Shown piece after piece: positions 1 through 38,833 of a DNA stretch of 38,833 nt. Origin of the DNA: Phoronis australis (Eukaryota > Animalia > Phoronida); assembly GCA_002633005.1 (NCBI GenBank), contig NMRA01000026.1:152395-191227 (forward strand), given 5' to 3'. Made by a program: the position numbers and the translations under genes. The first letter of the stretch is position 1. Every line of letters starts with the position of its first letter. The notes under the pieces were generated by a model. It was not told the origin of the DNA. It worked only from the letters and a program-made list of their open reading frames with translations, and did not search any database.

Positions 1-1639
1 TTAACACTAACTTAACATTCAACTATGAGTGAGTTGGCATGCAACTTTTTCAGACGGACTTATCAGGCACTGATCCACCACCAGCCTAACAAATTTACAT
101 GCCGTCTGATCTGTAGCCTAATAATGTTGATCGTCTAATAATTAGATCAGTTGACGCAACTGAAAATAAATCAGCTGATATACCAGTGCAGTGATTGAAA
201 TTTAATTTTTCTAAATCAGATGCTCAAACCATAGTCAATCGATTTACACTTTAAGGTAATCGACGTTTGACGAAATGGACAGTGGCTTCCATCGTCCTCA
301 CATTTCGACGGCGACGATGGCCACTTAGGCACTTTAATTTAATTGCACCTACCTAAGTAATTAATGTTTACAAAAAATTGAGACTACGGCAGGGGATGAC
401 GGCCACTTGGGCATGTTGTTTGCAAACATCTACTCCATTTAACCTTCTCAAAGATTGTTGACTTAAAGTGCTTTAAAATCACACCCACAGTATCTAACGC
501 CATATGATTATTCCTTAGCGCAAGCAGTGTAGATGTGGCAACTGAATGGAGTGTTCGAAAACCAGGATTGCAGGAGTATTTGTTTAAACTGGGAACAAAT
601 GAAAACATTAACGACCTCCTCAGAGGCATCTCTCTACGCGGTATTTCTAAACTTATAGGAACATAATTTGCCGAAAAGTATCAGGCATATGGAATACCTA
701 TGGTATGATCATCGACTCTACTTGGTCAGCAGTATTGTCTAAGGCCGAGGCAGCCAAGGGGCTGAACAAGTTAAAAAACAACTGGTGATAATACTGAATT
801 ACACATGGAAAACACCAATATGTATATTTCAAAAACACGTACCTGTTTTTGAAAGCTATACTTCTTTCTCTTTCTTGAAATGTGGCCCATAATGTACTTT
901 TCCTGCTAATAAATGGTGCACTCATGTTTCAGAATGTTCCTATCTTCTTCAGGTTAATTGGGTGTTTCAGATTTTGGAAGTATGATTGATTTTCTTGGGA
1001 AATCTGGGATAACATCTGTATCACTTTCAGCAACTTCAGCTTTAGTACTACTGTTGGTGCCTTGAAACGTTGCTATGCCGTTCTATGTCCTTTCAATTTT
1101 CTGGTCTAACACTTGGTGTTCTAGTCTACAGCACTCAGCAGTATACAATGTAGGCTACCAGGACATGCAGCTGTTTTCTGCACAAACGTTTGTGACACCT
1201 CTTCTGCTTTTTGATCTACTGATCTACAGAGTTCCACATTCAATCAGATTTCGTCAGCAAGCTTTCCTAAGCTTCTTTAGGCTCTGACATCACAATGTTG
1301 TGCTGTTTGATAAACCTTGAATTATACAGGCATCACGCTCCATGGGAGCAGCCATATTGAAGTAACTAAGCACAATAATACAATCTGGCTCTCTGATTGG
1401 TCAATTCAATAGAAAAGCGTCATCAAGTGGCAGGAATGTGCATCATATTTTGTGCAACAAAAACACCTTTTTTCAAAAAATGTGCAAGTGTAGACGTGGG
1501 AACTTTTTGTAATTTGGTTTATAGGTATATTATCTGGGCACATAGAAAAAACTAGGTTGCCCCCCCAAAGTACTCACAAGGATGAACGCTACGAGATCTG
1601 GCCCACCGACTATATCTCCTCAGTCGTTATTCATGCGTT

Positions 1640-4600
1640 TGTGACAGAAGCGCCATCTAGTGATGGAGAGTTCAGTCAAGGCTGTGTCCGTTTCCAGAAG
1701 CCAGAGGAGGCATAGAACAGTTCTCACTGGGTTTTGCCCAGCAAAACCCACATCACTTGATTTGTCACCTTTTCTTCACTCTGTCAAAAACAGGATGCAA
1801 AGAATGACATGTTTTCAGTTATTTCACATAAAAAGCCCTGCAGATGAGCGCAAAAACTTTATTCTCTCTTGTAATTGGCCTTTCATTCCCACTGAAAACC
1901 AAGCTAGACTAAGAAAAATTGGGGCAAAAAGTGCAAAATCGGCACTTTTCACCCCAAAATCACAACTTCCCTGGCGATGCACGACTAAAACCAACAATAG
2001 ATTCTGAAAGAAAATGTCCTGCAGATTCCGAAAATGTGGTCCAAAAGTACTGTCAACCAACTAGTTTTTGGCACTTCTGGCTTGTTTGAGGGCTACCTAA
2101 AATCGCCGCCAATTTCTCAGTCGCTACCCAACAATGCACAATTGCAACAGGGGCCCGCCATCTTGAAGAAGAGTGCAGCTTCAGATGAGAAAGTGGCCTT
2201 TTTATTCTCAGCATGTTCACAAATGCAAACAAACCACATTCACTGAGCCTACATGCAATGCCCACCTACAAAATGCCCCCAAACTTGGCCTATCCCAAAA
2301 TTTTGATATTTTGGCAGTGCAAATTGGCCGCGGCCGCAGCCTAACTATTCAGTGCCACCAGAATGGTCCATTAAATTTTAAAGGGGCGTCCATTCGTGAA
2401 TCCCCACAAAGAGGATTTTGGTCGGTTTGGGGGTGAGAATATCTTCTGCACAGTAAAATGTGCATTTTAATGGAGTTGCCAACCCGAGGGTTGAGCGTAC
2501 AAAGAAAATTCCTACGGTAGACTTAGTAACTTCAATGTGTCTAAGGGATGGTGCCTCCTCATTTGGCATCATTTAACGTGAACGCACTCGATGGGCTCGA
2601 CCCTGAACAGGCTGCCAAGGTTAGGGCACTGATTTTGAATTTGGTTGATGTTTTTGAGGGTCCAAATGGAGAATTGTGTCTCACTGATAGAGTCCGACAT
2701 AAAATCCATACGGCAAACTGTCATCCCATTAAATGTACTCCGTGACGCATTCCTTCTCACAAAGTGAAACTGTGGATCAGGAGAATGAGAAAATTGTTTC
2801 TCTAAGTATCATTAATTATGGCTGCAGTCCTTTTGCATCTAGTAAATCTTTGGTTCCTAAAAAGGCAAATAGTTGTGGGTGAAAAGAATTGGACACTTTG
2901 ATGACGCGGTATTTAGAACAAATTTTCATTCGTTCACATAACTCTGGTTTTAGGCTGAAGCCTAACAAGTGCGAATTTAAGATTTAGGGCATGTGGTTTA
3001 AACAGAAAAGCTTGGGACCAAGCAGAAGTTGAAGTGGTTGAGTGTTGATCTCGTCCACTAGGTTTCACTGATGTATGGAGTTTTTTGAGTGCGCATCCTA
3101 CTATCGAGAGTTCATTTCCGAGTGTTCAAAGATCGCTGCTCGTTGACGCACTGACGAAGTAAAATCGTAAATTCACATTGAATGACATATGTGAGGATCC
3201 TTTTAATAGTTTGAAGAATGCGTTGACTAATCAACAAATTTTGTGATTTTGCGATAGGGATGGAGGTCAATTCATTTCAGACACAGACGCAAGTGCCTTT
3301 AGCATCTCAGGTGTTTTGTCTCAGGTACAGAATGGTGAAGAGAAAGCTCAGAGTAGGAGCCTACAGTGTATGCTAGCAAAACTTTGTCTAGGTCTCAGCA
3401 GTAATATTGTGCTACCTATCGTGAATTACTGGCCGTAGTGACGTTTGTAAAACATTTCTGTAGTTACTTGTGAGGTAGGAATGTTACTGTAAGATCAGAT
3501 TATACTTACAGTTGGTTACTGTTGACAGAATACATGTATCTTTGTTGTGCTCGTACAGTGGAGTTCTTTATTCCAACAGTTCTGCACATTATGGACAAGG
3601 ATCCCTCGGATATCTAACATGCAGTACCCAATGATTCTGCATGCACCATCGACTGTATACGAGGGTCACTCGGGTGATGAAAGAACCTCAAGAGAGGGTC
3701 GGGAGAATACTCCGCCGCCAGCAACTGTAAACACAATGACCAACAGGAGGGGCGGCGTTATTCGCCAGCCGTCGAAGTTCAGTTAGATGAACTCAATTAA
3801 TTGCAGGATTCTAGAGGATGGAACCATTGGCGATGTTTGAATGAGAAAACGTTTCACTGGGGACCTTCGGCGACGTACATTTATATTTAATAGTTCATTT
3901 ACGTTTGGTATGACTTTGTTTGTATATTCTGTAGTGTGAATGACGTAAGCGTTTGGTAACTTGCTATATGTTTTTCAAATTTTAGTTATTTTTATTTTCT
4001 CTCACGGTTTTAATCTTTGTACACAGTACATTAGATCCGATAGCAGGAGTGTGACGGGAAGCGCCATCTATTGATGAAGGTGTGAGTCGAGGCTATGTCC
4101 GCTTGCAGAAGCCAGAGTAGTCAATTATATTTTAAAGTGGTGTCTATTGGAGAATCCCTTCATGTGGTACATGTACTTGTACTTCCACTTACCATTTCGA
4201 ATGGATTTTACGTTTAATTTGAGATTCCTATTTCAGCATATTCGCAGTGCGCATTCTAGTATAAATATAGGCCCACTAGACACACTCAGGCTTTGAATTC
4301 TGCCGGTTTTCTGTCGTATCCGCAAGGAATTCCAACCAAACTAATAACTGTTTCTTATTTGGGTCGTTACATTCGGACTTCAGCATTTTCGCATATTTAT
4401 CTAGCTTAGCTATTTTTCTTGGATGATTTTGGTTATAGTGGAGATAACGACTTTAACTATTGGTGTGATGCAAGTTTGTAGATTGTATTTTATATTTAGC
4501 GAAAAGTAAACTAATTTTTTATATCTACTTCTCTCTTGTTTGACTCTCTATGAGTTGTTGCAATTGTTTTTTCGTGTGCGAGACGAACTCGCAACAAAGT

Positions 4601-4693
4601 AAACAACACTGCAATAATCTTTATCGGTTATGAACAGTCGAGCTTTAGATACTAAATAGATCGATGCTGGTCGCTCCACCGATTGCCGTTACA
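1640..4693 (+). mobile_element. Degenerate Ty3/Gypsy LTR retrotransposon (5' LTR stub 1640-1707, pol remnants about 2548-3505, full 3' LTR 4050-4693)
   Basis: Both LTRs begin TGTGAC..AAGCGCCATCTA..CAGAAGCCAGAG; 3' LTR ends CCGTTACA; flanks cgtt/tgtt look like a 4-bp TSD; pol remnants RVRHKIHT..PIK, GFRLKPNKCEF (RT), DTDAS and YCATYRELLAVVTFVKHF (RNase H), with stops and frameshifts. Confidence 0.88.
4050..4693 (+). repeat. 3' LTR of the Gypsy element
   Basis: TGTGACGG...CCGTTACA termini, TATAAATA at about 4260, short purine tract just upstream. Confidence 0.8.
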
Positions 4694-5318
4694 TGTTCAT
4701 GACGGAAACACACGAAGTAAGAAATACACAAACCAATCACTTTATTTAAAGAACGGATTCAGGCCGTCAGTCAGCCTGCTGCCCGAAGATTTTCTTTATT
4801 GGTGTGGATAATCGTCGCATGTTCTGCAGGAATACCATACAATGGCCACACTAGCTTCTGATCGGCTTACACTGAGATGGAGTGTTATGACAAGGAATAC
4901 AGACCTGAACACGATAATTCCGAGAAAATTTGCGTTTCTTTGATTAACGATGCCCTCGTTGTGCTGTCTAGCCATTGCTTGATAGACGCGTACCTACCGG
5001 ATTACGCAATTGCGGTTTGTCAGAAGCTGACTTTGGGATTGTTTAAATGATAGCCATGCTTTGAGATTTTGCGTGGATGACGAGAGAATGTATTAATTAA
5101 TGTATTGTATGGTAACCACTAATTAAAACAAGTGAAACCTGTTGTAAATTAAGAAAACTAACAACGAAGAAGAGTAACTGCTAGCGCCCTCTGTAAGGAT
5201 TACTTAATCAATCGACTATTGTGTAATCGAAGCTATCCAAGCTGTAGGACTCGAAACTGTGTGGATGAGTCCCGTTGGTGAATCTTCAAACTAACACACA
5301 TTGTATTGCGACAGTGCA

Positions 5319-5570
5319 CTTGCTGGTCACAGTCATTTCATGACGCAACACTTGCAGGCATTCTCTTCTAGCCATGGTTTCTCTTACTAGTCACAATCCC
5401 TCGTGACGCAGCGCTTGCAGGCAGTATCATTTATTCACGATTCCTCTTGCTGGTCACAGTCTCGCGTGACGCAACACTTGCAAGCAGTATCTTGCTATAC
5501 CCATGTTTCCTCTTGCTGGTCACAGCCTTTCGTGACGCAAAACTTGCTGACAGTGTCTTACTACCCACGA
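5319..5570. repeat. Minisatellite, four diverged units of about 64 bp
   Basis: Recurrent CTTGCTGGTCACAG..TGACGCAACACTTGCAGGCAGT. Confidence 0.85.
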
Positions 5571-8269
5571 TAGAAGTCAGAATCTCTTAGTTAACTTCCT
5601 TTTCGTTAACCCTTGCCCTTGCCATAAGCCTCCTTAGAATCTTCCACGAGATGGCTCTGTTGCACAATTTTTGCTTTGCAACGTAGCAAGTCTTCTAGCT
5701 TCAACTATGGAAGACATTTGATATACTCGTCAAACATAAACATGACTTTGACAACGAAACTATTCCGTCTTCAAAAAGACTTTTATTGTTTATTTGATTA
5801 CAGGTGCCAGTTAAGTGACAATGTAATTTTATACTTTTGCACGAGATGTTTCTGTCACGCGGCCGTACTGGAAAACTAAGTCTTTGACCCTTTTTGTGTA
5901 GTAGGCGAAGACCAAATAGAAAAAAGAAAAAACAAACGGATATTTAAAAAGAATTTATCGAAAAATTAAAACTGTATTGCGCCCCCTCAAATACAGTACG
6001 ATAACGTTTTACAATTTTCGGTCAAAATAGAATATTAACTTTCTGCAGGAAACAAGGGTGTACGAACTAAGAAGAAAGTGTAGAAGCTACGTTAATAGTG
6101 TACGGATTAGAAGAAAATAATAATACTCCTTCAGAGGACCATGTGAAAATTAATTGGAAGGTAAAAAATTGTTCTTCTTGAATGATACTGGGTGTGGTAA
6201 AAATAGAATGTGCTCCGGCGGTTACGGCACATGTATATTAATTGTGAACTCTAGTTTATTATCTCTGAGAAACTGTGATGTAGAAATTTAACTAAAAATC
6301 AACTATTCAATATAATTATAAACTGATTAGACATTGAGATAATTAAACTCGTCTTTGCCGTTACTCATATGTCTGTACCATCACCCAAAATTGTATCAGT
6401 AAAAATTATAAAAATTTAACGATAAAGACATATTAAAAGCCTCATCAATCAAAAATGGATTTCAAGTTTTTCATAGTGACATGTAATAAAAACGTAATAA
6501 ATAAGCATCCTCTTATGGTAAAAAATTAATTATTACCTATGCCATTGCATTCTTTGTATATTTAAGGTAACGGAGAAAAGAATAAGTGCGACGTGGGCAA
6601 TTTTGATATTTACCATTCAATAAAACAGAAAATGAAAAGTTTCTGCACAAGCAGACTGTACTTACATTCTGGTCTTTTCTTTGAACAGTGACCTGTGGTG
6701 CAAGTGCGACTGACTCGTAATTCAGAGAACAAGAAATGTTTAGGGTAGACATAACAAGCCATTTTTGAAAATTTTATTTAAAAAATAATAACATTCTCTT
6801 GATTGAAACGATACACTGTTTTGCAGTTTACTCTGTTACAACTAATTGTATTTCAAACTCTACTACTAAGTAACGGTAATGACATTAAAGACAGTGGACA
6901 AGGAAAATCCTTAGTACATAATTATATATTTTGACGACGAATGACAAATAAAATTCCAGACATACAGAGCGCTAGTTGGTACTTCAAAAACATATGCAGA
7001 ACATTTTACAGAGCTGGCCATGTCTTTACTGTTACTTGTCAATTCAGTCAACATTAGCGCCATACCACTGAAGCACTGCCGCTGCGTCAGTTTCTTGTTT
7101 CATGGAAAAAGTGTATCCATTCCGTGTCCTTACTTGTGATCTTTTAACCTTCAACTTACAAACTAAAATTGGCAGACCTCATTCAGACCACAGCCACAAA
7201 AACACAATAGTATTACAATGAAAATTGTTACTACGACATTCACGGCGACGACAACAACACAAAATCATAGTTACCTTTTTGTGTTCGCGCAGTTGGCGGG
7301 AGGGGTGGTGGGTGGGTGGGTGCTGTGGGTGGGGTTGCACATTTTCTCTCCTGCCCTAACCCTCACCTTTAAAAAGAACTACCCACACCTCAAATGGACA
7401 TGGCACGTTTTGCCGCTACAAAATCACCTCACTCCAGCCATTTACGTGAGCTTGAGCATTTCCTCAACGAAGGAAACCAAAGATAGACTTTGAGTGCAGT
7501 TGCAACGAATTCATGGAGACGGAAAGTGACATTTTCCCAATAATAAACCATCTTTACAATGAAACGATTTGTGAAGTGAATCTGCTTTACATCACGTCTT
7601 TGTGAAAACAGCACTACAATACAACGATTCATGACAAGTTTACTTGATCTTATTTACCCTCGGTCTCCGGCGGCAGCTGCTAAGGATTAGATTGTAACGT
7701 ACATGTAGGAAGCATAGTTCTCACAAAGCTTTGCCTGACAATACGAACATCGCTAGACTTTCTTCTCGTGTGAATAAAATGAAAAGTGTCACCTCAAAAT
7801 TGCAACACATGTCAACTGAAACGTTATTCAGTGTCATATTTTGGCTCTTTCCTGCACACCACAAAGGAATGCAATATTAGAAAATGAACGACAAAAATCA
7901 AACACTTCTCAGCAAAAGTCTGCCTTCATTACGCTGTTTTATTACAAAATGAAACACAAATCGCAGCCATGTCATTCCACCCCAGGAACGAAACAAACTA
8001 TGCCCGCATTCAGCTCGCGATGGCAAATTTAATTAGGAAAAATCGCATTACATGTTTTGTGCCTAACTCAGTGGCTCACACACGCATACATGTACACATC
8101 ATCGGAGTGACAAGCAAAGGCAGACTACAGGAAGAGAAATCCAGTAGAATATTCATTTGTTTCTAAAATCCAGAAAAGAACGGAAATGGCTGGTTCCACT
8201 TGTAGAGACTGTTTGACAAAGGTATGTAGGTAAGCCTTATACCTGCAGGGCCTGGTGCCTAATGGCAAA

Positions 8270-8840
8270 CTCGAACTCGACTCAAAGTCTCATTTTCAAG
8301 TCAACAAGAGTACAGACCCGACAAATGGGTTAAAAAAAACATTGCAGGTGGCCTGATGTCTTTTGCGTTGCATCAGACGTTCGCAGGCCACATGGTTGGG
8401 CCCATTGCACAAGCACCTGAGCAAAAGTACGAGAGCCCAATTATGGCTCTTCGTGAAGAAAGTTTTTAAGTCTGCCAGTCTCCTTTAGGAAGACGGGCAG
8501 ACGTTTCCATTTGTTGCCATGCACTATACGTTGTAGGCACGTAACAGTGCCATCCAGTGGGTTGTTCCTTAGCCTATAAAAAGCTGGGCAAGATTCAACC
8601 AGGTGTTTAAGAGATTCTACCTCAGTACCTCACTCGGACCACACTGGGCTCCCCATATGCCCAGTAATGTGTTTGTGTCGGGCTAGGTTACAGTGGCCCG
8701 TCAAAATTTGAATGACGTGTCTTATACGCAATCTATCTAGACTCAGAAGATCTTTTTGAACGTTTTGGTTCGATCACGTTGGGAAAATTCTCCTTGGTCT
8801 CTCTGCAGGAGTTAAGTGATGCCCACTGGACTGCTGACAA
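8270..8840 (-). mobile_element. 5'-truncated non-LTR retrotransposon (LOA/R1/Tad1-like ORF2 C-terminus plus 3'UTR)
   Basis: Minus-strand translation WASLNSCRETK.. then QILTGHCNLARHKHITGHMGSPVWSE*GTEVESLKHLVESCPAFYRLR..FLKETGRLK (decayed CCHC knuckle); stop at 8441-8443; short GAGT repeat tail near 8270-8285. Confidence 0.8.
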
Positions 8841-11790
8841 AGGCGTTACTAATAACTTAAAAAATAATTGCGGGCGATCTCGTACACGTTGAGCAAGACG
8901 TGAGCAGACTGCGCAAGTGGGCCCATTGCCCTGATCATCTGGAACCATCCTTCGTACGTTATTAGTTTTTACACTTGACTCGAAATTTATGTAAGGCACG
9001 TTCGTTATAGTTCATAACATTTCACCAATACCGCACTGACGCACTGTATCAGTTCCGCTTCTTTTAATCCGAACTCAGTCATACAATATACTAAAACACT
9101 TACATTCCTGGCTGAGGTCTGAGATCTGAGAAGTTTCCGTTCAAAAAGCCGACGATTACGCATTAGAGGGCGCACTTCGCGCAGAGATTGTTTATGCGTC
9201 CGCGTTCAACTTTTGTGAGACTGATTTCGTGTAAAAAGTGTGATGGGACTGAGAAACCAAGAGACAGAGAGAAAAAGAGTTAGCTGTAGAGTTGTGTTGT
9301 TATAATATTATGGCGTTTTGTTTCCCTTTAAAATTTTACATAAACAATCAATCAATTAATAATTATTTATTTTTGTGACCTGTATCAATTGCTACTCAGC
9401 CACAATTTGGGCTTATAAGTCACCATTTCAGAAGAAAACGTACAAGAATAAGCAACGCCTACGTGTATACAATGACAAAAAGGAAATCAGACCAACTTTT
9501 TTCGCCTAAGAAATGCTTTATTAATTAAACTGATGACATAAATGTTTGCGTTAGCGTCTATATAAGCACAATGTTTTACGATATTTTTGGATTGCTTTAT
9601 GTTGATGTGGCCTTGGGCGTTATTTTTTGAATATGGAAACTACGGCCGCCATTTTGCGAATCTTTATTTTGCTTATTACTTCATTATCAAGTACGCACGT
9701 ACATTGTTTTACTTGTAATTTATGTTTTGAGGTGACTACTTTTTAAATGAGGTGAATAAACCGAGAATTAAGTAAATCATTATTTAAAAATATTCTGCTT
9801 ACATCCGAGGTACATGTACCAAGTATTACTTATGGGATTGATATTGGCATCCATCTTTCTGTGGTCAATTCATTTAGTGAAATAACTTGTAAGGTTGTTA
9901 CATTAAGAATGTGAATAATTTATACAGATAATTGCCGCCATAAGTTTAAATTCTGTTTCTGCTCGTAATTTCTATACGGATAACTCCTTGTAAATCATTA
10001 TGACAATTGCACACATGTTTTCGTGGATAGCCATTTTATGAAATCAGTAGCGGGTCAATACATCATAATTTCCATAATTAGCACATTTTTGAGTGCTTCC
10101 CTTACAAACTTCATTCAAAAATATGCGATCAGGGTATGCCAGTTATTAAAACAATTACAAACACAAAGTGTGATAATGACACTATTTCAACAAAAGATAG
10201 TGTTTACAGCTGATAACGCAATGACATGTTATTGACTGGGGGAGATACCTCCATAATCGTGCCTCTAACTGTATCTCTTTTTCTGTGAAAGCGGCAGTTT
10301 TAACACTTGCTTTAAAGTTACTGGGTTTCAAGAATTCATATATTTTGATAGCCTGATTATAACACAATGTCATGTCTATAATATCTATAAATTTCTACAA
10401 AATACAGATATATCTTTTACCGTTATCTTCCTTATAGCTTTAATACAATAAAATTAGTCCTTTAAAATATATTCTACTCATATTTGCGATTTTCCACGGG
10501 TGATTAATCCATAGGCCTTTAACAAAATCCGTTTACGTTTTTTTAGTAATATGGTCCACAAACCCTACATTTTAAGCTGGGAGAGTGCATTTGGCGAAAT
10601 TATGGTTATTCCAGTGCCCTGCCCAATAACTCAAAATCCTAGATCCGCCTCTGTGATTTGACGTAGGTGACGTGGGAATGATTGAGGACTGATACCCTAG
10701 TCTTTATCAGAATCAGAAATGCTTATTGTATGCCGGTCTTGGCCGCATAATACAATTTACAGTACTCAACTTCACAAGGATAAGAAAGTTCATCTCTTAG
10801 CGCTGGTGCTTTTGGCATATAGAGTACCACTCTTTTCAAATCACAAACATGATAACTTCAAAATGAGGCAACAATTCTTAGGTTATCTTTGAAGTCTCAA
10901 GCCAGCTGCGATTGGGAGTAGAATACACTGAACTGTTCGTTTAATTGCAATTATCTGTTCGAGTTTAGACTCGAAATCTTAGGTTTGACACTGAGGTCAT
11001 CAAGTTAAAAATAGGATTACATAGACCCCCACATCAACCATACACATATACTCGAAAAAATAGACAGGAAAATGTTAAAAATATTTTAGGTTATCTTTTC
11101 AGTTAATAGATTTAAACTCAGTCAGTGTTTTATACGGCAAATCCACCTGTGTGAACATGTATTACGATGCATGTTTTCGGTATCAGACGGAAATACATGT
11201 ACACATTGCCTTTTAGATTTTGCTTGCTTCACACTCGGATTGTCGTGTATGAGTTCTCCTGCCTGGAACACTACCCCACCCATAGTAGAATCGAACTACC
11301 CGAGATTTTATATCGTTTTGTAGGGTCGTGAAAAAGACAATACTTTTGATTCACCCAAAATTATTGTGTCCCAATGTATAAGAGTGCGGTCTCTCCCTGC
11401 AATGTCGATGGTCTCGCCCAGAGTCACGGTCACACTTGTAGAAAGGGCAGCTGTTGTTTAAAGTGTCCAAACGTTTGATGGGTGTGGAGCGTTACAAATT
11501 ATAATTTGTGAAGTAGTTATGTCAATTATAATATGTGAAAATAAGATCACAAACGGTGACCTGCAACAGATGGATATTTTTTAATACTGCCAAATGTGAA
11601 AAAGGGTAAGTTTCTAACTTGTTGACTTTCTAAAAGCGCGTGTATCTTGTTTTCAAGGGGCACCTGTCAAACGAATGACATTTGAAACAACAATTTAATC
11701 GCAATTTTTAAATTGAATTCCAATGTCTTATAAAGGGAATAAAAGTAAAAGAAATTTTCGATTAATAATATTTGAGTGAACTTATTTCAG

Positions 11791-11989
11791 ACTCAGATGT
11801 GGTGCAGACGAAATCTACTCCTTCTGCTGACAGTCAGTGGTGTATTCATGGGCGTGGTGCTTGGGTTGTGTCTCCCATTGGTTGAACCGAGAAATGACGT
11901 GATCTTATTGGTTAGTTTTCCTGGGGAAATCTTCATGCGCGCACTTATGATGATCATGGTTCCGCTGATTGTCACTAGCGTTGTGTCAG
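11791..11989 (+). CDS. SLC1A: SLC1 coding exon 1 (TM1-TM2)
   Basis: ttatttcag acceptor; TQMWCRRNLLLLLTVSGVFMGVVLG..FPGEIFMRALMMIMVPLIVTSVVS; G|gtaag donor, phase 1; first ATG at 11797. Confidence 0.92.
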
Positions 11990-14900
11990 GTAAGAAAATT
12001 AGGAACTTTCAAGCAAGTCTGGCATGAAACAAATATTTTCCTCACATTTAAACGCGAACTGCTTGTTCGTGGATATCTGTCCTTAGGGTTAGATGACTTA
12101 GAATCGAGCAAATAATAGACGCGCTTACAATCAAAAATATTGACAAATAACTCATCATTGAGGTTATATATACATGTAAATGTGTTTCAAAATGCGTTTA
12201 CAATTACTTTTTCCAACACTTCAAACATTTTACTCCAAACTTTCGCAAAAACCGATTAAAGAGTTCCCACCATGACCCTGTGTCTCAAAAAGGAATTTTA
12301 TTATTACATCCTAACAGATTTAATAGCCTTTAGTACACCTGTTGCTACGAAACAATCTAAAAATTTTAAAAATATATATTTTCTGTTACCGAGTTTGTAC
12401 GCAATGGGTGGAAGACCGCCTCAGCCGTTGTTGTTTTACCAGTGCGATACTGTGGAGTTGTGAAGAAAGTCCGCGGGGAGCCGTCTTTTTCAGACATGAA
12501 AAGGTGCGTTTGTGGAAACTGTGGTAACAACAACTTGACTGTGAACGTCTTTGTGTTCAAATTTCCTAAATACGTGAAAGTTGCACAGAAATGGCATCGG
12601 TTTGTCATGGGCGGCGCACCATAGGGGCCTGGGGTAGGGCTATAGCCCCCCACTTTTTCAGGGCTAAGCCGCCCATGGTCTATAGGCGGTGCAACACAGG
12701 AGGGCTGGGGGGGGGAGTTTAGCCCCCACTTTTTCAGTGCTGCGCCACCCATGATTGTGCGCCGAACAAGAGTGTGGAGTGTCAGTGTGGAACATGAGAT
12801 TCAGTTTGGCGTAAGCCACACTTTGATCGGCACATTTCAAAGAATCGTGTTTCGACCACACACATAAGCGGCGTTACAATGAAGGACTCACCACCAAGTA
12901 AGTTTTGTAAATCACGAACAAACTGCTTCCATTCTAGGGCGAGTGATGCCAGGCCCTGGACCCCGGCCGAGATCGAGTGCTACTACAAGTAGGCTTATGC
13001 ATATTGTGTTTAGACTGTGCTCATTCCATCACGGCAATAGTGAATACGAGTAACCCAGGTTGGCTGTGGCCTTTGTCAGTAATTATTAAGTGTCTATTTT
13101 GTGAGTAGTGACCACCACTTGGTAGAGTTGGTTGTGGCTCACATATGTCATTTTTCGTGCAAGTGGGTCGAGTTCATACGGCCTGAAACCCGACGAAAGT
13201 TCGCTAAATGGGAAATCGAATTCATTGTCTGATTCTTCAAGTACTTGAGTATAAGTGCCCGTATCCACTCTCCTCTCTGTCTGCATAATCATTGTCCAAT
13301 TCTCGCCTAATATTGTCATTGTCTTCTGACCTGCAGATGATTGTCAAGCGGCCAACCGTCTTCCACCCATTGCATCATATGGCGGGAAACTTAGAAATAA
13401 GTCATTTTTCTTCAAAATTAAAAAAGTTGCCACTATTTGGCATAAAAAGTGCCTATTTAGCAAGATTTTATGGAATTCGATTCATATTAGCTAACTGAAA
13501 CCTGAAAAAGTAAGAAAATGCATGGTGGGAACTCTTTAATGGGAGACAATCTAAGAATTGTACTATGACACTTGGCTTACCTTGACATGTACCTGCAGCT
13601 TAATGGTTTGATTATCATGCACCTTCAGCAGAATTAATGGACAACATATTATTGCAACATAAAACAAATGCTTTAGGTAGTAAAAGTCTCCTTAATTGCA
13701 AAAGTTTCAAAATTCAAAAAACATAATCACTTGTGCTTCTCATGAACTATTCAAATATGCGAACTTTCAAAACTAAAATATAAAAATGCTACAGTTACAC
13801 CTATTGCGTTTGTTATGAGCTCATTATCTAGAGAACGATGACGTCATCAGCCCGAAGCAATTCAAGTAACACCAACAGCATGGTGTCTTTGATCTTAATC
13901 GGCAAATTACGTGGTGCCCAACACGGTTGCGCTGCCCAGTGTGGACCAGATAGGGCGTCAACGTAGGAATCTTAAGAGAAATTTTCCAGTATTGTATGTG
14001 AGCCAATACTGATACACTCAACCTAAATAGGACAAAAAGGCGTCACATGTCTTTGGACGATTGATACATATACCTCCTCAAAATCTAGGTCATGTTGCTA
14101 TGTGAAACCACGAGCAGGTAACCTAACTTGATATTCACCATTAGTTCTGTCGGGTTGGGTATCTACCCTAAGACTCACGTACAACACACTAGTGTTCGAC
14201 CAGATGGTAATTGATCTTATTCACAATTGCCATTTATATTGGAGTTTGGTGTTCTTCAATGGTAGCACTAAGCATCCGTATGGATTTAAGGCTTGGCAGG
14301 GCTTCAAAGTAGGAACTGTATGGTACCACAGGTCTCTGGTGACATTGCCAACACTCTCATATCAGACGACGAGTTGAATTCAGCGACAACAAGCTTATTG
14401 ATAGAAAGTTTTAGTACTTGGAGGTAGTTTGCTGTGTCTTTCTGACGAACTCATTTTTAACTCTGCACATGATCTCATACTTCTTATATCTAATAAACGC
14501 ATTTGTCATGTCATGTAAATGACCGTATACCGTAGATCACATTCCTTCCCGAGCAGATCTTCTATGTTGGTACATACGTTTCTCGAGAGGTTACTCAGTC
14601 TCTTCCACACAGAGTTGATGACGTCACCTCCCTGCAGTGGCTACAATGAACCACACCACCAATGTGATCTTCCTCTTCTTTGTTTTTACGGTGCACCAAA
14701 ATTATGTCAACTGTATAAATTGATTCATGTGTCACTCAGGTACTACCTGGTGACCTAACTGACCACAAATCGGTATTTCTGAAACATTTGAACAAACTAA
14801 TGAGTTTAGCGAAAAATGTTGAGATCTTGTGCAGCGACAAAACATTGACAGAGGGCCACAGGAGGCTATTTACATCCAAGTCGAACCTCTGCATGGAATG

Positions 14901-17900
14901 ACAGTGTTGGCAACGTATCCAGACAAAGAAGATCTCACGTGGCCGGAGTTCCCGCCACTAGTAGCAGTCAACATCATTCTAAGGAGACGTCTCCGAGTAT
15001 CCAAGGATAAGGTGCACGCGTAATCGAGATGAACTGGTACGAGTCGCAATAGTGTGCATCTCATTGATCGCTCAAGGACTACATTTATCACATTACAAGA
15101 TCTCTTGCTTTTTCTATCACTGCAGGAATATCTAAGTTCACGCCCGGCTCACTGGGAAAAATTGGTATTCGGGTGCTGGTCTACTACATATCGACAACAG
15201 TCATCGCCACTATACTGGGAATAGTATTGGCCTTGGCAACTCGACCCGGCAGTAAAAGCGAAAAACATGCTGAAATGGACGTCCATCTGATTGATTCTTC
15301 CAAGTCATTGGACGCCCTGGATGCTTTTCTGGACGCGATAAGGTAAGCTGATAACCAAAGATGCGGTACACGCCCGCCTCCCAATTCCCCCTCTGACCTC
15401 ACCCAGCTAACTCCCCCACAAAAGCGGGGTATAACATTGGACAGACCGTAGGGTAGAGGACACAGTTTATTCCTCCTTTGCAGCAGGAAATCCTCTGGGT
15501 GACGATTATGCCCGGACCCCTCCATGTTTCGTCGAATAATACCCTTATTTCATACCACATACGTCTTGATACGAACCGTGTCACCATTGTCACGTGACCA
15601 AAACTGAACTACTTTCTACGTCTGGAAGATCAAAGTTTCGACCAAATTAACCAGTATATAAGCTGAATAGATTACAAGAACTTACGTTTACTACAAGCTT
15701 GAAAAACTAAACAAACGCAATACACTGGAGAGCGTTTGATAATTAAAATCGCAACTTTTCCTCACAATAAACGAACATTGTTTGCCACTTGGCCTTCGTT
15801 GTCACTCCTCCCTCAAACTCGACTGTTCACGACAGCTTGTAAACAAAGACGGCGAAACTGATCATTGTAATCTTCACAGTGATAGCTACAAAAGCTTTCT
15901 GTTTTCATTATTTTGTGGTGTAAAACAACAAAATAACAGTAGTTATGTCCAATCAAACGCAATCAAAACCTTTTGTTCATATTAACACCTTATTGGTAAG
16001 TCAACAGGATTTGTCTGCCTTCAGTCCGGGACCGAAGCCAAAAACCAAGAAGCATCAAAGTACTTCAATTCGATATTACGAATGACCCTTGCTATTGAGT
16101 GAAACGAGGGTAAACTGAAAATTGGTGACAATTCTAATGGGGAGAGCTAGATTTGGAGGCGTTGTCAAAGTGTGAGGTAGCTATTGAAAGACATGGGGAC
16201 CAAGTTGACGAACTAGAAATCCAAAAATTCACGGAATTGAAAAAACGAAAACGCCAAGAAAAAAAACAATACGCGAGTTACATCAACAATTTTGAAACCT
16301 GGCTTTTCTGTGTCGTTGCATTCCTACGCGTATTGGCCAAAGAGGAAGAAATAAGACTCAGTGAAGTATTCGAAATGAGGATTAGATCTGAATATGTGGT
16401 ATACGGTTATTGCATCGTGTGAGTATTTTTACTCAACCTTTTGTTTCGTGAAAATACTCACACCCATATGAGAACACGCGTAGTTTAACACATATTTGCT
16501 AAGACAATCCCGGATTTCATGGAGTTCGACAAAACGAGATACTTGTCTACCGTCAAATTTATGGTTTTAATTTTACCGAGAATTGTATGGATGGTATTGT
16601 TTTGTGACCGAATAAGCCATGATCAGGGTGATTGAAATGTGTATAGTGGGGAATTGTTGAAGTAAATGAAACGAAGATATTAACTGATGGTAGAACAAGC
16701 CAAGATGCAGGTGTTGCAGGGGTAACCTGTGTTACAAACAACGGATGTAGTGTTGTTGATCGGAATCTCCTCTTTACATTGATCTAAGGGACCACGGTAT
16801 CAAGTGTAGACAAATTCATAATCACGATGTGAATGGAAAACGAATGTGAACAGTTGCGTATCGGAAATATTATCTGTTATTCATGTAAAAGGAAACGGGA
16901 ACAATGTTCAGTTCCCAATCACGTTAACTCTCGCGGGATCTTACTTTTATTTTCTACCGTAGTGTAACCAGTTCCGGCGGCGCACTTTACTGGAGTAAGT
17001 TGTATATGCTCTCTTGGGAAACTCTATGCTCCTTTAATTTAAAGGATACTAAACCCCGTTTAGGTGATTTCAACGAATTCTCATTCTGTAACCTGCTAAC
17101 ACATCTCTTAGGCCCCTCTTGGATATTGAAAGCAGGATTCGAGTAAAATTGCATTCTATCTGAGTAAAAAATTGTACATTAGGGCTAGTGGGTGGTCCTT
17201 CCCTACATTTGTCGTGTAACTCGTCTAAAGTGTAGGTATCGTGGGAAAGTCGTGTTCAATACCTGTTGATAATGAAATTCGGGTTCGGTATCCTTTTAAG
17301 ACAATATTTAATAAGAAATTTCTTTCCCTTCGTTTTTAATACTATTTGTCTTCTAAAGTTCAAAGTATGATTTTAACGATTGCTGTGTTCTCTGATCTGC
17401 ACTGTAGAAACTTAGTTCCGGAGAATTTGTTCGAAGCAAACTTTCGGAGCCAGAGGACAACCTACCAAGCAAAGTCACGAAAGCAGAAAGACGATATTGG
17501 CCGACTCGTTATATCCAATAGTTCTGTGGAGAACAGGACGGAAGAAAAAGTTCGAAAGTTGGAATATCAAAATGGGACTAATACTCTCGGTAATTAGTAC
17601 AGGAACATGGTTTTCGTTCCATAATCCTGATTGCTTGCAAAACACTTGCGTTGAGAAATCTTCATATTTGGAAAGAAAACAGGGAGTAGATAATTCCTGC
17701 CAATATACATCTCCAAATATCATTTATGTGTATTACAAGGGCACCATTGTGATTCATCTTTATGCGGCACAAGGTGGCGTACTATCGCAGACAATGTTTG
17801 TGCTCAAGGATTTAACGTTTTAGGAGTGGCATTTTGCCAAGTGTTCTGTAGTACGTTCGGTCGCCTGTCACTTACCTCGTGTATGCGCTATTTTTCCAAA

Positions 17901-20900
17901 CTCGCAAGGTACATGTAATTGCTTTACGGAACGCAAGCCAGACGACTTTGCAAGACTGAAAGCGGTCTTCTGGAAAACATCTTTGAGTTGTATTAAAAAA
18001 AATTCAAGTCCTACCAGTCGCCTTGGCTTTGGTTTTATCTCCATTTTTATCAACTGAAAGCAGTTTCGTGGAAAACATTTTAATGAACTTTTGGTGAATC
18101 TTTGAGTTTTAATTAAAACGATTCAAGTCTTACCAGTCGCCTTGGCTTTGGTTTTATCCCCATTTTTATCAAATAGCTGACCAAAATTTCAAATATATTA
18201 ATGGTCCTTGAAAGCTGCTCAGTTCGTTCTATTAGTGATAACCCATGGTCGAAATTCCAGACTTTATATTTTTGTGCAATCTGAGTCTGGTGTAGGTCTC
18301 TGACGTCTGATTCTTGATTTGTCAATCAATGATAAGATCAGCCTGTTAATCAGCTTTCAAACATATCTTTCTCTTGTGTAGCAGTCAACGTAAACATGGT
18401 CCAGTTCTTAACTGAATAGTCAAAGTCATCAGCTGAACTCCCATGTAAAGATCGGCCACTGTTGTCACGTGACTGACCTATTTTTAATGGAAATCCATGA
18501 GTGCCATTTTCGAGATTCATGGATAGCCACCCCCAATAAAATCGGGAATCTTTTGAAGTAAGGAGGACTTTGAGATCGATTTTATGAAGGCCTAATTCCA
18601 TTTGGGCATGCTACCCTGCAACTTTAAAACAGTTGAAATGAGAGTCATGACGTCACTTGAGGCATAATACAGATGTTCACCCTGCAATGGAAGCTGTGAT
18701 TATGCCCACTGCCTGCGTACCATTCGAGGTCGAAACAAACAAGTAACCCACCCTCATTAGAAAAGCGGGCCGTTCATTGGTGTCTCGTAAGAATTTAATT
18801 AGACAATTCTTCTCTACATCATATTGTGTTGTATAGAGCAATTACGGTATTAGTGATGTCCTCAGGTAATAAAATAGCGAAATTTCAGGGACTGAAACTG
18901 GTACTTTTCCAAAGTGCGGACAGACGTTTCGCTTTGATCGACCAGAGCATCACCAGTGAGGGTGACACTGTCAAACAATATGGTTTATAGTTTTTACTCG
19001 TATTGTTTCATTGATTGTGCCTGGCTCACTGGTGGTTACCAAACTATGCAAAATGCTTTGCCGTCCACGTGCACTGTGGTTCATACTGACTATGGGCGTA
19101 ACCATCGGAGGTGGTGTCCTTTCAATATGGAAAGAACGGATAAAACTTTTACGATTCAATTCATTAACATATCGTAGAGTGAACACATGACAGACGTTTC
19201 TCTTTGTTCCGTCAGCATAATCAACGAGGGTGAAACAAGGCCAAACAATTTGGTTAATAAGGTTTAATAACCATATTGTTGTGTTTAATGGTTTAGTGGT
19301 GGCAACAGAACAAAGCTAATGGTGAACTGTACACGTGCACTATCGCTCGTACTGATTATGAAGGTGGTGCCGTTTCGATACGGAAAAACGACTACAATTG
19401 TGATGATTCAATTTACTATCGGACTGTAGTGTGAATACATCTCAGGCATTTCGCTTTGTTCCGTCACTTAATCAAAGTGGGTGACACGCAGCCAAACAAT
19501 TTGTTTTTTAGTTTTTAAACATACTGTTTCATTTGCAAAGCTCACTGATGAAGGTTACGGAAAACCGAAACATTGTATTGTTTGTATGCATTATTGTTTA
19601 TCCTGACAAAGGGTGTAACCTTCGATGGTGGTTCCATTTCTGACAATGATGCTTTCGTTATTTGCAGGTATCTTATCCTTTACAATAGTTATTAGCATAA
19701 TCATGATCAAAATGAAAACGAGACCGGAAACGACGATAAAATTTTTTTGCGAGATGAACGATGTTATCATGAAGTTGGTCCATCTGATTATGTGGTAAGT
19801 GGATTGTCAGAATATAGTCTGACAGTATTTTAGTTGTATTGTTTTGTTTTGTTATTCTGTTTGATTGGCATGACTCCTGAGTTAAGTACAGTGATGATGT
19901 AATTTGTTTACTACAAAATAGCGTGAAACTTTCTAGAAGACTGAAGTCAGAACAGTGATGATGTAATTTGTTTACTATAGTATAGTGTGGAACTTTCTAG
20001 AAGACTCTTGCATGACAGTGATTAATGCAGTCTGGAATATTCTAGAGACTTACTAGTACATGTTTGTAGAATGATTGGTGGGTCCCAGAAAGTTCTAGAA
20101 TGTGCTTGAATTGATGAAAAGTTCCAGAACAATGCATTAGGCTATAAATACACAAGCACGGGTTTGTGTTAGGCACTTGAGTCCAAGAAGATTAAGTCAG
20201 TGAGATCAAGTCAGTTCAAGTAAGTCAATCAGGAGAACTACAGTTGAGTTGCAGTGAAGAGAGTCAGCAGTTACAGCGATAGTCAATAGAGAGCCAGCTA
20301 TAGAGACAGCAGGTTATTGAATAGACAAGTGTAACAGTTGCTGAACGTGTCTCAGAAGTTCATCACAAGTCAAGGCTTCGCAGTACTGGCTGGAGCATAA
20401 AAAGACATTACGTCGGACGTTTTGTTCGAGTAGGCTTGTGAACGTATGGTCGGGATTAATAAAGGATTAACTCGAACCAGTCTTCAGTCAATCTTCGCAG
20501 CGAAAGCTATTAGCACCGGTCTGTAACAACCTGCGCCCACCCACACACGGGGAAAAACGTGACATGGATTGGTTGTGTTCATACTGCATCTGATCTCAGA
20601 TGCCCCAAAATTATTTCTGCGGATGTGCAAAGATTACACCAGTTTTCATAGAACTCTATCATTACCAAATTAAATGGGGCGCAACCCGCTGGCGGATAAT
20701 TTAGTAGAAATTATCTTTTCTATTCACATTTATTTCCCAAACTATATAAGAAGGCCAGTCTGGGTTAGAACGCCGCATGTCTTTCCTTTACAAAACAATA
20801 AACAATAAACGTATCAGTAACGACAACGTAAAAATAACTTGACCGAGAAAGTGGGATGGGGGAAGGACGTTAGCACAACTTCCGTGCACTCACACTCAAG

Positions 20901-23900
20901 CCGTGTTTATTTGGTAGTAAAAGAGTTTAACAAGTAAACCGTTTATATACATTGAAAATATAGATATAGATACATGCACACTCATTTATCAAATAAACCG
21001 ATATTAGAACTTTTGTGTAAGAGCCCTATATACTAAATATCTACATCTATCTCTTGGACAAAGACGCCATCTGTTGACGGGTTACTTCAGTCTTCTTCGA
21101 TTTCGGTCGCAAAGCATTAAGAATTTTTGGTCGATAACTAGATAACTCTCTTTGACAAAGACGCCATCTGTTGAGCTATCACCTATACATGACAGTATTT
21201 CTTGAATATTTTGTGCAAATTTTTGCCGGATCGACTAAACACCCGTACAAGTGCTCAAAGCGTCTAAAGAAGAACGTGTATGATACCAAGCCTGTTCATC
21301 TTCTGAGTGATCCCGTCGGAGACATGGCTTTCCCAATGAATTTTCAAAAATTGGAATGCGTTATTGTGAAATATATTGTATTGCAGAAGGCTACAATTTT
21401 GACATATGAATTGATTGATATCCGCTTCATTCGCCTGCATGTATGATAATTTTTAAATTTTATTTTCATATTAATGGAATGCCACATTATTTTCACTATA
21501 GGTTTTCTCCCGTGGGCATAATGTCGTTGATAGCAGGGAAATTGATGACAGTTTCTGACCTAGCAACCGTTTCTAGGCAACTTGCCATCTTTACGGCAAC
21601 TACTACCGGAGGCGTCATCACCCATGCTCTCGTGATCTACAGCGCCCTCTACGTCGTGTTCACTCGGAAGAATCCTATTTTGTTTTTTCGAGGAATGAGC
21701 CAAGCTTGTTTGACGGCATTTGCATTAAGTTCCAGGTAATTTGAAAGGGACCCCAAAGTTGCAAGATGCGCCTTATCAAAGGCCAATAATCGTTGCGGTC
21801 AAACTGAAATGAAACATGTTTCCGATTAAGTTCCTGATCACGGATGTACATGTAGCTCAGTCAACGTTTACATTTATAAGTATCAAATTTCCCTCGAAAC
21901 TGTACGGAAAACAATAAAAAATTTTTGCTTACAGCTCTTGTTGTTGCTATGTTGACGTCACCGTTGTTCAGCGTCTGATTCACCGCAGATCTGCTTTCGT
22001 AATCCACCCTGGAGGGTAATGAATTTCTAAAACCGCTCTAAGGTGGTGGCGCGTTACAACTATTATTAAAATCTCTACGGTCTATTTACACCGACCTTTT
22101 GTCTATTTACATTGTCACAACGTTTCTGTCGGTCTATTCTTCGGCCATCTTCAGGTGTTCCTGCGTTCTTAGAAGAAAGAGCACGAATATGTGGTACGTG
22201 GTATGATTTTTGATGATATATTGTCCGAGGAAGGATTTGAACCCACGACTTCTGAAACTACAGATACATTTGAATCCAGCACCTTAACCACTACACCATG
22301 GAGTCATCCAAATCCTTCCTCGTACAATATATAATAAAAAATCACACCATGATGAGTGTACCACATATCCGTGCTCGTTCTTCTAAGTGCGCAGGAACAC
22401 CTGACGATCGCCGGAGAATAGACCGACAGAAACGTTGTGACAATGTAAATAGACAAAAGGTCGGTGTAAATAGACCAAGAGATTTTAATAATAGTTGTAA
22501 CCCTGGAGGTATTCGTCAGTGTTTTTAGGGTGTTGCAACTGGAAACATAAGAGAGAGGACTCGAAAAGAGGGACATGTGTTGTGTTTTGTTGCAGTAACA
22601 TCACCGTGAATTTTGAACCATAAAAACGGGATGCCACTCTCAACCATGAGGTCATCGTTTCCATCGAATTAAAGTTTTCAAAATATAAGTAATGTTGAAA
22701 AATCTTCGGTATTAATTATGGAGTGTTGAAGTCGACAACAATTTTTTGTATGATTTTTGTCAGTAACTGAACTGTTTGTAAGGATTTTGTTCCGAAAAGA
22801 CATCCTTTTGCACAGAAGGCAACTGGTCGTTTAAGTCGCTTATCTGAGCGGCACGTCCTTAATGTATATCTTCGAATTCATCAGAGTATCCTACGAGCTT
22901 CTTACATTGAAAAGGTTACATGTGTCGATGATGTAACTCGCTGTGCTATGTTGTCCCATGATGGTTACATGCTACTTGTCGGAATATTAACATTTTACAC
23001 GTAAATTATGTTAGGAGGTGTGATATACAATGTAAATAGCCAAAAGTTCACAAAACTTCGCCAAAAATGTTGCGAAAGTGAATTTCTAAATGGGTAAAGT
23101 ATGTTTCAAATTGGAAGAAATTACAGTTATGTGGATTTTGTGGTTTGAGGAAAGAATGAAAGTGTTTTGCCTAATTGAATCTTTCTGTTTCTAGTACGCC
23201 CACCATCCCCGCCACGCTGGAGTGTCTTGAGGACAACCTCGGTATAGACCGCAGAGTGACCAGATTCACAGTCCTTATTGGCGCCACTGTGAATATGGAC
23301 GCAACAGCTCTTAACACGGCAGTCTCGACCCTGTTTATTGCACAACTTCACGATATTTCACTGGACGCCGGACAAATTGTCACCATATGGTAAGGAAACA
23401 AGTTCACCAAAGCCTGAGATTAGAAGACTACAAAATTGACCAATAGCGTGACATGGTCTAGTATCACAACAATTTTTATTTTGCATACAGGCAAATACAC
23501 ATCAAAAAGCACAGGAGTGTGTCATTTGGATTTGCCAACGTCCTAAATTACGTGTTGATGTTCACTTTTGTTAATTTTCATTAATTTTTCATTTCATTGT
23601 TTCGTTAAGACTTTTAATTTCTATTGATAACTTTAAGTTTGAAATTTCAAAAAGCGATCTTCAACCGCCCGCCATTTCGTCGATTTTTCTTTCACAAGAC
23701 AGAACACGTCTCCTTATTTGGTATGGCAAGATAGACGTATGAACTGATATGGGAAATGTGGCCTTTGACCTCAAGAGAGGTTAAGAAGCTGACTGTGAGT
23801 TTAAGCTGTATTTATCTTAAGTGGGAGGCTCGTTGGTTCCCTGCGTGCCGCTAGGTGGTGCTGCCTAGGCACGAAGGGAACCAGTGAGAAGTGGGAGGGA

Positions 23901-24803
23901 GATTAAAAACTCTGAGGTCACAACAGAGTTTTTTCTTCGCGCGAATTTCAAAATCTTGAATTTTATGAATTTTTCGGGAAATTTTCTCACAGGGGAAAGT
24001 GAATTACTCTGCACTAAACGTTGCGAGACGGTACTTTCGTTAGGAATTGTTTAAACATATTTTGACGAGCTTTCGTTTTCCATGCCTTTTTAAAAGTATA
24101 CTTATCCCCGTTTTGATGATTTCAATCAATCCTCTTTCTGTCACCCTCTAATACATCATTGGCAAAAAGCAGGAATCTCATAGTTACACCATATCTCACG
24201 GAGATTATACCATCCTTGGTGGGTGATCTTTTTTCACAGTTGCCGTACGTAATTTGCGAAAAGCGTAGGTCACGGGTTGCCGTTTAGCAGTTTCCGGCAC
24301 ATCCGGCAATAATTCATAATCGGGGAAGCGTGGTAGTGTTCTTAAATCCCATAGCACTTCGGTTAAAACTGCACAGTTACAGCTTAAGTTTGGAGAAATG
24401 CAGCACAGACTATTTCATAATAAACGTTCGCTCGAACTCCCAGAATAGTCGCCGGATATCCAGACTAAGACAAGAGGAGATAGTGAAACTATATTTCGAT
24501 ACGTCACATCTTCACTAACACTCGAGGTGCCTAGTCATGTGACCCGTTGTTATTAGTTTTAACGATGTTTCGATTTATTTCGGCCTGAAGATGAGATATT
24601 ACCAGCCTCGAAATGTAGACGTTTTTTAATTAGAGCAATAGACAACACTGCCGTGCATTAATCAAATTCTGCGTACAAGAGGGGGCGCTGCCTGTTTTAA
24701 TAATGTTTAGACAAGCACCCAATTCTTTGTCACAGCATATAGTTGAAAGCAGTATATACATATACATGTACATGTACATGTATATGTATATATGTATATG
24801 TAT

Positions 24804-24837
<34 letters not shown>

Positions 24838-26103
24838 GATACATGAATGTGTGTGCGCGCGTGCGCACTTTTGTGTGTGTATGTGTGCGTGTGTACGTGC
24901 GTGTGCATGGTCGTGGGCATGAGCGTGTAAGTAAAGCTCGATTTGGGGCGAGCGAGTGCGTGTCGTGCCATAGCACTTGCGATCCATTTTTCACAGGAGC
25001 TCGCAGTCCGGGAGTATTTCTTTTAAGTAATTTTTAAGTGTTACATTTCATTTCAAGTCTTTCTTTGTTATTATAGCATGTAGATTCACCGCTCATTTCG
25101 TTTTTTCACAGCGTTACTTCAGTCCTCGCCAGCATTGGTGCTGCCGCCGTGCCGGGCTCAGGCATCGTGATGCTAATCATGGTTTTGGAATCGGCAGGAT
25201 TTCCAGTAGAAAATGTCAGCTTGCTTTTAACAGTGGACTGGTTAACGTAAGTAGTCACTGGAGTTTTGCTTGTACCTTGCTCTACCACATGTTTGTGTAT
25301 ATTTAGTTTTTGGCACTTGTTAACTGGTTTACTATACATGTGATCTGGTATTGGAGAATGATAGGCGGAGTTTGAGATGACCATTTTTACTTTTCATCTC
25401 AGGAAGAACACCACCGGGGGCCGCGGCACGGGTATTAGTTGGTGTGTTGACTAAAAATTTGATACATGTAAAGCAATATCTAGCAGTGGCGGATCTAGGA
25501 TACCATAAGGGGGGGGGCAACATCCGAAGATGACGTCAGCAAAGCGTGCTTGTGTTTGCAGCAGAGACCCGAAAGTTGCGGGCACCGGTCTTGTTACCCT
25601 TCTGTTCAGAAAATCTGCTGTTGGACTAAAAGAAAAAAAAAAAGGGAACGCCACGGTCCCGGTTCTGAGCCCCCGGTTCTGAGCCCACCCCCTTTCTCCG
25701 CTACCGGTCCTGGTTACTCACTCAGCATCTCAGCATTTCCTTAAGCTTTGCGCTGTTGCTGTTCCACTTTTCTTGCGGAAGCCAAGGGGGGGGGGCTGCC
25801 CCCCTTAAATCCGCCTATGCCTAGCAACACTTGAAGACAATATCTTAGATTGGGAATTGTCGTTCTAAACATGCATACGCCAACCAATGTGAAAACATGA
25901 TAACTTCATTTTGTGGTTTCAGGGGACGATTTCGAACCGTAACCAACATTCTTGGCGACAGCTTCGGTGCTGCCATCGTTGCTCACCTTTGCCGCCACGA
26001 CCTTGTGCAAACGGAAGAAAGAGCAGACGACAAAGAAGAGCAACTAGTACCTCTGACCGACATGCACCTGAACAACACAGCCGAGGCACACGAAGTTGTT
26101 TGA
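11797..26103 (+). CDS. SLC1A: SLC1-family (excitatory amino acid/dicarboxylate:cation symporter, EAAT-like) transporter, 8 coding exons: 11797-11989, 15126-15342, 17408-17589, 19668-19794, 21502-21735, 23195-23389, 25112-25246, 25923-26103 (1464 nt, 487 aa)
   Basis: Manual splicing gives a continuous ORF with family motifs FPGEIFMR..PLIVTS, YYISTT, NLVPENL, N(T)LGIL, WFSPVGI, SSS (HP1), GATVNMDAT (TM7), ASIGAAAVPGSG (HP2), VDWLTGRFRTVTNILGDSFG (TM8). The symbol denotes the family only; the orthologue is not assignable. The start codon is tentative because an AG acceptor at 11789-11790 implies an upstream exon. Confidence 0.93.
12260..13535 (+). mobile_element. Non-autonomous Kolobok DNA transposon
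   Basis: Perfect 15-bp TIR AGAGTTCCCACCATG, TTAA on both sides; THAP remnant MKRCVCGNC..FKFP..W (from 12496) and ATL*SAHFKESCF (12815-12856); convergent acidic ORF with PYELDP, resembling the KolX PYxFEP motif. Confidence 0.85.
12606..12753. mobile_element. Nested GC-rich MITE (dimer of two units of about 70 bp) interrupting the THAP remnant
   Basis: Termini CATGGGCGGCGCA...TGCGCCACCCATG; repeated TAGCCCCC(C)ACTTTTTCAG; no clear TSD. Confidence 0.7.
14190..14910 (+). mobile_element. Highly degenerate Penelope-like element remnant (RT and GIY-YIG fragments)
   Basis: Colinear decayed motifs: FFNG, Q..CM.PQVSGDIAN..E (like QxxGxxMGSPxSxxxAN), TVYRR (like TVYRK), LYKL..YYL (like VYKI..YIG), NVEIL and RG.QEAIYI (like RGxKEAIYI). 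Confidence 0.55.
15126..15342 (+). CDS. SLC1A: SLC1 coding exon 2 (TM3)
   Basis: ctgcag acceptor; GISKFTPGSLGKIGIRVLVYYISTTVIATILGIVLALATRPG..DAFLDAIR; AG|gtaag donor; not in the ORF track. Confidence 0.92.
17043..17294. mobile_element. TTAA-flanked MITE (Kolobok-like)
   Basis: TTAA|AGGATACTAAACCCCG ... CGGGTTCGGTATCCT|TTTAA. Confidence 0.7.
17408..17589 (+). CDS. SLC1A: SLC1 coding exon 3 (TM4a-b, extracellular loop)
   Basis: ctgtag acceptor; NLVPENLFEANF..NGTNTLG with N-glycosylation sequons NSS, NRT, NGT; G|gtaat donor. Confidence 0.9.
17980..18172. repeat. Local direct duplication (about 74 bp shared, period about 120 bp)
   Basis: ATTCAAGTCYTACCAGTCGCCTTGGCTTTGGTTTTATCYCCATTTTTATCAA occurs twice. 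Confidence 0.85.
18920..19640. repeat. Three diverged tandem units of about 250-270 bp containing hammerhead-like cores
   Basis: Units start at about 18920, 19190 and 19443 with CAGACGTTTC(G/T)CTTTG..GGGTGA..CAAACAAT; shared ACGTGCACT, GGTGGT and GATTCAATT blocks. Confidence 0.75.
19668..19794 (+). CDS. SLC1A: SLC1 coding exon 4 (TM4c-TM5)
   Basis: tttgcag acceptor; GILSFTIVISIIMIKMKTRPETTIKFFCEMNDVIMKLVHLIMW; TG|gtaagt donor. Confidence 0.9.
19805..20564 (+). mobile_element. Solo LTR (760 bp)
   Basis: TGTCA...TGACA termini, exact 5-bp TSD TGGAT (19800-19804 and 20565-20569), TATAAATA 20143-20150, AATAAA 20458-20463, 64-bp-period U3 duplication 19888-20006. Confidence 0.88.
21502..21735 (+). 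CDS. SLC1A: SLC1 coding exon 5 (TM5-TM6-HP1)
   Basis: ctatag acceptor; FSPVGIMSLIAGK..RKNPILFFRGMSQACLTAFALSS; AG|gtaat donor. Confidence 0.93.
22053..22305 (-). mobile_element. tRNA-derived SINE with a hammerhead-like 3' body
   Basis: Minus strand GACTCCA-TGGTGTAGTGG (A box, 22288-22298), GGTTCAAATCC (B box, 22233-22243) with long-variable-arm spacing, then CAC-CTGAAGA..GAAACGTT-GTG (22116-22157). Confidence 0.72.
22116..22157 (-). ncRNA. Candidate minimal type I hammerhead ribozyme (second copy)
   Basis: CAC-CUGAAGA-UGGCCGA-AGAAUAGA-CCGACA-GAAA-CG-UU-GUG. Confidence 0.5.
22309..22501 (+). mobile_element. Inverted 5'-truncated copy of the same SINE
   Basis: Reverse complement of about 22053-22239, starting inside the B box (CAAATCC). 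Confidence 0.8.
22398..22439 (+). ncRNA. Candidate minimal type I hammerhead ribozyme
   Basis: CAC-CUGACGA-UCGCCGG-AGAAUAGA-CCGACA-GAAA-CG-UU-GUG: intact CUGANGA and GAAA core, 3-bp stem I, palindromic AACGUU in place of stem III, imperfect stem II. Confidence 0.55.
23195..23389 (+). CDS. SLC1A: SLC1 coding exon 6 (HP1b-TM7)
   Basis: tttctag acceptor; [51 protein letters not shown]; TG|gtaag donor. Confidence 0.93.
23829..23888. mobile_element. 60-bp palindromic micro-MITE with a 10-bp TSD
   Basis: CTCGTTGGTTCCCTGCGTGCC...GGCACGAAGGGAACCAGTGAG (18/21 pairing), flanked by exact AAGTGGGAGG on both sides. Confidence 0.8.
24581..24621 (+). ncRNA. Degenerate minimal hammerhead-like motif
   Basis: CGGC-CUGAAGA-U-GAG..CUC-GAAA-UG-UA-GACG. 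Confidence 0.35.
24753..24906. repeat. Compound (TA)n/(TG)n microsatellite
   Basis: Read directly from the sequence. Confidence 0.95.
25112..25246 (+). CDS. SLC1A: SLC1 coding exon 7 (HP2-TM8a)
   Basis: ttcacag acceptor; VTSVLASIGAAAVPGSGIVMLIMVLESAGFPVENVSLLLTVDWL; AC|gtaag donor. Confidence 0.93.
25484..25819. mobile_element. GC-rich MITE
   Basis: Termini CAGTGGCGGATCTA...TAAATCCGCCTATG with poly-G subterminal tracts; a related terminus lies at about 10640-10654. Confidence 0.7.
25923..26103 (+). CDS. SLC1A: SLC1 terminal coding exon 8 (TM8b, C-tail)
   Basis: tttcag acceptor; GRFRTVTNILGDSFGAAIVAHL..AHEVV, then TGA. Confidence 0.93.
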
Positions 26104-26320
26104 TTGAAAAAAAAACATTAATGTAATTCTTCCAGGCGTAACGCAGTTCGAGCACCAGTTTTGTCTACTAAATAGCAGCCATCCAATTGGAATAAGAAAG
26201 AGTAGTGTATATACAAGAATAATGAGTGGCTCAGTGTGCAATTTCTGAAATAAGATTCAAGAAATGCGAAGTTTACCATAAGACTTCAAAGATTTAGAAT
26301 GTGTCGGGAACAAAAGTATT

Positions 26321-26381
26321 TATATATATATATATATATATATTAGATACATGAATGTGTGTGTGCGCGCGTGCTCACTTT

Positions 26382-26412
<31 letters not shown>

Positions 26413-26652
26413 GTTTGTGTGCTGCCATCGTGGCTCCCCTTTGCCGCCACGACCTTGCGCAAACGGAAGAAAGAGCAGAAGACAAACAAGAGCAACTAGT
26501 ACCTCTGACCGACTTGTACCCGAACAGCAGAACCGAGGCACAAGAAGTTGTTTGATTGAAAAAAAAAAACTTTAATGTATTAATGTAATTCTTCCAAGCG
26601 TAACGCAGTTCGAGCACCAGTTTTGTCTACTAAATAGCAGCCATCCAATTGG
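26321..26652 (+). pseudogene. Chimeric partial duplicate of the SLC1 3' end (intron-6 microsatellite fused to the last 135 coding nt plus 3'UTR)
   Basis: 26421-26555 matches 25969-26103 with 12 substitutions; 26321-26420 matches the (TA)n-ttagatacatgaat-(GT)n block at about 24815-24900; exon 7, the exon 8 acceptor and the RFRT motif are missing. Confidence 0.85.
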
Positions 26653-26756
26653 TTCTCAAAATCTACATGTAGGATTTCTGTAATCGACTATTGCATACAT
26701 TTCTATGGTTGGTCACCTTTCCCGCTACGGTTTCGCGAGAGGAATAAGAAAGAGTA

Positions 26757-27438
26757 GGTGTTAGAATGTTTCGGGATCAAAAGTATATATTTCCACTTAA
26801 TCGAATGCATTTATAAAAGCCAAGCCACGACCTGACGAGGGAATCGCAGATCAACGTCACTGATTCACCCACGTGGTGGAGAGAGTGTATAATTGTTCTG
26901 ATAATTTTACTTGTGACACGACGTTTAAATGGTTACAGATAAGGGTAATCCATACAAATGCGGCAACAAATGTATTTCTTGCCAAAATTGGTGTCAAGCG
27001 ACTCAGTTCTCTGTACATTTTCTAAAAAATACCCGGAAATGCGAAGTTTACTATAAGACTTCAAAGGTGTTAGAATGTTTCGGGAACAAAACTATATATT
27101 TCCACTTAATCGAATGCATTTATAAAAGCCAAGCCATGACTTGACGACGGAATCGCAGATCAAAGTTACTGATTCACCCACTTGGTGCAGAGAAAATATA
27201 CTTGTTCCCATAATTTTACTTGTGACACGATGTTTAAATGGCTACAGATAAGGGTAATCCATACAATTGTGGCAACAAATGAATTTCTTGTCAAAACTGG
27301 TGTCAAGCGTCTCAGTTCTCTGTAAATTGGTGTCAAGCGACTCAGTTCTCTGTAAATTGGTGTCAAGCGACTCAGTTCTCTGTAAATTGGTGTCAAGCGA
27401 CTCAGTTCTCTAAACATTTTCTAAAAAAGACCCGGAAA
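26757..27438. repeat. 309-bp tandem duplication with an internal 30-bp x4 minisatellite in the second unit (27295-27411)
   Basis: Units start GGTGTTAGAATGTTTCGGGA at 26757 and 27066; the 30-mer AATTGGTGTCAAGCGACTCAGTTCTCTGTA is present once in unit 1 and four times in unit 2. Confidence 0.92.
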
Positions 27439-27827
27439 ATATGACACATCTCTACTAGTGTATCCAGAACAATGAGTTCTTGTCTGCAATCACTCATTTG
27501 TTATTTGACAAAATACAATCTTTTGGCTCTCGTCTTAGAGACGGATTTTTCACTATACACAACTGAGATACAATTCACTAACGCGTATTTCTTGGAAAAT
27601 AACACATCTACAGCCAACCAATCAGAATGCTTCTACCTCAATACAAACGATTAAGAAGAAGGGACTTAAGCACAAGCAAATGGACAAATATCTGTATTTC
27701 AGAAACTGTGAACCTGAAGAATTTAACAGTATGGTCCTCTGAGTCTGTTTTGTTTTATGGAGTACTCATGGGTTCTAATTCAGTGGGCACTTCTGGAAAT
27801 ACGTGCGAGAGTAAGTGTGATGTCTGA

Positions 27828-27906
27828 GCGTGTTTATGTGTACGTGCGCGTGTTGTGTGCTTGCGTGTGTGTGTGTGTGCGTGTGCGTGTGCGTGTGTGT
27901 GTGTGT
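27828..27906. repeat. (TG)n/(GTGC)n microsatellite
   Basis: Read directly from the sequence. Confidence 0.9.
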
Positions 27907-30811
27907 CCCATCATTGTGTGTTGTACATTGCTTTTGTGTTTTGAATAAAATAAAACAAAACTAGTACCATTGGCAGACATTTATCATCGCAGGAATCACA
28001 CGAATTTATTCAAAAAAAATATGAGCAGTGTTTTGACATCTAGGCCTACATGATGAGGAGTGCACCCATTCAACCTAAGTAAAGGTTTACTTTAAGTACA
28101 TGTAGGTGTGATTACTCTTGAATCACTAGCTTTGTTTTAGGGAAATATTTAGAAAGTCGCATGGGCCTTGCTGTTTCAGAAATGCTATACACATCTACTA
28201 GTATCAATGGAAGGAGTTTGTATGGTGTTTGTAAATGCTTAGATTGCCAATAAAACAGTAATGATTTGGTCCTTTTATTCATAGAAATTCCTATCGTCTC
28301 AAAAGGCTTCAAGGAACGATATTGTGGGAACTGTCCCGGTCACAATTTCTAAAGGACTTCAGCGCCGTTTTAGTCAAACCCAGATATAGTGGTTGGATGG
28401 GGGGGGGGGGGGGGGGGGGNCTTGCGTTTTATCCAATGTAGCAACGGTAAGTATATGACATCCTAAACGTGTTTCCTCAGTGCGCCGGTAGGTGACTGTA
28501 AAAGCTTCTTTCGTTTTTATCTCTAACTGTGACCGCGGACAGCATTAACAACTAACCGAATTTTACACTGAGCCCAGTCCTTCCGTCGGTAGGGATATGC
28601 GCCCTCTTAAAGTGACCCGCAGTTTTTCTTGTTCAATTTAGAAATGATTTTTACACTTTTAGAAGAACTGACAGTTCGCACCCTCCTTATGAGATGTGTT
28701 ATCACAACGTGTTAGTTTTAGCCGCCCAGGAAGCATAACCATAAACGCGTTCTTGCAATCAATTACAATTCAGCTAAAGCGCAATAATACAAGGATGCTG
28801 ACGTGGAAGAGGAATTTTTCTTGCGAAGAAAATCGCTTTTTACGTCAGCAGAACATTGGAGTTCTCAATATATGAAACCTTGCTAGTTATAGTGTTTCCT
28901 ACGAATCGTTTGTAGTCGATGAATAGTATATTACCGCCCTCTCTTGGATAAACGATGTGGAACAGTGAGCCGTTTGGCGAGAGGCTTTTGTCAGCAAATA
29001 ATAAGCATTCGATTTGGCAAACCGTCACGGTTAAACAACAGATTTATAACGAGGGTTTAGGAAAGATGCATGGAAAGGTCAAACAGAATTTTTTGACAGA
29101 AACTCACATGCCACAAGCAGTCTTCCAACAACTAAGAACGAGAAATTTGCAGCCGACTTTCGATTCCTAATTTGGCTTGAATTCTGTAAACGTAAGGGAA
29201 AGCCAAATGACCAACGTGCTTTACTTATAACTGATGACGATATATCGCGAAACTTAAGTGATTCTGCCTTTCCGCGCGTGTATTGCGCCTACAGAGGCGG
29301 GCGTCTGCTACTTCGAAATTAGGATAGTCGTAAACATTGTCTGCATGTAGTAACATCGTATCACGGTTTTTGTGCTACAGTAATTCAATTTGCCAAGGAG
29401 CCCTGAAATTGAACTAGCCCTCGTCTCTCCTTATGTGAAACTCAACATTTTCCACTGAATCGTCAGAATGATGGCCATGTCACGTGATAAGACGTGGCAC
29501 CCATGAGGAGGTCGCGGTTTGATGTCAAACATGTAAATGTACATGTAGATAGTACGAGCTAAGCTGGTAATTAAAGTGACGAACCGTGACATTAGTAGTA
29601 CCTACTACAGAATATCCGCTTTGTAGCATCATGCTATGATCTTTTACCTAATGTTACGTGACGACAGGTCTAATATGATAATGAGAAGGTAATTGTTGAG
29701 TACGAAAGAAGTCGTGGTCAGGCCGGTCGTGGTAGACTGCTTTCTGAAGATGGACGCATAAAATAGATTCTAAAAATGTCCTTGCCTTAAAATGATCTTA
29801 TTTCAGTTGCAAACGAAGCACATCCAGAACGTTTACATGTCAAAAACTTGCCCTGAAAAATCAGAATTAGAATGTTCCTTAGTTTTACAGAAAATGTGAA
29901 CTCGAACACACGCTATCGGAATTCTCATACTCGAACCTGGTTACGTCGTTGATGTATAGATGGCGCTTTGATCAATTAGAGTCTCAAAGAGCTCATTTTG
30001 TCTCAAGTATGCCGCGCTCGAGCTTCAGCAGCAGACGCTCTCAGGCGAGTCACGTTATCAAATTATTAGATTTATATAAATCTTGAGATCTTTTGTTCAC
30101 CATACAAACAAGACAGAATGATCCCGACGTTTCGAATACGTTATTATTTCTCAAGGTAATGATTACTTAAGAAATAATAGACGGCTTACACAGACCAGTG
30201 CCCGGTTGCATCAAACAGTCCCAAATAGGGACTCAACCAAATTCTCATCTACTGCGCATTTTTGGACTTGTGAAAAGGTCGGTTTTCCTTTTTGTATTGT
30301 TTTAGCTTCATTACTAAGTCAACTTTTCACTTTGATACAAATCGAGAGTGAACTCTTCGTTGAATTGTCAATATTATCGAAAATAATTAGGGGTCTTTTC
30401 ATAGCTCCGCTCCTTCATTGCAAAAACATCATCCAAGAACTCTCAATGTCAGAAGAGTTGATCCAATTTCATCTCTTCACAGTTTATAATTTGCAATATT
30501 GCCGCGAGCTTAACGAGTCCAAATTTATCTATATATTTTTACGTGCCTATTGAAGTATTATTCATTGTCCTATGTGTATGGCGCGTTCACTAAATCCGCA
30601 AAAGTTTGATTGAAAGCCCAGACAGTTCTGGCGACAATTTCCCAGAGAAGTGCGCCCCCCCCTTTCCCAAGTCGTGCTTGAGTGAGAGCCTTGAGACAGC
30701 TATTCTAATAACTTGCCACAACATGTTTATTACATACTACAAAATAATAAGTACCATAACAATAAATTTTATAAACTTAACACATATACGCTATCAAAAG
30801 GATATTATTAA

Positions 30812-31096
30812 CAGGATGTTCCATCGAAACAGGAACCCCGGTGTAAAAGAGATATCTCGGAGTAGAAAACAGAGTTCCGAAACTTCAAAAAAGCTAACCA
30901 GCTCGAAATCACGAACCCCGACCTTTAAAACAGGAATTGGACAGAAACCGGAACATTCTTTTTCGGTCCTTGGATTCATGTTTTAAAAGACGGGCTAGCG
31001 TTTTTCGGACTGGTTAGCTGTTTGAAGGTTGGAGTCTGTCTTCTATTCCGGGATATCTGTTTTACACCGGGGTTTCTGTTTCGATGGAACACCCTG
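30812..31096. mobile_element. Hairpin MITE with arms of about 120 bp (Tc1/mariner-like termini)
   Basis: CAGGATGTTCCATCGAAACAGGAACCCCGGTGTAAAA ... TTTTACACCGGGGTTTCTGTTTCGATGGAACACCCTG. Confidence 0.82.
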
Positions 31097-32894
31097 ATTA
31101 ACTTCTTGTCACATGTCAGGAGTGTACGACTGGTAACAAAAATCCGCCAAAAGGATATACTGAACAACGCAAGCCTATCTCGACTTTTCGGTTTCAGAGC
31201 TGAAGCACTACCCACGCTGTGAAACGTTACCTACTGAGCCTGATTTGAAGCGATAACCGTTGTTCTATAGTTCGGATATCCTATTTAAACTCAGTAACAA
31301 AACGAAGCTATATTTATAACAGTTATTGACATAAAACAATTTTGTTTTACCTAGAAAGGGCTTAACGCCTTGCTTCTAATTGAAGATTGTTAACGATTCT
31401 GCCACGCAATCAGTTTTTGGGGTGGGTGTAATCAAGGGATTGGAAAGCAGCGTCAACAGAAAGCTTCTTAATCTCATTTAGCCTGTGTGACCGAGTATGT
31501 GATTAAAAAAAGGTTAGCATGTTTTTGCAGAAAACCAGAGAAGGCCACTGAAATGGCATTACTAAAATTCCCAAACAATTTCGAATGTACGGGGAATTTC
31601 AAGATGGACTTGAAAATTAGTTGGACATGCTACTGCCGACATCATGACTAAGCTGGTGTAGTCTAGTCCTTTACGACCGCAGGTGCAAGCAAAAGGTTTC
31701 ACTCGAAATTGTGGTTGGCTCTGCTCGCGACATCCTCGGATCCGCCAGTGTTGCATGACCCTAAACCACCAGAGAAATCGACAGGCCTACTTCATACTAG
31801 GTCAAACTTAACGAACACCGCCAGTAAACTCAAGACAAACATGTAACAAGTTGTTGTTCTGATTTGGAGAATCAGAATTGTTATTCTGATATAAGAGAAC
31901 CAGGCAATGTTATTATTCACTGAGTGCATGAAACTGGTTCTCTAAATCAGGGCCCATTTGTATATCTGACCAGTGCCGGCATACCATTTGTAGACCGAGT
32001 ATAATTGCATTGGTAACAGTGGTTAGTCGGGCCCGAAACACAACTCCACTCAGTGCATCCAATGTTTATCAGCGTAGTGTTTTCACTACCGTGACGTAAC
32101 TTCGTAACAGAATATGGGCCCAGCCTTGCGGCAAGGGTGACCGACTGGGGATACGTTCAGGATTTATCGCGAGATTTCCGTCTTCTAGAAATCCATTCCA
32201 TAATGTAGTCTAGACTAGATAATGGCGGCGTAGTTTACGGTTCAGCAGTAAATTCTTCAGGTACAGGGGGCTTGCATTGCTGAAAGACACTGAGACTTGT
32301 AAATCTGTTATAATGAAGAGAATGTCAAAGGAAAAAGGTCAACCAAGAACTGTATTGTACTGCAGACGAGGGGAGAACGAGAGTGGTGGAAAGATGGAAC
32401 AGGAAGATGAAAAATACCATCTTTTTAGCCAATTCCACTACGGTAGTGGCGATGTTCTCGGTGATTCGGTTAATCGGTACAACAACGCCAGACATTCGCC
32501 CATTAAATTACTGTATATGTATGTATTCATGCCTAAACACAATGCAGAGGATATACAAGGCACATTTTATAAACTTGAATTACAGAAGACAAAACAGTAA
32601 GCGTTAAGAAAGAGGAAATCACCATTAAAATAAAGACAGCGTAAAGTGTTTAGTCAACTGAAAGGGATAACTTAATAACTTTAATTCAAAACATCAGTTG
32701 TCACATGACATGTCTTCTAGCGAGATGTTACTAGCCAAGACCTGTGTGGCACTTTATTTTCCACAAATTTAATAATGTCCATTGTATTTTTGTTTTGTCT
32801 GACTGGATGCATTTTGGAAATATCAGTATTGTTCATGAAAACAGCAGTATGTAAAAATACTTGTGCGCAATACTTTATAGCGCAGAGGTTGAAG

Positions 32895-33840
32895 GTACAT
32901 GTACGTACACTACACAGGGGTACGTACACTACATTTCAATCACTTGTCAAGTTTATAAAAAAAACTTAGAATCTACAGAGAGTTAGTTCACTTACCAAAT
33001 CTATTCAATGAGAACGAACAAAAAGTACAGCAAAAAGTGTATATCTGTCTGTCATTCTTTGAAAACAGGCACATGTTAAAATATAGGGGTACGTACACTA
33101 CACAAATGCTAATATTTCACTCAAAACAAATGCATTCGTAATTAACACCCTTATAACCTAGCATTTTTAATGAAGGAATCTGTCTGTGTTTCATGGTATT
33201 TGTTCACATCGGGGAACGGACACCTCACAGGGGTAGGTACACTACATTTCAACGACATGTCAGATTTGTAACTAAATACTAAGAATCAACTGAGAGTTAG
33301 TTGATTTACTAAATGAATTCAAAGAGAAAAAATAAAAAGCACAGCATTCATGTGTATATTTGCCATACTTTTAAAATAGGCACAAATTAAAATACACTAC
33401 ACAAAAGCTAATATTTCACTCAAAACAAATGTATTTATAATAAACACCCTTTTTACCTAACATTTTTAAGGAAGGAAACTGTCTGTGACCAATGTTGATC
33501 ACTTACCAAGTGATATTTTAATTTCATGGCATTTGTAAACAAGGGGGTACATACACTACAAAAGGGGGTACGTACCCTCTACATGTACATCACTGTTTCC
33601 GCATCACATGGTAACATAATGTTATATGGCCATTTTACACTACAAAAGGGGGTACGTACACTCTACATGTACATCGCTGTTCCCGCATCACATGGTAACA
33701 TACATGTAATGTTGTGTGGCCATTTTATTTTTCTTTGGTGATAATAAGCACCATGTCGTTATTTAAAAGGCAAAAATTTCATTCGCAATGACCATTTGTG
33801 TTATTGCATTCCACATGGGGGTACGTACACTACATTTTGG
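32895..33840. repeat. Complex repeat built on GGGGTACGTACACT(A)C, with a duplication of about 313 bp (32917/33230) and one of about 83 bp (33554/33637)
   Basis: About eight same-orientation copies of the motif; may be the subterminal region of a DNA transposon. Confidence 0.75.
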
Positions 33841-36128
33841 TAGCCTTTTTGGCCCATTTTCACCATAGCAGAACCCAGTCAATATCCAAACGTTTGGTTT
33901 GTTTAGATATTGAATAATTTGCTGTGTAGCTTAGGCTAACATATTCTACAGTTCTTTTTATTACAGAGTGTGAACTTTTGTCTTTACTGTAGGTGAGGGT
34001 TAGAAACGTAAAATTCACAAATTTCGTAACGAGTGCCTGTTCTATGACGAGCCCTACCATTTCTCACTGATTAAGCACAACTTCCTCTAAGTGATTCTGA
34101 AAGTGACTCAAGTTATTCCAAGTCATATCAAAGCAATTGCTTACTTAATAAAATAAATTTCTTTTCTACTGTTGACAGTTGAAAATTGTAATTTTTATAA
34201 TGGCCACTGGTAACACTAAAAATGCATGAAATTCATAGACAAAAGCATACATAAATTTCTCCAAAATTGTTTTTTAATTTGCACAAGTAAATAACTCTTT
34301 GCATATGTGATTCAGTTGGCATTTGGTAAAAAAATTATTTTTAGACCGTAACACAGTCAACTCTCGAATATGGACCTTGATTGTGATTTAGCCGATAGTA
34401 TTGCGTGCGTAGATGTATGCATTGTAGTTACTCCCGATTCTTTCAAAGGTCACGTGACATTGTCTTTTAAATCAGTATTCCCGCCTTAAACTTGGCATTC
34501 GTTGTCCATGATCTGCGCACACTGCAGGTGTGTTGGCCATTAGCTGAATTTGTATGCAACGATATTTTCATGAATTTAAGTTTTTGGCACTGTTGTTGTT
34601 GTTGTTGTTCAACTTCGGAAGTGTCGCACGAAAGCAATAAACATAAACTTACTCGTTATCATTTATGAACACGCACTGTGACAGAACCCAACCAATGAGC
34701 TTAAACCAAGACTTCAATTTCAACTGGAAAACGAACTGACAAAGTTGTATGTTACATTTTCAATCGACTGTCACACATTCCTGGCCCTGGGTCTAATGTC
34801 CTTCGAGTATAAATCTTTATGTTTTAGACTATGCATAGAAAACAAACGGTTAGAGTTTTCGAGTCGAGTTCCGAGTATGAATATTAGCCTCGAGTCCGAA
34901 GGCATTGTATATGTTTCCTCCAAATATATTTTTTATCTTCAAATATTGTAATTTTGCGAGTTAAACAAAGTCTTCTAAACAGAGCGTACAAAATACTCTC
35001 TTGAAGTTCAAGGCCTTTACTCAAATCTTTTGTTCGCTTTACCAGCAAACGTCGCTCCGTGTATTTAAGGCTGCTGAACCCCAGCTTTACCTGTACTTGA
35101 ACTGTTTGGAATTGAAACTACACAATAGTTTACGAGATTTCACACAGTTTTGATTTTTCAACAAAGAAGATTTTTTTTGATGATGTTGGTTTTGGGTCAA
35201 ATAAGCAGTAGAAACCCCAGAACAGTTCAGTTGATCTTATTTAAATTTAAACCGTCTCACTCGCCAAACTCGAGCCTAGCAACCTAAACTAGCCTGAAAC
35301 ATAAACCTATTTTTACCTATTTACTTCATATGGCTTCCAGGACATTAGTGTCCCCTTCTCTTACTTTGTGGAAAGAACGTTTATTTTTTCATGTCCACGC
35401 ACATGAGTATTACATCAAAAAATAAATCGAAAGTCAACATCTTTCATTAGTCAAGTTGCTCCACCTTGCAATGTGTCATATATGAACATAGTCACAGCGG
35501 CTTGTTCAATACATCTACGATGAAATGGCAAGTTGAGCTCTCACAAAACGAATTGTAATTCTAGTACACATCGATATTAAACGAATTGGTTGATTTTAAA
35601 ATTAGAAACCAAGTGTCACGACAATACTGTTTCGTGTGCAGCAAGTACACTGTACATTTACGTAACTGCTAAAACATGATGAATCGAACCAAATTAGTAA
35701 GAGCGGTCCTTGAGCACTGCAACACGAGAAAAAAACATACCGCTCACACACTGGCTAAAACGCACGCGACTTCGCTAGCTTCTGTTAACCAACAGAAAAA
35801 TGGTCAGAAATGTGAACGGTTTGAAGTGCCACTTACATGACGGCTTGAGTTACGCTAAAGCTGGTGCATGTACGTTCTCCCTAGCATTTTGTAGACAGAC
35901 AACATGCCTCAAAGTACACACCTGTACAGTGGTAAGAGACATTTTTCATTCCTTTTCCATTTATTTTTTGCCAAAAACTCCTGACCCCTCAGAAGTTACG
36001 CCCCCTTTACATCTGACTGCAAGAACATTGAATTTGTACTGACTTGTCATCAAGGAGAGTCGGCAGTAAGAGTCGGTCGTAAATCCACCTCCAACGGGTC
36101 GTACGGAAATTCATGTAGCAATAAACTT

Positions 36129-36186
36129 CAACACAACACAACACAACAAGGCACAACACGACACTACACAACGCAATATAGCACAA
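36129..36186. repeat. Degenerate (CAACA)n microsatellite
   Basis: Read directly from the sequence. Confidence 0.8.
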
Positions 36187-36739
36187 AAAACAATGATAAT
36201 CTAAGGTAATGTTGGTTCTTATAAAAATGACAAAATTTTGCTAATCTCAGAACATGATATTTGAGTAAGAGCTTGTTAGATTCATATGAAACTCTCATGA
36301 ACTATGCTTTACAGATTGGCTTAAAAAGACACTGTTAGGAATTGTGCTTTAAATGTTTCGCATTCGCATGAGGGGTTTTCAAAATAAGACTGTCATGATT
36401 TTCATGAAAAATTTTGAAATTTCACGAAACGAAAACGAAACGATATTTCAGAAACCTCTAACTAGGTTTTTGATACCACCTTGAACATTTACTTTTACAT
36501 CAAATACAATTTGATCGTGTTATTGATACCGTAGTTTTGCAATTAATGTGATTTTCTCTTTTTCTCAATTTTATTAAAAAGACATGGTCACGTGACCAGA
36601 TTAATAACAGATTGATAAAAAGTCAGGGCTTTCTACTTTTAGAAAATACATACAGTAAAGCGGGAAAACGGAGTGTTGGAACCCTTATCTGAAATGGGCG
36701 GCAGGTAATAATGGATCACAGAGAACTGATATCAGAATG

Positions 36740-36998
36740 NNNNNNNNNNNNNNNNNNNNNNNNNNNNNNNNNNNNNNNNNNNNNNNNNNNNNNNNNNNNN
36801 NNNNNNNNNNNNNNNNNNNNNNNNNNNNNNNNNNNNNNNNNNNNNNNNNNNNNNNNNNNNNNNNNNNNNNNNNNNNNNNNNNNNNNNNNNNNNNNNNNNN
36901 NNNNNNNNNNNNNNNNNNNNNNNNNNNNNNNNNNNNNNNNNNNNNNNNNNNNNNNNNNNNNNNNNNNNNNNNNNNNNNNNNNNNNNNNNNNNNNNNNN
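36740..36998. other. Assembly gap (N run)
   Basis: Run of n. Confidence 1.
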
Positions 36999-38066
36999 GT
37001 CACATTTCTTGATAATGAAGACTTGTTGATTGACAGGTATATTAAACACGAATAATTTTGAGAACTTCTATTTTGTAAATGGATTCTTTGGAGTGAGCAG
37101 TGAATAAATGTCCTAAAATGGACAAAAAGATCTCTAAGACATTGGCTGAATTGAAAAAAGTTGAGGTGAAAACACAGGCGTAACTTGAGAATGGAAGTTC
37201 TGTTTTCCTTCTCGGTTGCTTCAGTACGGACAATGGTACAACTTGTTAGCATATAAAATTAGTGAGGTAGAACGCGTTATCAAAATTTGTGCAGCAGCGA
37301 CTACCATTGCCGTAATAAGACGGAAGTTTAAGAAATAAAATTTTGGAGGAACAACCCGACCTGTGTTCCTTCTGCAAGCTAGAATCTCAACCTTAGAACT
37401 TTCCGTTGAAAATCTTTGTGCTCGCGAGTGCTACCCAAATTTCTAAAAGCGAAAGTTTACTTTTTGTGGAAACATCTGCAGAAACAGAATATAAAGTTTT
37501 AATTTCATTTGTTCAACAAATTTTCTGAAAAGTAGTAACATGGAAGAACATAACAAAGCATGGGAAATTATTCCTACGTCTCATGTGACGATCACACAGA
37601 CCATTTTTCAGCGTGCTTGAATATTTTTCGATTTTTACTTTATCGCATACGAATAAAAAGAAATGAAGAGAAACAGCGTACACTTCGCAGATAGACCTCA
37701 ACGCTAAATGAAATGCTAGGATTGAGCGATTATTAATTGATATCATGTCAAACTTGATTTTGCAAGCGCAAAACAGTCACATCAGAAAATCGTTTTTATG
37801 CAACCGTTGTCTACAGACATTATCAAATATTTTTTTTACAAAAAGAAATTCATAATACTGTAAACGCGCTTATGTTAGACGAATTTCAAAATTCCCAGAG
37901 TCCCTCAAATCACCGAGCAATCATCTTCCTACAAAACCAATGTTCTCGGAAAAATTTCCAAACAAAATTCATTAGTGAAACGATTGTTTTCTAAACACTA
38001 AATGCGCAACAACGCACCAAAATGTACAAACTGAGACATACATGAAACGTCAAAAGAATAGCAGCG

Positions 38067-38072
38067 TTTATT
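38067..38072 (-). terminator. Candidate polyadenylation signal of the NHL gene
   Basis: AATAAA on the - strand about 210 nt downstream of the stop. Confidence 0.45.
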
Positions 38073-38279
38073 AAAATAAATAACTTAAAACACTTGTCAC
38101 CAGTTTGAACCAATTACCACCACACATCTGACTACATGCTTCACACAAGGATAAGATTTAAACACACACATATCAAATTGCGCAGACGATATTCTAGTTC
38201 TTAAAATATCACAGTGCATATGATACATATTATATCTACACATGGCGCAGAAACAAGCGTTGTTCAGTACTACATAACG

Positions 38280-38833
38280 TTATTCCTCCAAGTACTGAAA
38301 TGTCTTCACCACACCTGTATAACACTCCACTACAGACACCTGACCCGGGGCCGGGAGACATAAACCAGTTGGAAACTGGACACCACCAGGGGGCACGATC
38401 ACGTGTGCACGTGCGTTGTTGTATAAAATCACCTGATTATTGTCAAAGTCTGCCACCAGAATGTGACCGTGTGGGTCTACACACACACCTTGCGGCCCGT
38501 TACTCAGTTGATGGGTCAGTGTGGATACAACGGCCGGCCGTGTCGGGTCTATTACATGGACACGACCGGGGTTAAACTCGCTGACCACCAACTGACCACA
38601 GTTGTCCATACACACATATTGTGGTCTGAACTCACTCAGCCCCAGGGTGGGGCCGTCCAACTGTTGGTGAATATTACAGTTAAGATCCGTTATAAGTACC
38701 CGTCCCCCGTCTTCATCACACACAACCAGTCTGTCACCGTGACATGTCACAAAGCCCCAGCCTTTATACACATCACGACACACCTTCACCACCTCACCAC
38801 GGCCATCATACCTGACAACACCCTTAATGCCCC
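38280..38833 (-). CDS. NHL-repeat beta-propeller protein (TRIM-NHL-like C-terminus), 5'-partial
   Basis: Frame is open to the window end (GIKGVVRYDGRGEVVKV...); NHL-type repeats FRPQYVCMDNCGQLVVSE, GPQGVCVDPHGHILVADFDNNQV, FPTGLCL; stop TAA at 38280-38282. Confidence 0.85.
   Translation of the reverse strand, partial: GIKGVVRYDGRGEVVKVCRDVYKGWGFVTCHGDRLVVCDEDGGRVLITDLNCNIHQQLDGPTLGLSEFRPQYVCMDNCGQLVVSEFNPGRVHVIDPTRPAVVSTLTHQLSNGPQGVCVDPHGHILVADFDNNQVILYNNARAHVIVPPGGVQFPTGLCLPAPGQVSVVECYTGVVKTFQYLEE

Follow-up and report, generated by a model that had tools for sequence, protein, structure and literature searches.

A Phoronis australis SLC1 paralogue with glycine at the amino-group-binding aspartate of TM8 and a retained carboxylate-binding arginine

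The window analysed here, a 38,833-nucleotide stretch of Phoronis australis DNA, holds an intact, expressed and fast-diverged animal SLC1 paralogue in which the TM8 aspartate that corresponds to EAAT3 D444 (GltPh D394) is replaced by glycine while R447 is kept. The Tyr-Glu pair Y373-E374 is lost as well, and the residues that bind Na+ and the two carboxylates of the substrate are intact. Judged by its residues, this is an SLC1 member that matches none of the patterns of the EAATs, bacterial DctA, the mosquito dicarboxylate transporters and the ASCTs. Most likely, although we hold this tentatively and at slightly less than an even chance, the protein would carry non-amino dicarboxylates in a Na+-dependent manner, uncoupled from K+ and H+, its substrate and coupling being predicted from the mutagenesis of other family members.

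The gene occupies positions 11797-26103 of the forward strand and consists of eight exons that encode 487 residues (Table 1), with canonical GT-AG introns and a joined frame that is open throughout. The first-pass annotation had placed the gene at 23195-26103 and described its ORF as free of lesions; the gene is real and its eight-exon model has no stop or frameshift, but that span covers only exons 6-8. Membership in the SLC1 (DAACS) family is seen in the HP1, NMD, HP2 and TM8 motifs and in the PF00375 profile, which is matched by five of the seven scanned frames (three above the curated cut-off; the two without a match are the downstream fragment and a frame within an intron). An AG lies immediately 5' of the exon-1 ATG, so that an upstream exon and a longer amino terminus are possible and the 5' end is uncertain. 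Exon 5 has the same size as the '234 exon' named for slc1a2/slc1a9 in the available text of PMC2873418, and the TM8 intron is in phase 2, splitting an ACG (Thr) codon. High-copy interspersed repeats, whose summed contig depth runs into the thousands, occupy intronic positions 12202-13707, 19732-20735, 21740-22743, 23246-24249 and 25254-25755, and a short repeat element near 25484-25523 is common to 12753. Other features of the window are local tandem duplications of about 260-370 bases (26756-27328, 18919-19528 and 32903-33487), an assembly gap at about 36740-37000 (the whole window has 260 N), and an NHL-repeat coding stretch on the reverse strand (38283-38831; PF01436, E 1.2e-9) that runs off the window end.

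Table 1. Features of the Phoronis SLC1 gene and of the adjoining duplicate (positions in the window)
Feature	Position	Strand	Remarks
Exon 1	11797-11989	+	TM1-TM2; RNA reads at 11913
Exon 2	15126-15342	+	TM3; Na3 residues Y98, T101, T102 intact
Exon 3	17408-17589	+	TM4 and extracellular loop
Exon 4	19668-19794	+	TM4c-TM5; a donor 3 nt upstream likewise keeps the frame open
Exon 5	21502-21735	+	234 nt; TM5-TM6-HP1a
Exon 6	23195-23389	+	HP1b, TM7, start of HP2a
Leu at TM7a proline	23274-23276	+	Equivalent of EAAT1 P392
NMD motif	23292-23303	+	N366, M367, D368 intact, then Ala replacing G369
Asn-Thr replacing Y373-E374	23313-23318	+	Proton/potassium coupling motif lost; Y and E in 27/27 reference rows
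Exon 7	25112-25246	+	HP2 and start of TM8, including D440; GTAAGT donor after 25246
Exon 8	25923-26103	+	TM8, carboxy-terminal tail, stop codon; RNA cover; pyrimidine tract and CAG upstream
Gly codon GGA	25924-25926	+	EAAT3 D444 / GltPh D394 position; next to the split Thr codon
R447 and T448	25933-25938	+	Both kept
Rearranged duplicate fragment	26321-26652	+	Intron-6 copy (24813-24905, 93%), then copy of exon 8 3' part and UTR (25967-26190, 90%)

The residue register was fixed by matching exons 7 and 8 to chains of solved EAAT2 and EAAT3 structures. For EAAT2 (chain 7xr4), the last complete residue of exon 7 aligns with 473 and the second residue of exon 8 with 476, which makes the Gly EAAT2 residue 475; in the 526-residue EAAT3 chains the flanking matches are 444 and 447, so that the Gly is chain residue 446, which equals native residue 444 if the construct has two extra amino-terminal residues, as we assume from its length. 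The Asp is kept in 156 of 159 TM8 stretches (157 retrieved proteins, a set biased to fish EAAT3 and SLC1A9), the motif being D-R-T in 155, D-C-T in one (ASCT1), H-R-T in two and G-R-T in one, which is bacterial. Two Asn that appeared at alignment column 444 came from gene models without TM8 and were dropped. There are only two AG sites in 25860-25965, and none of the four open in-frame donor/acceptor pairs near the TM8 intron gives Asp at the codon. In DNA run X1, one contig is identical to the window over 25835-25959 and spans the Gly codon, but X1 is possibly the assembly's own sample and this contig is therefore not independent support. A second X1 contig has 11 differences over 25871-25959 (89 bases), none of them listed at 25924-25926, and the listed changes at 25927 and 25929 are synonymous in the Arg codon. 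The structural register, the splice options and the second, diverged copy all agree with the first-pass reading of a TM8 Asp-to-Gly replacement beside a retained Arg. An assembly error or a wrong splice call might be suspected, since the Gly codon falls within a four-G run after the acceptor and the exon 7/8 junction is not directly listed among the reads; we consider it highly improbable, because Illumina contigs of two different copies have no listed change at the codon, RNA depth starts at the acceptor, no other in-frame splice yields Asp, and Y373 and E374, which lie mid-exon, are lost too.

Expression of the gene is low. RNA runs X5 and X6, which come from other samples and were each read to about 18-19% (12 and 9 reads placed), cover exon 8 at depth 2-10 on a single strand, consistent with sense transcription. 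Depth is zero in the intron bins before bin 25915-25930, and the summed X6 depth of that bin, 30, agrees arithmetically with three reads from 25923 and one from 25925; six of the nine X6 reads are at least 99% alike. The first-pass annotation had looked to RNA for the exon 7/8 junction, and the outcome is mixed: exon 8 is covered in sense, but the junction is listed neither as a joint nor as a loose end in the whole-gene or the local read mapping, so that we infer the joint itself. The whole-gene mapping, crowded by intronic repeats, gave no exon joints among the 15 listed of 280. In run X7 no read falls on the coding part, all seven of its reads lying past the stop. The reads show expression of the window's version and of a diverged one, the two being either alleles or paralogues. 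In exon 3, 25 of 31 X5 reads and 14 of 14 X6 reads differ from the window by two letters at 17440-17441 (Asn to Thr), and depth there is above that of the other exons, perhaps from a more highly expressed paralogue.

A residue-by-residue comparison with EAAT3 covers the 27 pocket and ion-site residues tabulated in the available part of PMC3958442, of which 23 are identical in the Phoronis protein. The four changes are D444G, Y373N, E374T and G410A, G410 being variable in the family; further substitutions are G369A, A335P and T418M. The Na+-site residues Y98, T101, T102, N366, D368 and D455 are intact, as are the carboxylate residues S333 and N451 (alpha) and T370, G415 and R447 (distal), and T448 is also kept. 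Roles of D394/D444, R397/R447 and N401/N451 are confirmed in the parts of PMC12668577 and PMC12036983 that were available. The first-pass survey was right about the Na+ sites and R447 but missed Y373N and E374T. According to the available text of PMC10160106, K+ binds to D444 and T448 where the amino group would otherwise sit, E374 is both the proton carrier and the residue that zips HP2, and mutating E374, Y373 or R447 abolishes K+ coupling, so that the losses fall on one set of residues, that for the amine, K+ and H+. Side chains of this set are changed in three of four cases versus one of the 23 others (Fisher p=0.005), and the probability of at most one change among 23 at the background rate is 0.011, the grouping behind both values having been chosen after the data were seen. 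The background itself amounts to 31 of 123 conserved columns changed, and the transport core is not enriched in changes (19/68 versus 12/55, p=0.53). By these comparisons, the residue losses are more focused than background change.

These features suggest how the protein may work. With the Na1, Na3 and NMD residues intact, Na+ would still prime the pocket, and with both carboxylate grips intact the ligand would be one with two acid groups 4-5 carbons apart. With Gly444, the pocket would lack the negative charge by which the amino group is held and succinate excluded, and the T448 hydroxyl and backbone carbonyls could, speculatively, bind a 2-hydroxy or 2-oxo group. The loss of D444, which binds K+, together with Y373 and E374, which couple K+ and H+, would leave Na+-only symport or Na+-dependent exchange. 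Malate, 2-oxoglutarate or similar compounds are likely candidate substrates, of either a symporter or an exchanger.

The dicarboxylate reading draws in part on published work on relatives. In EAAT3, neutral Ser, Cys or Ala at 444 allows succinate to bind, although it is not moved (D444A IC50 870 uM), D444G not being among the mutants mentioned in the available text of PMC2151622. Moreover, dicarboxylates are the preferred substrates of an animal SLC1 from the mosquito Culex, CuqDCT, with Km values of 10.5 uM for malate, 20 uM for 2-oxoglutarate, 51 uM for succinate and 1085 uM for glutamate; it carries D444N and T448A, has no K+ response, and its change is dated to a recent mosquito ancestor (PMC3737229, in the portions available). 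An animal SLC1 can thus become a dicarboxylate carrier and lose the K+ response. The identity of 23 of the 27 sites, with losses focused on the amine, K+ and H+ set, also favours this reading, as do two observations described below, the synonymous TM8 differences among copies and a bacterial Gly/Arg/Thr clade that lies beside glycolysis or hydroxyacid-dehydrogenase genes. Several points tell against it. T448 is kept, whereas in EAAT3 D444S or D444N alone supports neither amino acid nor dicarboxylate transport and T448A is also needed, D444S/T448A carrying succinate (same portions of PMC3737229); Gly has no hydrogen-bond donor, unlike the Asn of CuqDCT or the Ser of DctA; changes are not enriched in the core, no orthologue was found that would date the Gly as old, and the bacterial clade keeps Tyr and Gln in TM7b. 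The convergent switch to non-amino substrates that the first-pass annotation had proposed is, by residues, still the best guess, but CuqDCT was published in 2013 and an animal SLC1 dicarboxylate carrier would not be a first. The literature search, with most subscription papers outside its scope, found no animal SLC1 lacking D444 besides the mosquito pair.

The retention of T448 also bears on an alternative in which the protein is transport-dead or very slow, binds Na+ and an acidic ligand, and serves as a sensor or anion channel. When residue 444 of EAAT3 is neutral and T448 is in place, substrates bind as non-transported blockers (PMC2151622, in part), and the loss of E374 takes away the side chain by which HP2 is zipped (PMC10160106, in part), the replacing Thr being shorter than the archaeal Gln. 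The equivalent of S103 is kept, although other chloride-path positions are mixed in sign, and the Leu at the EAAT1 P392 position recalls P392A/V, which raise anion conductance; that effect is slight, however, with transport intact, and P392L is still substrate-responsive (PMC10702391 and PMC8970671, available parts). As the bacterial Gly/Thr clade suggests that such a pocket can have a metabolic role, we regard a channel or sensor as unlikely, though with an appreciable chance.

A further alternative holds that the ligands are still of the amino type, the protein being a low-affinity, Na+-dependent exchanger of Asp and Glu, or one for N-substituted aspartates that fill the cavity left by the Asp. 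Backbone carbonyl positions 331 and 411, which bind the amino group in EAAT3, are kept along with T448; CuqDCT still carries Glu, with a Km of about 1 mM (PMC3737229); and mutants of the YE pair lock EAATs in exchange mode (PMC3958442), both sources as available in part. However, replacing D444 of EAAT3 by any residue abolished transport currents (PMC10160106, in the available text, citing earlier work), and the idea of N-substituted aspartates is speculation, so that we think amino-type ligands distinctly unlikely.

A quick tree of 37 rows places the Phoronis protein inside a 25-row animal EAAT/ASCT clade (SH-aLRT 99) without fixing its position there, and its branch is long (1.29; ASCT1 1.51). 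This grouping and the introns mark it as an animal SLC1. DctA-like rows (of which L082 and L083 have a label inferred from their TM8 Ser/Arg pattern) and bacterial Gly-type rows lie far from it; the tree gives no descent from the DctA clade, and on the tree and the introns we reject horizontal transfer from the bacterial Gly clade. The best identity among retrieved proteins is 44% over >380 aligned residues. No orthologue emerged with exon 6 among longer proteins (20 matches, best 58%) or 50%-cluster representatives (best 68% among 150 listed of 1921), with exon 8 among eight candidates, among metagenome contigs (five loci, best 58%), or with an alignment query among 120 listed of 7900, nearly all from fish; this is a weak negative, as matches beyond those listed may include close relatives. 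Two metagenome proteins, P0129 and P0170, are long-branch SLC1s of eukaryote type with His at D444, the YE pair kept and Val at T364.

Within residues 429-455 the differences between copies are synonymous in five of five codons, and in the tail in one of ten (nine change the residue). This contrast has a P of about 0.001 under neutrality (Fisher 0.002), with counts that are small, come from differences filtered by the read tool, mix alleles or paralogues, and leave out the downstream duplicate as non-coding; it is suggestive of a TM8 constrained with the Gly in place. The duplicate itself has a His-to-Pro change at residue 449, and many of its differences match expressed X5 reads, so that a full sister copy probably exists elsewhere. 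The gene could instead be a young or relaxed duplicate in decay, the Gly being one of many tolerated losses, and the long branch, the 31 changed columns spread without core enrichment, the low expression, the adjoining broken duplicate and the empty orthologue searches would all fit. Yet eight exons are free of stops and frameshifts although identity with the closest protein retrieved is only about 44%, residues for Na+ and the carboxylates have changed less than the background rate would predict, and the TM8 differences among copies are synonymous; decay is accordingly a reading to which we give only a small chance.

The pocket predicted for a dicarboxylate carrier has a bacterial counterpart. 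The bacterial match P0016 has Gly at 444 with Arg and Thr kept, and of 179 genome loci 80 were retained, comprising 68 with Gly, 10 more distant ones with Asp and two truncated. Position 448 is Thr in 67 of the Gly loci and Ser in one; they are Bacteroidota by title, save one bin labelled Bacillus, and span 59-100% identity to the representative. With Gly, Arg and Thr or Ser conserved across the 68 loci, this is a pocket that selection maintains, here in a fermentation-type setting. In the example L001, the neighbours are a type II GAPDH, a class I aldolase and PFK, all above the cut-off, and a D-lactate-dehydrogenase-like protein below it. GAPDH, aldolase, PFK or a 2-hydroxyacid dehydrogenase lies within 6 kb of 67 of the 68 Gly loci and of none of the 10 Asp loci, but most Gly loci belong to one near-identical island (91-100%) and amount to roughly one observation rather than independent ones. 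The transporter gene of L001 lies at 6001-7344, and the island, which includes a D-2-hydroxyacid dehydrogenase gene, is near-identical across many genera as if mobile. Other neighbours are what we take to be NADH-dehydrogenase-like, universal-stress-protein-like and ATP-cone-like genes. The literature search found nothing on this clade or its substrate, and its proteins, which are easy to express, would allow the same pocket to be tested.

Two rules from EAAT mutagenesis are that loss of D444 needs a change at T448 and that E374 or Gln is needed for closure of the HP2 gate. The Phoronis protein departs from both, yet none of the listed Na+ and carboxylate contacts is missing. Should it transport, it would reveal other changes that enable this combination and offer a eukaryotic scaffold in which the coupling of Na+ stands apart from that of K+ and H+; should it not, it is a candidate for a natural SLC1 that serves only as a channel, or as a sensor. 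At its broadest, the proposal would be that transport of non-amino acids arose a second time, independently, among animal SLC1s through a third chemical solution (Gly444 with Thr448), in which recognition of the amino group, K+ and H+ was shed together to give a Na+-only hydroxy/oxo-dicarboxylate carrier whose pocket is convergent with that of the Bacteroidota clade. We consider this wider scenario possible but on balance doubtful.

Among known systems, EAAT1-5 share with the Phoronis protein the fold family, the phase-2 TM8 intron and about 39-44% identity, EAAT2/SLC1A9 and EAAT3 being the nearest retrieved. It has the EAAT carboxylate ligands R447, T370, S333 and N451 and the Na1, Na3 and NMD residues, but differs from EAAT1-5 by D444G, Y373N, E374T, G369A, P392L (EAAT1 numbering), A335P and T418M. 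Bacterial DctA likewise has no Asp at 444 and has Arg at 447, but it combines Ser444 with Ala448 (PMC3737229, in part), where the Phoronis protein has Thr, and it branches separately in the tree; in addition, the DctA-like loci L082-L085 carry Asn at the Na1 residue D455, unlike the Phoronis protein. The label 'DctA-like' given in the first-pass annotation is therefore right by half, as the Asp is lost and R447 kept, whereas DctA and CuqDCT change both D444 and T448. The P0016 clade (L001-L069) shares Gly444, Arg447, Thr448, NMD and D455, but has about 29% identity, stands on a separate branch, mostly has Glu at D440, and keeps the Tyr with Gln at E374. The ASCTs resemble the Phoronis protein in the loss of the YE motif and in a similar divergence from the EAAT consensus (29 of 123 columns in ASCT1 versus 31); they keep D444 and lose R447 and T370, however, and are thus its mirror image. 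Closest in kind are CuqDCT and AeaDCT, animal SLC1s derived from EAATs in which D444 is neutralised and D440, R447, N451 and D455 are kept; the K+ response is lost in CuqDCT and predicted to be lost in the Phoronis protein. In place of the mosquito pair of changes, D444N with T448A, the Phoronis protein has Gly and Thr, and it also lacks Y373 and E374. The function of CuqDCT has been measured, and the Phoronis protein is known here from its sequence.
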